A DNA stretch of 64,000 bases from Desulfatiglandales bacterium (GTDB lineage: Bacteria > Desulfobacterota > DSM-4660 > Desulfatiglandales > Desulfatiglandaceae). Positions 1 to 64,000 of the stretch are shown piece by piece. Location of the stretch: positions 2,496,001 to 2,560,000 of the forward strand of contig OY762721.1 in the NCBI GenBank assembly GCA_963666345.1, given 5' to 3'. Numbering within the stretch: the stretch's first letter is position 1; each line of letters begins with the position of its first letter. The translations under genes and the position numbers were made by a program. Below the pieces are notes generated by a model. The model searched no databases and was not told where the DNA came from. It saw only the letters and a program-made list of their open reading frames with translations.

Positions 1-1
1 G

Positions 2-493
2 GCCGGGCTGTATGTCCTGGACAAATTGCCGCTAAGGCCAGGTGAAAGATATGTATTTGTTACTTCGCCCGGCAAGTGTGCTGCCGACGCCCTCCAGGTC
101 ATGTTGAATACCACCGCCGGAAAAGGCTCAGGTTATACAATGGCTATAGGCGGAGGATCACTTGCAGGGTATGAAAAGGACGGGGTTCGACCGCTGATCA
201 TTGCCATGCGTGTAAACAGTAAGGCTGACACCTGTGACGGCAGAGTGCTCGGTTTCAACTGGAACAAGGCCTATAGAGACACGGGCGTCAAGGCCGATGA
301 AATGTCACCAAAAGGCGGCCCCGGCAATCCGATATTCTGGATCTCAAGGACGAAGATGTCCCGTGAACTCGCCCGGCTGTCCAAGGGGGAAATGCTTGCC
401 TATATCAAGGACTTCAGGGCTTTTTCCGGAAATGCGGATTTGGTGGACCGGATAGCGGGCGGTGATCCTTACTCAGTTGTATGGAACCGGTAA
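2..493 (+). CDS. FmdE-family (formylmethanofuran dehydrogenase subunit E-like) protein, 5'-truncated by window edge
   Basis: Frame is open from base 2 (AGLYVLDKLPL...); 'KCAADALQVMLNTTAGKG' resembles the FmdE CxxDAxQ...T.GKG motif. Confidence 0.6.
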   Translation, partial: AGLYVLDKLPLRPGERYVFVTSPGKCAADALQVMLNTTAGKGSGYTMAIGGGSLAGYEKDGVRPLIIAMRVNSKADTCDGRVLGFNWNKAYRDTGVKADEMSPKGGPGNPIFWISRTKMSRELARLSKGEMLAYIKDFRAFSGNADLVDRIAGGDPYSVVWNR

Positions 494-512
494 CCTATCG
501 CATGTAAACAGA

Positions 513-543
513 GCCCGGGGCGAGTTCGGCAAACGCCCCGGGC
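513..543. other. GC-rich intergenic hairpin
   Basis: Perfect 10-bp inverted repeat gcccggggcg / cgccccgggc; no U-tract follows. Confidence 0.5.
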
Positions 544-568
544 GTTACAATGGATATAAGAGTTACAG

Positions 569-997
569 ATGAAACGTATTTGCGTGATAGACGGGCACGG
601 CGGGGGAATCGGAGCTACGATTCTGAAGGCCTTAAAGAAAAGATTCGGTGAAACAGTTGAAATGCTGGCTCTTGGGACAAACGCGCTTGCCACCTCCCAG
701 ATGCTGAAGGCCGGGGCAAACCGTGGTGCCACAGGGGAAAATCCCGTGATCCGTACCGTTGAGTTCGTAGATCTCATCCTTGGCCCGGTATCCATCACAT
801 GGCCGAATGCCATGATGGGGGAGGTTACAACACTCATGGCTCAGGCAATTACCTCAAGCCTTGCCCCAAAGGTCCTTATCCCTTTACACAGGGAGAATAT
901 CTTTCTGGTTGGCACAAGCAGGGAACCTCTGCCCCATCTGGTTGATACACTGCTTTATGACCATGTCGAGGAGATGTTGAAAGATGTACCGACTTGA
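569..997 (+). CDS. DUF3842 family protein
   Basis: N-terminal 'ICVIDGHGGGIG', 'ALGTNALATSQMLKAGANRGATGEN', 'NAMMGEVT'. Confidence 0.8.
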   Translation: MKRICVIDGHGGGIGATILKALKKRFGETVEMLALGTNALATSQMLKAGANRGATGENPVIRTVEFVDLILGPVSITWPNAMMGEVTTLMAQAITSSLAPKVLIPLHRENIFLVGTSREPLPHLVDTLLYDHVEEMLKDVPT

Positions 998-1070
998 TCT
1001 GTTTATGCCGTCAAATGGGTTTGGTCCCCTCATGTCTGGATTGAACGGTAAGGATGACCGCTTTTTGTTG

Positions 1071-1973
1071 TTAGGCGATTTCCGGCTCGGAGTGCACCGG
1101 TTCAATCCTCTTCCCACCTTTATCGAGGACCTCCTCCATTGCCCTGGGGATATGTCCTATGACCTCCATAACCTGAGATGCAGGGGTGGGGCGTGCGTAG
1201 TGTCCGGCCAGCCTGTTGATCCCGGCCGCCAGAATCGCAGCCTCCTTTGTCTTTATGCCTGAGGCGATAAGGGCCGAGACAATGCCCGTGAGACTGTCCC
1301 CTGTGCCGCCCATGGCCTCAAGCGCCTCATCTGCGGGACTGTCTATAACGGCATGAACACCCTTGTTTGAGGCAACATGATCCTGCCGTCCCTTTACAAG
1401 AAGATAGCGGGCCGCGTTTTCATGCTCATAGGCACGGCTGATGAGTTCGGGTACCTGATCTTCGTTGTGGAGAATAAAGCCTCGCGTGTAAAAGGGGTGG
1501 GGGGCCTCTTCGTCCGCCAGAAATGCCAGTTCTCCGGCGTCAGGCGTGAACAGTTCATATGCCTTTGACTGCCCGCTCATCTTGGCAGCGTACATGAACC
1601 CGGCGTCGGCTATCAGCAAGGGGGGGTGGCTTATATCCGCCAGGGCAAAAAGGACCTTGTTATGCCAGTCCACATCCGGTTGCAGGTAATGGAAGGTTAC
1701 GAACCTGAGTCCGGACCGTCCTATGCTATGGACCAAATGATCATACAGGAGACGACTGCCACGGCCCAGGCCGGTGTCTCCCACCAGATACCCCATTGGG
1801 GGGGCTAGACCCAGGACCTTACACGCCATGGCAGCTGCGGCCAGCAGGGCCGGTGTGCCCCGGTTCACAGGGACAGTCGTTTCGCCTATATGTATCCGTT
1901 CTTTTTCAAGCCTGACCCTGCCGCTTATAAGCGGGAAGTCCTTGTCAGGCACTGTTCCCACTATGCCGAGCAT
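1071..1973 (-). CDS. Ribokinase-fold / YjeF-C (NAD(P)HX dehydratase-like) protein of the selenium cluster
   Basis: 'VKG' and 'GGTGDSLTG' ribokinase anion-hole motif; likely start ATG 1973 (MLGIVGTVP) overlapping the DUF3343 stop. Confidence 0.7.
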   Translation of the reverse strand: MLGIVGTVPDKDFPLISGRVRLEKERIHIGETTVPVNRGTPALLAAAAMACKVLGLAPPMGYLVGDTGLGRGSRLLYDHLVHSIGRSGLRFVTFHYLQPDVDWHNKVLFALADISHPPLLIADAGFMYAAKMSGQSKAYELFTPDAGELAFLADEEAPHPFYTRGFILHNEDQVPELISRAYEHENAARYLLVKGRQDHVASNKGVHAVIDSPADEALEAMGGTGDSLTGIVSALIASGIKTKEAAILAAGINRLAGHYARPTPASQVMEVIGHIPRAMEEVLDKGGKRIEPVHSEPEIA

Positions 1974-2515
1974 TGTCTTTTCATCTCCTCGTAGGCTAAC
2001 TGAAGCGCGTATCCACATAGCGTGTGGCCGATTTCCCGGGGGCCGGGTGCATCGCTGAGGGATTTTCCGACCATTTCCTGCGCAAGATAGGGGACATCCG
2101 GGCAGCCGCCTCCCGAGACGTTCACGATGATCGAGGTCTCCTTATCAATAGTCAGTTTCATGTTGGCCGCCCGGACCATGAGGAACCGGCCAAAATCCTT
2201 AGTCTGAAAGAGATTTACGGGTCGCAGCAAGGGGCTGCTGACCGGGACCGTTTCCAGGGGCGCGACCTCCTCTTCCCGGAGCCTCCTCAGTATGTTCAGT
2301 TCTTCAATAAGGGGAAACTCGATGACCAGGTCGCAGCCGCTTCGTATCTCCGGCGGCGGCCCCATGACACGGATGTCCCATTCGCCGGCCTTGAGGATGG
2401 TCTCGGCCCTGATTACCTCACTGGTGTTTTCAAACACGAGGATCCCTCGATCAATGTTCAAGGTCTTCGAATCCGTTTCCGATTGATTTCGTTTGAAAAG
2501 TGTTAAGAATCCCAA
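1961..2515 (-). CDS. DUF3343 domain protein, extended Cys-containing form
   Basis: 'ILVFENTSEVIRAETILK...PPPEIRSGCDL' DUF3343 pattern; C-terminal extension with GGGCPD and TLCG; next to yedE/yedF. Confidence 0.75.
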   Translation of the reverse strand: MGFLTLFKRNQSETDSKTLNIDRGILVFENTSEVIRAETILKAGEWDIRVMGPPPEIRSGCDLVIEFPLIEELNILRRLREEEVAPLETVPVSSPLLRPVNLFQTKDFGRFLMVRAANMKLTIDKETSIIVNVSGGGCPDVPYLAQEMVGKSLSDAPGPREIGHTLCGYALQLAYEEMKRQCSA

Positions 2516-2533
2516 GCTTGATACCTCAGGTCA

Positions 2534-2752
2534 TTAATCCTTTGAAATGGTAATATTATATACTTCACCCTCCGGCCGGACGTCTTTCACCTGCCACCCT
2601 TTGCTCTCGGCCGCGCGGCTAACGTTCTCCCTGGAGGTGACCGTGTCCACCAGAATGGTGATCTCGCCTTTGCCCACAGCCTTGATTTCATCCATGGTCA
2701 TCAATACAGGTTGAGGGCAGGAAAGTCCTCTCGCATCAACTGTTGTGCTCAT
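2534..2752 (-). CDS. yedF: TusA/SirA-family sulfur/selenium carrier (YedF-like)
   Basis: 'VDARGLSCPQPV' CPxP motif, 72 aa, directly downstream of yedE. Confidence 0.85.
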   Translation of the reverse strand: MSTTVDARGLSCPQPVLMTMDEIKAVGKGEITILVDTVTSRENVSRAAESKGWQVKDVRPEGEVYNITISKD

Positions 2753-2753
2753 G

Positions 2754-3857
2754 TCAAATCCTCCTTGCGCTACTTTTTCTCATGGTGAAACCGATAAACA
2801 GGCAGACCAAAAGACCAATTATCACGGCTGCAATCCCGTGAGGACCTACGCCTTTCGGCGAACTTGCCAGGCCGAAGTTGTGGGCGAATCCGGCTCCAAC
2901 TATCATGCCAAGGACGAATACCGCCGAATCTCCATCACCCTCTCCGGCTAAGAAAAGCTGCCGTCCCGGACATCCTCCGGCCAGGGTAAAGGCCAATCCC
3001 GCCACAACCATGCCGCCAAAGTTCCATAAGTGCATTGTATGGGCAACCGGTTGTTTGACAAAGCCGGGGTGAAATTGTCCCACGATAAGGTTCGTGACAA
3101 ACGCAAAAACCACTAAGGCGAGGAGTCCCATAAAGAGATGGGCCTGCCGGAACAGGATCAGGTCCCGGAAGGCGCCCATTGTACAGAAACGGCTCCTTTG
3201 GGCCAGAAACCCTATTGCAAGGCCCACGATCAGGGAAATATTTATTGCTGCGTGCATGGCACCCGGTCCCTTGAGACTGTAAAAAAGTATACCGCTTTTT
3301 GCCTGTCCCCGGATCTGGGGATAGATGAGCATGAGAATGAAAAAACCGATCAAGGTCAAGGGAAGCAGCCAGCCTGCAGAGGTATAGGTCGCATGGGTCC
3401 TGCCGAGGTTATATCCGTTTTTTAGAAACCTGGTGCCGATCCAGATCCCGAAGATGAGCCCTGCAAGGCCCAGAATGGCATTTGCGTCTCCGCCTGCAAG
3501 CCTTAACAGCGCACGCCACGGGCATCCCAAAAAGACCAGCGCACCTATCATGGCAAAGGCCCCGAGCACGAACCTTACGATCGGGGCTGACCCGAGCCTG
3601 GGCCTGAATTCCCTGAAAAGGTAGGCTGCAATGAGTGAGCCGAGCACAAAGCCTATGATCTCGGGCCGCATGTACTGAACCACCCCGGCCCTGTGGAGTC
3701 CGAGTGCGCCGGCTATGTCCCTTTCAAAGCAGGCAACGCAGATTCCCATGTTGCCCGGATTGCCCCAGTTTTGAAGCAGGGAGGCAAATACCCCGATAAA
3801 TGCCCCTACCCCTATGATCCCCCATTTTGTCGCGAAGATGTTCTTTAAATGTGTCAT
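2754..3857 (-). CDS. yedE: YedE-family putative selenium transporter
   Basis: Multi-TM protein with 'GNPGNMGICVACFERD', 'FLGCPWR', 'QRSRFCTMG', 'AGGCPGRQ'; SD GGAGG at 3866-3870. Confidence 0.9.
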   Translation of the reverse strand: MTHLKNIFATKWGIIGVGAFIGVFASLLQNWGNPGNMGICVACFERDIAGALGLHRAGVVQYMRPEIIGFVLGSLIAAYLFREFRPRLGSAPIVRFVLGAFAMIGALVFLGCPWRALLRLAGGDANAILGLAGLIFGIWIGTRFLKNGYNLGRTHATYTSAGWLLPLTLIGFFILMLIYPQIRGQAKSGILFYSLKGPGAMHAAINISLIVGLAIGFLAQRSRFCTMGAFRDLILFRQAHLFMGLLALVVFAFVTNLIVGQFHPGFVKQPVAHTMHLWNFGGMVVAGLAFTLAGGCPGRQLFLAGEGDGDSAVFVLGMIVGAGFAHNFGLASSPKGVGPHGIAAVIIGLLVCLFIGFTMRKSSARRI

Positions 3858-3889
3858 GCTGTTTTCCTCCAGGTAGTGTGATAATTCAG

Positions 3890-3924
3890 AGGCGCGCGGA
3901 TTTAAGAATCCCGCGCCGCCTTTT
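3890..3924. promoter_or_regulatory. Strong hairpin in yedE leader
   Basis: About 13-bp GC-rich stem with two bulges (aggcgcgcggatt-taag-aatcccgcgccgcct); U-tract only on the + strand. Confidence 0.55.
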
Positions 3925-4013
3925 CATGTTTCAGGATTAAAAATAGTCAGAAGAAGGAATGATGAACTGTTGATTTTTTTTAAGGAAAGTCGATTTTTCA
4001 GCCTCACCCTGGA

Positions 4014-4073
4014 CTACCTAACCCTGGCAGATATTTTTCAATGTGTTCAGGTAAAGCCGAAAAATTGATACAT
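4014..4073 (-). other. Candidate leader uORF MYQFFGFT-U-TH-U-KISARVR with two in-frame UGA codons
   Basis: ATG 4073, SD-like GGGAG at 4081-4085, TGA at 4047-4049 and 4038-4040, TAG at 4014-4016; G-rich-loop hairpins follow. Confidence 0.4.
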
Positions 4074-4098
4074 GCGTGAACTCCCGGCGGTAATAATC

Positions 4099-4160
4099 TT
4101 GACGGCTTCGCAAAGAGGCCGACTGCCCTGCCTTTGGAAATTTCTACCTCGCCGTCTGAA
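4099..4160. repeat. Degenerate, internally deleted copy of the MITE at 34511
   Basis: ttgacggcttcgcaaagag resembles ttgacggctttgtagaaag, and gccctgcctttggaaatttctacctcgccgtct resembles gccttgcatttgaactttctactgtgccgtct. Confidence 0.55.
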
Positions 4161-4176
4161 GCTTGGTTCGGGTAGA

Positions 4177-4205
4177 GGAATACAGGCTGTATGCCGATTT
4201 GTCAA
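4177..4205 (-). promoter_or_regulatory. Possible sigma70 promoter of the yedE operon
   Basis: TTGACA-17 nt-TATTCC; perfect -35, weak -10. Confidence 0.35.
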
Positions 4206-4363
4206 ACTGGAAATTCCGATAGCCACTACGCCTTTTTTAGGAATAGCCGATTGTGCTTAAAAGGTTTTCCGTTCGGTTCCGGCTGTATTTTTGAGATGCC
4301 ATCTGGTATTTATGATACTTACTGTCTTGAAGATCGACGGTCCACTTTAAAGGAGAACCATAG

Positions 4364-5251
4364 ATGAAACCTCAACGCTCCAGCCTCTATGTCCCGGGCA
4401 ATAAGGCCGCCTGGATCGAGAAGGCGACGGATTACGGCGCGGACGGCCTTGTACTGGATCTGGAGGATTCCGTACCTGTCAAGGAAAAGGCCCAGGCCCG
4501 CCTCATGGTCAAAGAGGGACTCAGGGCCCTGAAGGAAAAAGGGCAGGAATTCAGCGTACGAATAAACGGGCTTGCCACAGGGTTTGCGCGGGATGATCTG
4601 GAAGCCGTCGTCTGTCCGGAACTTGAAAGTGTCCTTTTGCCCAAGGTTGAGACGGTCGATGACATGAAAGAGCTGGACCTATTGCTGAGCCGGCTGGAAA
4701 GACGCCGCGATATGAAGCCGGGGGCCATAGAGACTCCTCTTGTGCTTGAAACCGCCAGGGCCATGCGCTCTGCCTATGATATATGCGTCGGCTGCCCGCG
4801 GGTGACAGGCGTAACCCTGGCCGCGGGCCCGGGCGGGGACGCCGGCAGATCGGTCGGATATGTCTGGTCAAAAGAGGGAACAGAGACTTTGTATATTCGC
4901 TCAAAGGCGGTGCTTGATGCCAGGGCCGCCGGAATCGACTATCCGCTCATCAGTTCCTGGTGGGATGTAGAGGATCTTGAAGGCCTGAGAAAGGACGCCA
5001 CGCTCAATCGAAGTCTCGGATTCAGGGGCCAGCAGGTCATGCACCCAAGTCACGTTCCGGTGGTAAATGAGGTGTTTACGCCCACTTCCGATGAGCTCTC
5101 TTTCTGCAAGGGGGTCATAGAAGCCGTGAAAGAGGGTGAAAAGGAGGGTAAGGCCGCTGTGAACTATAAGGGAGACATGATCGATTACGCCATGTCGAAG
5201 ACCGCCCGGCAGATGCTTGAATTCGCGCGATCGATCGGGCTAAAGGTTTAA
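4364..5251 (+). CDS. CitE/HpcH-family CoA-ester lyase
   Basis: 'RSSLYVPGN', 'LDLEDSVP', 'SVRING', 'LPKVE', 'HPSHVPVVNEVFTP', 'GDMIDYA'. Confidence 0.85.
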   Translation: MKPQRSSLYVPGNKAAWIEKATDYGADGLVLDLEDSVPVKEKAQARLMVKEGLRALKEKGQEFSVRINGLATGFARDDLEAVVCPELESVLLPKVETVDDMKELDLLLSRLERRRDMKPGAIETPLVLETARAMRSAYDICVGCPRVTGVTLAAGPGGDAGRSVGYVWSKEGTETLYIRSKAVLDARAAGIDYPLISSWWDVEDLEGLRKDATLNRSLGFRGQQVMHPSHVPVVNEVFTPTSDELSFCKGVIEAVKEGEKEGKAAVNYKGDMIDYAMSKTARQMLEFARSIGLKV

Positions 5252-5267
5252 GCGACGGGTAAAAAAA

Positions 5268-6530
5268 GTGAGTTATACTGAAAAATCTCTGCGTTTGCGG
5301 ATATCGGAATTCCTCGGTCTTCAAAGAAGCACCGTGGGCGTGCTGGCAATGGTTGTGCTTGTCGGAATGGGCGAGAGGATGGCCGAGCGTTTTCTGCCCA
5401 TATATTTGATGGCCCTGGGCGGGGGCGCACTGTCCATAGGGCTTTTAAACGGGCTGGATAACCTCTTATCCGCGCTCTATTCATTCCCCGGCGGGTACCT
5501 GTCGGACAGGCTGGGCACCAAGCGGGCCCTGCTGGTCTTTAATTCGGTCGCAATGACGGGCTTTATCATCGTCATCCTTATACCGGCATGGCAGGCGGTG
5601 ATCGTGGGGGCGATCTTTTTTCTTTCCTGGACCGCCGTGTCTCTTCCAGCCACCATGAGCCTAATAGCGAGAGTCCTGCCGTCGAACAAACGGACCATGG
5701 GAGTATCCATGCATTCCCTGGTAAGAAGGATCCCGATGGCCCTGGGGCCGATCCTCGGCGGCGTATGCATAGGCCTGTGGGGGGAGAAAAACGGGGTCAG
5801 GGCGGCATTTGCGGCAGCCCTTTTCATGGTCCTTCTGGCGACATTACTTCAGCAGATACTCATTGAAGACGATGCGCCGGAATCAAAAGGTGACAACCGG
5901 GCTGCAAAACCTGAAAAAAGCCCGCTCAGGCTTTTTCATATGATGCATCCTTCTCTTAAACGGCTTCTGGTGTCAGACATCCTGGTGAGGTTCTGCGAAC
6001 AGATTCCTTATGCCTTTGTTGTGGTGTGGTGCATGAAGACCATTGATGCTCCTGTGTCCGCAGTGCAGTTCGGGGCCTTGACCGCAGTTGAGATGACTAC
6101 CGCCCTTCTCATCTACATCCCTGTTGCCTATCTGGCGGACAGGGGCACGAAGAAGCCTTTTGTGGTAATCACCTTCTCCTTTTTCACCCTCTTTCCCCTG
6201 GTGCTGCTGTTCTGTGATTCCTTTTTCTGGCTTGTGGGAGCCTTTATACTCAGGGGGTTCAAGGAATTCGGTGAGCCGACCAGGAAGGCCCTTATCATGG
6301 ATCTTGCGCCTCAAGATCGCAAGGCGGCCATGTTCGGCCTCTATTACCTTATGCGGGACGTGGTGGTGTCCTTCGCAGCCTTTGGGGGGGCGTTTCTGTG
6401 GCTGATTTCCCCTTCGGTAAATTTTCTCACCGCGTTTTCGTGCGGGCTTGCAGGAACAGTAGGTTTTGCCTTTTGGGGAAGCGATCTAAATGGCAGGGAT
6501 TCCAGGATGTTGAAGGACACGTTATCGTAA
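5268..6530 (+). CDS. MFS transporter
   Basis: About 12 hydrophobic segments; motif A 'GGYLSDRLGTKR'. Confidence 0.85.
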   Translation: MSYTEKSLRLRISEFLGLQRSTVGVLAMVVLVGMGERMAERFLPIYLMALGGGALSIGLLNGLDNLLSALYSFPGGYLSDRLGTKRALLVFNSVAMTGFIIVILIPAWQAVIVGAIFFLSWTAVSLPATMSLIARVLPSNKRTMGVSMHSLVRRIPMALGPILGGVCIGLWGEKNGVRAAFAAALFMVLLATLLQQILIEDDAPESKGDNRAAKPEKSPLRLFHMMHPSLKRLLVSDILVRFCEQIPYAFVVVWCMKTIDAPVSAVQFGALTAVEMTTALLIYIPVAYLADRGTKKPFVVITFSFFTLFPLVLLFCDSFFWLVGAFILRGFKEFGEPTRKALIMDLAPQDRKAAMFGLYYLMRDVVVSFAAFGGAFLWLISPSVNFLTAFSCGLAGTVGFAFWGSDLNGRDSRMLKDTLS

Positions 6531-6584
6531 GTTAAGGGGCTTAAGCGAATAGCTCTTTTATTAAAGGTCAATGCGCGGGGGGCC

Positions 6585-6842
6585 CTATTCAGGGGGAAGG
6601 TCTTCTTTTTTAAGTGCTTCGGCGATTGCGTAGCCTTTGGGGGTAAGAAACGCGCCTGTTTTGTAATCGTTGAGCCCCACGAGGCCCTCCGCGTAAAGTC
6701 CTCTTACCGTTATAAGGGTTTGGGCCGGAGCCATGGGAAGCGCCCCTGTCAGGTCAAACAGGTCCATGATTTCAGGAGGCCCGCTTGGGTTCCATTTTTT
6801 GACCAAAAGGGCCAGCACCTTTTTTTCCTTTTCGTTTATCAT
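6585..6842 (-). CDS. Small hypothetical protein, possible winged helix
   Basis: 85 aa; '...LYAEGLV...FLTPKGY' resembles a wHTH wing. Confidence 0.5.
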   Translation of the reverse strand: MINEKEKKVLALLVKKWNPSGPPEIMDLFDLTGALPMAPAQTLITVRGLYAEGLVGLNDYKTGAFLTPKGYAIAEALKKEDLPPE

Positions 6843-7032
6843 CAGATTCTCTCGATATTATTTTTCCTTTTTGCAGCAAAGTCCTCCCAATACCATCTTT
6901 TGCCTGGATGTCAAGGGAATATAAACATCAAGATTATCAATCGCTAGGCTGGATACCCTCGCTTTGGGAGACTGCCTGCTAATTTTTACGCTCTTTTTGT
7001 GTTGACAAAACAGCCAATTTGCAACAAAAATC

Positions 7033-7074
7033 AATGTTGACTTTTCTATATATTTTCTATATTATGTCAACATT
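7033..7074 (+). promoter_or_regulatory. sigma70 promoter framed by an inverted repeat (candidate XRE operator)
   Basis: TTGACT(7037)-17-TATTAT(7060); aatgttgac (7033-7041) / gtcaacatt (7066-7074). Confidence 0.65.
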
Positions 7075-7095
7075 AATTTTAGGAGAGCGGCTATC

Positions 7096-8301
7096 ATGAT
7101 TAATGAGAGAATAAAGCAAGCAAGGCTTTTGTCAGGCATGACTCAAAGTGAGGTAGTATCTAAGCTTGGAGAGCATGGGATAAAACTAACTAAAGGTGGA
7201 TTGTCTAAATATGAACGGGGAGGAAGTGTCCCATCTACTGGAGTATTGTTAAAATTAGCTAATGTTCTTTCTGTTAAAACGAATTACTTTTTTGAAGATC
7301 CGAGCATTAAAATCCAATGGTTGGCCTATCGTAAACACGTAAGTTTAGGGAAGAAAAGACAAGAACAGATTCAGGCATTTGCTGCTGAAGTACTAAATGG
7401 ACAGCTTTGGCTCCAAGAAAAACTCTACCCAAATGATATTCCTTCTTTTCCTAAACGAGAGAAAGTAAAAACGTTTAACGCTGCGGAAAATACGGCGGCT
7501 AAATTAAGAAATCACTGGAACCTTAGTGATACAGCTATTGAGAGTTTAACCGGAATAATAGAAGACAGGGGCGGGGTTGTTATAAACTATCCATATGATA
7601 ATAAGGATTTCCAGGGTTTTTCAGGGTGGGCAAATAAGAAATATGCTGTTGCTGTAGTCTGTGGTCAATCTCCAGTTGATAGATGTCGTCTTAGCCTGGC
7701 ACATGAACTTGGTCATCTTATGATGGACAATCAGGAAGTGGATCCAAAATATGAAGAAAAATTGACATATAGGTTTGCGGCGGCTTTTATTGTTCCTTCA
7801 TCTGTCGCTTTCCGTGAACTGGGGGAGCATCGAAGGCGCTTGTCTTTTCAAGAATTATCTATGCTTAAACGTAAACATGGTCTAAGCATGCAAGCGTGGA
7901 TTCGAAGGGCTTTTGATTTGGGTATTATTAAAGAGGGGCATTATAGATCTCTTAACATTGAATTAAGATCAAGAGGTTGGCATAAAAAAGAGCCTATAGA
8001 ATATAATGGTGAAGAATTACCAAGCAAATTAAAACAGATGACACTTAGGGCTTTATCAGAGGGTATCATTACGCCTATTAAGGCAGAAGAACTTTGTCCA
8101 GGTTGCAAAAATGATATTCAGCTTCCTGCCGGAGATGAGCCTATGTTATATCGTTCAGCGATAGATGCAATGAATTTACCTAAAAAGGAACGCGAGAGCC
8201 TTTTGGAAGAATCTGCATTGTTAGCCGAGAAGGTATATTCGGAGAATCCAGAGCTTTATAACTTTAGGGCATTAGGCGACGAGGATTGGGTAGATGACTG
8301 A
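7096..8301 (+). CDS. XRE-family HTH fused to ImmA/IrrE metallopeptidase, with acidic C-terminal extension
   Basis: 'RIKQARLLSGMTQSEV...LSKYERG...P' HTH; 'LSLAHELGHL' HExxH; SD AGGAG. Confidence 0.9.
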   Translation: MINERIKQARLLSGMTQSEVVSKLGEHGIKLTKGGLSKYERGGSVPSTGVLLKLANVLSVKTNYFFEDPSIKIQWLAYRKHVSLGKKRQEQIQAFAAEVLNGQLWLQEKLYPNDIPSFPKREKVKTFNAAENTAAKLRNHWNLSDTAIESLTGIIEDRGGVVINYPYDNKDFQGFSGWANKKYAVAVVCGQSPVDRCRLSLAHELGHLMMDNQEVDPKYEEKLTYRFAAAFIVPSSVAFRELGEHRRRLSFQELSMLKRKHGLSMQAWIRRAFDLGIIKEGHYRSLNIELRSRGWHKKEPIEYNGEELPSKLKQMTLRALSEGIITPIKAEELCPGCKNDIQLPAGDEPMLYRSAIDAMNLPKKERESLLEESALLAEKVYSENPELYNFRALGDEDWVDD

Positions 8302-8605
8302 TCCTCCTATTGTCGTCAATAATCCCAAGAAGGGTGAAATCTGGATTGTTCGGTTTGATCCATCAATCGGGGCAGAAATCAGAAAAACAAGACGTGCTGT
8401 TGTGGTGAATGATGATAAGATAGGTAACCTGAGACTCCTTATAGTTGTGCCGGTTACAGGATGGAATGAAGGATATAAAAGTATTGTATGGCAGGTGTAT
8501 TTAGCAAAAAGTAGGCAAAACAATCTTGATAAAAAAAGCTCGGCTGATACATCACAAGTAAAATCAATATCTGTCAATAGGCGTCCAAAATTGACCCACC
8601 CCTGA
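8294..8605 (+). pseudogene. mazF: MazF/PemK toxin, C-terminally truncated by an IS end
   Basis: 'KGEIWIVRFDPSIGAEIRKTRRAVVV', 'IVVPVT', 'SSADTSQVKSIS'; sequence after 8571 is an IS21-like IR and the final helix is missing. Confidence 0.75.
8572..8604 (+). mobile_element. IS21-family terminal inverted repeat remnant
   Basis: TGTCAATAGGCGTCCAAAATTGACCCACC matches the TG...AAAATTGACCCAC pattern of IS21-type ends; no istA/istB present. Confidence 0.6.
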
Positions 8606-8769
8606 AAAAATGGTTAAATAGTCGACCCTGACAGGGATATATGTTCTGAGTCGTTTTTATTTTAAAGAATTGAAGTCAATATTTGCAGTCGTAGTATTGC
8701 AAAAAACAGAGACAAATGATCTTGAAGCTGCCTTAGCAGTTTCCTGAAGTTGAATGCCGCTGCGGCCAG

Positions 8770-8798
8770 CGGAAGTGGACCCCATTGATTGGACAGCC
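8770..8798 (+). mobile_element. IS3-family-like terminal repeat remnant
   Basis: GGAAGTGGACCCCATTGATTGGACAG resembles IS3/IS150-group left ends; no transposase follows. Confidence 0.45.
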
Positions 8799-9088
8799 TG
8801 ATGGGTTGAATAAGCTATAGAATGGGTTGGTTTTCATCCTTTTGGTTTAAAATATAGGTGACAATCTTATTCTTCTCTCACCATGTCCCTGCAAATTTTA
8901 CATTATCCCACATGTTTCATGCCACCTGGGTGTTTATAATCCGATAAACAAAAAGACCTAATTTCAGGGCTGAATCTCTTACGTGCCATCCTGACCTCTT
9001 CCCTCTTTCTTCCAGAATCAATTATGACTTTTTACGAATTTATTATAATTGGCTTGCCAGATAGATTCTCTGGGCCTCTGACTTTGAA

Positions 9089-9517
9089 CTACCATGCCTT
9101 TTCCGACATTATTTTTTTGATCTTTTCCTCAGCTTTTTTTGCTACTAAAATCATTTTCTTAGTGCTAGCCTTATGGATTTTCTCTGTCAGAATTTCTATA
9201 TCGGCAGGTTTTTCCAGAAAATCCGTTGCGCCCAGTTTCATGGCTTCTATTCCCTTTTGTAAAGTGGCATGTCCTGTAAGCAGGATGATCTGCATCTCCG
9301 GCTTTTTCTCTTTGATAAGCTTCAACGCCGCAAGACCGTCTATTCCAGGCATTTTAAGATCCAACAAAATAGCATCAAATGAATAGGATTCCACCATCTT
9401 GAGCGCGTCCTCAGCGGAGGTGCTTGTCTCCACTTCAAGTCCACGATTACGCATACGCTCAGCAAGCGTAGCGAGAAATTCGGTTTCGTCATCAACTAAC
9501 AGCACTTTTTCCATCAT
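9089..9517 (-). CDS. Single-domain response regulator
   Basis: 'VLLVDDE', 'LDLKMPGIDG', 'LTGH', 'FLEKP'. Confidence 0.9.
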   Translation of the reverse strand: MMEKVLLVDDETEFLATLAERMRNRGLEVETSTSAEDALKMVESYSFDAILLDLKMPGIDGLAALKLIKEKKPEMQIILLTGHATLQKGIEAMKLGATDFLEKPADIEILTEKIHKASTKKMILVAKKAEEKIKKIMSEKAW

Positions 9518-9608
9518 CGTTTTACCTCCTATCTTTCAATAATTAAATATTGTACACAACCATCACGGAGCCATTCCTGAATCGTCTAATAAAGAAGAAA
9601 GCGCAGGC

Positions 9609-10280
9609 TTAACTGACTCTGTCCAGTTCTCTGGGAAGACAGATAAAAATCCTACCCATTTGCTCCTCCGATAAAAATGATGCCTTCAGGTGGCCTATGA
9701 GCATCCTTTCTTCCCTGCCCGGAAAGTTAGCTTCGGATAAGGAACTTAGGTTTTTCATCCCAGATATTTCAATCCTCCCTCCATTTGCATCTTCATCCAC
9801 ATTTATAAGCAAGGACTTATTGCTGTCTGCACGCGCGGCTGCAAAATCCAGACTCCGCCATAGAAGATTCTCAAGCGAAAAAGGATCCGTTGTTATGGAA
9901 ACGTTTTTGGAGTCTGGAATCATTTCCAGAGTAACACCGCGAAGCAATGAAAAACGCTGAGCCAACGGCAGGACCATTTGGACCAACTCTAGGAGGTCTA
10001 TCGACCTTAGAAGTTCGTCAGAGCTGTGTGAAAAGGCATTCAGCCTTTTTACGATCAGATCAGCTCTGACTGACTGTCTTTGTATTCGTTGAGAGATCTC
10101 TTGGAGTTGTCCGGACTTCAATTCCATTCCTTTTTCGCTCATTAAAATCAAGTCCTCAAGCAGGCCTGCGCTTTCAGCGATTATTGCAAGCGTGTTCTTT
10201 ATCTCATGAGAGATGGAAGCGGTTGCCTTGCCGAAAAACTGAAGATTGCCCTTCCAGAGGTTCCCTTGGTCTTCCGTCAT
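9609..10280 (-). CDS. Histidine kinase-like protein: intact H-box, degenerate ATPase domain
   Basis: 'ASISHEIKNTLAII'; no recognisable N/G1/G2 boxes; no sensor domain. Confidence 0.75.
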   Translation of the reverse strand: MTEDQGNLWKGNLQFFGKATASISHEIKNTLAIIAESAGLLEDLILMSEKGMELKSGQLQEISQRIQRQSVRADLIVKRLNAFSHSSDELLRSIDLLELVQMVLPLAQRFSLLRGVTLEMIPDSKNVSITTDPFSLENLLWRSLDFAAARADSNKSLLINVDEDANGGRIEISGMKNLSSLSEANFPGREERMLIGHLKASFLSEEQMGRIFICLPRELDRVS

Positions 10281-10654
10281 TATTCCTCCATGTCACCGGT
10301 TTTGAGCACGTTATGAATTTTTTCGATCAGGGTGTCTATTTTGACCGGCTTCACCAGATAGAAAGCCTCACCTGCCTCAGCTACACCCATTCGAAAATCT
10401 TTCTCTGAACCATGTCCGGTCATAAATATGAACTTCATTTTAGGCTGCAGTTTCTCCATCCTTCTTTTGAGATTCAGCCCGCTTATCCTAGGAATTTTCA
10501 CATCTAGAACCGCTACGTCATATTTCCTTTTTATGACGGCACTCAGGGCATCTTCAGCATCTGTCGCCCAGTCCGCCTCGAATCCTCTCATCTGCAACCT
10601 TTCTGATAAGGTAGAGACCAATTCGTTTTCATCATCCACCAGCAGAATTCTCAT
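10280..10654 (-). CDS. Single-domain response regulator
   Basis: 'RILLVDDE', 'VLDVKIP', 'MTGH', 'YLVKP'; start placed at the ATG 6 nt after GGAG. Confidence 0.85.
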   Translation of the reverse strand: MRILLVDDENELVSTLSERLQMRGFEADWATDAEDALSAVIKRKYDVAVLDVKIPRISGLNLKRRMEKLQPKMKFIFMTGHGSEKDFRMGVAEAGEAFYLVKPVKIDTLIEKIHNVLKTGDMEE

Positions 10655-12395
10655 CATCTTCTCCATTCCGGCTTTCTGTTGCCTGCGGTAAAAAAATTCT
10701 GAATGTTGTGCCCTCTCCAGGGTTACTTTCGACACGGATGTCACCGCCTAATTCACTTACCAGCCCATAAGTGATGGACAAGCCAAGGCCTGTTCCACCC
10801 ATCTGATTTTTGGTTGTGAAAAAGGGCTCAAAGACTCTTTCTATATCACTCTCTGGAATTCCGCATCCATCATCAGAAACACTTAATGAAATCCCCCCTT
10901 CTTTTTCCTTTTCTATGGTCAAATCCAGGTGCCCCCCCTCACTTATTGCAGCGAAGGCATTGTTGATGAGGTTCAACAGAATCTGCTGAAGCTTTCCACG
11001 GTTTGTAATCAATTTCGGTGAGGGTTCAGGGATATTCACAGAAACATTAATAGATCTATGGTCTGCTTCTTTTTCCAGAAAGCTTACGACTTCATTTACA
11101 ACCTCTTTTATATCGACCCATCCAAGTTTTGAATCGGCTCCCATATGACGCGCAAAGCTCAGCAATCTTCCAGTAATTGCGGAACAACGGTCAACAGACC
11201 TCATGATGGAATCGACCTGTCCCATGAGCTTTTTGTCTTCCGCATAGGCTTGCTTGATGATAAAGATGTCCTTAATAAGGCCGGCCTTTTCATTAATGAT
11301 GGCCAAGGGGTTGTTTATCTCATGAGCCACGCCAGCCGCCAGTCGGCCTATGGAAGCCATCTTATTTGAGTATTCCACATGATGCAAAGCTGCCACCCGC
11401 CTTTGGTCAGCTTCGTAGATACGCTCTACGAGGTAGGAATAAACCCAGAGGATAACAATCATAACGCCGACAACACTTATGAAAAGAAACCCAAGGATCT
11501 TAAAACGGACCCTCCACCAACGTTCAAGAAGGGCCTGTTTTCTTTTGCAGATGACAAGGATAAAAGGGGTCTCTTCAAGATAGGCGTAACCTCTTACCCT
11601 GGGTCCAAATTCAGGATCGTTTATCCATGTTACCTGGGTTGCCTTCGAGTATTTCGGAGTGGGAATGGTAACATGATGGAGTGCAGGTCCATAGAAGCGT
11701 GATGGTGTTTGAAGTATCCCATTATGGTTTATGATAAAGGCGTCTCCGTCATCGCCAACGTGCAAATTTACTAGAAGATCATTAAAACGCTCAGTGTCGA
11801 TAGTGGCGCGAATTACATAGAAATCCCCTCCCGGCAACTCATGACGTTCGGCTATAATAAAATGTGGCTCTTTTCGTATACCCAGAAACACATCGCTAAT
11901 ATATATGCCTTTTTCCTTCACTTGCCTGTACCAGTTTTCATCACTGTAGTTTGCACCGCCTAGGGTGTAGGGGCCGGCATAGGCCAGTTGCTCTCCATGG
12001 GAGTCAATAACACCAAGGTCGGTAAAACCGCCGAAGGCCTTTTTTAGATGATCAAGCAGTCCCTCTAACCTTTTCGGATTAATGAGATCTTCAGGATCAT
12101 TATCCTGTACAATGAAGTCCAGTGCCGAGCGTCGTTCAATAAGAAAATATGATACAGTCCTCCTGGCGTTTGATGCGAGGCGGCTTGTCCGGTAGTTGAT
12201 CTCCTCCTTAAAAGCCTTGTGAGATACCTTGTAGTCGATAAAGGTCATCCAAAACAAAGGAAGAAGTGTGACGCCGGCAGTTAGAAACACCGATTGTTTC
12301 CAGATGCGGCGGAAATTGAAAAGATGCTTGTAAGGTCCGGCAGCAACATCGCGGTGATCCCAAAATCTTGGTTTTAAAATGCCTAAAATACCCAT
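10632..12395 (-). CDS. Membrane sensor histidine kinase with Cache-like periplasmic domain
   Basis: 2 TM segments; 'GVAHEINNPL', 'LNLINNA', 'DDGCGI', 'FEPFFTTK', 'GTGLGL'. Confidence 0.92.
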   Translation of the reverse strand: MGILGILKPRFWDHRDVAAGPYKHLFNFRRIWKQSVFLTAGVTLLPLFWMTFIDYKVSHKAFKEEINYRTSRLASNARRTVSYFLIERRSALDFIVQDNDPEDLINPKRLEGLLDHLKKAFGGFTDLGVIDSHGEQLAYAGPYTLGGANYSDENWYRQVKEKGIYISDVFLGIRKEPHFIIAERHELPGGDFYVIRATIDTERFNDLLVNLHVGDDGDAFIINHNGILQTPSRFYGPALHHVTIPTPKYSKATQVTWINDPEFGPRVRGYAYLEETPFILVICKRKQALLERWWRVRFKILGFLFISVVGVMIVILWVYSYLVERIYEADQRRVAALHHVEYSNKMASIGRLAAGVAHEINNPLAIINEKAGLIKDIFIIKQAYAEDKKLMGQVDSIMRSVDRCSAITGRLLSFARHMGADSKLGWVDIKEVVNEVVSFLEKEADHRSINVSVNIPEPSPKLITNRGKLQQILLNLINNAFAAISEGGHLDLTIEKEKEGGISLSVSDDGCGIPESDIERVFEPFFTTKNQMGGTGLGLSITYGLVSELGGDIRVESNPGEGTTFRIFLPQATESRNGEDDENSAGG

Positions 12396-12427
12396 GACCT
12401 TTCACTTTTCTCCCAGATTTCAGGCGC

Positions 12428-13651
12428 TCATCCATCCTTTTTTTTTGCCTGAATTTTATCGTTGGCCTTACGAAGAGAGTCACTCAGAAGATCAATGTTT
12501 ACAGGCTTTTGAAGATATGCAAAGGCTCCAAGTTCCATACAAGTCTTTCTATCCGATTCCGTGCCATGACCTGTCAAAATTATCACCTCAATATCGGGTC
12601 GCTCCTTTTTGACTCGTCGAAGGACCTCGATACCGTCGATCCCCGGCATCTTGAGGTCAAGTACCATAACTTCAGGTTCATCTTCATGTATAAGTTCAAG
12701 GGCTGATTCACCGTCATAGGCTACTGCTGATCCCATATCCCTCATGGTGAGACGCTCGGAAAGTGTCTGCACAAATTCCCGTTCATCGTCCACCAGTAGT
12801 ACCTTGGAAGGCACCTTGAAATCATATTTTCTATAAATATCGGCCTGGTAATACCCTTCACCCACCTTGGTGGTTACTGATCTGACGCCTGTAATGGCCG
12901 AGCAGATTGACTTGAGTTCTTCCTCCAGGCGTGATAAAAGGAGGACATGTTTATTTATGGTCAAGGTCAGATTGCCGTCATCGGCTGCTACATCTACATC
13001 ATGCCCTTCACGGTAAAGGGCTTCTTCCACTTTTGATGATAGTTGAAAGTCTTTCACCGCCTTTTTAGATCGAGCCGAGGTCTTGACTACTGTCTTTCCC
13101 AGATTCTCGATGATCAACTCGACGGCCTCCTCAACTGAAAGCCTTTTGGTAGGGATCACTAGGTCGTAAAGAGATGCGTCCCATGGATCCGCTTTGCCAT
13201 ACAACCTTTCAATCCATGCTGAGCATTCATGGTCTGACGATTGGATAAGCTTTTCAGCCTCTTTTTCTCCAAGGCCATTTTGCCTCAAGGCAAGCGATTT
13301 TCTGAACCCTCTCTCGGCAACGATACAGGCACGAAGGACATGACTTATTGACCGAGGTATGAGCATGGCAGAATGCCCATAAACGATCAGTTCGTCATCC
13401 CCGAGCACATCAGAAACGCCCATCTTAAGGCAGGCAATGGAGAGGTCCTTTTCATGCGTAAATTTGTTGAACAAGGATGTCTTTGAAGAAAATGCCTTTG
13501 CAATTTTTGCTTCTTCTATTTCACAAGCCTCAGCAGCTCTATTGACGATATTTTTGTCTGTTACTACTCTGTATCCGGTTTTTTTGGAAATGGCGTCTAC
13601 AACCTGATCAGCTTGGCAGAAGGCGCTGGTAAAAATGCTTATTACGGTCAT
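12428..13651 (-). CDS. Cytidylate-kinase-like domain fused to C-terminal receiver
   Basis: N-terminal CMK-like region ('DPWDASLYDLVIP'), possible BON-like linker, REC 'VLLVDDE...LDLKMPG...LTGH...LQKP'. Confidence 0.8.
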   Translation of the reverse strand: MTVISIFTSAFCQADQVVDAISKKTGYRVVTDKNIVNRAAEACEIEEAKIAKAFSSKTSLFNKFTHEKDLSIACLKMGVSDVLGDDELIVYGHSAMLIPRSISHVLRACIVAERGFRKSLALRQNGLGEKEAEKLIQSSDHECSAWIERLYGKADPWDASLYDLVIPTKRLSVEEAVELIIENLGKTVVKTSARSKKAVKDFQLSSKVEEALYREGHDVDVAADDGNLTLTINKHVLLLSRLEEELKSICSAITGVRSVTTKVGEGYYQADIYRKYDFKVPSKVLLVDDEREFVQTLSERLTMRDMGSAVAYDGESALELIHEDEPEVMVLDLKMPGIDGIEVLRRVKKERPDIEVIILTGHGTESDRKTCMELGAFAYLQKPVNIDLLSDSLRKANDKIQAKKKDG

Positions 13652-13672
13652 ATGATCTCCTTCCGGGCCTTA

Positions 13673-15805
13673 TTATCCCTCAGCCAATCTGCAAACACTC
13701 AATAGGGGACAGGCACTCTCCGTGCTCTTTTTATGAGATTCCGTGTAATTGGCCTGGATCGCTTTTTCCATGGTGGGATAGATATTATTTTCACCGATTT
13801 TCTCAAGTAGATGTGTGCGAACAAGCACGTGCATAACCGCCTCATTTACCCCGCTTAATGAGATATCTAATCCTGCGCTCCTGACTCTGTCAAAAAGAAG
13901 AGAAAGGGCCTCTTCACCCGATGCATCAATGTCATTGATGCCGTTACATACAATCACTATATGACGCAGATCCCCTCTTTTCATCATGATCTCTGTTATC
14001 TTTTCTTCTAGATAGCTCGTGTTAGCAAAAAACAGCGGCCCGTCGAAGCGAACCAATGCCAGATATTGACACTTCTTCAGTCCGTGAGTATCTGTGCATC
14101 TCAGTCCGTTGTCTTCCGTTCTTGAAAGGGTTACAACTCTCGGCCTCATGCTTTTGTAAAGAAAGACAATGAGGGAAAGCACCACTCCGATCATAATACC
14201 CTTGTCCAGATGGGGCGCAAATATGAGTGTGCATAAAAAGGTAATAATTGAAATAGCACCGTCGTACCATTGAGCCCTCCAGGCATGCAGGAATCCCGTG
14301 ACATTTATTAACCCCATAACCGCCATCATTATGACCGCCGCCAAAACTGCCTGAGGCAGGAAATATAGAAGAGGAGTAAAAAAAAGAAGAACAATCACAA
14401 CCGTTAGACTTGTAAAGACACTTGAGAGCCCGCTGACTGCTCCAGCCTGCAGATTGACCGCTGAACGGGAAAACGACCCGGAGGTGGGATAACTGCGGCC
14501 TATTGCACCTGCCAAGTTGGCGATTCCCTGTCCGATAAGTTCCTGGTTGGGATCCAAACGCTGACCGGTCTTGGAGGCCATAGCTTTTGCTATGGAAATA
14601 GCCTCCATGAATCCAAGCAGAGAAATAATAGCGGCATAGGGGAAGAGCTGTAAGATTGTGCTGATATCGAAGTTGGGAACGCTGAGGCTGGGCAATCCTC
14701 TAGGAATGACACCAACCACTGCGCCTCCCCCAATAAACAAAAGACCGTTTTCATCAAGAGGACAATTATCCAGCTTCAAATGCCAGGCCTTGTGATCATG
14801 CTCCATTCCTGATGGGACATTACCATCACTATAAAACGTTATGCCATCGTCTGTCGTTTTCACACCTCGAAACAGTACGGATCGAAGCGCTTCCCGTTGT
14901 ATGGCTGCTCGCGATTTACTCTTTTCAATGGAAGAGCTCAATAAGTCTAGCTCATAATTGGCGTAAAGCTCGGTGGTCGAATCACCTTCCTTGCGTGCCC
15001 TGTTTGCAACCTCAAAGAATTTGGCTCTTTGCCCGGCAAGATATGGGATCGAATCCGTTGCCTCGTTAAAAAGCTCTATTCTTTTTTGGACAAGTTGATC
15101 CCTAATAGACTCGATCGGTACTTTCACATTGTGTTGAAACCCGGTCGCCCATGAAAGGACAGTGGTAATGATAACTGCAAAAAGCACGTTGGGTATCCTG
15201 GGAGAAATTCGTTTCAGAGAATACATTATTGCAAAGGCAAGCGCAGCCATCCCCAAGGTCGGCCAGTGGGTATAATGCCATGAAGCCTCAATGACACGAA
15301 GAATGGTCTCATAGTGGTGGCTTGCCTTATCAACGTACACCCCGAATATCTTGGACAGCTGGGAGGTAGCGATGATGATAGCGGCGGCATTGGTAAAACC
15401 GTTTACAACAGGATGAGAAAGGAAGTTGACTACAAGACCTAATCGAAGGGCGCCGAGGCTGAACTGAAAAATTCCTACCATAACGGCAAGTAGAATTGCA
15501 TATGATATGTAACCTTGACTTCCAGCGGTTGCCAGCGGTTCAAGTGACGCGGATGTCATAAGTGACACCACGGCAACAGGGCCGGTCGCCAGTTGCCGAC
15601 TGGAACCGAAAAGGGCAGCTACCATAGGTGGCAAAAAGGCCGCATAGAGACCGTAGTAGGCCGGAAGTCCAGCCAGTTGAGCATATGCCATTGATTGAGG
15701 TACAAGTACCAGTGCGACAGTCAGACCTGCAATAGCATCCGCTTTTAAGTCCCTTAAATCATAGTCTTTGAACCACGTGAGAAAGGGAAGTATTTTTGAA
15801 ATCAT
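13673..15805 (-). CDS. sulP: SulP-family anion transporter with STAS domain
   Basis: 'ADAIAGLTVALVLVPQSMAYAQLAG', 'GSSRQLATGP', 'NQELIGQG', 'GSFSRSA', STAS 'FDGPLFFAN...IDASG'. Confidence 0.93.
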   Translation of the reverse strand: MISKILPFLTWFKDYDLRDLKADAIAGLTVALVLVPQSMAYAQLAGLPAYYGLYAAFLPPMVAALFGSSRQLATGPVAVVSLMTSASLEPLATAGSQGYISYAILLAVMVGIFQFSLGALRLGLVVNFLSHPVVNGFTNAAAIIIATSQLSKIFGVYVDKASHHYETILRVIEASWHYTHWPTLGMAALAFAIMYSLKRISPRIPNVLFAVIITTVLSWATGFQHNVKVPIESIRDQLVQKRIELFNEATDSIPYLAGQRAKFFEVANRARKEGDSTTELYANYELDLLSSSIEKSKSRAAIQREALRSVLFRGVKTTDDGITFYSDGNVPSGMEHDHKAWHLKLDNCPLDENGLLFIGGGAVVGVIPRGLPSLSVPNFDISTILQLFPYAAIISLLGFMEAISIAKAMASKTGQRLDPNQELIGQGIANLAGAIGRSYPTSGSFSRSAVNLQAGAVSGLSSVFTSLTVVIVLLFFTPLLYFLPQAVLAAVIMMAVMGLINVTGFLHAWRAQWYDGAISIITFLCTLIFAPHLDKGIMIGVVLSLIVFLYKSMRPRVVTLSRTEDNGLRCTDTHGLKKCQYLALVRFDGPLFFANTSYLEEKITEIMMKRGDLRHIVIVCNGINDIDASGEEALSLLFDRVRSAGLDISLSGVNEAVMHVLVRTHLLEKIGENNIYPTMEKAIQANYTESHKKSTESACPLLSVCRLAEG

Positions 15806-16410
15806 TTGCTATCCGTTTTGGGGTTAAAATCAGGTTCAAGAATCCGGCGGCATGCATTTATAAGCTCAACATGCAATGCCGCAGTATTGTAAAGATTGCA
15901 GTTCCTGAATCTTACCAAACCGTCAACCATAGTTAGGATAAGCAAGGCGGACTTACGTGAAGCCATGGAACCGACGCTGCCGTCACGCCGGCCTTTCAGG
16001 ATCGGTTCCTCGAAAAAATCCATCAGGCACTCATATATTTCTTGAAGGTATTGACTGCAGATTGGGTTTACCTGAGCCAGTTGATATAAATATCGGCGTT
16101 CCAGAAGGATAAAGTCGTCCTCCATTTTTCCGGCCAGATAAAGATAAAACGATACCACTTCAAGCATTTGCTCCATTCCATTCACTTTTTGAGCATCGGC
16201 CTTGTATATGGAAAACTCCTCTAGTATCCTCTCTTTGATTTGTTGGAGTATGTTTAAAAGGAGGTCTTCCTTGTTTTTGAAGTGGTAGAAGATTGATCCT
16301 TCGGACACACCGGTCAATTTAGCGATTTCCGAGGTAGAGGTTTCGTGAAAACCCCTGTCTGCAAAAAGCTTTGTAGCCGCTGCTAAAATAGTCTCTTTTC
16401 GGGTCATCAT
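15802..16410 (-). CDS. TetR/AcrR-family regulator
   Basis: 'RKETILAAATKLFADRGFHETSTSEIAKLTGVSEGSIFYHFKNKEDL'. Confidence 0.93.
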   Translation of the reverse strand: MMTRKETILAAATKLFADRGFHETSTSEIAKLTGVSEGSIFYHFKNKEDLLLNILQQIKERILEEFSIYKADAQKVNGMEQMLEVVSFYLYLAGKMEDDFILLERRYLYQLAQVNPICSQYLQEIYECLMDFFEEPILKGRRDGSVGSMASRKSALLILTMVDGLVRFRNCNLYNTAALHVELINACRRILEPDFNPKTDSK

Positions 16411-16429
16411 ATATCTCTGAATAAATAAA

Positions 16430-16475
16430 AGTGAGCGCTCACTCAGTTTATATATATTAAATAGATCTTTGTCAA
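16430..16475 (-). promoter_or_regulatory. sigma70 promoter plus palindromic TetR operator
   Basis: TTGACA(16475-16470)-17-TATAAA(16452-16447); perfect palindrome AGTGAGCGCTCACT at 16430-16443. Confidence 0.75.
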
Positions 16476-16849
16476 GAAATTTTTAGGTAGGACGCGTTAA
16501 CCGCCTAAATTAATATTTATAATCAGAAATTTTCTGATGCAAAATATTGCCTTTGAACAACAGGCATAGCCAGCCCTTAATGTGAAATTGTTATGGATAT
16601 TTTATGCTTTTGCGGCTTTTCAGGCGGATAATACCCCTGGCATTGGGCAAAATTATTTATTTTACTTTATTGACAGTCCATATGGTTTCGGCCATCATTA
16701 TAATGGGTGAAGGCAAATTGAGCGATTCATCTGATTCAACTTATATGATGAGTAATTGGAGGCGCATGTCATCTGTTTACCTGAAATGATTTCAATACAA
16801 CTTGCGGTTGTGACGAAAAGATATCACCCCGGCCTGTAAGTGAAAAAAA

Positions 16850-17536
16850 ATGGGTAAATCAAACAAACAGCAATCATCTATTGGAAGCAGCAGCTTTTTG
16901 GTGCTGGCAGCCGGTGCCTTGATAGCAGCGGTTTTATTTGTGTCCACCTACATGCCCAATAAAGCCAGGGCCGATGATATCGTAACCGTCAGCTTTGAGA
17001 CTGAGGCGTCCTACACCATGGGCCCGGGTGATTCGGAACCCTTGGCCTGCAAACTGGCTTTTTTCCGCGCCTCGCTAGAGGCGGCTCATCAAGCGGCCAA
17101 TCGATTTGCGGAGCAAAGGTTGATCCAGTTCGGAAACAGGGATAAAAGCGAACTGGTCTGCCTGGTGGCCGACAATTTGAGGGCCGAACCAATCTGGGAC
17201 CACTGGAAGAAAGAGGGCGGGGTTTCTACCTATACTGTTCGAATACATGCGGTGGTAAGGTTGTCCGATTTCATTGGGGCGCAGTTGGTAATCCTGGGCT
17301 TCTCGCGAAAGGAAGCCACAGAGAATTACCGTGATGAAATGAGCCCGCCCATACCGGTTCTTTTTAGTCCCGGTCTGGCTCTGGCCAAAGCCTACTGGCT
17401 GATTCGGAATAATGAACTGCGTATTTCGATCATCTACCTGGATCGACTAACGCAACGATATCCAAACTGGAGGGAAGCCTATGAAGGCAAAGCCATGGCC
17501 CTCAGTCTTCAGAACAAGGCCAAGGCCATGCAGTAG
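16850..17536 (+). CDS. Exported hypothetical protein with TPR-like C-terminus, probably damaged at the 3' end
   Basis: N-terminal hydrophobic segment; 'YLDRLTQRYPNWREAYEGKAMAL' is TPR-like; protein-like sequence continues past the TAG. Confidence 0.6.
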   Translation: MGKSNKQQSSIGSSSFLVLAAGALIAAVLFVSTYMPNKARADDIVTVSFETEASYTMGPGDSEPLACKLAFFRASLEAAHQAANRFAEQRLIQFGNRDKSELVCLVADNLRAEPIWDHWKKEGGVSTYTVRIHAVVRLSDFIGAQLVILGFSRKEATENYRDEMSPPIPVLFSPGLALAKAYWLIRNNELRISIIYLDRLTQRYPNWREAYEGKAMALSLQNKAKAMQ

Positions 17537-17833
17537 AAAATAAAGCGCGCATGCTCGGTAGCCCGACGGCCTGCTCCCAACTCAAAGGTGTATGACTAAT
17601 CCTTTGTTTACAAGTGTCAGGTTAAAATGGATATTACTGCTGTTTTTGAAGTGAAGGTATCTCCTGGAGATAGCAGATCCGACAAGACCTGTGATAAGAA
17701 AGCGATATATGTTTTGGGAAAGGTTATCGCTAGAGGGGCTTAGAAATCTCAATTCTGCCAAGAGGGCCGTGCATTTTTTTATTGATAGATTTTATCTTTT
17801 TTTGCGATTTTGCTGTACAACAGGTGCACAAAA

Positions 17834-17869
17834 TAAAAAGGGGTGCAAGAATAAATCTTGTACCCCTTT
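17834..17869 (-). terminator. Rho-independent terminator after tRNA-fMet
   Basis: aaaggggtacaagat-ttattcttgcacccc followed by ttttt on the minus strand. Confidence 0.75.
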
Positions 17870-17877
17870 GATATTCC

Positions 17878-17954
<77 letters not shown>

Positions 17955-17968
17955 ACAATAAGAGATAA

Positions 17969-17998
17969 CATATAACAGACCAATGTATCGGTTGTCAA
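17969..17998 (-). promoter_or_regulatory. Probable tRNA promoter
   Basis: TTGACA followed by TGnTATATG about 15 nt upstream of the tRNA. Confidence 0.5.
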
Positions 17999-18042
17999 AT
18001 ATAAATTTGTTCATCATCCAATCAAGCCGGACCGCAATAGTA

Positions 18043-19572
18043 TCATATCCCGGCCGGAAGAAGGATCGAAAACGTGGTACCCTCTCCAGGCCGGCTCGTT
18101 GCCGAGATATCACCATCATGGGCACTTACGATCTTGTAGGATATGGAAAGGCCCAGACCTGATCCTTTTTCCCTTGTAGTGAAAAAGGGCTCGAATATAT
18201 TGAAAAGATTTTCTTCCGATATCCCTATGCCCTCGTCCTTTATCGTGATTTCAACGCCGTTGGGGATCTTTTTACTGGTTATGGCTATTTCCCCCCCACC
18301 TTCCATGGCCTCTATCCCGTTACCTATCACATTCATGAAGACCTGCTTCAGCTTGTCGGGGTCACAATTTATTTCCGGTAGATCCGGGGCCAGATCATGG
18401 GTGAATCCGTACTTGTCCGGGGAGTAAAGCTCTCCCATAATCTTCAATACATCCCTGATTACGTCATTAATGTCCGAAGGCCTTTTTACCAGCCTGTATT
18501 CCTTTGTAAAATCCCCCAGGTTTCTTACCAGCTTTTCAAGCCTGGTTACCTCATCGAGTACCATGTCCAGTTTTCTTATGGCCGATTCATCGCTCAGGCC
18601 CCTTTTTACCTGATGGGAAAACCCCCCTATTATCATAAGGGGATTTTTTATCTCATGCGCCACACTGGCCACTGTCTTTCCGACTGCTGCCAGCCTTTCA
18701 GCCTGAAGGAGTTTCTTCTCCAGCTCCTTCTGCTCTGTCATGTCTCTTATTATGGCGGTAAAGGTGATTCCGTCGGTTGTCTCATTGTGGGAAAGGCCAA
18801 GCTCGATCGGGAACTCCTCACCGTTTTTTCTAAGCGCGGTCAGAGAGATGGTCTCCCCGATGATCCTGGGTTTTTTTGTTTCTAGGAATTTTTTTACATA
18901 TTTGTAATGATCACCATACTGAGGAGGTATCAGTATCCTCAGGTCTTTGTTGAGCACCTCTTTAAGTGTATAGCCGAATATGTACTTGGCCGCGTTATTG
19001 AACAGAATAATCTTGTGAGACTCGTTTACGCTCAGGATCGCGTCGGTGGCGTTGTCGAGGATCGCTCTCAGATTCTTCTCGGAACTCTGGAGCTTGTTTA
19101 TCAGGTTTCTTTGCGCGGTTACGTCTCTGGAGATTTCCACAAAGCAGTCGGGGATCTCCCCGTTTGCCTTGAGGGGATACATGATCCGGATTGTTTCCCT
19201 CTTTTTCCCCGGAGGGCCGTACAGGTGGCTTACTTCCACCCTGCGCCCGTCTTTTTTCGCCTTTTCCAGGGGGCAGACGCAGTCTCCGAAATCGCAGGGC
19301 CCCTTGGAATTGTATGTGACCTCATAACATTTCCTTCCGGTCACATCTTTTTTATCAAGACCGTATTGCTCAAGAAACACCTTGTTGACGTCAAGGATGT
19401 TGAAGTCCTGATCAATAATCATGATCTCTTCATGTATCTCCTTGAAGATGGTATCGAGAAAAAGACTGTTGGTCCGCATCTTCTCGATTTCCCGTTCCTT
19501 TTTTTTAATCGTCTCTTTGAGCCGGGAGACTTCAGCCCGGCTTTCTCTTAACAGTTCTCTTTCCATGGGCAT
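18043..19572 (-). CDS. Cytoplasmic PAS-PAS sensor histidine kinase
   Basis: Two PAS domains, 'SVAHEIKNPL', 'QVFMNVIGNG', 'DEGIGI', 'GSGLGL'. Confidence 0.92.
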   Translation of the reverse strand: MPMERELLRESRAEVSRLKETIKKKEREIEKMRTNSLFLDTIFKEIHEEIMIIDQDFNILDVNKVFLEQYGLDKKDVTGRKCYEVTYNSKGPCDFGDCVCPLEKAKKDGRRVEVSHLYGPPGKKRETIRIMYPLKANGEIPDCFVEISRDVTAQRNLINKLQSSEKNLRAILDNATDAILSVNESHKIILFNNAAKYIFGYTLKEVLNKDLRILIPPQYGDHYKYVKKFLETKKPRIIGETISLTALRKNGEEFPIELGLSHNETTDGITFTAIIRDMTEQKELEKKLLQAERLAAVGKTVASVAHEIKNPLMIIGGFSHQVKRGLSDESAIRKLDMVLDEVTRLEKLVRNLGDFTKEYRLVKRPSDINDVIRDVLKIMGELYSPDKYGFTHDLAPDLPEINCDPDKLKQVFMNVIGNGIEAMEGGGEIAITSKKIPNGVEITIKDEGIGISEENLFNIFEPFFTTREKGSGLGLSISYKIVSAHDGDISATSRPGEGTTFSILLPAGI

Positions 19573-20165
19573 CCTCCCACACAGGGACAGTAAAAGACAT
19601 ATTCACGCGCGAGGATATCAAACATCTCTTCCGTCCCGGACCTTATGGTTTTGTACAGGTCTTCAAGGCTGCGGGCCTTCTTGAGGTTGCATCTGTATTC
19701 AGGCTCATTGAAGAATTGAGAGTCAATGGGAAGCAGAATCTGATCCATGGATCCGTACCAGTAGAGATTCAGCTCTTTTTTCATTGAGAAGACCTTCTTG
19801 TACATGCTGCGTAAGATGTCGGTGCGAAGGACCGAATTTACCTGATTGATCATGCAGTCCATAAGTCCTATCAGGTAATAGACCCGCCGCATCTTTTCCT
19901 CGTCATTTCTGTAAAGATAGATCGCACGGATGGAATAGCCAAGGCCCCCCTTAAGGGCAAAATGAGGGGGTATGGACCAGGCCCCTTTTCCCCCGTGTCT
20001 TCGTATCTGCTCTCTGTGCTCCTCGAGCTTTTCCGCCAGGGGGTTCAGAACCTGGATGAAATGAGATGTATCCCAGTCGGATTTCCTGAATTGCCATGGA
20101 ATCGATGAGATAACGTTGCCCTTGATTTCCCGGATCCTTTCCTTGAGATGGATGATTTCGGCCAT
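19548..20165 (-). CDS. Hypothetical protein
   Basis: 205-aa ORF between xerD and the kinase, same strand, overlapping the kinase start. Confidence 0.65.
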   Translation of the reverse strand: MAEIIHLKERIREIKGNVISSIPWQFRKSDWDTSHFIQVLNPLAEKLEEHREQIRRHGGKGAWSIPPHFALKGGLGYSIRAIYLYRNDEEKMRRVYYLIGLMDCMINQVNSVLRTDILRSMYKKVFSMKKELNLYWYGSMDQILLPIDSQFFNEPEYRCNLKKARSLEDLYKTIRSGTEEMFDILAREYVFYCPCVGGCPWKENC

Positions 20166-20197
20166 TACAGTTGCCTTTAAAAATTACTGGTTATGCC

Positions 20198-21079
20198 TCA
20201 GGGCCTTGGATGACACTTCTCGTGTAGCTCCTTGAGGCGCGATCTTGTCACATGGGTGTATATCTGGGTAGTGGAGATATCCGTGTGCCCGAGCATTACC
20301 TGCACGGATCTCAGATCCGCGCCAGCCTCAAGCAGGTGGCTCGCAAAGGAGTGTCTTATGCTGTGGGGCGTTATCCTCTTTTTGATAAGTGCCTCTTTCC
20401 CGTAATTTTTGATAAGCTTCCAGAAACCCTGACGTGTCATTGGCCTGCCCCTTGCGGTCAAAAAGATCTGCGAGACCAGACGGTCCTTTAAAAAACCGGG
20501 TCTCGCACCTGATAGATACTCCCTGAGGGCCTCAATCGATTTGTCTCCCATAGGCACCACCCTTTCCTTTGACCCCTTTCCCATGGTTTTAACAAATCCC
20601 GCTTCCAGATTACACTCGGAAAGTTTCAGGTTTATGAGCTCAGAGACCCTCAGACCTGTGGCGTAGAGAAGCTCCAGCATGGCCCTGTCCCTCATCCCCC
20701 TTGGTACGGTTTTGTCAGGCTGTGATAAAAGCCTTTCAACTTCCCTCTGGCTTAACACTCCCGGGAGTTTCTTGGGCAGTTTCGGGGATTCAAGCAGCCT
20801 TGCCGGATTTTTCTTTATCTCCTTTACGGACAACAAAAACCGGAAGAACATCCTGATTACTGAAGCGTTTCTTACGATGCTCCTTGAAGAAAGCCTGTTG
20901 CCCAGATGATTTATGTATTCCGAGATCTCCTCTCCCGTGACGCGGAACGGGGAGGTCTTTTTCCTGCTCAGAAAATCAAAAAATCTGTTCAGATCCCTGC
21001 TGTAGGCCTCAACCGTGTTGCCGGCAAGGCCACGCTCTATCTTGAGATGGTTCAAAAACCGGTCCGCCGTTTCGTTCAT
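20198..21079 (-). CDS. xerD: Tyrosine recombinase XerD
   Basis: 'ERGLAGNTVEAYSRDL', 'LELLYATGLRVSEL', 'HSIRHSFASHLL', 'LGHTDISTTQIYTHV', 'HPR'. Confidence 0.92.
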   Translation of the reverse strand: MNETADRFLNHLKIERGLAGNTVEAYSRDLNRFFDFLSRKKTSPFRVTGEEISEYINHLGNRLSSRSIVRNASVIRMFFRFLLSVKEIKKNPARLLESPKLPKKLPGVLSQREVERLLSQPDKTVPRGMRDRAMLELLYATGLRVSELINLKLSECNLEAGFVKTMGKGSKERVVPMGDKSIEALREYLSGARPGFLKDRLVSQIFLTARGRPMTRQGFWKLIKNYGKEALIKKRITPHSIRHSFASHLLEAGADLRSVQVMLGHTDISTTQIYTHVTRSRLKELHEKCHPRP

Positions 21080-21171
21080 CTTCCTGTTCACTGATGCAGC
21101 CCTTTTTGATTCCCCACCTTTATTATGATTAAGCATGGTTTCTCCGGTATTGGAATAAAATTCCCTAGAGA

Positions 21172-22296
21172 TCAGAATTCATTGAGATGATCGGTTTTTG
21201 TAATTACCCTGGCCCCGTCCGGCCCTATCACAACCGTTTCTTCCAGCCTTACCCCGCCCGTGCCCGGGATATATATGCCCGGCTCCACCGTTACTACCAT
21301 CCCCTGCTCCAGCGTGACCGGCTTCAGCGGGCTGAGCCTCGGTCCTTCATGCGTCGCAAGCCCCACGCCGTGGCCCAGGCCGTGGCCGAAGTATTTTCCA
21401 TAGCCCGCGGCATCTATGATCTTTCTTGCCACGGTATCCGGATGGCTGCTTTTGACTCCAGGGGCCACATGTTTTAGCGCCTCGAGCTGCGCCTTGCGCA
21501 CGGTGCGGTAAACCTTCTTAATCTCATCGTCCGGTTCTCCCAGAAAGACGGTCCTTGTTATGTCGGAGCAGTATCCGTTAAGCCTTACTCCCACATCGAG
21601 TGTCACCGGTTCGTTTTCTTTGAGCCTTCGCCCTGTCGGTACCGCGTGCGGCATGGCGCTGTTGGGGCCGGAGGCGACAATGGATGGAAAGGCCAGTGAT
21701 TCCGCCCCCGCTTTGCGGGCCATGTCCTCAATCATCCATGCCACTTCCTTTTCAGACAGACCCGGTTCAAGAAGCGAGATGACATCTTCGAGAATTGCGG
21801 AGATCATTTCAGCGGAGGTCTCAAGCGCCTTTATCTCGCTTTCGTCCTTTATCTCCCTCATCTTTTCAACAACACCGGAGAAGGGAAGAAGCGCTATCTC
21901 GGGCGACAGCTCTTTAAGTGCACTGCCGAGTCGCTTGTGCACCTGCCAGGTAAGGTAATCAGGCTCAAATCCGAGCCTTTTTACGCCGGCCCGTTCAAGG
22001 ATCGCGGGCAGTTCCTCTGTGATGCCTTTTTTTATGGTAATTATTTCAAATGCGGGCGCTTCCGCCTGTGCCTGCACCGTATACCTTGAGTCCGTAACAA
22101 GGAAAAGATGCCTTTCATCTATAAGTAATGAGCCGGATGACTCGGTTATCTGGGTGTCTTCCGCCCTGTATCCTGAAAGATAACGCCTGTTTTCAGGCTG
22201 AATAATCCATGCTCCGTCGTTACGTGAATCTTTCAGGTGCCGCCTCAGCGCCTCCAGCCTTTTAAGCTGATGATTTTCTTCCACGTGAGTCTTCAA
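21172..22296 (-). CDS. Xaa-Pro aminopeptidase (M24B)
   Basis: 'TDSRY', 'YCSDITRT', 'FGHGLGHGVG', 'HEGP', 'TVEPGIY', 'GVRLEE'. Confidence 0.92.
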   Translation of the reverse strand: MKTHVEENHQLKRLEALRRHLKDSRNDGAWIIQPENRRYLSGYRAEDTQITESSGSLLIDERHLFLVTDSRYTVQAQAEAPAFEIITIKKGITEELPAILERAGVKRLGFEPDYLTWQVHKRLGSALKELSPEIALLPFSGVVEKMREIKDESEIKALETSAEMISAILEDVISLLEPGLSEKEVAWMIEDMARKAGAESLAFPSIVASGPNSAMPHAVPTGRRLKENEPVTLDVGVRLNGYCSDITRTVFLGEPDDEIKKVYRTVRKAQLEALKHVAPGVKSSHPDTVARKIIDAAGYGKYFGHGLGHGVGLATHEGPRLSPLKPVTLEQGMVVTVEPGIYIPGTGGVRLEETVVIGPDGARVITKTDHLNEF

Positions 22297-22440
22297 ATCC
22301 TTTCTCCCCCTTAAATCCCGGCCCGGATAATGAGCCCTTTTGCTGGGGTCCTGTTTTTTGATTAAAAAATGCAGTTTACATAATATTACAACTCATCATA
22401 ACAGAGGTAAATGGGCAATGCAATTTCCGGTTACGGCGGT

Positions 22441-22470
22441 TGACAGAAAAGACACCTCCTGCTACTACTC
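22441..22470 (+). promoter_or_regulatory. Possible sigma70 promoter upstream of the RNase II gene
   Basis: TTGACA-17-TACTAC preceded by TG. Confidence 0.4.
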
Positions 22471-22784
22471 AATTAGTTAAAGGGGTATCCCTCCTTTTTT
22501 CAGTGTCTTTTGAAGGTCCTGATAATTGCATAGACTTTTTACGGGTCCATAGATTTTGGATCGTCCTCCTTTTATTATTTTAGGATCATTTCCCGATCAG
22601 TTGGTCGCGGACATGACTGAACAAGGAGATTGTCGTTAATTAAGAGGGTGTGAACCAAAAGGATTCAAGGGGTACTTGCACCGTCTTCTCCAACCGGGTT
22701 GGAGAAAAATTATTTTTTAAGATCGCAGGCCGTTGTGCTACAGGGAACGGTTTTGCCCGGTATGAAAGGAAATCCGACTCTCAC

Positions 22785-24758
22785 ATGACGCAAGGTAGAA
22801 TAGTCGAGTACATAGATCAGGGAAAATTCGTATCCTCCATCTGCCTCCAGGATAAGGGCAGCAGGCTTCACCTGCTTACTACCACAAACCGGGAGGTAAA
22901 TCTTTCTCCCAAAAGGGCAATACTGATCTCAGGCAGCGGTATTAATATTGAAAGGCCGAGGGAACAGCTTATAGAACTGTTGAGGCAGACCGAAGAGATA
23001 AGGATCAACCTGAAAAAACATATAAACCCCGAAGAGCTCTGGGAGCTTATAAAAGAGGAAAGCGAGAGCTTTAATCACAGGTATCTGGCGCAACTGGTGT
23101 TTGGAGAAGACATCACGGATGATCACCTTTCAGCCCTGGTTCGCACCCTTTTCGAGGACCACCTCTACTTCAGGATGAAAGACGGCAGGTTTATTCCCAA
23201 CTCCGAAACGACAGTGGAGCAGATTATCCTCCGGAGAAGGGAAGAGGAACAAAAGGCGGAGAGGCTCAAAAAGGGAAGTGAATGGCTCAAGTGTATTCTC
23301 CGGGGAGAAGAGACGCAGGAGCCCTCATGCAGCAGGGAAATAATCGATCTGCTCATTAAGGTCGCGCTTTCCGGCAGTGAAGAACCTGACTACAGGTTCG
23401 CAAAGGAGATGCTTTCAAGGGCCGGGGTGTCCGATACGCGTGAAACAAGAAGTGTCCTTATAAAAATGGGCGTCTGGGAGGAGGATGAGAATCTCGACTT
23501 CCTGCGACTGGGGACTGAGACGTCCTTCACAGACAGGGCACTTGAAGAAGCGGTAAAACTGGCGGAAAGGCCGGTCGATACAGATCGGGAAGACTTAAGA
23601 AAGATAGGGGCCTTTACCATTGACGGGCCCTTTACCAGGGATTTTGACGATGCCGTAAGCCTTGAGATCGAAGAAAATGAGTTCAGGCTCGGAATTCACA
23701 TATCGGATGTCTCATCCCTTATAGAGAAGGGCGGCCTGCTTGAGGCCGGGGCCCGCGCAAGGGGCGCTTCCATATACCTCCCCTGCACACAGGTGCCCAT
23801 GTTTCCTGAAACCCTCTGCCAGGGCAGGTTGAGCCTCATACAGGGAGAAGACAGGGAGGCCCTTTCGCTTATCTGCTGCTTTGATGGAGATCTTAATCTG
23901 GTAAGATACGATTTCAGACCGAGTGTGATAAAGGTTGAAAGACGTCTTACCTATGAGGAGGCAAACGAATTACTGGAGACCGATCTTTCTTTCAAATATA
24001 TGCACATGCTTGCTCAGGCGCTCAGGAAAAAGAGGATGGACATGGACGCCCTTGATCTGTCTCTTCCGGAGCTTCAGGTCAAATTTGAGGAGGACTCCCT
24101 GGCGCTTGAACTGAACGCGCAGGACAGCCCGGCCAGGGTTCTTATAGAAGAATTCATGATCCTTTACAACTGGCTTTGCGCGAGTTTTTGCAGGGACAAG
24201 GGTATCCCCGCCCTCTACAGGTCCCAGGCAAAGCCCGGAGCAAGGCTGTCCGTCGGTGAGGAGGGGTATACCTTTTATGTGTTCAAGCAGCTTCGCAAGC
24301 TGAGCCCCCTGCAGATCGGAGTAAAGCCGTCCGCGCATACCGGCCTTGGCCTGGATCTCTATACCCAGTGCACATCGCCTATCAGAAGATACCTCGATCT
24401 CATAATGCAGAATCAGGTCGTAAACCATCTTACGGGCGGCAACGGCCTGCTCAAGGATAAGGAGCTGGAGGATATAAGACTTCTCATAGAGCCCCTGATG
24501 AGGAATCTGGGGATCCTGAAGAGGAGTCGTATCAGGTACTGGACCTTGAAGTTTCTTTCTCAGAATCGTGGAAGACAATACAGCGCTCTTGTGCTGGATG
24601 AATTGAAGAGCAGGTACCGGATCTTATTGCTCGATTTTCTGCTCGTTGCCGAGATAAAGAGACAGGGCGGGGTTATCCTGAGCCAGGGTGAAGAGATCGC
24701 CGTGAAGGTGAAAAAGGTCGATCCCTGGAGTGATGAGCTTGAACTTTCCTATGCCTGA
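22785..24758 (+). CDS. RNase II/RNB-family exoribonuclease
   Basis: 'FTIDGPFTRDFDDAVS', 'IHISDV', 'EEFMI', 'HTGLGLDLYTQCTSPIRRYLDL'; likely start MTQGRIVEY. Confidence 0.9.
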   Translation: MTQGRIVEYIDQGKFVSSICLQDKGSRLHLLTTTNREVNLSPKRAILISGSGINIERPREQLIELLRQTEEIRINLKKHINPEELWELIKEESESFNHRYLAQLVFGEDITDDHLSALVRTLFEDHLYFRMKDGRFIPNSETTVEQIILRRREEEQKAERLKKGSEWLKCILRGEETQEPSCSREIIDLLIKVALSGSEEPDYRFAKEMLSRAGVSDTRETRSVLIKMGVWEEDENLDFLRLGTETSFTDRALEEAVKLAERPVDTDREDLRKIGAFTIDGPFTRDFDDAVSLEIEENEFRLGIHISDVSSLIEKGGLLEAGARARGASIYLPCTQVPMFPETLCQGRLSLIQGEDREALSLICCFDGDLNLVRYDFRPSVIKVERRLTYEEANELLETDLSFKYMHMLAQALRKKRMDMDALDLSLPELQVKFEEDSLALELNAQDSPARVLIEEFMILYNWLCASFCRDKGIPALYRSQAKPGARLSVGEEGYTFYVFKQLRKLSPLQIGVKPSAHTGLGLDLYTQCTSPIRRYLDLIMQNQVVNHLTGGNGLLKDKELEDIRLLIEPLMRNLGILKRSRIRYWTLKFLSQNRGRQYSALVLDELKSRYRILLLDFLLVAEIKRQGGVILSQGEEIAVKVKKVDPWSDELELSYA

Positions 24759-24819
24759 AGGTTGATAAAATCCCTGAAATGGGCATTTGGAGGCGAGCTC
24801 CGAGCGTTGAATTATCCGC

Positions 24820-25596
24820 CTAGGTATCTATCTTGACCTCGTATCTTTTCTCGAGCATCAGCTTCCCCTGCCTGTCGTATACGAACACCCTTATCGATGT
24901 GGGAACGGTTTCGGGAGAGTCGAAGTAATAGGTTCCCGTCATGGTCCTGAATCGGTTGATCGAGAAGCCCTGACCGCTCTTGAAATCTACCGGGGTCCCT
25001 TCCCTGATTGCCACCTTGGGGCTTGACCAGAGCTGGTGCGGTTCGACCTTTTCGTCTACCGCCACAATATGAACATAACCTGATACGGGGCCTTTTTCCT
25101 GAATCGCATTTACCAGCTTGAAGGCAACCGTTATCTGCGCCCCGTTCCTGGATATGCCGTAATCCCTTATTTCAACATCAGGTACACCCGCAGGCATTGA
25201 ATGTTCAGTCTCGGATTCATCCTCCGGTTTCCGCTCGTTATCCCCGGCGGGTTCCTTTGAAGACCCTTTTTCGGATGTAAGCATGTCCACGTGCCGGTTT
25301 AGAAGGGAGACCCTCTGCCTGGCACGGTAAAGCGCTTTTTCGCCGCTTTTAAGAGAGGCCCTCATTGCCTCTATCCGCAGATCCTGGTATGAGCATTTAC
25401 TGCGAAGATCAAAATATCCGTTTGCCATGAAAAGGGTGACCACGATATATAGCAGCATAAAGAAACCGGCCGAAAAGAGCATGAAGGCGGAGATCTTGAA
25501 TTCCCTTACTCTTCCGAGACGGCTCATTATCATTATGGTAAGCCTTGAACCTGTTTTTCTCGTTTTTGTCCTGGAGGTGTTACCTGGAAACGTCAT
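24820..25596 (-). CDS. Hypothetical membrane-anchored coiled-coil protein
   Basis: One N-terminal TM, coiled coil, beta-rich C-terminal domain. Confidence 0.65.
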   Translation of the reverse strand: MTFPGNTSRTKTRKTGSRLTIMIMSRLGRVREFKISAFMLFSAGFFMLLYIVVTLFMANGYFDLRSKCSYQDLRIEAMRASLKSGEKALYRARQRVSLLNRHVDMLTSEKGSSKEPAGDNERKPEDESETEHSMPAGVPDVEIRDYGISRNGAQITVAFKLVNAIQEKGPVSGYVHIVAVDEKVEPHQLWSSPKVAIREGTPVDFKSGQGFSINRFRTMTGTYYFDSPETVPTSIRVFVYDRQGKLMLEKRYEVKIDT

Positions 25597-25881
25597 TTGT
25601 TCCCTCCGTTAATCGGCCTTTTCAGATCCCCCGGTCTTTCAAATAAGGATCGATTCGAAGCAGGATGACTTTTTATGCGTGGCAAAAAGATACTCTCAAT
25701 GTATAGTATGCGTCCGCGGAAATCATGGGGGATAATAGTTGTTCTCATTTTTTCTCAATCTGTTGTCTGTCATGTCGGATTCGGCCTGGCAGATGAAATT
25801 AGCATGGGGCCTGTTTTAAGTCAATAAACGGCGGATCTTGTCTTAGCCCCTGATGCGGTTCCGGTAAAATCGAGGTGACAA

Positions 25882-27120
25882 TTGGATAGCACGCGATCAC
25901 ATGAAGGCGGTGTGAAAGGGCATGGAGGGCCGGACGCTTCACCCTTGAAAGACAGGGAGTCTTTTGCCTCGGTTCTGGGCCCCCTTCTTTTTCTTGCAGG
26001 CATCTTTTTCCTGAACTTTCTGGCACGGATAATCCTTGCTCCCCTTATGCCCGCCATCGAGGGGGATCTCAATTTAAGTCATGGTGAGGCGGGCTCCTTT
26101 TTTCTGTTCATATCGGCCGGTTATTTTATCACCCTTATATGTTCGGGTTTTTTCTCCAGGCATATCAGGCACAGTGGGGCCATAACCCTTTCCGCTCTTG
26201 CGGTCGGTGTCGCCTTATGGGGGATATGCCTCTGCAGTTCTTTAACCGCCATAAGGACGGGTCTGTTTGTCCTGGGCATGGCGGCGGGTATCTATCTTCC
26301 CTCGGGAATCGCGGCCATTACCTCCCTTGCCAGTTCAAGACACTGGGGCAAGGCCATAGCCGTGCATGAGCTTGCCCCGAACCTCTCATTTGTGGCTGCC
26401 CCGCTAATATGCGAGGGCCTTTTACTTTTCTTTTCCTGGAGGGGCATACTGTCTGTAATCGGTTTCGCATCGGTTGCGACGGCTATAGCCTTTGCCCTTT
26501 TCGGGAAAGGAGGGGACGGCAGGGGTGAGGCGCCAAGCTTCAGTGCCTTGAAGGTTTTTTTTTCCAAGCCCTCATTCTGGATCATGGTACTGCTTTTCAG
26601 CCTGGGGGTTGCGGGCAGTCTAGGAGTTTACACCATGCTGCCGCTTTACCTTGTAAATGAACAGGGTATAGACCGTAACTGGGCCAACACGCTAATCGCC
26701 GTTTCCAGGCTTTCAGGTCTTGGGGTCGCTTTTTTTTCCGGTTGGGTAACCGACCGTTTGGGACCGAAAAGGACATTGGCATGGGTGTTTTTGCTCACAG
26801 GCGCAACCACCATGCTGCTGGGCGCCACAAAAGGGACGACCGTGCTTTTCTTCATCTTCCTTCAACCCCTTATGGCGGTCTGTTTTTTTCCTCCGGCGTT
26901 TGCGGCCCTCGCCCTCATCGCAACGCCCGATACCAGGAACGTGGTCGTTTCACTGACGGTTCCGATGGGCTTCATGTTGGGAGGCGGAGCGGTTCCCATA
27001 GGGATCGGTCTTGCGGGCGATCTGGGTTCATTTGCCTGGGGAATCGCGGTCCTGGGTGGGCTAATAATCTCAGGTACGGCCCTGTCTCTGTGCCTCAGCT
27101 TTGACAGGCATAAGGAATAA
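25882..27120 (+). CDS. MFS transporter
   Basis: About 12 TM, 'GWVTDRLGPKR'; paralog of 47807-49039. Confidence 0.85.
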   Translation: MDSTRSHEGGVKGHGGPDASPLKDRESFASVLGPLLFLAGIFFLNFLARIILAPLMPAIEGDLNLSHGEAGSFFLFISAGYFITLICSGFFSRHIRHSGAITLSALAVGVALWGICLCSSLTAIRTGLFVLGMAAGIYLPSGIAAITSLASSRHWGKAIAVHELAPNLSFVAAPLICEGLLLFFSWRGILSVIGFASVATAIAFALFGKGGDGRGEAPSFSALKVFFSKPSFWIMVLLFSLGVAGSLGVYTMLPLYLVNEQGIDRNWANTLIAVSRLSGLGVAFFSGWVTDRLGPKRTLAWVFLLTGATTMLLGATKGTTVLFFIFLQPLMAVCFFPPAFAALALIATPDTRNVVVSLTVPMGFMLGGGAVPIGIGLAGDLGSFAWGIAVLGGLIISGTALSLCLSFDRHKE

Positions 27121-27802
27121 GCGTGTGACCGAAGGTCCACTTTTTGAGAGGACATTCATCGCAGAGAGGTCTTTTTTTGCAGTAATGTTTTCCTGTTTGA
27201 ACTATCAGGGCGTGAAATTCATTGAAAAGGCCCGCTTCCGGGGTAATATTATCCATGAAAAGCGCCTGAAGGTCCTCATAGCCTGCCATCGATTCCGCCA
27301 GTCCGTGGCGCAGCAGTATCCTCCTGGTATAGGCATCGATTACAAAGACGGGGTGTCTTGCCGCGTAAAGCATAATGCTGTCCGCGGTCTCAGGGCCTAT
27401 TCCCTTCACCGAGAGAAGTCCTTTCCTGAGAGCGGCGGTGTCGTCGGAAAATGCCTTTGAAAGCCCCGCGTATCGGGTGTTTATGAACACAACGAGGTTT
27501 TTTAATCGATCAGCCTTGATATTGTAATAACCGGAAGGCCTGATCCTGTCTGCGAGGTCTTCGGTGGTAACCGCGGCAAGGGCCTCAAGAGTGAGCATGC
27601 CTTTTTTCTTTAGATTGCCTATGGCTTTTTCCACGTTTTTCCAGTTGGTATTCTGGGTAAGCACCGCTCCAACGATCACCTCAAAGGGGGTGTCGGCAGG
27701 CCACCATTTTTGAGGGCCGAAATGATCCTGCAGAAGCGAAAACATCTCTTTAAGGCTTGCGCCTGAAGGAATTCCCTTATATTCGGAATCTTTTTTGTTC
27801 AT
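27095..27802 (-). CDS. HhH-GPD endonuclease III-related DNA glycosylase
   Basis: 'GAVLTQNTNWKNV', 'LLSVKGIGPETADSI', 'VIDAYT', C-terminal 'CKKRPLCDECPL'. Confidence 0.88.
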   Translation of the reverse strand: MNKKDSEYKGIPSGASLKEMFSLLQDHFGPQKWWPADTPFEVIVGAVLTQNTNWKNVEKAIGNLKKKGMLTLEALAAVTTEDLADRIRPSGYYNIKADRLKNLVVFINTRYAGLSKAFSDDTAALRKGLLSVKGIGPETADSIMLYAARHPVFVIDAYTRRILLRHGLAESMAGYEDLQALFMDNITPEAGLFNEFHALIVQTGKHYCKKRPLCDECPLKKWTFGHTLIPYACQS

Positions 27803-27973
27803 CTGTTTTTTTCATGATAAAAATCGTTTGCCATGCTCGGCCTATCGTACATATGCCCGGACATGGCTTTTGGGCGCCTTTTATCAAACGTCTTGCCGGT
27901 TTCCGGGAATTATACCGGACCGATTTGCCTTCAGACCTATTCCTGAATCAGACGGCCGACCGGGCGGATTGCC

Positions 27974-28002
27974 TTGACAGGGAAGGTAAGATACCTTAAA
28001 TT
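27974..28002 (+). promoter_or_regulatory. Probable promoter of the EF-G paralog
   Basis: TTGACA-17-TAAATT. Confidence 0.5.
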
Positions 28003-28135
28003 TAGCGGTTGTGTCAATCGTCCGTGAACCGGGTAGTTATCCGTTTCCGGCAAATTCCCTCCCATCTTCCAATTAATAGAGAAGTGAACGTTTACCTGGA
28101 AATTCATGGGATAACCGGATAGAAGGCAGGATGTC

Positions 28136-30163
28136 ATGCCACCATCGAATAAGCTTACCAAGACCAGAAATATCGGAATAATCGCCCATATTGACGCGGG
28201 CAAGACCACTGTTACCGAGAGGGTCCTTTATTATTCGGGAAGACTTCACAAGATGGGAGAGGTCCATAACGGCGAAGCCACTATGGACTGGATGCTCGAA
28301 GAGAAGGAAAGAGGCATTACAATAACCTCGGCGGTCACTTCCTGTGAATGGCGGGGTCATTCCATAAATATTATCGATACCCCGGGGCATGTTGATTTTA
28401 CCATTGAGGTGGAAAGGTCTCTCAGGGTCCTGGACGGGGCGGTCGGGGTATTCTGCGCGGTAGGAGGAGTAGAGCCTCAGTCTGAGACGGTTTGGCATCA
28501 GGCGGACAGGTACAGGGTCCCTAAGATTGCTTTTATAAATAAGCTGGACAGGATAGGCGCCGATTTTTTCAGGGCCACCGATATGATAAGGGAGAGGCTG
28601 GGCGCGGTTCCGCTTATACTTCAAATCCCCTGGGGAGTTGAAGACAGCTTCATGGGGGTAATCGATCTTTTAAAAATGAAGGCACTTGTATGGGAAGACG
28701 ATGCCCTTGGAGCCGAGCTGCGTGAAGAGGATATACCGGCGGATCTTCTGGATGACGCCGAAGGATATCGGGAGTCCCTGATAGAGACCCTGGCTGATAC
28801 GGATGACATGATAATGGAAAAATTCCTATCCGAGGAAGACATCGATATAGACGAGCTTAAAAAGGCGATCAGGGAGGCCACTGTCGATTTGAAACTGGTG
28901 CCGGTCTTTTGCGGCGCGGCTTTAAGGAACAGAGGAATACAGCCGCTTCTTGACGGGATAGTGGATTTTCTACCGTCGCCTCTTGATGTCCCGCCCATTT
29001 CGGGACGGGTGCCTTCGACGGAAAAAACAGACACTCGTCTTCCAGATGCAAAGGGGCCCTTTGCCGCCCTGGTATTCAAGGTAATGATGGACCAGGGCAG
29101 AAAGACCACATATTTGAGGGTCTATTCAGGTTCTATAAAGGCCGGAGCCACCGTATTCAATCCCGGAAAGGGTGCAAAGGAAAAACTGGCAAGACTCCTG
29201 AAGATGCATTCCAACAAGCGGGAACGAATAGATCACGCCTCTGCGGGTGACATAGTAGCCGCCATGGGACTCAAGATTGCCGGCACCGGAGATACTCTCT
29301 GTGCCGAGGATAATCCGATATTGCTGGAGGCGATACAGTTTACCGAACCGGTAATAAGTATTGCCGTCGAACCCAAGCGGGTCCAGGACAATGACAAGCT
29401 CATGGAGGTGCTGGGGAAGCTGTCTGATGAAGATCCTACCTTCAAATTCAGGGTGGACGAGGAGACCGGGCAGACCCTCGTCTCCGGGATGGGTGAGCTT
29501 CACCTGGAAATAGTAATGGGCAGGATCAAGAGGGAGTATTCGGTCGAGACCAATCAGGGGAGGCCTCAGGTAGTTTACCGGGAGACAATAGGTAAGACGG
29601 CGGAGCATGAAGAACTTTTTCAAAGGGAACTGGCGGGGCAGGAGCATTTCGCGGCCGTTCATTTGAAGGTGTTGCCTCAGAAAAGGGGTTCCGGAAACAG
29701 CTTTGTGAACCAATGCAGCGCGGAACTTACGGAAGAATGCCTTGAGGCAATCAGACAGGGAATAACCGAGGCCTCATCAAGCGGTGTAGTGATGGGGTAT
29801 CCCATGATAGATATCGAAACGGTCCTGACAGGGGTAAAGATAAAGGAAAATTCGGATCCCATGGCCTTTCGAATAGCAGCCATAATGGCCTATAAGAACG
29901 CGTGCAAAGAGGCCGATCCTGTTATGCTGGAACCTATAATGAAAGCGGAGGTGCTGGTGCCCGAGGAGTTTACAGGCGAGGTTATCGGGGATCTGAACAC
30001 AAGGCAGGGCAAGATAGAACAGATTTCCATAAAGGGGCCTGTTCAGGTCCTTTCCGTGAATGTTCCCCTTTCAAAGATGTTCGGTTATTCAACCTCTCTC
30101 AGGTCTCTTTCACAGGGCAGAGGGACCTTCACGATGCAGTTCAGCCACTACGACAAGGCATAA
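28136..30163 (+). CDS. fusA: Elongation factor G paralog (orphan; divergent domain IV)
   Basis: 'AHIDAGKTT', 'RGITI', 'DTPGH', 'NKLD', 'GMGELHL'; not flanked by rpsL/rpsG/tuf. Confidence 0.93.
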
Positions 30164-30280
30164 ACGGCAGGCCTGTTATGGATAAGCATAAAAAAAGAGA
30201 TATCCCGGCTTGATTGTCTAATCTGCGGCGATTATGAAGAAAGGGGAGGAAAAATATTTATCTGCAGAAAAACCCCGTTT

Positions 30281-30607
30281 TTAATCCTGCAAGGGTGAAA
30301 GGCTGTATTTCTTGTCAAAGGATACTGCTATCCCCTCGTCATCAATCCTGACTACCGATCCTGAAACCTTGATAAGAACCTTATCCCCCCTCAACTTTTT
30401 CAGTTCATCAAGAGGGAGCACCACGTCGACGTCGACTTCAGTGCCGATCGGAAGGGGCTTGTCCGTCCTGAAAAATGCTCCTCCGGCGCATATGTCGCTG
30501 GTCTCAAGTTCAATGGTTTCTTCGCTCCCCTGTTGTGACGAACGCGTAAGGTAGGCGGGAAGATTTAAGTCAAATCTTTCCATCGTCCTTTTATTTTCTA
30601 CGGACAT
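30281..30607 (-). CDS. Stand-alone PilZ-domain protein
   Basis: 'KRTMERF' (RxxxR) and 'DICAGG' (DxSxxG-like). Confidence 0.85.
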   Translation of the reverse strand: MSVENKRTMERFDLNLPAYLTRSSQQGSEETIELETSDICAGGAFFRTDKPLPIGTEVDVDVVLPLDELKKLRGDKVLIKVSGSVVRIDDEGIAVSFDKKYSLSPLQD

Positions 30608-30930
30608 GTCTGTTTTACCTCTTCTATTTTTTTAAAAGGCCGGGCATGAAAATGACTCTTTTTAAAGTAAGTATCGGCTTACTGCTCCTCAACCTTTAAT
30701 CTTGGAAAAGATAGCCTTTAACGAGTACATTAAAGATGCTGAATATTTCCTAGCAGCAATTACGCGACAAGTCAATCCGTATAACCTACTATTTTTTATG
30801 GTTCTCCTCTAAACAGTTTGTAGAAAAGGATTCAAAGATCCAAGGGGCCGATGGTTAGAGGGTCTATCTGTGAAACAGCAATTCTGCCTCCTTTCAGGGG
30901 TAAACGCCCGATCCTTGCTGCCGGAATCCT

Positions 30931-31713
30931 TTACTTGTTAAAAACAGGCTTACGTTTTTCGAGAAATGCGGTGACCCCCTCGCGCCCGTTCGGGTGATCC
31001 GCGCAAAGGGATAATGATTCTCTTTCCTTTTCGATCTGTGTTTCAAGGGAGGTGCTGAATGAGTCGGTGAGGAGCCTTTTAACCGCTGCAAAGGAACTGA
31101 GTGATCCGTCCGTTATCCGTTTCAGGAGCTCAAGTGCCCTGTCAAGGCAATTCCCCTCTTTTGCCACCTCTGTTACCAGACCCCATTCCAGCGCCCTTTC
31201 CGCGTCGATAGGCTGATCAAATGCCGCAATTTCAAGCGCCCTTGCGATTCCCACTATCCTTGGGAGGGTGAATGTCCCTCCACCGTCAATGCTCAGCCCG
31301 TTTGATGTGTATGCCTGTATCATTACGGCGGAAGAGTCCATCACCCTGAAATCACATGCAAGCGCCATGGAGAACCCTCCGCCTGCGGCAAATCCGTTTA
31401 TGGCTGCAAAGACCGGTTTAGGCATCCTTCTGATTTCCAGAACGGCACGGTGATAAATCGCCGCAAGCTTATGAAATGCGGAATAATAGCTGAGCCCGCT
31501 TTCCTCAAGCCATCTGAGATCTCCGCCCGCGCAAAATGCCTTGCCTTTGCCTGTTATAACGACCCCGGTAACCTCGTCGTCACTTGACACGGATGTAAGA
31601 ATGTCCGCCAATGTGCTTACCATTTCACCGCCGAACGCGTTAAATGACTGAGGCCTGTTCAATGTGAGAAGGGCTGTATGGTTTCTTTTTTCAAACAGCA
31701 CGGATTCCGTCAT
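30931..31713 (-). CDS. Enoyl-CoA hydratase/isomerase (PaaG-like)
   Basis: 'LNRP', 'AFCAGGDL', 'AAINGFAAGGGFSMALACDFR', 'IDGGGTFTLPRIVG', 'EGVTAFLEKRKP'. Confidence 0.9.
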   Translation of the reverse strand: MTESVLFEKRNHTALLTLNRPQSFNAFGGEMVSTLADILTSVSSDDEVTGVVITGKGKAFCAGGDLRWLEESGLSYYSAFHKLAAIYHRAVLEIRRMPKPVFAAINGFAAGGGFSMALACDFRVMDSSAVMIQAYTSNGLSIDGGGTFTLPRIVGIARALEIAAFDQPIDAERALEWGLVTEVAKEGNCLDRALELLKRITDGSLSSFAAVKRLLTDSFSTSLETQIEKERESLSLCADHPNGREGVTAFLEKRKPVFNK

Positions 31714-31934
31714 TGTCTTCTCTCCCTTTTTACTGTACCGTTCCAGTTTTTATTTTTATCAAGGCATCAAAGCCGGAAATTCTGAAATTTGGAGGTGCCT
31801 TATCCCTCTTGATCAGGATGCTCCATACGTAGATAATTCCGGGATCAGGGCCTGGTAATCAAGGAATTTTGATTTTTACTTCTTCAGTAATTATGTTTAC
31901 ATTTGACTATGATATGTAAATTATATATGCAACC

Positions 31935-32020
31935 TTGACGGTGTCGTTAAAAATCCGGATGTCCCTTGAATCTAATTGTCAAAATATCTGCCGGGCATTT
32001 ACTGTCAGCCTGACTTTGCG
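31935..32020. repeat. Degenerate MITE copy upstream of moaA
   Basis: aaccttgacggtgtcgttaaaaatcc resembles aaccttgacggctttgtagaaagtcc at 34507. Confidence 0.4.
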
Positions 32021-32038
32021 GATTGAAATGGAAAAGGC

Positions 32039-33040
32039 ATGAAAAAAGTATCCTCAAAACTTATAGACAAATACGGAAGAAAACTCAACTATCTGCGACT
32101 TTCAATTACCGACAGATGTAATTTCAGATGCCTGTACTGCATGCCTAGCGAGGGTATTGACAAGAAGGGCCATGTGGATGTCCTCACCTATGAGGAACTG
32201 CTGAGGATTTCTGAAATCGCGGTAAATATGGGTGTGGAGAAGATCAGACTTACCGGCGGAGAACCTTTGATAAGAAAGGGCATATATGACTTCCTTCCGC
32301 GGCTTACGGCCCTCTCCGGCCTCAAGGATGTCTCTGTTACGACCAACGGCATGTTCCTCAAGGACAATATCGAAAAGATCAGATCAGCAGGTATAAACAG
32401 GTTGAATATCAGTCTGGATTCACTGAAAAGGGAGAAATTCCGACTTATAACAGGAGAAGACGGGCTGAAGAATGTATGGGAGGGGATACTTGCCGCGGAA
32501 AAGGCCGGGTTTTCCCCGATAAAGATCAATACGGTTGTGATAAAGGGGGTAAATGAAGATGAGATACCGGATCTGGCAAGACTGTCTTTTGATCATCCCT
32601 TTCATATAAGGTTCATAGAATATATGCCTATGGACAGGGAAGACATGCGGATTCCCCTTTCCCATGTGTCAAATGCCCTCATAAAGGAGCGACTTTCCGC
32701 ACTCGGAACACTTCAAAAGGTAAAGAAGAATTCATCAGACGGTCCTGCCGAAAGATTCAGATTTGAAGGTGCCGAAGGCGAAATAGGTTTTATAAGCGCC
32801 CTTTCAAACCATTTCTGCGCCTCCTGCAACAGGTTGCGTCTTACGGCCACAGGCCACTTAAGGCCATGCCTTTTATCCGATATAGAGGTTGATATAAAAG
32901 GGCTTGTCAGGCAGGGCGCCTCCGAGGCGGAGCTTGAAGGGATATTTTTAAAGGCGGCCTCTTTGAAACCTCACGCACACAACCTTATATCTGATGGACT
33001 TCCGTGCCTTTCAGGTAAGATGTCTTCCATAGGAGGCTGA
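32039..33040 (+). CDS. moaA: GTP 3',8-cyclase MoaA
   Basis: 'YLRLSITDRCNFRCLYCMP', 'RLTGGEPL', 'FCASCNRLRLT', terminal 'MSSIGG'. Confidence 0.96.
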   Translation: MKKVSSKLIDKYGRKLNYLRLSITDRCNFRCLYCMPSEGIDKKGHVDVLTYEELLRISEIAVNMGVEKIRLTGGEPLIRKGIYDFLPRLTALSGLKDVSVTTNGMFLKDNIEKIRSAGINRLNISLDSLKREKFRLITGEDGLKNVWEGILAAEKAGFSPIKINTVVIKGVNEDEIPDLARLSFDHPFHIRFIEYMPMDREDMRIPLSHVSNALIKERLSALGTLQKVKKNSSDGPAERFRFEGAEGEIGFISALSNHFCASCNRLRLTATGHLRPCLLSDIEVDIKGLVRQGASEAELEGIFLKAASLKPHAHNLISDGLPCLSGKMSSIGG

Positions 33041-33051
33041 GCCGGCCCGGT

Positions 33052-33903
33052 TCACCCAGATTCGAGACCAAAAAACAGCGCGGCATTGGCCCCGGTGATT
33101 TTTTCCAGCGCGGCCTTTTCAAGGCCGCATGATTCCATTTCATCAAGGTACCTCTTTGGTCTTATAAGCGGAAAGTCACTTCCAAAGAGGATCTTTTCAG
33201 GGCCGATTATTTCCGCAGCCCTCAAGTATATCTCAGGGCTGTAGAGGAATGGTGAGGCGGCAGTATCCAACCACACATTTTTCATTACCTCCGGAACCTC
33301 CTTTTTCATGAGACAGTAGAAAAAGATTCCCCCTCCCCAGTGGGCAAGCACTATCCTGTTTTTGGGATAGGCCTTAACGAACCTGTAGATCTGGTAGAGT
33401 GTCATGGGGGCCTTTCCAGGGTATGAATGTCCCACCGGTTCATTCGTATGAAGCAAAAGAGGCACGTCCATACACTCGCAAAGCGACATCAGGTCTTTCA
33501 TCGAATCCAGAAAACGGGAAGAAAGCCCTGATCCGTAGACTGCGAGTTCCCCCACACCTGAAAGACCAGCCTCAAGGCACCGTTGTGCCTCAGTGGCGGG
33601 CTTTTGACAAAATGGGGAAAAGCAGGAAAGGCCTGTCAATCGATCAGGATAACGATTGACGGATTCGATTATATAGTCATTATGCCTTTTGTAATTATCC
33701 GGATCTTCCCATGGAAAACCGAATACGACCGACCGGTCGACCCCCTGCTCATCCATAGAATATATAAGCGTTTCAGCCTCAACCATCTTTGATCCGGGGG
33801 AGCCGTAAATGGATTCAAAGGCCTGTTCACCCTTAAAAAGCCTCTCCCTTTCCTTTACGCAAAAGGGAGGGAAGATGTGTGTATGGAAATCTATAATCGT
33901 CAC
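33052..33903 (-). CDS. Amidohydrolase_2-family metallohydrolase
   Basis: 'IIDFHTHIFP', 'GVGEL', 'LAHWGGG', 'LFGSDFP'. Confidence 0.85.
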   Translation of the reverse strand: MTIIDFHTHIFPPFCVKERERLFKGEQAFESIYGSPGSKMVEAETLIYSMDEQGVDRSVVFGFPWEDPDNYKRHNDYIIESVNRYPDRLTGLSCFSPFCQKPATEAQRCLEAGLSGVGELAVYGSGLSSRFLDSMKDLMSLCECMDVPLLLHTNEPVGHSYPGKAPMTLYQIYRFVKAYPKNRIVLAHWGGGIFFYCLMKKEVPEVMKNVWLDTAASPFLYSPEIYLRAAEIIGPEKILFGSDFPLIRPKRYLDEMESCGLEKAALEKITGANAALFFGLESG

Positions 33904-34412
33904 AATATCTTCTCCAGTGATTTTTCAAGCGCACCTGGATTGAATCCTTGATACTGTTCCACTATCTTTCCATCCCTGTCTATTATGAAAAGCGCCGGGA
34001 TCCCGAATTCCTTTTCCCCGAAATAGTCCTTGACGATTTCCCTGGTATATCTGAGCACGGAGTAATTAACATTCCTGTCTTTCATAAAGGACCTGAGACC
34101 TTGGTCGTTCATCCTTTCGGGATGATCCATCGATATCCCCAGTATGACCAGCCCATCCTCTCTTTTTTCCGCCTGAAGTTTTACAAGTTCTTCTATTGAC
34201 ATCCTGCAGGGGGGGCACCATGTAGCCCAGAAATCGAGTACAACCACCCTGCCCCGGTAATCACTAAGTGAAACGGTTTTTCCCGAAAGGTCTTTTATGG
34301 AAAAATCAGGGGCCTTATTACGCGCTCCGACCTCATCCTTACAGCCCATGGTAAAAAAGAAGATGGTAACAAGAAAAATGAACATGATCTTTCTGCCCGG
34401 TGAGCAATACAT
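33900..34412 (-). CDS. TlpA/ResA-family thiol-disulfide oxidoreductase (lipoprotein)
   Basis: 'DFWATWCPPC', 'GIP'; lipobox-like 'TMGC'. Confidence 0.9.
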   Translation of the reverse strand: MYCSPGRKIMFIFLVTIFFFTMGCKDEVGARNKAPDFSIKDLSGKTVSLSDYRGRVVVLDFWATWCPPCRMSIEELVKLQAEKREDGLVILGISMDHPERMNDQGLRSFMKDRNVNYSVLRYTREIVKDYFGEKEFGIPALFIIDRDGKIVEQYQGFNPGALEKSLEKIL

Positions 34413-34510
34413 ATCGACTCCTTTTGCAACTGATTAATATCAAAATAGCAGATCCACCCGGAAAGTGAATCAGATATCGGCTGCTTAGCAAAAGCCCAGC
34501 CTGTCAAACC

Positions 34511-34841
34511 TTGACGGCTTTGTAGAAAGTCCAATCCCGCGACACGCGGGATTACGCTTCATCCTCGCCCTGCTCAATTCTCGCTGCGCGAGACGGGCTA
34601 GCCGATTGAACAGGGTGAATCATTGCGACGTACTATAAGTACGTCGCATTCCTCAAGATTGTCCGAGCTTCGCTGGAGTCCCCACGCCGTTGGCGCGGGT
34701 CCCCGGTTTCTTTGCAAGGCCCTGTGGGCCCTGCTCAGTCCCACCCCTCAGCAGGCTCGGGGCGGGTTCCCGGAAGTGCAAGCCTTGCATTTGAACTTTC
34801 TACTGTGCCGTCTCAGTTTCGACTTTTTATGAATGCGCCAA
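34511..34841. mobile_element. Composite MITE-like non-coding element
   Basis: Imperfect terminal IR (15/21), second internal IR (17/21 at 34792-34812), several perfect internal palindromes. Confidence 0.7.
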
Positions 34842-34989
34842 TATCGGGTTCTCAATATGCCGACATTTTATAATAAGCATTCATAGCGAAAATTCTATTC
34901 AATTGTATCTTTTTGCCCGATATGGGTAATTATCGGATGGAGACGGAAAGTTTTATTCTTGAAACAGGGGGGCGCCTGATTTCAGGCTG

Positions 34990-37449
34990 TCAGAGCATCT
35001 GATAAGGGTCGATATCGATTACGAGATTCACGCCCATTGAGCGTAGTTGAGACCTTTTCATCGCCTCCACCTGTCCCAGAAAGACTCTCATAAGGGCCGG
35101 ATTTTTGCTTTTGACAAGTAACTGCCATCGGTATTTGCCCTTTATTTTGGATAAAGGCGCCTCAACCGGACCAAGCACCTGAATCTCTTTCCCCCTCCTG
35201 GGCCATTCGGAAAGGACCCACTTCATGTGCCTTCCGAGTTGATCGGCTGATTCGGCTGTACGGGCGCTGTCGTTTCCCTTAAGCCTCAGGCAGGCAAGAT
35301 ATGAAAAGGGGGGATATCCCAACTGGCCCCTAAGCTCTTTTTCTTCCTTGAAAAAGCCAGCATAATCATTTTCAGTAGCGGATCTTATCGCGTAATGCTC
35401 CGGATTGTAGGTCTGGATGATTACCCTGCCCCTGTCCCTGCCTCGGCCGGCCCTTCCCGCCACCTGAGATATGAGCTGGAAGGTACGTTCGGCAGCCCTG
35501 AAATCGGGAAACCCCAGGGAAAAATCCGCGTTGACGACACCCACAAGCGTAACCCCCGCGAAATCATATCCCTTGGCGATCATCTGGGTGCCTACAAGCA
35601 GGTCTATCGCGCCCTCGCCAAAGGCCTTCAGTATGTCCATCGCCACGCCCTTTTTCCTTGTGCTGTCTGTATCCATTCTGGCTATGCGGGCTTCGGGGAA
35701 TAAGACACCGAGTTCATGTTCCAGTTTCTCCGTTCCAAAGCCGAGGGCCTTAAGCTGACCCTTGCCGCAGGAGGGACACGCTGGAATTTCCCCGGCGTAA
35801 TACCCGCAATAATGGCACAGCAGTTTGTCTTCCTTCCTGTGATATGTAAGGGCAACGTCGCAATTCGGACAGCAGAGGGTCTTTCCGCAGGATCGACAGA
35901 GCATGATAGGATTAAATCCCCTGCGGTTAAGAAAGAGGATGGCCTGTTTCTTGTCATTCAGGTTTTTTTCTATCTCCTGTTTCAGCCTGGGGCTTATGAT
36001 TTCCGAGTCATGTGGGCCTTGTTCGAGGCCTTTCATGTCGACTATCTCGATATCGGGAAACGGCCTGCTTTCAACACGTTCCGGCATCTTAAGCAGTTGA
36101 TAGCGACCCGATTCGCAGTTATGAAAAGATTGAACAGAGGGGGTGCCGCCTCCAAGGACAACGACCGCCTTTTCCATTTTCGCCCTTACCACAGCCGCAT
36201 CCCTGGCCTGATATCTGGGGTTTGAATCCTGTTTATAGGAGTAATCATACTCCTCATCCACGATTATGAGCCGCAGCCTGGAAAGCGGGGCAAAAAGGGC
36301 GGAACGGGCACCTATTACAAGATCGACCTCACCCCTCACAATCCGCATCCATTGATCGTATCTCTCACCCTGACTCAGGCCGCTGTGATATATGGCGGTC
36401 CGTTTACCAAGACGTTCTCGGAACAGTCCCACCATGTAAAAGGAAAGCGATATCTCAGGCACCATTATTATGGCCTGCCCGCGCAACCTTATAACCTGCT
36501 CAACGGCCCGGAAATAGACTTCCGTCTTCCCGCTTCCTGTTACCCCGAAAAGGAGGCAGGAAGAAAAACTCCCTTTTTCAAGGCATGAGGTGAGATGGGC
36601 CACAACCTTTTCCTGTTGGCTGAAAAGCCTTTCAGGCACAGGGGGGGGCTTTATGGTCTTCCCGAACGGATCCCTGTAGACCTCGGCCCTGTATCTTGAA
36701 AGGAGCCCCTTTTTTACCCATTTTTCTACGAGATATGACCCGTTTGAAAACCTTTTTGTCAGTTCGCAGACAGGCACAGGCGAATCGGAAAGGGTCGCCT
36801 TTAAAAATTCCTTTTCCCCTGCAGCCTTTAGGACCTGCAGGTCATCTTTTATAAGCCTTTGAATTTCATTTTCGTCCGCAGCCCTCACAAAGCTTCTCAT
36901 TAAGGGCCCGGCTTCAGCCCTTTTGACCATGTCATCCACCTTGATGAGCCCGTCTTTAAGAAGTCTATTTAGCTGTTCAGATGCAAGGGGGCATCTTTTC
37001 CCCTGATTTTCCTCGACAGTTAAGAGGAGGGTTCTTTTGGGGCTGTCATGCGGTAATGATTCCAGGGCCTGCCTGCCTGTCCGCGTCAGTTTCGCGACCT
37101 TATAGGTCTTCCTTTTTAATCCCCCGGGAAGCAGGGACTGAATCAGCTTCCCCACCGGGTGCATGTAGTAATCGGACATCCATTTGAAAAAGGGAACCAT
37201 TGACTCATGGAAAAGAGGCCCCGGTTCAAGGACCTGTTCTATCTCCTTCAGCTCCACGCCCTTTTCAGGCCCTGTGGTTTCAATGATATACCCGGTTACC
37301 TTCCTGTTTTTAAAAGGGACCAGCACGGCACATCCGACCTGCGCCGTCCGGGCCAGGTTTTCCGGTACCGAATAGGAAAAACATTCCCTGACAGGCAACG
37401 ATACCGCTACTGTTACACACCGGCGGTTATGGTTTTCAGACTGGCTCAT
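34990..37449 (-). CDS. priA: Primosomal protein N' PriA
   Basis: 'GVTGSGKTEVY', 'GARSA', 'VDEE', 'FLNRRG', 8-Cys cluster, 'GTQMIAKG', 'QVAGRAGR'. Confidence 0.96.
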   Translation of the reverse strand: MSQSENHNRRCVTVAVSLPVRECFSYSVPENLARTAQVGCAVLVPFKNRKVTGYIIETTGPEKGVELKEIEQVLEPGPLFHESMVPFFKWMSDYYMHPVGKLIQSLLPGGLKRKTYKVAKLTRTGRQALESLPHDSPKRTLLLTVEENQGKRCPLASEQLNRLLKDGLIKVDDMVKRAEAGPLMRSFVRAADENEIQRLIKDDLQVLKAAGEKEFLKATLSDSPVPVCELTKRFSNGSYLVEKWVKKGLLSRYRAEVYRDPFGKTIKPPPVPERLFSQQEKVVAHLTSCLEKGSFSSCLLFGVTGSGKTEVYFRAVEQVIRLRGQAIIMVPEISLSFYMVGLFRERLGKRTAIYHSGLSQGERYDQWMRIVRGEVDLVIGARSALFAPLSRLRLIIVDEEYDYSYKQDSNPRYQARDAAVVRAKMEKAVVVLGGGTPSVQSFHNCESGRYQLLKMPERVESRPFPDIEIVDMKGLEQGPHDSEIISPRLKQEIEKNLNDKKQAILFLNRRGFNPIMLCRSCGKTLCCPNCDVALTYHRKEDKLLCHYCGYYAGEIPACPSCGKGQLKALGFGTEKLEHELGVLFPEARIARMDTDSTRKKGVAMDILKAFGEGAIDLLVGTQMIAKGYDFAGVTLVGVVNADFSLGFPDFRAAERTFQLISQVAGRAGRGRDRGRVIIQTYNPEHYAIRSATENDYAGFFKEEKELRGQLGYPPFSYLACLRLKGNDSARTAESADQLGRHMKWVLSEWPRRGKEIQVLGPVEAPLSKIKGKYRWQLLVKSKNPALMRVFLGQVEAMKRSQLRSMGVNLVIDIDPYQML

Positions 37450-38244
37450 CTATTGATATTTTTCTTCAAGGAGTTTTATTTTGTCTAAAAAGTGCCTCTC
37501 GGTGCCTTCCTCTATTTCAGGTGAAATATCCCGGGGTGGAGCATATTCCTTGAGGTCTATCTCATAAAGGGGTGATCCCACAGGCAGATTTGCCTGAAGA
37601 TCAAGCACGCGGGCCTTTTCGGTGAATGCCTCTGTCGTGGAATAGATGGTCAGGTACGGGTACCATGCCTTATCAAGCCTTCTGAACTCTTCATATCTGA
37701 CTGTTATCCAGCCCAGGGTTTCGGAAGGGGATCTATACCTGAGAAGCAGAGGCAGAAAACGCCTTTTTTCCACGAAAAGTACCGGATTCTCAGGTCCTGT
37801 TCCGCCGATCCTGTAACAGACCACACCCTGTGTCCTGTCGAGTGAAATTTTGCCTGTGTCTATGCCCAGCCCGTAAAGAAACAGCATAAGATCATGGCTT
37901 TTCTGTGATAACAGCAACTTATGTGAAATCATCTCAGCGCTTGGGCGGGTTTCAGTATCCTGAAACCGCTCAATGATCTCAGCCCTGAAAAATCCGGGTG
38001 ATTTCAGCCTGATTTCTTCCTTCAGGAGGTTCTTTATTTCAAGGGTTTTTGTGTCTTCTCTTTCCACTGACCTGGTAATTACGAGTGTCTTTATTTCAGA
38101 GAAATTTTTTGCAGCATACTCCAGGACCTGCGCCGGAGGCATGATATAGGCACAGGCCTGTGCCGGAGACAATATGAAAAAGGTCGCCGCCGTAAACAAA
38201 TGAATCAAACCGCACTTTAAAAAAGGTAGATAATTTTTCAACAT
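37450..38244 (-). CDS. Exported hypothetical protein, possible LolA-like fold
   Basis: Signal peptide; beta-rich pattern; abuts priA. Confidence 0.55.
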   Translation of the reverse strand: MLKNYLPFLKCGLIHLFTAATFFILSPAQACAYIMPPAQVLEYAAKNFSEIKTLVITRSVEREDTKTLEIKNLLKEEIRLKSPGFFRAEIIERFQDTETRPSAEMISHKLLLSQKSHDLMLFLYGLGIDTGKISLDRTQGVVCYRIGGTGPENPVLFVEKRRFLPLLLRYRSPSETLGWITVRYEEFRRLDKAWYPYLTIYSTTEAFTEKARVLDLQANLPVGSPLYEIDLKEYAPPRDISPEIEEGTERHFLDKIKLLEEKYQ

Positions 38245-38263
38245 AAATCCCTCCTAACAGCCC

Positions 38264-38965
38264 TTATTCCATCTGGCTGATCATGGCCTCCCTTACCCTG
38301 TCCATCAGAGCGTTCAGGTCCCTCTTATTATAGTCGGCAGTGCTTATCGGTTCACCAAAATGGATATGAAACGTCCCCCTGTTTATCTTAAGGCTTCCTT
38401 TGGGTACGATCCTGTAGCTGTCGCTTATGGCAATGGGAACAATTTCACAGCCTGATCTGAAGGCCAGATTGAACCCTCCTTTTTTGAACTCCTGGAGCCT
38501 TCCGTCAACGCTCCTTGTCCCCTCAGGGAAGATCAGGACCGAAGCACCATCCCTTATTTTACCGGCTGCCTCGTTCATGCTCTTTAAGGCCTTTTTGGGC
38601 TGGCTTCTTTCAATGCCTATATAGCGGGCCCTTTTAACGACAAAACCGAACAGGGGGATCCTCATAAGCTCCTGTTTCATGATAAACTTGAAGTTTACCG
38701 GCAGATGGGCGAGCAGGGCCATTATGTCGAAATAACTCTGATGATTCGACATATATATCCGGGGTCTGGACGGATCTATACGTTCAATTCCCTTTACTAT
38801 CACCTTTACGCCGCATATCCAGAGGATGATTCTGGCCCATGGAATTCCGGCGTAGCGGTGAATAATATCGCCTTTAGTGTCAAAGGGGGCCAGAAAAACA
38901 CTCCATATGCAAATAAAAATGGTGTGCAGCACGATAAAGCCGTTTAAAAGGAAAAATCTCAACAT
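38264..38965 (-). CDS. plsC: 1-acyl-sn-glycerol-3-phosphate acyltransferase
   Basis: 'NHQSYFD', 'IFPEGTRS', 'FKKG'. Confidence 0.92.
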   Translation of the reverse strand: MLRFFLLNGFIVLHTIFICIWSVFLAPFDTKGDIIHRYAGIPWARIILWICGVKVIVKGIERIDPSRPRIYMSNHQSYFDIMALLAHLPVNFKFIMKQELMRIPLFGFVVKRARYIGIERSQPKKALKSMNEAAGKIRDGASVLIFPEGTRSVDGRLQEFKKGGFNLAFRSGCEIVPIAISDSYRIVPKGSLKINRGTFHIHFGEPISTADYNKRDLNALMDRVREAMISQME

Positions 38966-39395
38966 GTCGAAGTCCGCCTCTGCTTTCCTAACCGATAAAG
39001 TCGGTTTTTCTCCAATTCAGATTGGAGAAAAGAGCCCAAGGGGTTAAGGATTCAACCGTTTGGGGTTTCCGGTTCACATTACCATATTGTCAATAAACTG
39101 CCACCCCTGATCCACCATCAAGAGGTAATGTGCGATTTATAGTTCGTAGGTCTCGCTCGTCGCTCCCTGGCGCCTTAAATCTGATAGCCTGCCGGTGGGG
39201 CCGGGGATTCGCCCGAATCCATTTGTCTTCCGGTATCCGATTTAGACGGTGGATTTGGGATCACCAAAGGGCTCGGCCTGTTTCTCAATCAATCCGCAGG
39301 GACAGGGATGGCCTTTAATACTTTGGGATTCCATGCGGTTATCTCATTATGGAAAATCCGGTCCCGTCAGCCGGGCCAGGGAAAAATGCCGGATT

Positions 39396-40097
39396 TCATG
39401 AAAGCAGGGGCATTTTGGCAATATCCCGGAGGATCTTTTTTTTGCGTTCCAGCACATAGGGCCCGGGTTTTACCGGAGACCACCTGTGAGGGCTCGGAAG
39501 TATGGCAGCAAGGGATGCGGCCTGAGAGGGAGTCAGCCATTTTGCCGAACGATTGAAATACCTCCTTGACGCCTCCTCAACTCCCATTATACCTGTGCCC
39601 CAGTCGACCGTATTCAGATACAGTTCAAAGATTCTTTCCTTTTTGCAGAAGAGTTCCAAAAGAACCGTATAATATGCCTCAAGAACCTTCCTGGCCAGAT
39701 TCCTGGAAGGCCATAGAAAAACCGTCCTTGCCGTCTGCATGGAAACGGTGCTCGCCCCTCTCATGGTCCCTTTCCTGAAAATATCCCTTACGGCCTTGTT
39801 CATCTCGATAAAGTCAAATCCATGGTGCTCAAGGAATCTCTGATCCTCTGCCGCAAGAACCGCCTTCCTGGCATTGGGTGATATGTCTTTAAGCTTTTTC
39901 CAGTTTTTTCTCGGACTTTCGTTTATGAGGGGGGTGCCGTCATTCACCCGTCTCAGTAACATTGAAAAGGTAAAGGGAGGATTTATCAGACTGACCGAAA
40001 TGACCTGCAAGACGCTTAATATCAAAAGTAATGCCGATATCTTCAGTGCCAGGATCATCAGCCTGGTTGAAAAAGGTCTTTTACTTTTCTTTGCCAA
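39396..40097 (-). CDS. mtgA: Monofunctional peptidoglycan glycosyltransferase
   Basis: 'AAEDQRFLEHHGFD', 'RGASTVSMQTAR', 'RKVLE', 'KERIFELYLN'. Confidence 0.93.
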   Translation of the reverse strand: MAKKSKRPFSTRLMILALKISALLLILSVLQVISVSLINPPFTFSMLLRRVNDGTPLINESPRKNWKKLKDISPNARKAVLAAEDQRFLEHHGFDFIEMNKAVRDIFRKGTMRGASTVSMQTARTVFLWPSRNLARKVLEAYYTVLLELFCKKERIFELYLNTVDWGTGIMGVEEASRRYFNRSAKWLTPSQAASLAAILPSPHRWSPVKPGPYVLERKKKILRDIAKMPLLS

Positions 40098-40104
40098 TGG
40101 TGCT

Positions 40105-40887
40105 CTACCCTTTCAGGTCCCGGCCTTTTCCCTGAACATTTTTGATTCCGCCTTCGCCACCTTCCTCCGGTCCATTTTTCGCCTCATCCGCCTTGCCACT
40201 GCCCATGCCGATCCGGTTGAGAAACGAGGCGGTCTTTTCCCTGAGAAGGTTTTCAGGGTTGAATCCCCACTTTCTGCTCATATTTACGGATGCAAACAGG
40301 AGTTCCCCCATCTGTTTTTCAAATCGATCTCCGTCCTGTTCGTCAATCGCGGCGGAAAGTCTTTCAACGGCACCTTTCATGTCCTTGAGATGATTGTCAG
40401 GGTCGTCATGGAAAAGCCCCATTTGTGATGATCTTTCCGTTATGCGGTGGGCCCTCTGAAGCGCCGGGAGATTCAGGGGAACAGAGTCAAGAGGGGAAGC
40501 CGTCTTTTCCTCCCTCTTTATCCTGTCCCAGTTTATCGTGACCTCTTCGGAGTTTGAAACCTTTTTATCACCAAAAACATGTGGATGCCGTCTTATCATC
40601 TTTGTCTCGATCCTTTCAAGTACCTCCACAAGGTCAAATTCCCCACGTTCCTCAGCCAGGTGCGAGAGAAACAGGATCTGGAACAACAGATCCCCCAGCT
40701 CTTCGCAGACATCCTGGGGGCATGAGGTTTCGACCGCCTCGACTACCTCATAGGCCTCTTCCAGGAGATAATTTTTTATGGATGAGTCTGTCTGCTCGGC
40801 ATCCCATGGGCAGCCGCCGGGGCCTCTCAGTTTTGACACAAGCCCCGCGAGTCTTGCTATGGCCTTTGAAAGTTTATCGGAATCCAT
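40105..40887 (-). CDS. mazG: Nucleoside triphosphate pyrophosphohydrolase MazG
   Basis: 'LRGPGGCPWDAEQT', 'EEAYE', 'EELGDLLFQ', 'KMIRRHPHVF'. Confidence 0.92.
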   Translation of the reverse strand: MDSDKLSKAIARLAGLVSKLRGPGGCPWDAEQTDSSIKNYLLEEAYEVVEAVETSCPQDVCEELGDLLFQILFLSHLAEERGEFDLVEVLERIETKMIRRHPHVFGDKKVSNSEEVTINWDRIKREEKTASPLDSVPLNLPALQRAHRITERSSQMGLFHDDPDNHLKDMKGAVERLSAAIDEQDGDRFEKQMGELLFASVNMSRKWGFNPENLLREKTASFLNRIGMGSGKADEAKNGPEEGGEGGIKNVQGKGRDLKG

Positions 40888-40888
40888 G

Positions 40889-41443
40889 TTATTCGGATGA
40901 CTTAGGGCCTCTGTTTCCAGGGTTTTCATTAAACGGGCTGTTTTTACCCAGGAGTTTCTCTCTCAGTTTCTGGTATGCCCCGGGTGATATGAGATTGACC
41001 AGTGACTGGTAGGAACTGATTATTACCGGAGCCATCCTGGACTCGGCGATGAGGGGTGCCTTTGACGGAACAAAGAAGGTGATAAGGATGATAGCGAAAT
41101 AGGTTATTATAAGACCCTTCAAAACGGCCAGCCCGGCGCCAAGGACCCTGTCCGCCCAGCCGAGAAAGGCCTTTTTGACCAGAAACCTGAGTCCCATTCC
41201 GAGGAGGCTGCAGGTAATGAAAACGATTATGAAGATCGCCCCGAAACTTATAAGAGGCAGGAATTTGACTGAAGGCAAATAGGCCTTAAGATATGATGTC
41301 AGGTGAGGCTGAAAGAGATTGGCCAGCCATAGACCTGATATAACACCGGCAAGGGAACCTATTTCTCTGAAAAAGCCTCGAAAAATACCACGGACGACAA
41401 AAAATATCATCGCTGCGATTATGCTTATGTCAAGGGGATTCAT
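40889..41443 (-). CDS. CvpA-family membrane protein
   Basis: 'RGIFRGFFRE', 'GWADRVLGAGL.VLKG'. Confidence 0.85.
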   Translation of the reverse strand: MNPLDISIIAAMIFFVVRGIFRGFFREIGSLAGVISGLWLANLFQPHLTSYLKAYLPSVKFLPLISFGAIFIIVFITCSLLGMGLRFLVKKAFLGWADRVLGAGLAVLKGLIITYFAIILITFFVPSKAPLIAESRMAPVIISSYQSLVNLISPGAYQKLREKLLGKNSPFNENPGNRGPKSSE

Positions 41444-41684
41444 GGTGGATTATTATATTTGCCCCGGCGGATTCGTCAAGGTGAATGTATTTTATCCTGT
41501 TATTAAAGGCCTGATTCCATGAGCCGGGCCGGGGTTCTCTACTTTTTCAGCCGGAACAGCCTGATCCCTGCTGTGGGGAGTTTCATGCCGGATCAGTGCC
41601 GTTACAAGGTGCTGGATGTTTAACAGAGGGATATGGTAGGAAGACGAGTTAATCGGGTATTGTCTTGTTCAACCGGCTTAGATT

Positions 41685-44600
41685 ATGAAAGATCACAAAA
41701 TAAAAATCAACGGGGCCAGACAGCATAATCTCAAGAATCTTGATCTGGAGATCCCTATCAACCGGATAACGGCGGTAACGGGTGTAAGCGGTTCCGGGAA
41801 ATCCTCACTCGCCTTTGACACCCTCTATGCGGAAGGTCAGCGGCGCTATATAGAGACCTTTTCACCCTATGCGCGCCAGTTCATGGACAGGATGGACCGG
41901 CCGATGGTGAAAAGCATAGAGGGAATACCTCCCGCACTTGCCATCGACAGAAAAGACCCGGTGAGGACCTCCCGCTCCACAGTAGGAACAATGACCGAGA
42001 TTACCGACCATGTGAAGCTTCTTTACTTCAGACTGGGGCAGCTTCACTGCAGGAACTGCGGAAGGCCCGTTCGGCCCGACAGCCCCGAATCGGTATGGGA
42101 GAAGCTGGAAAAGCTGCAAGATGGCAGGGAGGTGATCGTCGCATTTCCTTATCCGATGGAGGGTGCGGGAAAAAAGGGGTCGGCCTTTCTGCGAAGCCTT
42201 GGTTATTCAAGATACATCGAAGACAGGGATATCAAGTCTCTTAATGATCAAACGCCTCGACGCAGCTCGACTCTTCAGGTCGTAGCGGACAGGCTGAGAT
42301 TTTCAGTCAGTGACCGCAAAAGGATAATCGATTCCCTGGAGCAGGCCTTTCGCTTTGGAAAGGGAGTTGCTGAAATCTGGTCGCCTCCCGACATCCATCT
42401 CCGGTTCAGCAACAGTAGGGAATGCGCCGACTGCCGGATATCCTACAGGGAGCCTCTTCAAAATCTTTTTTCCTTTAACAGTCCGATCGGGGCCTGTGAG
42501 ACCTGCCGGGGGTTCGGCAGAATAATCGACATAGACACGGACCTGATAATTCCCGACCAAAGACTTTCCATAGAAGAGGGCGCCGTAAAGCCGTGGGGAG
42601 GGAAATCGGAGGGGCGCAGGGAATATTACGATCTTGTCTCCTTTTGCGGCAATGAGGGTATCCATACGGATGTCGCCTTCAAAGACCTGGGAAAAGAGGA
42701 AAAAGAGGCAATTATTGAAGGTACTTCCGAGTATTACGGAATCAGGGGCTTTTTCAGGTGGGTTGAAACCAAGGCCTACAAGATGCATGTACGGGTATTT
42801 CTTTCACGTTACAGGGCGTACAAGGTCTGTCCTGAATGCGGAGGTGCCAGATTCAGGGAAGAGGCCCTGCTTTACCGCGTAAACGGGCTTTCCATAGACC
42901 AGGTTTACGCGATGAATGTGTCTGACGCGGGACGGTTTTTTGAGGGGGTCAAGATTCCTGCAGGCGACGATGCCTCCAAGCTGGTCCTAGAGCAGATAAA
43001 GGGAAGGGTAAGATACCTGAAGGAGGTAGGACTCGATTATCTTACCCTTGATCGTCAGTCGCGGACACTATCGGGCGGAGAGGTCCAGCGTGTAGCCCTG
43101 GCATCTTCAATAGGTTCCTCCCTTGTAAATACCCTTTACATCCTTGACGAACCGAGTATCGGTCTCCATCCCCGTGACGGCATGAGGCTTATAAGGATTC
43201 TCGAGGGTCTCAGGGACATGATGAACACGGTCGTAATTGTGGAGCATGATCCTGAAATAATCAGGGCCTCCGATTACATGCTGGAGCTTGGCCCGGGTGC
43301 CGGGGAAAATGGTGGAAACCTTGTATATTTCGGCCCGACAGCCGCGGCTGAGGGGTCATTGACGGGCGATTATCTGAAGGGAACAAGGAGGGTTCCCCTG
43401 CCGGAGAGCCGCAGGACCCCTAAAAGAGGCGAATGGATTACGATCAAGGCCCCTAAAGAGAATAATCTCAAAGGCATGGATGTCTTGATCCCTCTGAATC
43501 TGTTTGTCTGTCTGACCGGGGTATCAGGATCAGGGAAATCAACCCTTGCCGAAGAGATCCTCTATAAGGGCGTGAAATGGGCAAAGGGAAGGCCCTCTGG
43601 CAGGCCCGGCTCTTACATGGCCATAAAGGGGATCGACCATGTCACGGATGCCGTTCTCGTTGACCAGAGGCCCATAGGCAGAACACCCAGGGCCAATCCC
43701 CTCACCTATACAAAGGCCATGGACAGTGTAAGAAAGATAATGGCGGGAACGGACAAGGCCAAAGAGAAGGGATTCACCGCAAGCCATTTTTCTTTTAACA
43801 CGGAGCCGGGGCGCTGCAGCGCCTGCAGGGGGGAAGGTTTTGAAAAGGTGGAGATGCAGTTTCTTTCCGATGTCTTTGTCCTTTGTCCCGAATGCGGTGG
43901 AAAGCGTTTCACCAAGGAGGTCCTTGAGGTTACCTACCGGGGCATGAATATTTACGATATACTGACGATGACCGTGGAGCAGGCCTGCCAATTCTTCGAG
44001 GACAGGCCGAAGATCCTGTCCGCGCTCAGACCTCTTCGCGAGGTGGGGCTCGGCTACGTTCGTCTGGGCCAGCCGATAAACACCCTGTCCTGCGGAGAGT
44101 CCCAGAGGCTGAAACTGACGCCCTTTCTGAAGGAAAAACCGGAAAAGGGGAATCTCTTTATCTTTGACGAACCGACCACGGGGCTCCACTTCGAGGATAT
44201 CGAGAAGCTTCTCAGGTCTCTTCAAAGACTCGTGTCCCGGGGAAACACGGTCCTGGTGATTGAACACAATATGGATGTTATCAAAAATGCGGACTGGATA
44301 ATCGACCTGGGACCCGAAGGAGGAGAAAAGGGGGGAGAGGTAGTTGCAGCCGGTCCCCCGGAGGAGATCTCAGCCTCTGAGGTTTCCCACACGGGAAGGT
44401 TTCTGAAACAGAGTCTCAAGGCGCGGTCCATTCCTTACAGAAAGGAGAAAAAAGCCAAGGGCAAGCCGGATCAAGACAGGGAAATTATAAAGGTCAGCGG
44501 GGCAAGGGAACATAACCTCAAAGACCTTTCTCTTTCCATACCCCGAAACAAGCTTGTCGTTTTCACCGGTGTTTCAGGTTCGGGAAAATCAACCCTTGCC

Positions 44601-46949
44601 TTTGACATCCTCTTTGCAGAAGGTCAGCGCAGGTATCTTGACAGCCTTGCCCCGTACGTAAGACAGTACATGAAAATACTTGAGAGGCCCGATGTCGACG
44701 CGGTCACGGGGCTGCCGCCGTCTGTGGCCATAGAGCAGCGTATGAGCAGGTCGGGCCGCCGCTCAACAGTTGCGACCCTGACCGAGATCTATCACTTCAT
44801 GAGGCTGCTTTTCAGCAAGACGGGAAGGCAGCACTGCCCGGGATGCGGAAGGGCCCTTACCACCCGAACAAGAGAGAATATCATCCATATGGTTCAGGAC
44901 AGATACGGCGGCTCCAAAGCGCTTGTCCTGGCCCCCAAGGTTGCAGGGAAAAAAGGCTATCACAGGGAGGTCCTTTCGAAAGGGCTTTCAGGGGGTTATA
45001 AGACAGCTCGGATAGACGGCGTTTTGACAAGCCTCAAGAAGGGGCTTTGTCTTGATCGCTACAGAGAGCACTCAATAGAGTATGTGATCGGGGACATGAG
45101 TCGGGACGCCGATTCCATTATCAAAGATGCCCTGGTTGAGGGAGGAGGAAGTCTTATCGTGTCCTCGGGCAGGTCGGGTGAGGAGGTTTTCAGCCTTCAG
45201 GGGTTCTGTCCTTCCTGCGGTATAAGTCTGCCTGAGCTTGATCCGAGACTTTTTTCCTTTAACAGTTCACATGGGGCCTGCCGGTTCTGTGACGGCCTTG
45301 GTGAACTGGAGGACCCGGACACAGGCAGCAAAAGGACCTGCCCTGAATGCGGTGGAAGCAGGCTCAGGCCTGAGGCCCTGGCGGTAAAGATAGGAGGCCT
45401 TTCCATATGGGACCTGGTAAAAGAGCCTTCCCGTAAGATAACAGACATCTTAAGCACCCTTTCCTTTGAAATGAGGGATGAAAAGGTGGCGCGCCCAGTT
45501 ATCGAGGAGATCCTCCTGCGCCTTTCTCTTTTAAACCGCCTGGGGCTGTCCTATCTCGGGCTCAGCAGAAGCGGGGACACCCTGTCGGGAGGTGAGGCTC
45601 AAAGGGTAAGACTTTCGGCGCAGCTTGGCTCAAACCTGACAGGCGTCTGCTATATCCTTGACGAGCCGACGATCGGGCTTCATTCGAGGGACAATATGAT
45701 GCTTCTCGAAGCGCTCAAGGATCTCAGGCAGAGGGGAAATACGATCCTTGTGGTAGAGCATGACGAAGACACGATCAGGGAAGCGGATCATCTGATCGAT
45801 CTGGGCCCTGAAGCGGGAAGTGAAGGAGGCAGGCTGGTGGCCCAGGGGACGCTGGAGGATCTCAAGAGGGTCCCCTATTCCCAGACAGGCGCTTGCTTTA
45901 ACGGTCGTCCGCACAGGATAACATCCCGTTTCAGGGATTACGCGGGGGCTGAAAAACTGACCCTAAAAGGGGCCGGCAAACATAATCTAAAAAGGGTAAA
46001 TGTGAATTTTCCCCTTGGGACCTTGATATGTATCACCGGTGTTTCAGGTTCCGGGAAGTCGACACTGCTAAAGGAGGTTCTTTATAAAGGGCTTCAGGGG
46101 CTTGTCGGAAAAGACGGAGAGTATCCCCAAAATGTCGGAGCAATAGAGGGCTGGCAGCATATCGAACGTGTCCTTGAGGTGGATCACAGTCCCATAGGCA
46201 GGACACCCAGATCGGTGCCGGCGTCATATGTCGGATTCCTGACCCATATAAGAAAACTGTTTTCCCTTACGCCCGATTCGAGGACCAGGGGGTATGGCCC
46301 GGGCAGGTTCTCTTTTAATGTCGGATCGGGCAGATGCGCTACGTGCCGAGGGCATGGCAGTCTCAAGGTGGAGATGAGTTTTCTGCCGGATGTATACGTT
46401 GTCTGTGAGCAGTGCATGGGGAAAAGGTTCAATGAGGAGACCCTTGCCGCCACGTACAAGGGAAAGAACATATCCGAGGTGCTGGATCTTACCTTTGAGG
46501 AGGCGGCGTCCTTTTTTTCCGCTGTCCCTTTTATAAAAAGGGCGGTCAGGTTCGTATGCGATATCGGGCTTGGATATCTTCGTCTGGGTCAGCCCAGCCC
46601 TACTCTTTCAGGCGGTGAGGCACAGAGGATAAAACTGGCAAGGGAGCTTGCCAAAAAATCAAAGGGGCACACGTTATACATCCTGGATGAACCGACGACA
46701 GGGCTTCACCTTTCTGATGTCAGAAGACTTGCAGGCATATTTCAGTCTATCGTGGAAAAAGGAAACACCATCGTGGTAATCGAGCATAACATGGAGATAA
46801 TCAAGGAGGCCGATTATATAATAGATCTGGGACCTGAGGGAGGGGAGGCAGGTGGAAGGGTAGTTGCAAAGGGTTCTCCTCTGGAGATTATGGACATGGA
46901 CAAGATTTCTCATACCGGGAGATTTCTGAAAAAATATATAGGTGAGTAG
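41685..46949 (+). CDS. uvrA: Double-length excinuclease ABC subunit A (four ABC domains)
   Basis: Two complete UvrA units: GARxHNLK / GVSGSGKS / AEGQRRY twice; four Walker A and four DEP Walker B motifs; Zn fingers. Confidence 0.95.
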   Translation: MKDHKIKINGARQHNLKNLDLEIPINRITAVTGVSGSGKSSLAFDTLYAEGQRRYIETFSPYARQFMDRMDRPMVKSIEGIPPALAIDRKDPVRTSRSTVGTMTEITDHVKLLYFRLGQLHCRNCGRPVRPDSPESVWEKLEKLQDGREVIVAFPYPMEGAGKKGSAFLRSLGYSRYIEDRDIKSLNDQTPRRSSTLQVVADRLRFSVSDRKRIIDSLEQAFRFGKGVAEIWSPPDIHLRFSNSRECADCRISYREPLQNLFSFNSPIGACETCRGFGRIIDIDTDLIIPDQRLSIEEGAVKPWGGKSEGRREYYDLVSFCGNEGIHTDVAFKDLGKEEKEAIIEGTSEYYGIRGFFRWVETKAYKMHVRVFLSRYRAYKVCPECGGARFREEALLYRVNGLSIDQVYAMNVSDAGRFFEGVKIPAGDDASKLVLEQIKGRVRYLKEVGLDYLTLDRQSRTLSGGEVQRVALASSIGSSLVNTLYILDEPSIGLHPRDGMRLIRILEGLRDMMNTVVIVEHDPEIIRASDYMLELGPGAGENGGNLVYFGPTAAAEGSLTGDYLKGTRRVPLPESRRTPKRGEWITIKAPKENNLKGMDVLIPLNLFVCLTGVSGSGKSTLAEEILYKGVKWAKGRPSGRPGSYMAIKGIDHVTDAVLVDQRPIGRTPRANPLTYTKAMDSVRKIMAGTDKAKEKGFTASHFSFNTEPGRCSACRGEGFEKVEMQFLSDVFVLCPECGGKRFTKEVLEVTYRGMNIYDILTMTVEQACQFFEDRPKILSALRPLREVGLGYVRLGQPINTLSCGESQRLKLTPFLKEKPEKGNLFIFDEPTTGLHFEDIEKLLRSLQRLVSRGNTVLVIEHNMDVIKNADWIIDLGPEGGEKGGEVVAAGPPEEISASEVSHTGRFLKQSLKARSIPYRKEKKAKGKPDQDREIIKVSGAREHNLKDLSLSIPRNKLVVFTGVSGSGKSTLAFDILFAEGQRRYLDSLAPYVRQYMKILERPDVDAVTGLPPSVAIEQRMSRSGRRSTVATLTEIYHFMRLLFSKTGRQHCPGCGRALTTRTRENIIHMVQDRYGGSKALVLAPKVAGKKGYHREVLSKGLSGGYKTARIDGVLTSLKKGLCLDRYREHSIEYVIGDMSRDADSIIKDALVEGGGSLIVSSGRSGEEVFSLQGFCPSCGISLPELDPRLFSFNSSHGACRFCDGLGELEDPDTGSKRTCPECGGSRLRPEALAVKIGGLSIWDLVKEPSRKITDILSTLSFEMRDEKVARPVIEEILLRLSLLNRLGLSYLGLSRSGDTLSGGEAQRVRLSAQLGSNLTGVCYILDEPTIGLHSRDNMMLLEALKDLRQRGNTILVVEHDEDTIREADHLIDLGPEAGSEGGRLVAQGTLEDLKRVPYSQTGACFNGRPHRITSRFRDYAGAEKLTLKGAGKHNLKRVNVNFPLGTLICITGVSGSGKSTLLKEVLYKGLQGLVGKDGEYPQNVGAIEGWQHIERVLEVDHSPIGRTPRSVPASYVGFLTHIRKLFSLTPDSRTRGYGPGRFSFNVGSGRCATCRGHGSLKVEMSFLPDVYVVCEQCMGKRFNEETLAATYKGKNISEVLDLTFEEAASFFSAVPFIKRAVRFVCDIGLGYLRLGQPSPTLSGGEAQRIKLARELAKKSKGHTLYILDEPTTGLHLSDVRRLAGIFQSIVEKGNTIVVIEHNMEIIKEADYIIDLGPEGGEAGGRVVAKGSPLEIMDMDKISHTGRFLKKYIGE

Positions 46950-47113
46950 GATCTCAGGATAAGTTGAAGTTGATCAGCCAAGATAGAGCAAAATTGGCTT
47001 TTGAGCGAAGGGGTTCGAGTGAACCGCTGAAGAATTACAAGCACCTGAGTCTTTGTTCGCCGCGGGAGGGACCCGGGGATGACCGATAAGACTTAACAGA
47101 GGATCATGGAAAG

Positions 47114-47596
47114 ATGGAACAAAAAAGCAGGTCCCGGATAAAAAAAGAGATGCTTGCCCTACAGAAGCTTGGAGAGCGGCTTGTGGAGCTTTCGCCTGAG
47201 ATGCTTTCGGAAATCGAAGTGCCCGGTCAACTGAGGGATGCCGTTATCGAGGCAAAGGCGATAAAGAAGCATGAGGCCCTTAGAAGACAGATGCAGTTTA
47301 TAGGCTCACTGATGAGGAAGACCGATGTTACCCCGATAAAAGATGCCCTTGACAATATAGCAAAGGGAAGAAAACAGGAGGCTGCGGCCTTTAAAAGGGT
47401 CGAAGATTTGAGAGACCGGCTTGTCGGGCAGGATGAAGAGGCCTTGGATAGGACATTTGAACAATTTCCTGATGCCGACAGGCGGACGTTAACTCAGCTT
47501 GTGAGAAACGCCAGGAAGGAAGAGATAAGAGGAGATTCCAGAAAGGCATACAAAAGTCTTTTCAGGTACCTAAGGGGTCTGACCTGGAAAAAATGA
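47114..47596 (+). CDS. yjgA: YjgA/DarP ribosome-associated protein (DUF615)
   Basis: 'KSRSRIKKEMLALQKLGERLV', 'RRQMQFIGSLMR', 'LVRNA', 'LFRYL'. Confidence 0.9.
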   Translation: MEQKSRSRIKKEMLALQKLGERLVELSPEMLSEIEVPGQLRDAVIEAKAIKKHEALRRQMQFIGSLMRKTDVTPIKDALDNIAKGRKQEAAAFKRVEDLRDRLVGQDEEALDRTFEQFPDADRRTLTQLVRNARKEEIRGDSRKAYKSLFRYLRGLTWKK

Positions 47597-47806
47597 CGAT
47601 TTGCGTCTCAAGGGGTCCGGTTCATGAGGCAGGACGTGAACCATTCAAACAGGGTGTCTACGTCATATCAATGGGGTATTCCCTGCTTTCCTGATAGACG
47701 ACAGATACAGGGTGGTTTCTTTTACCGGCATGTGAGCGCCGATTGCCGGTATCACCAATACGGAAAAAGGATTTCGTGATTAGAAACGAACAATTGAGGA
47801 TGAAGA

Positions 47807-49039
47807 TTGAAAAAGCAACTCCATAGTTCTTTTGAAAAGGATTATGAGGTCGAAGCAAGACAACAAATCCGAAAGAGCAATCTGGGTCTTAACCAGGCCA
47901 TGGGCCCGGTGTTTCTGTTGACCTGTATCTTTTTTGTCCTCTTTTTGGCCAGACAGATGGCCGGTCCTTTCCTTCCTGCCATTGAAGAGGAGTTAGGCAT
48001 AAGCCATGCCTACAGCGGACTTTTTATTCTGTTTATGGGAATAGGCTTTTCCCTCAGCCAGCTTGGAGCGGCCTATATGGCGGGGGCATGGGGGTATAGG
48101 CCCTGCATCCTCTATTCCCTTTGGGGTTCCGCCTTTGCAATGGTCCTTGTGGGCCTTCTCATGTCTCCATGGACGCTATGTTTCGGCTTTTTTGTGCTGG
48201 GTATCGTGGGGGGAGTTTACGTGCCTACCGGCATTGCATTCATAACGGTGCTGATCAGACCCAGTGATTGGGGCAAGGCCATGGGGATACATGAAATAGC
48301 CCCCAATCTCGGATTGATTGCCGCGCCTTTTCTGGCTACCGCTGCTATTTACCTATGCTCCTGGCGTCTTGGATACTTCAGCATAGCTGCTGCCTCGGCC
48401 CTGTTGGGGGTGGTCTATGCCGGGAAGGGAATGGATGTGGAGGATAAACCTTCACCGCCCGATCTGAAGCGGATCAGGCAGACCGTTAGTAATCGCAGTT
48501 TCTGGGTGGTGGGTGTTTTGTTGAGCCTTGCGGTAGGAGTAGAGACAGGGGTTTATGCCATCCTCCCTCTGTTTCTCGTTAACGAGCGTGGTTTTGATCT
48601 GGCAGCGGCCAACCAGCTACTCGGTTGCTCACGACTCCCGGGTCTTTTAATGGTGCTTGTTTCCGGGTGGATAACCGACCGTCTTACCCCGAGGATAACA
48701 ATTTTGCTTGCCTTGTGCCTGTCAGGTGTCACAATAATCTTTCTGGGGCTCGGTCCGCGGAATATGCTTATTCCTGCTATTTTTCTGCAGGCTGCCGCCT
48801 CAGCCTGTCTGTTTCCTCCTATCCTGTCGGCGGCTTCAGGGATATCGACCCCTGAAAATCGTGCCTTGACCATTTCACTGAGTCTGGCCGTTGCACCGGT
48901 GGCAGGAGGAGGCCTGCTTCCCGCCGGTATCGCCCTGGCAGGGGACCTGGGTTCCTTTTCCTCAGGTTTGGCTGCGGCAGGGATTTTTGCCTTGTCAGGT
49001 ATGGTACTGATCCCTTTTCTAAAAAAGAAGGACTCTTAG
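47807..49039 (+). CDS. MFS transporter (start uncertain)
   Basis: About 12 TM; 'WGKAMGIHEIAPNL', 'GWITDRL'. Confidence 0.85.
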   Translation: MKKQLHSSFEKDYEVEARQQIRKSNLGLNQAMGPVFLLTCIFFVLFLARQMAGPFLPAIEEELGISHAYSGLFILFMGIGFSLSQLGAAYMAGAWGYRPCILYSLWGSAFAMVLVGLLMSPWTLCFGFFVLGIVGGVYVPTGIAFITVLIRPSDWGKAMGIHEIAPNLGLIAAPFLATAAIYLCSWRLGYFSIAAASALLGVVYAGKGMDVEDKPSPPDLKRIRQTVSNRSFWVVGVLLSLAVGVETGVYAILPLFLVNERGFDLAAANQLLGCSRLPGLLMVLVSGWITDRLTPRITILLALCLSGVTIIFLGLGPRNMLIPAIFLQAAASACLFPPILSAASGISTPENRALTISLSLAVAPVAGGGLLPAGIALAGDLGSFSSGLAAAGIFALSGMVLIPFLKKKDS

Positions 49040-49148
49040 AGCTTCACCTTTGGACTAAAGAAATTTGGGCACTGCCTGATTCATCCTCCAATTCTCAAGT
49101 TGTCGAATGAGCCTGTAGCGGCCTTTTTTGTGAAGGCAAAAGGATGTG

Positions 49149-49877
49149 TCAGAGAATATCACCCCTGGTGCCTATTACAACCTCTTCTATCGGGATATCT
49201 TTTCCGGCCGTATCCATCGCCTTTTTGAGTATCACGGGCATTGCAGAACAGCAGGGCACCTCCATAATCGCCACCTTTATGCCTTTGATCTCAGCCTGTT
49301 TGAATATATCAGCAAATTTTCTGATATATTCATCCGTATCATCGAATTTGGGACATCCCATCATTACGACCCTGCCGGCAATAAAGTCTCTGTGAAAGTC
49401 GGGATAGGCGATGGGGGTGCAGTCTGCGGCTATGAGAAGCTCGGCACCCTTGAGGAAGGGAGCGTCGGGCGGCACAAGCCTGATCTGAACTGGCCAGTGG
49501 GAAAGCCTTGATTCAATACCCTGAGCGGGCTCCTCCTTATTTCCGCCCGGGGCTGAAGGAATAAATGTCTGTATCTGAGTGGATGGACAGCCGCAGGCAA
49601 GGGACTCCGACTGAGGTCTTACGCCCTTTTCCTTTGCTTCGAGATAGACCTCCACCTCTTGTTCGTCAAAGTCTTCCGCCTCTCTTTCAATCATGGTGAT
49701 GGCGCCGTTAGGGCATTCCCCCAGGCAGGCGCCAAGGCCGTCGCAGTAGCTTTCCTTTACCAGTTTAGCCTTGCCGTCGACGATTTCAAGTGCCCCTTCC
49801 GCGCAACCCGGCACGCACTCACCGCAGCCGTCACAGAGTTCTTCATCTATATGAATGATTTTTCGCATTGCCTTCAT
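49149..49877 (-). CDS. 2x[4Fe-4S] ferredoxin-domain protein (FrdX-like)
   Basis: 'CDGCGECVPGC', 'CDGLGACLGECP', 'CGCPS', 'WPVQ', 'ADC', 'GCPK', 'MEVPCC'. Confidence 0.88.
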   Translation of the reverse strand: MKAMRKIIHIDEELCDGCGECVPGCAEGALEIVDGKAKLVKESYCDGLGACLGECPNGAITMIEREAEDFDEQEVEVYLEAKEKGVRPQSESLACGCPSTQIQTFIPSAPGGNKEEPAQGIESRLSHWPVQIRLVPPDAPFLKGAELLIAADCTPIAYPDFHRDFIAGRVVMMGCPKFDDTDEYIRKFADIFKQAEIKGIKVAIMEVPCCSAMPVILKKAMDTAGKDIPIEEVVIGTRGDIL

Positions 49878-49889
49878 GTCTGCATCCCC

Positions 49890-50582
49890 TTATTTATCGT
49901 TTTCCTGTCTTAAAATACGCCTTGCCAGATCCTGGCCGCTTATGGTCAGAAATGAGGTTTTCAATATCTCGTCAAGTTCCCGGGTGCTCATCGGATTTTC
50001 CCCGGCCCTTCTTTCCAGCTTGGCGATCAGGCCTGCGTCGTGGGCGATCCTGATGCTCAGGTCGTCCTCATCTGATGCCTCCGGCAACCTGGAGATGATT
50101 TCAACGACCCGGTTTATGAGTTCCTCAGGGGCGTTTAATCCTCTGAGTATTTCTGCAGCAACGTCAGTGCCTTTCAGGATTGCCAGTTCATGGAGATAGG
50201 ATGCCGGGAGTATGACCGAAAGATCTCCTTTTTCCATTTTGGCTATTTTTTCAGCATGCCTTGCCATTTTCAGGACATTTCCGATCCTTTTAAAGTCCCT
50301 CCCCATGCGCCGCTTGGCCTCTATGGCGACCCTGTCTTTAAGAAGATCCTGCCTTCGGGCGATCAGCTCAGGAGGCAGATTCCCAATGCATTGATCAGCA
50401 TGCTGACAGTAAGCGGCGCATCCGAAATCCATCTCCGGGTTCAAAAACCTGTGACCGCAGTTGCCGCACCTGCGGGTCGTGTCATCCTTGAAAAATTCCA
50501 CTTTTTTACCGCACACCGGGCATTCGGCCTCAAATATCGCACCCGGTTTCCAGTAACGGCTGTCTTGTCCGGGACATTTCAT
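49890..50582 (-). CDS. Cys-rich metal-binding domain fused to degenerate HD domain
   Basis: Start MKCPGQDSR after AGGAG; CPxCG, CxxCG, CxxxCxxxxxC; HD-like 'RIGNV...YLHEL'. Confidence 0.75.
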   Translation of the reverse strand: MKCPGQDSRYWKPGAIFEAECPVCGKKVEFFKDDTTRRCGNCGHRFLNPEMDFGCAAYCQHADQCIGNLPPELIARRQDLLKDRVAIEAKRRMGRDFKRIGNVLKMARHAEKIAKMEKGDLSVILPASYLHELAILKGTDVAAEILRGLNAPEELINRVVEIISRLPEASDEDDLSIRIAHDAGLIAKLERRAGENPMSTRELDEILKTSFLTISGQDLARRILRQENDK

Positions 50583-50636
50583 GGCTTTTCTCCTCAGTTT
50601 TTGTCTTGACATTAGGGGAAAGAGGTTGATTATGCC

Positions 50637-50650
50637 TTGACTTAAGTCAA
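50637..50650. promoter_or_regulatory. Crp/Fnr (HcpR-type) binding site
   Basis: Perfect TTGAC-ttaa-GTCAA between the divergent Crp/Fnr gene and the FeS operon; TAATGT -10 at 50609-50614 on the minus strand. Confidence 0.75.
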
Positions 50651-50768
50651 AAAAAGGTATTTTTTTTGAAGACAGCATCTTTTTTTTTAAAATGATGTTT
50701 ATAGAAATTAATGTTGGTAATGGTTTTTACAAGGGAATGCGCCTGCGGCACAGGTTAAGAAGAGATAA

Positions 50769-51449
50769 ATGGATATAATAGATCAGCTTTCATCCGGTTC
50801 CTTTTTCAAGGGCCTGCCCAGGGAACAGCTCAAATCGCTTTCCGGGATAGTCGTTGACAGAGGGGTGGAAAAGGGACAGCTTATCTTTTCAGAGGGAGAG
50901 GAAGGGATAGGCTTTTTTGTAGTGACCTGTGGGAGAATAAAGGTGTTTAAGATCTCTCCTGATGGAAAGGAGCAGATACTTCATATATTCGGCGTCGGAG
51001 AACCTTTCGGTGAGGTCCCCGTATTTGAGGGGAAAAGTTTCCCGGCCAGCGCAGAGGCCCTGGAAAGGGGCCGGGTCCTGTTCTTTCCCAGAGAGGCCTT
51101 TATAGATCAGATAAGAAAAAATCCCGATTTTGCCCTGAGCATGCTGGCAATTCTCTCAAAAAGGCTAAGGGTCTTTACTCGTCTTATTGAAGATCTTTCC
51201 CTGAAAGAGGTGCCGGCAAGGCTGGCGGCATACCTTCTGCATCTCAGGGATCTCAGAGGGGCCGGAGATAAGCTGGAACTTGATATCTCAAAGGCGCAAC
51301 TGGCAAGTATCCTTGGAACCATACCTGAAACCCTGTCGAGGATATTGGGGAAACTGAAAAGAAGGGGAATCATCGACATATCGGGTGGGACTATAAGTAT
51401 CCTGGACACCGGGATGCTGGAGCAGTTGGCTGAAACGGGAGCCCTTTAA
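50769..51449 (+). CDS. Crp/Fnr-family regulator (HcpR-like)
   Basis: cNMP-like domain 'GKEQILH...FGEV'; HTH 'LASILGTIPETLSR'; no Fnr Cys cluster. Confidence 0.88.
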   Translation: MDIIDQLSSGSFFKGLPREQLKSLSGIVVDRGVEKGQLIFSEGEEGIGFFVVTCGRIKVFKISPDGKEQILHIFGVGEPFGEVPVFEGKSFPASAEALERGRVLFFPREAFIDQIRKNPDFALSMLAILSKRLRVFTRLIEDLSLKEVPARLAAYLLHLRDLRGAGDKLELDISKAQLASILGTIPETLSRILGKLKRRGIIDISGGTISILDTGMLEQLAETGAL

Positions 51450-51450
51450 T

Positions 51451-51610
51451 TAGTGCACATACAGAAATGGAACATTTCTGTATGTTGCTTTCAGCCGTCA
51501 GCTATCTGCAAGTAACCAATAAGTTGATATTTCGAATGTTCCACTGACGGCTGAGAGCTGATTGCTGATAGCATGAGTCGATAAATCTTGATTTATGGAT
51601 GAATCCAATT
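51451..51610. repeat. MITE-like element with CAGCTxT/AGCTGA heptad-type internal repeats
   Basis: gctttcagccgtcag pairs with ctgacggctgagagc; imperfect terminal IR catacagaaat / atttatggatg. Confidence 0.55.
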
Positions 51611-51874
51611 AAGGCCTTGAGCATACCTTAAATTGTTGCAACCTGTTTATTGGAAGGGCGGCATTATAGGGGAAAAACGAGTTTTTTATAGAAATTTGAA
51701 AAATTGTGCCTATAATATTCAGGGAAGCATTTAGGGTTGCGTTACAACTCTGCCATACCGTAAAAGCGCTTTGGAAAATTCCTATACCAAGGATCGCCAG
51801 GGGGAAGAATAAGCGGTAATTCAATCCTTCTGGCGATTTAAATTAATGCATAAGTTACCTGGAGGTTAAACAAA

Positions 51875-53716
51875 TTGAACCCATTTTATAAAAATCTTGC
51901 CCTGTGGCTTGTCATCAGTCTTATGATGGTAATGCTCTTCCAGATATTTAAACAACCCAGTACGGGAAGTATTCCTGTAAGTTACAGCGATTTTCTGAAC
52001 ATGGTTCAGGAGGAAAGCGTCAATCAGGTTGTTATCCAGGGCGACACCATAACAGGAATGTCGGCAAGGGGCCCCTTCAAGACCTACGCCCCTAAAGATC
52101 CCGAACTGATCAAACTTCTCACCAACAAGGGCGTTGAGATAACAGCCAAGCCTGAAGAGGATTCCTCCTGGTTTCAGGTCTTTTTGTCATGGGTACCGAT
52201 GCTCCTTTTGATAGGTGTATGGATTTTTTTCATGCGCCAGATGCAGGCGGGCGGAGGAAAGGCCATGTCTTTTGGAAAGAGCAGGGCCAGATTGATGTCC
52301 GATTCCCAGGAGAAGGTCACCTTTGATGATGTAGCCGGAATCGACGAGGCAAAGGAAGAACTGCAGGAAATAGTTGAGTTTCTACGGGACCCTAAGAAGT
52401 TTACCCGGCTTGGTGGAAGGATTCCAAAGGGTGTCCTTCTGGTCGGTTCGCCCGGAACAGGAAAAACCCTGCTTGCCAGGGCAATCGCGGGTGAGGCGGA
52501 CGTGCCTTTTTTCAGCATAAGCGGGTCCGATTTTGTCGAGATGTTCGTGGGAGTCGGGGCTTCAAGGGTCAGGGACCTCTTTGTCCAGGGGAAAAAGAGC
52601 GCCCCCTGTATCATATTTATAGATGAGATAGACGCTGTAGGAAGACACAGGGGCGCAGGCCTTGGGGGGGGGCATGACGAACGGGAGCAGACCCTGAACC
52701 AGTTGCTTGTGGAGATGGACGGCTTTGAATCCAACGAGGGGGTTATACTGATATCGGCTACCAACAGGCCTGATGTCCTTGACCCGGCGCTGTTAAGACC
52801 AGGAAGATTCGACCGGCAGGTAATGGTTCCGGTTCCCGACCTAAGGGGAAGGGAGGGCATACTAAAGGTCTATCTCAACAAAAAACTTGCCGCGGACAAT
52901 GTGGATGCGCATGTGCTTGCAAGGGGCACGCCGGGTTTTACAGGCGCCGACATAGAGAACATGGTAAATGAAGCGGCCCTTATGGCGGCAAGACGCGGCA
53001 AGGACCGTGTTGAAATGGAGGACTTCGAGGACGCCAAAGACAAGGTGCTCATGGGCGCCGAGCGGAGGAGCATGATAATTAGCGATGATGAGAAGAAGAT
53101 AACCGCCTATCATGAATCCGGCCACACCCTGGTTGCCAGGCTTCTTCCCGGTACGGACCCCATACACAAGGTCACGATCATACCGAGGGGAAGGGCACTT
53201 GGCCTGACCCAGCAGCTTCCGCTGGATGAAAAACACACATATCCGAAAGAGTATCTCCTGAACAATATCTCGATCCTTATGGGGGGAAGGGCGGCTGAGC
53301 AGATTATCCTCAACACGCAGACCACCGGAGCAGGAAATGACATTGAGCGGGCCTCCGACCTTGCCAGGAAAATGGTATGCGAATTTGGAATGAGTGATGA
53401 ATTGGGACCTCTTACCTTCGGGAAAAAGGATGAGCAGATTTTTCTGGGCCGCGAAATCTCTCAGCACAGGGACTACAGTGAGTCTACAGCCCAGAAGATC
53501 GATGCCGAGGTCAGGGGTATCATAACAAGGGCGTATGATGAAACATGCGGGCTGATAAGGGATAATCTGGATACTGTCCACCGGATGGCGCAGGCCCTTC
53601 TTGAAAAAGAGACCCTTGACAGCAAGGCCATTGATGAAATAATCGCAGGCGCGGGCAAGAGCGAGGTCAAAGAGTCGGAAAAGGAGACCGAAACGCCTGG
53701 TGACGGCTTGGCCTGA
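51875..53716 (+). CDS. ftsH: ATP-dependent zinc metalloprotease FtsH
   Basis: 2 TM, 'GSPGTGKT', 'FIDEID', '[18 protein letters not shown]', 'HESGH'; TTG start after GGAGG. Confidence 0.97.
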
Positions 53717-53732
53717 CAGGAAACGATAAGCA

Positions 53733-54578
53733 ATGTCGAGCATCCTTGAATGGGCAGGTTACAGCCTGAATATCGGCAAACGAACCCATATAATGGGTAT
53801 CCTGAATGTCACACCTGATTCCTTTTCAGACGGGGGCCGCTATCTTGCGAAGGAAAAGGCGATAGCTCACGGCCTTGAGATGGCAGCCGACGGTGCGGAT
53901 ATTATCGACGTGGGGGGTGAATCAACAAGGCCCTACTCGGAAAAAGTTTCAGCATCGGAGGAGATCGACAGGGTTGTGCCTGTTATTGAGGCCCTGAAAA
54001 GGGATGTTTCTATTCCCATCAGCATAGATACTAGGAAATCGGAGGTGGCAAAAGAGGCGCTAAAGGCCGGGGCCTCCATGGTGAATGATGTAAGCGCGCT
54101 TACATTTGATCCTTTAATGGCAAGAACGGTATCAGAGGCGGAAGTCCCAGTGGTTCTGATGCATATGAAGGGCAGCCCCGAGACGATGCAGGATAAACCT
54201 GTATATGATGACCTTCTCGCGGAAATAATCGAATATCTTGAATCCGCAATCAAAAGGGCCTTGGATGCCGGAATCAGGGAAGATCTCACCATCGTGGATC
54301 CTGGAATAGGTTTTGCCAAGACCTTTGAGCACAACCTGAGACTAATAAACAGACTGTCCGAGTTAAGATGCCTTAACAGGCCAATACTGCTCGGTACCTC
54401 AAACAAGGCATTCATAGGCCACCTCCTTGACAAGGACGCTGCTGAAAGAGATACGGGCTCAATGGCCACGGTAGCCGCCGGCATAATGAGGGGGGCCGAC
54501 ATAGTCCGCGTACACGACGTTAAAAAGGCCCGGGATACTGTGATCATGATTGATGCCGTCATGAAGGAGAAGGCCTAG
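53733..54578 (+). CDS. folP: Dihydropteroate synthase
   Basis: 'MGILNVTPDSFSDGG', 'DVGGESTRP', 'DPGIGF', 'RVHDV'. Confidence 0.96.
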   Translation: MSSILEWAGYSLNIGKRTHIMGILNVTPDSFSDGGRYLAKEKAIAHGLEMAADGADIIDVGGESTRPYSEKVSASEEIDRVVPVIEALKRDVSIPISIDTRKSEVAKEALKAGASMVNDVSALTFDPLMARTVSEAEVPVVLMHMKGSPETMQDKPVYDDLLAEIIEYLESAIKRALDAGIREDLTIVDPGIGFAKTFEHNLRLINRLSELRCLNRPILLGTSNKAFIGHLLDKDAAERDTGSMATVAAGIMRGADIVRVHDVKKARDTVIMIDAVMKEKA

Positions 54579-54613
54579 AACAATAAATCTCGGCTCTTTT
54601 ATGAGGAAGTCTT

Positions 54614-55381
54614 ATGCTTTTCTGTGTGGATATAGGCAACACTAACATAGTGCTTGGTGTTTCGGACGATGAAAAGGTGGTTGAGTACTGGAGGATAAGG
54701 ACCGATAAGAGGACAACCGAAGATGAGCTGGCGATCCTTGTGTCCAGCCTCCTGGATTCGGCGGACATAAAAACAGATGATATCAGTGATGTGATAATAT
54801 CCTGCGTGGTCCCTCCCCTTTTGAACACATTTGAAAAGTATTGCCGCAGGTATCTGGGCCTGGTTCCGATGATAGTGGGACCTGAACTTGATGTTGGTAT
54901 GCCGATCAGATATGAAAACCGTAAGGAAGTGGGGGCGGACCGCATCGTAAATTCGGTGGCGGCCTACGAAAAATATGGGTCAGCCCTGATCGTCGTTGAT
55001 TTCGGCACCGCTACAACCTTTGATTTTGTCTCCGGCAGGGGAGAATATATGGGAGGAGCGATCGCGCCCGGGATATCGATATCGTGCGAAGCTCTTTTCC
55101 AAAGCGCCTCCAAACTACCCAGGGTGGATTTTTCAACCCCCCCCAAGGAGGTCATAGCAAAGGAGACCTCCAGAAGTATGGCTGCGGGTATCGTCTTCGG
55201 TTATGCCGGTCTGGTCGACGGAATAGTGGAGCGCATGAAAAAGGAGTCCGGGGACAGCCCCAGGGTCATAGCCACAGGCGGGCTGGCCTCTGTCATCTGC
55301 GGAGTTTCGAACACGATAGAACTCGTTGAGGAGAATCTGACCCTCAACGGCCTGATGATTATCTTCAACCGGAACAAGTAA
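54614..55381 (+). CDS. coaX: Type III pantothenate kinase
   Basis: 'DIGNTN', 'VGADR', 'VDFGTATT', 'GGAIAPG', 'ATGG'. Confidence 0.95.
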
Positions 55382-55465
55382 CGGCCCTTCCCAGCGGTGT
55401 CTGTCTTTATCTGAAAAGTCTCAAAGCCGGTCATTCATAAGCGTGGACAAACGGGTCACAATATT

Positions 55466-56389
55466 ATGGAAAGATTACCTCTTATGATACCTCGGATGCT
55501 TGAAAAGGGTGACAGGGTTGGAGTAATCTCCCCTTCCGGACCTGTCCATGAGTCTGAACTTGAGCAGGGGCTCGATATGCTGAAGTCTTCAGGCTATGAA
55601 GTTGTCCTTGGATCAGGTGTCTATCTGCGGCATGGATACATGGCAGGAGAAGACGGCCTCAGGTTGGCCGATTTTCACGACATGTTTGCAGACCCTGAAA
55701 TAAAAGCCGTTTTCTGCAGTCGCGGCGGATATGGGGCGATGCGGCTGCTGAGGAATATCGATTATGAACTGGTCAGGAATAATCCCAAGTTATTTATAGG
55801 GTACAGTGACATTACCGCCCTTCACATGGCACTGCATCTGCGTACCGGTCTTGTATCTTTTCACGGGCCCGTTGTAAGGGGATTTCATGAAAATAAGGGG
55901 GCCAATTTTAAAAAAATGATTGAGGTTGTCTCCAACCCTCAGCCTCAGCCGCTGTCACTTAAAATGGGATCCGTCCTTGCCGCAGGCAAGGCGAAGGGAC
56001 CCTTGATGGGAGGAAATCTCAGCGTGATCTGCAGCCTTCTCGGAACCCCGTATCTTCCCTCTTTCAAGGGGAGTGTTTTTTTTATGGAAGACAGGGGAGA
56101 GCAGCCTTACCGCGTGGACAGGATGTTGACCCAGCTTCTGATGAGCGGGAAGATCGATGATATAAGCTGCCTTTTATTGGGCGAATTCAGGGAATGCGGC
56201 GAAGATGAAGCGATTGCAGATCTGATGAAAGAAAGGCTGGCAGGGCTGGGGATTCCTGTAATCAAAGGTCTTCCCGTGGGTCATGGGGCAAATAACCTTG
56301 CACTGCCTATAGGCGTCAACGTTGAAATCGACAGCAGCAGCATGGCCCTTTCGTTTATACAGAAACCTGTTTCAAACAGGCCGGATTAA
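55466..56389 (+). CDS. ldcA: LD-carboxypeptidase (S66)
   Basis: 'RGGYG', 'GYSDIT', 'GGNL', 'FMED', 'VGH'. Confidence 0.9.
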   Translation: MERLPLMIPRMLEKGDRVGVISPSGPVHESELEQGLDMLKSSGYEVVLGSGVYLRHGYMAGEDGLRLADFHDMFADPEIKAVFCSRGGYGAMRLLRNIDYELVRNNPKLFIGYSDITALHMALHLRTGLVSFHGPVVRGFHENKGANFKKMIEVVSNPQPQPLSLKMGSVLAAGKAKGPLMGGNLSVICSLLGTPYLPSFKGSVFFMEDRGEQPYRVDRMLTQLLMSGKIDDISCLLLGEFRECGEDEAIADLMKERLAGLGIPVIKGLPVGHGANNLALPIGVNVEIDSSSMALSFIQKPVSNRPD

Positions 56390-56502
56390 CGTGGAAGGGC
56401 TGATTCTTAAATACAACCTTGATCCCCCGGGTCCCTGGACCCTCTTCTGCAATCAAGTTGGAGAAGAACCAAATATTTAAGAAAGAGTGTGATCTTGTTT
56501 TT

Positions 56503-59500
56503 ATGACTCATCCTTTAGATAACCATATCGCCACCCTTGAAAACAGAATAAAAAAAGGCGACAGGAGTGTAAAAGTTGCAGGTATTTCAGGCGCGGCCCT
56601 TTCCTATTTTTTTTCAAGATTTTTAAAGCAACTTGAAAATCCCTGTGTAGTGGTTCTTCCGAAAAGAAAGGATGCCGAGTTGTTACTCAGAGAACTCGGT
56701 TTTTTTTCCGCCATTAACGGACAAGGACACCGTAACGGCTGTCAGGGTATGTACGAGTATCCGCCATATGACATGACCCCCCTTACAGGGCTAAGCCCGC
56801 ATATGGAGGTGATTTCAAGGCGACTTGAAGCGCTTTATGCCCTGATGACCGAAAAACGGCCTGTAATTGTTACCTCGGTCGAGGCCGTTTCATTTAAGAC
56901 TCTTCCCAAATCGTCGCTTGCCGCATCTCTTGAATATCTTGAGGTAGGAGAAGATGTGGAAAGGGATGATTTATTGAAAAGGCTTGAAGACATGGGGTAT
57001 CAGCGCAGCTCACTTGTCGAGGCAAGAGGGGATTATTCGGTCAGAGGAGGAGTAATAGACCTTTTCCCTCCGCTTTATGATCTGCCGTTGCGCATAGAGT
57101 TCTGGGGTGACCATGTCGAATCCATACGTGCCTTTGATGCCCTGAGCCAGAGATCACAGGAAGATGTGAAAGAGATCTCGATTCTGCCTTCTTCAGAGAT
57201 AATTCGGGGAGAAGAAAATATAAAGAGGGCAAGGTCCATGGGAAGGCTTCCGGTTGAAGGTGAATTCGGCAGGGGTTTTCCAGGGCAGGAAGCGTGGATG
57301 AATCATTTTTATCCCTGCCTTGATTCCCTTTTTGACTATATCCCGGATAACGGAGTATTAGCCCTTTTTGAACCGCATCGATTTGAAGCTGTCTCAAAAG
57401 GGATTGAAAAGAAATTCGATGAAGACCTGGAAAGATTTCGAAAAGAATCGAGCACAAAGGGAAAACCCTTTCCTGTTGCTGAAGGGTGCCTGATCGGTTC
57501 AGCGGAAATGTCAGCATACCTGCAGGGAATTCAGCGGCTCGAGTTCTCGCAGCTGGGTTTGACGCCCGAATCAGAAGATATTCCCGGGATTTCGATAAAG
57601 GGCAACTTTTCATCCTTTGAGACCCTCGATATCGCTATCGCAGGCAAGGGCAGAATCTCTCTTGCTCCGCTTGCCGAAAAAGTTTCAACCTGGGTCGGTT
57701 CAGGTGCCAGGGTAGTGATTGTCAGCAGGACGATGCAGCAGGCAAATCGTATAGGAGAAATACTTGAAAACTATGATGTGAGAGTGGATGAGACGGTGCA
57801 AAACTGGTCCCGGGTATCAGGTGGAGCAGGAATAACTGTTTGCCTGGGAAGACTTTCAAAGGGATTCACCTGGCCCGATATAGGGCTCTATATAATTAGT
57901 GAAGATGAGATCTTCGGTCCGAAGAGCAGTTCGAGACCCAGAAAAAGGAGGGCGAGTGAGAATGTCGTTTCCTGGTCCTCTTTCAGTCAGCTCAGGAATG
58001 GTGATTTTGTGGTTCACGAGGATCATGGAATCGGCCGGTACGGCGGACTGATCAAGATGGAGGTGGAAAACAAGGCGAATGATTTTGTGATTATCGAGTA
58101 TGCAGACAGAGACAGACTATATGTCCCTGCGGATCGATTGAGCATCCTTCAAAAATATGCAGGCGCAGACGAAGGCGATCCCAGGGTTGATCTTCTGGGA
58201 GGGCGTTCATGGAAAGTCGCCAAACAGAAGGCCAGAAAATCCGTCAAGAGGATTGCAAAGCAGCTTGTTGAGATATACGCGCTCAGGAAATATAGGAGCG
58301 GGTTCTCTTTTTCTCCCCCCGACGGCTATTTCAGGGAGTTTGAGGCGACTTTCGCTTATGAGGAAACAAACGACCAGCTAAAGGCGATTGATGACGTGCT
58401 TGAGGATATGTCTTCCGAGCGCCCCATGGATCGTCTGATATGCGGGGATGTGGGATTCGGAAAGACGGAGGTGGCGCTAAGGGCGGCATTTAAGGCCGTG
58501 TCCGACGGAAAGCAGGTGGCCATCCTTGTCCCCACAACCGTGCTGGCGGAACAGCACTATGAGACTTTCAGGAGTAGGATGGCCCCGTTTTCCGTTCGTG
58601 TCGGCCTGATGAGTCGATTCAGGGCGAGAAAGGATCAGTCTGAAGTCGCTGGAAAGGTCAGGGCTGGAAAGATAGATGTCCTGGTCGGAACACACAGGAT
58701 ACTTCAAAAAGATGTCGGCTTCAGGGACCTTGGGCTTCTGATAATAGATGAAGAGCAGAGATTCGGGGTAAAGCAAAAGGAGTTGCTCAAAAAGTACCGG
58801 TCCCTTGTTGATGTCCTTGCAATAACCGCTACTCCTGTGCCTAGGACGCTTCATTTGTCCATGATGGGGGTTCGTGACATCAGCATTATAGAGACCCCTC
58901 CTGAAGACAGGCAGGCAGTAGAAACCTATCTGTCTCCTTATGACGATGCCCTTGTAATCCGTTCAATACAGACGGAGCTTGAAAGAAATGGCCAGGTGTT
59001 TTTTGTTCACAACAGGGTCAAGGACATAGGGGCGGTTGCGGATCATTTGAGGGAATTGATGCCGGATGTCAGATTTGCCGTAGCCCACGGGCAGATGAAG
59101 GAAAAGGATCTCGAGAAGACGATGATGCATTTTCTCGAAAAACAGATCGATGTGCTCGTATGCACCACCATAATAGAGTCAGGGCTGGATATCCCCTCAG
59201 CCAATACCATAATAATCGACCGGGTTGAACGCCTGGGTCTTGCCCAGATATACCAGTTAAGAGGAAGGGTTGGCAGGTCAAAGGAAAAGGCATATGCCTA
59301 TCTGCTGCTGTCTGTCGGTTCCACCCTGACAAAGGACGCTGAAAAAAGGCTGAGGGCGCTCATGGATTTTTCACATCTTGGCGCCGGTCTTCATCTTGCC
59401 ATGCATGACCTCAAAATCAGGGGAGGAGGAAATATCCTGGGATTTGCTCAATCTGGTCACATCTCAGCCGTAGGGTATGAAATGTATCTTAAATTTATTG

Positions 59501-59985
59501 AACGTGCCGTTTCCGAATTAAAGGGAGAGGAGCGGTATGAGCATATTGATCCTGAAATAAATGCTGATATAGCGGCCTTTTTGCCTGAGGATTATATAAT
59601 TGATACTGATGTCAGGCTCAATATCTACAGGCGGCTTTCAACGCTAAGAGAAAAAATCGAACTTGAAACCATCTCCAGGGAGATCAGGGACCGTTTCGGG
59701 ATCCTGCCTGAGGAGGCGGAGAACCTCCTGGCCCTTATGGCCCTCAGATTGATGTTGAGGGACCTTGGTATAAGAAGGCTGGATATAGGCAGGAATTCTT
59801 TTGTGCTGACTTTTTCGGAAGATGGAAGGGTCAAACCTGATAAGCTGGTTGAGGCAGTGGCCGGTAAACCTAACGGATATAGATTCATATCTCAGAACAG
59901 ATTAAAGATCTCCATGGTCCGTTTATCTCTTCCCGGTGACCTTCGGAGAATAGAAGAATCGATTAATTCCCTTAATCTTCAATAG
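56503..59985 (+). CDS. mfd: Transcription-repair coupling factor
   Basis: UvrB-like region, CarD/RID 'VVHEDHGIG', 'GDVGFGKTEVA', 'DEEQRFGV', 'QLRGRVGR', TRG motif; likely start ATG 56503. Confidence 0.96.
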   Translation: MTHPLDNHIATLENRIKKGDRSVKVAGISGAALSYFFSRFLKQLENPCVVVLPKRKDAELLLRELGFFSAINGQGHRNGCQGMYEYPPYDMTPLTGLSPHMEVISRRLEALYALMTEKRPVIVTSVEAVSFKTLPKSSLAASLEYLEVGEDVERDDLLKRLEDMGYQRSSLVEARGDYSVRGGVIDLFPPLYDLPLRIEFWGDHVESIRAFDALSQRSQEDVKEISILPSSEIIRGEENIKRARSMGRLPVEGEFGRGFPGQEAWMNHFYPCLDSLFDYIPDNGVLALFEPHRFEAVSKGIEKKFDEDLERFRKESSTKGKPFPVAEGCLIGSAEMSAYLQGIQRLEFSQLGLTPESEDIPGISIKGNFSSFETLDIAIAGKGRISLAPLAEKVSTWVGSGARVVIVSRTMQQANRIGEILENYDVRVDETVQNWSRVSGGAGITVCLGRLSKGFTWPDIGLYIISEDEIFGPKSSSRPRKRRASENVVSWSSFSQLRNGDFVVHEDHGIGRYGGLIKMEVENKANDFVIIEYADRDRLYVPADRLSILQKYAGADEGDPRVDLLGGRSWKVAKQKARKSVKRIAKQLVEIYALRKYRSGFSFSPPDGYFREFEATFAYEETNDQLKAIDDVLEDMSSERPMDRLICGDVGFGKTEVALRAAFKAVSDGKQVAILVPTTVLAEQHYETFRSRMAPFSVRVGLMSRFRARKDQSEVAGKVRAGKIDVLVGTHRILQKDVGFRDLGLLIIDEEQRFGVKQKELLKKYRSLVDVLAITATPVPRTLHLSMMGVRDISIIETPPEDRQAVETYLSPYDDALVIRSIQTELERNGQVFFVHNRVKDIGAVADHLRELMPDVRFAVAHGQMKEKDLEKTMMHFLEKQIDVLVCTTIIESGLDIPSANTIIIDRVERLGLAQIYQLRGRVGRSKEKAYAYLLLSVGSTLTKDAEKRLRALMDFSHLGAGLHLAMHDLKIRGGGNILGFAQSGHISAVGYEMYLKFIERAVSELKGEERYEHIDPEINADIAAFLPEDYIIDTDVRLNIYRRLSTLREKIELETISREIRDRFGILPEEAENLLALMALRLMLRDLGIRRLDIGRNSFVLTFSEDGRVKPDKLVEAVAGKPNGYRFISQNRLKISMVRLSLPGDLRRIEESINSLNLQ

Positions 59986-60108
59986 ATTTTTGAGATCAGT
60001 CAAAAAGGCTCCCTGAAAAAATCTGCTTGCAATTTCCATCATTACTGGTAGTTTTATCAATTTAGGATTTTCTTGTTTTTAATTGAAATATTCCAGATAT
60101 ATTGAAAA

Positions 60109-61083
60109 ATGTACCTTCATGCGCCTCATAACGTGTCTTTTCTCTTGATCTCGAAGATCTTTGCGGGTGCACTATGTTTGCTTTTGATGACAGGCACAGG
60201 TTGCAGTCCGCAGGAGGGCGCGGAAGGCAGTGTGGCCCTTGAAGTGGGATCGAGAAGGATCCATCTGGGGGAGCTTAAAAAGGATATCTTATTCATAAGC
60301 GCCGGCGCCTGTTCGACAACAGGCATGGACGGTAAAATCCGGGAAAGGATCCTGAACCTGATAATTGAACATTATCTGGTGCTTGAATATGGAGACAGGA
60401 AGGGAATCCGCATAGATGAAAGGGAAATGCGGGACCTGTTGGATACCATTATGCTCGGCTATACAGCGGAATCCTTTAAAGAGGTGATGCTCAGAAATTG
60501 CGTTGACCGCGAAGAGTGGGAAGACAAGATAAGGGAAAAACTCCTCGTAGAAAAGGTCATTGAAGGGGTAACCGGAAATATCACCCCCCCCAGTTATAAC
60601 GAAATCAAGCGATATTTTGATGCTAATTGTGAGGAATTCAGATATCCGAGCATGGTCAGATTAAGACAGATATTAACGTCCACGGAAAAAGAGGCTGAAA
60701 AACTCCTGGATAGGATCAAAAACGGCGAAGGACTGGGAGAGCTTGCCAGATCGCATTCCATCGCACCTGAAGCGGAACGTGGGGGTGAAGTCGGATGGAT
60801 CGAAAGGGGCACACTGCCTGAAAAGATCGAGAATATGGTTTTTTCCATGAAGATCGGTGAAGTAAGCCGTGTGTTCAAAAGTGAATACGGTTATCACCTG
60901 TTTGAGGTGACCGGCTTTAAAGAGGCCGGCAGCAGGACGCTTTACGAGGTGATAGATGAAATAGAGAGGAGGCTTACGTCTGAGAGGCGTATCCAATTCT
61001 GCAGGGAATGGATCAAGGAACTGAGAGACAGTTATAGGGTGAAGGTTAACGGAGAGACCTTGAGAAGACTGGAGTTTTCATAA
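60109..61083 (+). CDS. Parvulin-type peptidylprolyl isomerase (SurA/PrsA-like lipoprotein)
   Basis: Lipobox-like 'GTGC'; 'LARSHSIAPEAERGGEVGW', 'SEYGYHL'. Confidence 0.85.
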   Translation: MYLHAPHNVSFLLISKIFAGALCLLLMTGTGCSPQEGAEGSVALEVGSRRIHLGELKKDILFISAGACSTTGMDGKIRERILNLIIEHYLVLEYGDRKGIRIDEREMRDLLDTIMLGYTAESFKEVMLRNCVDREEWEDKIREKLLVEKVIEGVTGNITPPSYNEIKRYFDANCEEFRYPSMVRLRQILTSTEKEAEKLLDRIKNGEGLGELARSHSIAPEAERGGEVGWIERGTLPEKIENMVFSMKIGEVSRVFKSEYGYHLFEVTGFKEAGSRTLYEVIDEIERRLTSERRIQFCREWIKELRDSYRVKVNGETLRRLEFS

Positions 61084-61084
61084 A

Positions 61085-62059
61085 ATGAAGCCATCAAGAT
61101 CGTTTTTGCATCTGTTATGCATATTGTTTATCCCCTTTTTCACTATGCCTTCTGTATCGGCCGAGGTGTGCAACAGGGTCGTCGCATTCGTAAACGGTGA
61201 TGTCGTAACGCTATACGAACTTAACCGCAGGATTAAACTGGCAACCGGAATCGAACCTTTTCAGATGAAGACGGAGGATAACGACGCCTATATCGAGACA
61301 CGCCGGAATGCCCTCGATCAGCTTATAGACGAAAAGATTGCCAAAGAGAAGACAAAAGAGCTGGGCATAGAGATATCGGAGAAGGAACTTGATGAAACAA
61401 TAGAAAGGATCAAAAAACAAAATTCTCTTACCCATGAGGACCTTCTTGAAGATCTCAGGAAAGAGGGCCTTACCATCAAAAAATACAGGCAAAACCTCAG
61501 GTCTGAAATCGAAAGGATGCGGCTTATAAACCGGGAGGTCAAGTCAAAGATAATTATCAGGGAGGAAAACGTATCCGACTACTATGACAGGCATAAATCC
61601 GATTTTTCAAAGGCCGAGAGGTTGCGCCTGGCTGCAATCTTCCTGAAGGCCAAGGGTCCATCCAGTGCAAATGGACCGGAAAACATGGAAGATAAGGTAC
61701 GGGAAATCTTAAGGCTGCTTGAACAGGGAATGGACTTCACGGCCTTAGCAATAAGGTTTTCCCAGGGTCCTGGTGCTGAAGAGGGAGGGGATCTCGGATA
61801 TTTCAAGTCTTCGCAACTCGATGGGCCGCTTACGGAAGTATTAGGCCGGATGAAGCCTGGAGAGGTGAGTGAACCAATAATGAGACCTTATGGAGTCCAG
61901 ATAATAAAATTATTGGAGAGGGAGTCGGGAACGGTCAAGCCTTTTAAAGAGGTGCGGGATGCCATCTACAGTATCCTTTACAAAGAAGAGGTCAACAAGA
62001 GATATCTGGCATGGATAAAGGAGCTGAGGGAAAAGGCCTATATAAAAATAATTTTCTGA
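61085..62059 (+). CDS. surA: SurA-like chaperone/PPIase
   Basis: 'NRVVAFVNGDVVTLYEL', 'FSQGPGAEEGGDLGYF', 'ELREKAYIKI'. Confidence 0.8.
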   Translation: MKPSRSFLHLLCILFIPFFTMPSVSAEVCNRVVAFVNGDVVTLYELNRRIKLATGIEPFQMKTEDNDAYIETRRNALDQLIDEKIAKEKTKELGIEISEKELDETIERIKKQNSLTHEDLLEDLRKEGLTIKKYRQNLRSEIERMRLINREVKSKIIIREENVSDYYDRHKSDFSKAERLRLAAIFLKAKGPSSANGPENMEDKVREILRLLEQGMDFTALAIRFSQGPGAEEGGDLGYFKSSQLDGPLTEVLGRMKPGEVSEPIMRPYGVQIIKLLERESGTVKPFKEVRDAIYSILYKEEVNKRYLAWIKELREKAYIKIIF

Positions 62060-62074
62060 TGGAAAATTCGCCTA

Positions 62075-63028
62075 ATGACCGAAAGAGATAGCCAAGCGGA
62101 CAATGAAAACGGGGAAAAGGAATTCCCCTCAGACAGCGGTATCGGGCTTCTTTTTAAAAAAAGGAGAGAAGAGCTGGGGCTGAGCCATGACCAGATCTCA
62201 GAGATGACCAGACTGAGGCCCCGTTTCCTTGCATGTATTGAAAAGGAGGAATGGGAGGGCCTTCCTTCGCCGGCTTTTGTGCCGGGTTTTATAAGGACTT
62301 ATGCTAGGGCCATAGGAATAGACGAGGATAGGGCTGTGGGACTCTATCAGGAGACCCCCACAGTGGAACTCAATCCTCTTAAACCACTTATAATGCCCGG
62401 AAGGAAAAGAAAAGGAAAATATCTTTTCGTCCTTTTATTAGCGGGGATAATAGCCTTTTCCTATTACTTCTGGAAAGAATACGATCACTCTTCCAAAAAT
62501 GTATCGAAACTGCCCGAAAAAGCGGTGGACCTGTCTTCAGAGATGAAAAGGGAGATTGGGATAACTGAAAATGAGGAAAGTCAGGTTAAGGGTGAATTGG
62601 TTGAAGAGAAAAAGCCTCCGGTTGTTAAAGAAATTAGTGATGAATCCGTACCAAAACCGCCGGAAGATATAATAGGGGCGGAAGCGGTCTCAGGACCTGA
62701 TGAACCCGCTCAGACTGAAAAGGACGTCATACCCCCTGAAGATACTGCAAAAGAGAAAGAGGGACAAAAATTCCTTCTCAAGGCAGATGTCAAGGAAAGG
62801 ACATGGGTTAAAATAAGGATAGATGGCCGTGAGCCGAAGGAGTATGTCTTTTCACCCGGGAGCCAGCCCGAATGGGAGGCAAAAGAAGGTTTTGAGCTGT
62901 TGATAGGCAATGCGGGGGGGCTTGATTTCATGCTCAACGGGGAGGAGATGAAAGATCTGGGGAATCCCGGTCAGGTGATAAGGTTGAAGTTCCCGGAAGA
63001 TTTTGAAAGGAGGGGTACAGATAATTAA
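62075..63028 (+). CDS. rodZ: RodZ-family HTH membrane protein
   Basis: N-terminal HTH 'KKRREELGLS...GFIRTYARAIG', TM, C-terminal DUF4115 'TWVKIRIDG...IGNAGG'. Confidence 0.85.
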   Translation: MTERDSQADNENGEKEFPSDSGIGLLFKKRREELGLSHDQISEMTRLRPRFLACIEKEEWEGLPSPAFVPGFIRTYARAIGIDEDRAVGLYQETPTVELNPLKPLIMPGRKRKGKYLFVLLLAGIIAFSYYFWKEYDHSSKNVSKLPEKAVDLSSEMKREIGITENEESQVKGELVEEKKPPVVKEISDESVPKPPEDIIGAEAVSGPDEPAQTEKDVIPPEDTAKEKEGQKFLLKADVKERTWVKIRIDGREPKEYVFSPGSQPEWEAKEGFELLIGNAGGLDFMLNGEEMKDLGNPGQVIRLKFPEDFERRGTDN

Positions 63029-63029
63029 A

Positions 63030-64000
63030 GTGGAAAATGCTATTAACATCCTTGAGCATAGAGGTTTTGTAGAACAGGTTACCGACAGAAAACTGGTCTC
63101 GGAACTGCTTGATTCACCCTGCTCCTGCTATATCGGATTTGATTCTACCGCAAAGAGCCTTCATGTGGGTCATCTTTTGCCGATCATGTCTCTTGTGCAC
63201 ATGCAGAGCTGCGGACACAGGCCGATTATAGTCATAGGCGGGGGCACGACCCTTATCGGTGATCCGAGCGGCAAGACGGAGTCTCGTCCACTTCTGTCAA
63301 GGGAAGAGATCGACGAGAATGCGGAGGCCCTGAAAAAGCAGCTTTCAAATTTCATAGATTTCAGCGACGGCAAGGCCCTTATGGTCAATAACGCCGACTG
63401 GCTTGTCGATCTTCGGTACATAGAGTTCCTTCGCGACATCGGCAGGCATTTCAGCGTTAACAGGATGCTGGCTGCCGAATCCTACAAGGCGCGGCTTGAA
63501 ACGGGGCTTAATTTCCTGGAGTTCAATTATATGCTTCTGCAGGCCTATGATTTTTGGTTCCTGTTCAAAAATTACGGCTGTCGCCTCCAGATGGGGGGTA
63601 ATGACCAGTGGGGGAATATCCTTGCAGGTGCGGATCTGACCAGGAGGCTTGAGGGGGAGGATATTTACGGCCTTACATTTCCATTACTTACGACCTCCTC
63701 CGGAATTAAGATGGGAAAGACTCATAAGGGTGCCGTATGGTTCGATCCGGAACTTACCTCGCCCTATGAATATTACCAGTTCTGGATAAACCAGGACGAT
63801 AGAGACATCCCTTTTTTTCTATCGATCTTTACGCTTCTGCCGATGGAGGAGATCAACAGGCTAGGCAAATTAAAAGATGAAAAAATAAGGGAGGCAAAAG
63901 AAATCCTTGCCTATGAGGCCACAAGCCTCTGCCATGGAAAGGAAAATGCCGACAGGGCGCGTGAGGCTTCAAAACGGCTCTTCGGGAAAAACAGTGAAGA
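63030..64000 (+). CDS. tyrS: Tyrosine--tRNA ligase, 3'-truncated by window edge (absent from ORF track)
   Basis: GTG start after GGAGG; 'YIGFDSTAKSLHVGH', 'GGGTTLIGDPSGK', 'LQAYDF', 'QMGGNDQWGNI', 'KMGKT'. Confidence 0.95.
   Translation, partial: MENAINILEHRGFVEQVTDRKLVSELLDSPCSCYIGFDSTAKSLHVGHLLPIMSLVHMQSCGHRPIIVIGGGTTLIGDPSGKTESRPLLSREEIDENAEALKKQLSNFIDFSDGKALMVNNADWLVDLRYIEFLRDIGRHFSVNRMLAAESYKARLETGLNFLEFNYMLLQAYDFWFLFKNYGCRLQMGGNDQWGNILAGADLTRRLEGEDIYGLTFPLLTTSSGIKMGKTHKGAVWFDPELTSPYEYYQFWINQDDRDIPFFLSIFTLLPMEEINRLGKLKDEKIREAKEILAYEATSLCHGKENADRAREASKRLFGKNSE

Follow-up and report, generated by a model that had tools for sequence, protein, structure and literature searches.

A widespread leader ORF with an invariant UGA and a SECIS-type hairpin precedes selenium-related genes and may sense UGA-decoding capacity

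The window, the whole stretch of 64,000 nucleotides of Desulfatiglandales DNA analysed here, carries on its minus strand an operon whose first gene, yedE (2754..3857), encodes a YedE/YeeE-type transporter (Pfam Sulf_transp) and is followed by three genes (1071..2752) for YedF/TusA (2752-2534), a Se/S-carrier DUF3343 protein (2515-1961) and a Carb_kinase-like protein (2018-1071). Upstream of the yedE start at 3857 lies a spacer of 506 nt, in which the same strand holds a leader ORF: a Shine-Dalgarno (SD) sequence, GGGAG (4085-4081), stands 7 nt before an ATG (4073-4071), and nine codons, ATG TAT CAA TTT TTC GGC TTT ACC TGA (4047..4073, core M-Y-Q-F-F-G-F-T), end with a UGA at 4049-4047. The frame then continues ACA CAT TGA (4040-4038) AAA ATA TCT GCC AGG GTT AGG TAG (4016-4014), giving a read-through tail T-H-UGA-K-I-S-A-R-V-R-UAG (4014..4046) whose peptide is not conserved. 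The SD, the ATG, both in-frame UGAs and the UAG are placed exactly as an earlier note on this DNA described them, and so are two AGGGU motifs, the first 21 nt after the first UGA and the second 27 nt after the second. In the alignment, most relatives likewise have an AGGAG/GGAG-type SD 6-10 nt before the AUG.

Further upstream on the same strand, a conserved promoter/operator block, TATCGGAATTTCCAGTTTGACAAATCGG (4194..4221), holds a -35 element, TTGACA (4205-4200), with a candidate -10 element, TATTCC (4182-4177), 17 nt beyond it; ATCGGAA repeats also occur in the block. A promoter/terminator consensus scan of the window called no terminator and did not call this leader promoter, which it missed because the -10 is weak. 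The motif TTGAC[AT]-[ACT]AT[TC][GC] occurs within 160 nt upstream of 47/104 leader copies, against ~0.001 expected per window of search from the motif frequency in the window's own genome, where the extended motif has a single occurrence. Rfam gave no family at E up to 10 for positions 3600-4600. Metatranscriptome contigs (4 runs, 7% of words) covered, over 2700-4400, parts of yedE only and came from relatives at 85-95% likeness, so that they are uninformative on expression.

Orthologues of yedE were found in 22/40 relatives, and three of their upstream regions (L012, L013 and L015) contain the leader unit, in all three as a frame of 19 codons whose ninth is UGA. We searched a single genome of each species with a degenerate pattern that specified M-Y-x-F-F-G-F-T and then TG; the final base was unspecified, which admitted Cys or Trp codons. 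This returned 94 stretches where our own arithmetic, not a tool output, expects ~4. Among the 91 distinct sequences, 87 and the window carry TGA together with a hairpin and a downstream arm; the other 3 carry TGY (TGT/TGC) with neither hairpin nor arm and look like the chance fraction of the scan. According to the sequence records, the carriers belong to Desulfobacterales, Syntrophales, Syntrophobacterales, Desulfomonilaceae and Desulfatiglandales, with one further Thermodesulfovibrionales MAG and one Zixibacteria MAG; Desulfobacter curvatus DSM 3379, Desulfobacter vibrioformis DSM 8776 and Desulforhabdus sp. TSK are among them. A covariance model (R1) built from the pattern-found set matches 52/151 genomes of the window's order, including 41/90 high-quality ones, with at most 3 copies per genome; these matches are less biased than the pattern-found copies, in which the search pattern itself fixed the 5' arm of the leader, yet they are not independent of that first pattern. 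By nhmmer and the covariance model, the window's own genome has a single leader copy, the one at yedE, and nhmmer found no second copy there, the next matches having E = 0.027 or worse. Judged from these sequences, the leader is far from a chance feature and is a widespread, probably regulatory element.

The first part of the ORF is strongly constrained. A start codon, seven codons and a UGA make up 66/69 distinct model-found copies, the exceptions including a GTG form of 9 codons and an element that an insertion interrupts. The UGA stands at codon 9 in 66/66 framed model matches, with neither UAA nor UAG in its place, and TGA is likewise present in each of the 87 true pattern-found copies. 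Of the checks proposed in the earlier note, the spacing from AUG to UGA is kept in orthologous leaders, and interchange between UGA and Cys codons does not occur. In the model-found copies, codons 5-8 encode F in 61/66, G in 59/66, F in 65/66 and T in 64/66, and codons 2 and 3 are free, taking 14 and 15 different residues. Position by position, the entropies of codons 5-8 are.11,.11,.91;.44,.11,.75; 0, 0, 1.04; and.11,.11,.87. Because variation is almost confined to third positions, the leader frame must be translated, and the three-base periodicity points to selection on the amino acids F-G-F-T at the C-terminus of the peptide.

Past the UGA, this constraint is gone. The next stop falls at codon 20 in 76/137 copies and elsewhere anywhere from codon 10 to 49. 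The UAG at codon 20 belongs to the GGUAG arm of the hairpin described below, which other clades read in another frame. In one copy (L041) the UGA is directly followed by UAA, and several copies have a further stop 1-5 codons past the UGA. A stop at codon 12, the position of the second UGA in the window, recurs in just 3/137 copies, and the U-x-x-U motif of the earlier note is therefore not a feature of the element. As nothing peptide-like is kept after the UGA, a functional selenopeptide is also unlikely.

Two helices in the leader RNA are backed, over 88 sequences, both by RNAalifold and by counting the pairs explicitly. The inner one is a hairpin (4014..4030) with the stem CUGCC (4030-4026)/GGUAG (4018-4014) and the loop AGGGUUA (4025-4019), whose stem starts 17 nt after the UGA codon; compensatory changes are seen at 5/6 of its pairs, and 87.5% of cells are paired. 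The outer helix joins segment 1, CAAUUUUUCGGCUUUACCUG (4048..4067, inside codons 3-9), through codons 4-8, to segment 2, CCAGGGUGAGGCUGAAAAAUCG (3991..4012), which follows the hairpin. Outer helix and hairpin together have 89.5% of cells paired, compared with at most 57.7% when the partner is slid; 9 of their pairs show double changes, and 0/500 shuffles reach the observed values. The outer helix keeps pairing through changes from U-A to C-G and from C-G to U-A. The periodicity in codons 5-8 persists although the same bases form one arm of this helix. Two tandem SECIS-like hairpins had originally been proposed here: the first is upheld by its covariation and its geometry, and the second, UAGUC-CAGGGUGA-GGCUG, is not conserved as a hairpin, its stretch being instead the 3' arm of the outer helix, a long-range pairing with codons 4-8.

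In bacterial SECIS elements, the apical loop carries a conserved G/GU whose distance from the UGA is fixed. Counted from the U of the leader UGA, the stem of the first hairpin occupies nt 20-24/32-36 and its loop, AGGGUUA, places GG(U) at nt 26-29. For comparison with the genome's own SECIS elements, tblastn identified 15 Sec-UGA sites in hdrA, mvhD, a CCG/HdrD-like gene, fdhA, a DUF1573 gene and selD; at 9/15 of them, a 6-7 bp stem begins at nt 19-20 and the loop has GG at nt 27-28 (AGGU in the HdrA loop). The leader therefore has the stem and loop spacing of the HdrA, MvhD and CCG-protein SECIS elements of its own genome, and its first hairpin is, to all appearances, a genuine SECIS of this organism's type. 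Two mvhD stems (AUUACC/GGUAAU) nearly equal the stem of some leader copies (AUUACC...GGUAA). The genome also encodes the Sec machinery, as the earlier note had wished to see confirmed: tRNA-Sec (selC, 74.6 bits), selB (393.8 bits), selA (608.9 bits) and selD, which carries 1 TGA and is itself a selenoprotein gene.

Downstream of segment 2, the leader enters a G-poor, C/U-rich tract (3921..3990), a candidate Rho loading region; across 138 copies, G is 0.09 and C 0.25-0.30 at +80 to +140. This tract contains a candidate segment 3, AUCAUUCCUUCUUCUGACUA (3944..3963), as an alternative partner of segment 2. When the footprint of a ribosome assumed to stand at the UGA is masked, segment 2 is predicted to pair with segment 3, ~115-145 nt from the AUG, by at least 8 pairs in 106/135 copies, and this pairing spans subfamilies with different sequences. 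The mean energy of the 2:3 duplex is -19.1 kcal/mol (n=101), compared with -15.8, -11.9 and -14.8 for other windows, -13.3 for shuffles and -15.2 when segment 3 is taken from other elements. Family means for the 1:2 and 2:3 duplexes are nearly iso-energetic (-21.1 and -20.3 kcal/mol); in the window itself they are -24.5 and -11.8 kcal/mol, so that the 2:3 pairing is weak there. When segments 2-3 of 35 sequences were aligned with MAFFT, RNAalifold found 0 pairs in them. The alignment sets segment 3 of the subfamilies 4 columns out of pairing register, which makes a column-wise covariation count impossible, and the case for 2:3 accordingly lies in the energy comparisons of related sequences.

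Our search for intrinsic terminators (loops up to 9 nt) found no consistent site, with weak, scattered candidates in 44/122 copies. The loop of the 2:3 helix measures 30-50 nt. In some Desulfobacterales-type copies, UGCC-U5 follows segment 3, and U-runs at this place occur in a minority; such a sequence might turn 2:3 into something like a terminator, with the proposed switch then working the other way round. The window also has a GC-rich hairpin, GGCGGCGCGGGAUUCUUAAAUCCGCGCGCC (3891..3920), 33 nt before the yedE AUG, which has no U-tract and which the consensus scan does not call as a terminator. Rho is present in the genome (697 bits). Given the G-poor tract and no consistent intrinsic terminator, we propose Rho-dependent attenuation gated by the choice between 1:2 and 2:3.

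We then asked which genes stand behind the leader, using Pfam on the first two downstream ORFs, of which 72/87 copies had any. SelB lies behind the leader in 11 loci, SelD in 2, and YedE with TusA in 10, 2 of them after a Porin_O_P-family gene; two further leader contigs end within a gene of that family. Dehydratase genes of the HGD-D/BcrAD type follow in 11 loci, and other leaders precede MvhD/FlpD, HdrA-like flavoproteins, CCG/Fer4 proteins, FdhA-like molybdoenzymes, [FeFe]-hydrogenase, NuoE/F, rhodanese and DUF1573. We know of no selenium link for HGD-D, the transglutaminase-like and some other genes behind the leader. The SelB and porin-yedE loci also have, 60-100 nt past the leader, a tRNA whose acceptor stem is 8 bp long; its discriminator is U73, and its anticodon is UCA (with A1:U72) or GCA. 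In the order-level sample, second, lower-scoring SelB copies adjoin leader matches on the same contigs. SelB as such is found in 127/151 genomes of the order, and since it is near-universal there, its co-occurrence with the leader is not discriminating. The leader-linked tRNA and SelB match the selC* tRNACys-selB* pairs that the available text of PMC5389517 describes for Syntrophobacterales and Desulfobacterales, in which the words 'leader', 'SECIS' and 'operon' are absent.

The leader-linked enzymes also differ from the selenoproteins of the window's genome. HdrA (12/12), the CCG protein (8/8), MvhD (8/8) and FdhA (1/1) have Cys where the paralogues in that genome have TGA, which amounts to the Cys form in 29/29 leader-linked genes as against 5/16 genome-wide for the same motifs (11 Sec, 5 Cys), a comparison limited by the kinship among the copies and by a baseline of one genome. 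These counts are anchored on motifs, which were used instead of a scan for in-frame TGA in the downstream frames that proved mostly noise. The two leader-linked selD genes are Sec forms, which fits either polarity of control. Taken together, yedE/yedF, selD, selC* tRNACys-selB* and the Cys-type paralogues look like a selenium-starvation regulon, as far as their sequences can tell.

The conservation, translation signature, SECIS geometry, outer helix and gene association are what the data directly support; from them we infer Sec insertion at the leader UGA, stalling, a role for 2:3, the involvement of Rho and the polarity. We think it probable that, through this leader peptide, the capacity to decode UGA is sensed and a selenium-starvation regulon is switched on. 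In this mechanism, a dedicated promoter would give a transcript opening with an SD and the 9-codon frame M-x-x-F-F-G-F-T-UGA, followed by a SECIS hairpin at the spacing of the organism's real selenoprotein genes. When SelB-GTP-Sec-tRNASec is available, it would bind the hairpin, the UGA would be read and the ribosome would terminate at the next chance stop a few codons on. When Sec-tRNASec is absent, the ribosome would wait at the UGA, where the nascent F-G-F-T C-terminus probably slows release by RF2. The waiting ribosome would cover segment 1 (codons 4-8), leaving segment 2 free to pair with segment 3; the 2:3 helix would tie up part of the G-poor, C-rich tract, Rho could not load and the operon, here yedE-yedF and the selenium-carrier genes, would be transcribed. 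With Sec available, 1:2 would re-form, the tract would be free and transcription would be cut short. The earlier note had suggested a Sec-dependent attenuator; the translated leader ORF, the in-frame UGA, the SECIS-type hairpin, the position in cis to selenium genes and the complete Sec machinery of the genome bear out its components, and attenuation itself has been made likely.

The polarity of this scheme, ON when the UGA is not decoded, is proposed because of the gene content. It agrees with Methanococcus, which, according to the accessible text of PMC11097638, uses Cys isoforms under selenium depletion. We also put forward, tentatively and with less than even confidence, an extension in which the leader serves as a master switch for a programmed change in decoding: once Sec-tRNASec is exhausted, ribosomes that the F-G-F-T peptide holds at the leader UGA would turn on uptake, selD, Cys isoenzymes and the selC* tRNACys(UCA)/SelB* pair, and this pair would read selenoprotein UGAs as Cys and the leader UGA too, thereby shutting the regulon.

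The polarity may be the reverse, which we regard as unlikely. Sec insertion would then move the ribosome onto or next to segment 2 and block a terminator-like 2:3, so that the operon is ON with Sec and OFF in shortage. The frequent stop at codon 20 (76/137 copies) abuts segment 2, UGCC and a U-run follow segment 3 in some copies, the leader-linked selD genes are Sec forms and, in the part of PMC5322559 available to us, comparative genomics makes yedE part of the Sec-utilisation trait. Against it, the position of that stop ranges from codon 10 to 49, the U-runs are confined to a minority and the 2:3 loop spans 30-50 nt. Leader-linked HdrA, CCG, MvhD and FdhA are Cys forms in 29/29 cases while the window's genome has 11 Sec to 5 Cys, and a selC* tRNACys-selB* pair makes sense as a backup.

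It is also conceivable, at rather long odds in our view, that the hairpin acts as a SelB-binding operator without any decoding, titrating or binding SelB (with or without Sec-tRNA) and thereby blocking translation or changing the fate of the RNA, the UGA being a mere stop of an 8-residue leader. The SECIS geometry would suit such a site, the selAB 5' UTR of E. coli offers a precedent, and the stops 1-5 codons after the UGA in several copies would make read-through products irrelevant. Against this, neither UAA nor UAG replaces the UGA in any of 66/66 and 87/87 copies, the UGA has the exact SECIS spacing and the peptide C-terminus beside it is under amino-acid selection; moreover, the outer helix makes the fold turn on where the ribosome stands and not on SelB binding alone.

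A small functional selenopeptide gene, of 11-19 residues here and co-transcribed with selenium genes, was the alternative raised in the earlier note, and we now consider it very improbable. The SD, the AUG, the coding signature in codons 5-8 and the UGA with its SECIS would all be expected of such a gene, but frame, length and sequence are all unconserved after the UGA. Where '...S-T-R-V-R*' seems to be conserved, it overlies the hairpin, which is read in a different frame in other clades; one copy has UGA-UAA, the second UGA is not conserved and there are no Cys-for-Sec homologues among the copies. Finally, a chance ORF with chance hairpins in a non-coding spacer, a caveat raised at the outset since stop codons are common in spacers and the stems are short, and one to which the missing Rfam family might add weight, is refuted by 87 distinct copies against ~4 estimated, model matches in 52/151 genomes, covariation and codon periodicity, leaving it a negligible probability.

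To our knowledge, bacterial sensing of selenium status is largely unknown and, outside methanogens, no regulator that switches between Sec and Cys isoenzymes has been established. If the leader-peptide sensor is real, a recoding event would be a new type of input for attenuation, with UGA-decoding capacity measured on the ribosome, and the F-G-F-T-UGA motif may be a nascent peptide of a new kind that modulates RF2. Such a sensor would account for the co-ordination, in sulfate reducers and syntrophs, of selC* tRNACys/SelB*, YedE/YedF uptake, SelD and the Cys-type paralogues of HdrA, MvhD, HdrD-like and FdhA proteins, and it would make HGD-D-type dehydratases, the Porin_O_P-family protein before yedE, DUF1573 and rhodanese selenium-linked candidates. 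The element might also serve as a compact, portable selenium/Sec biosensor. If the feedback reading holds, the meaning of a codon would be both the signal and the output of the loop. Full-text searches of the literature turned up no account of a UGA/SECIS leader ORF, nor did word searches of PMC5389517, PMC8762117, PMC13188914, PMC12360218 and PMC8124441, a 2026 review of prokaryotic selenoproteomes among them, and the leader is apparently undescribed in print.

Several known systems share parts of this arrangement. The SECIS elements of selenoprotein genes, of the E. coli fdhF type and those of the window's own hdrA, mvhD, fdhA and selD, are likewise hairpins just 3' of an in-frame UGA, and those of the genome's own genes share the spacing and the GG(U) loop. 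The leader's hairpin differs in serving a 9-codon ORF whose product past the UGA is unconserved and in sitting inside an outer helix, formed between the codons preceding the UGA and a stretch beyond the hairpin. The SECIS-like element of the selAB 5' UTR in E. coli represses translation by SelB binding and is not known to come with a conserved translated leader and UGA. Both are leader hairpins of the SECIS type suited to feedback on selenium/Sec genes, whereas the conserved feature here is translation up to an invariant UGA. The selC* tRNACys-selB* loci have the same tRNA and second SelB that lie directly downstream of many leader copies; PMC5389517, in its available text, covers the tRNA, SelB* and CysRS*, whereas the copy in the window has no tRNA and would control yedE.

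The trpL, hisL and pheL attenuators resemble the leader in having a short translated 5' ORF with one or more codons for the sensed aminoacyl-tRNA and, under our proposal, in controlling genes of the sensed pathway and in letting the position of the ribosome pick between mutually exclusive helices (1:2 versus 2:3). Here, in contrast, sensing would depend on one UGA, read with the help of SelB and a SECIS, rather than on a run of sense codons, the C-terminus of the nascent peptide is conserved, which it is not known to be in the classical cases, and our searches found no 3:4 hairpin and U-tract conserved as an intrinsic terminator, for which reason the leader is not a classical attenuator. A second set of relatives are tnaC, speFL and cruR, which the accessible text of PMC12360218, where the word 'seleno' is absent, describes as stop-codon-stalling uORFs that gate Rho. 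The signal would differ, being competition of Sec-tRNA/SelB with RF2 here and a small molecule in the exit tunnel there, and, since the G-poor tract starts ~55 nt after the UGA, shielding from Rho would be indirect, through refolding of the RNA. As portrayed in the same available text, these systems and the leader have in common a conserved nascent peptide that ends at a stop codon and regulated genes that include a transporter and, under our proposal, a switch in which occupancy of the stop codon decides whether Rho can use a nearby C-rich site.

Upstream of the leader in the window, we found a conserved promoter block, TATCGGAAWWTCCAGTTTGACAAATCGG (4221-4194, minus strand), in which two ATCGGAA-like repeats lie ~21 nt apart, around the -35 element. 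By motif count, the block occurs once in the window's own genome and stands 5' of 47 of the 104 leader copies (among others, the loci numbered L036, L038, L042, L050, L063, L068, L071, L076, L080, L093, L103, L106, and L111). Comparing yedE upstream regions, we observed that the block still precedes yedE in relatives without the leader. The block looks like a binding site for a transcription factor that acts on the leader's regulon.

A GC-rich hairpin (3920-3891, minus strand) lies 5' of yedE in the window, at the position where the yedE upstream regions of relatives carry a tRNA, or tRNA fragments, resembling selC*, the tRNACys gene paired with a second selB (selB*) downstream of many leaders. 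The tRNA is intact in L013, as identified by ARAGORN; L012 (/L105) keeps only a tRNA-like 5' half, and L015 (/L106) has pieces resembling the anticodon loop and T-loop. The window hairpin may be a decayed remnant of a selC*-like tRNA. Where a tRNA follows the leader, it takes two forms, one with anticodon UCA and A1:U72 (L036, L040, L063, L076, L088, and L103) and the other with anticodon GCA and G1:C72 (L068, L080, L093, and L095), U73 and an 8-bp acceptor stem being common to both. The leader's own UGA could be read only by the UCA form, not by the GCA form.

We assigned ORFs downstream of the leaders to Pfam families. At L050, L074, L104, and L111, a Porin_O_P-family outer-membrane protein gene lies between leader-selC* and yedE, and its product is a candidate outer-membrane channel for a selenium oxyanion. 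Among the first two downstream ORFs, HGD-D / BcrAD-BadFG (2-hydroxyacyl-CoA dehydratase-type) genes were among the commonest, present at 11 loci (L032, L049, L078, L091, L097, L100, and L110; as the second gene at L036, L040, L081, and L107), with a transglutaminase-like gene ahead of them at L081 and L107. To our knowledge, these dehydratase-type genes have no connection to selenium, and their closest homologue in the window's own genome contains no in-frame TGA.

Several genomes carry two leader copies near each other, each at the head of its own unit (L063/L087, 2.3 kb apart, L088/L089, L069/L070, L078/L094, and L064/L100). L063 is a tandem pair of leader-selC*-selB* units, and at L069/L070 a leader-mvhD-fdhA unit adjoins a second leader with a NuoG-like gene. 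Other copies are damaged: in L197 (G051:C34:12482-13040) the 5' half of the leader (AUG to ACC) is separated by ~100 nt from the 3' half (ACCUGA onward), and L102 (= L189) retains the leader ORF and UGA, the hairpin being lost after CUACCA.

The SECIS elements at the 15 Sec-UGA sites of the window's own genome fall into two spacing classes. Counted from the U of UGA, the elements of fdhA, selD, and one of the mvhD sites have their loop G's at nt 21-25, and those of hdrA, the CCG protein, and another mvhD site have theirs at nt 27-28. The fdhA loop of this genome, GGUCU, is similar to the loop of E. coli fdhF.
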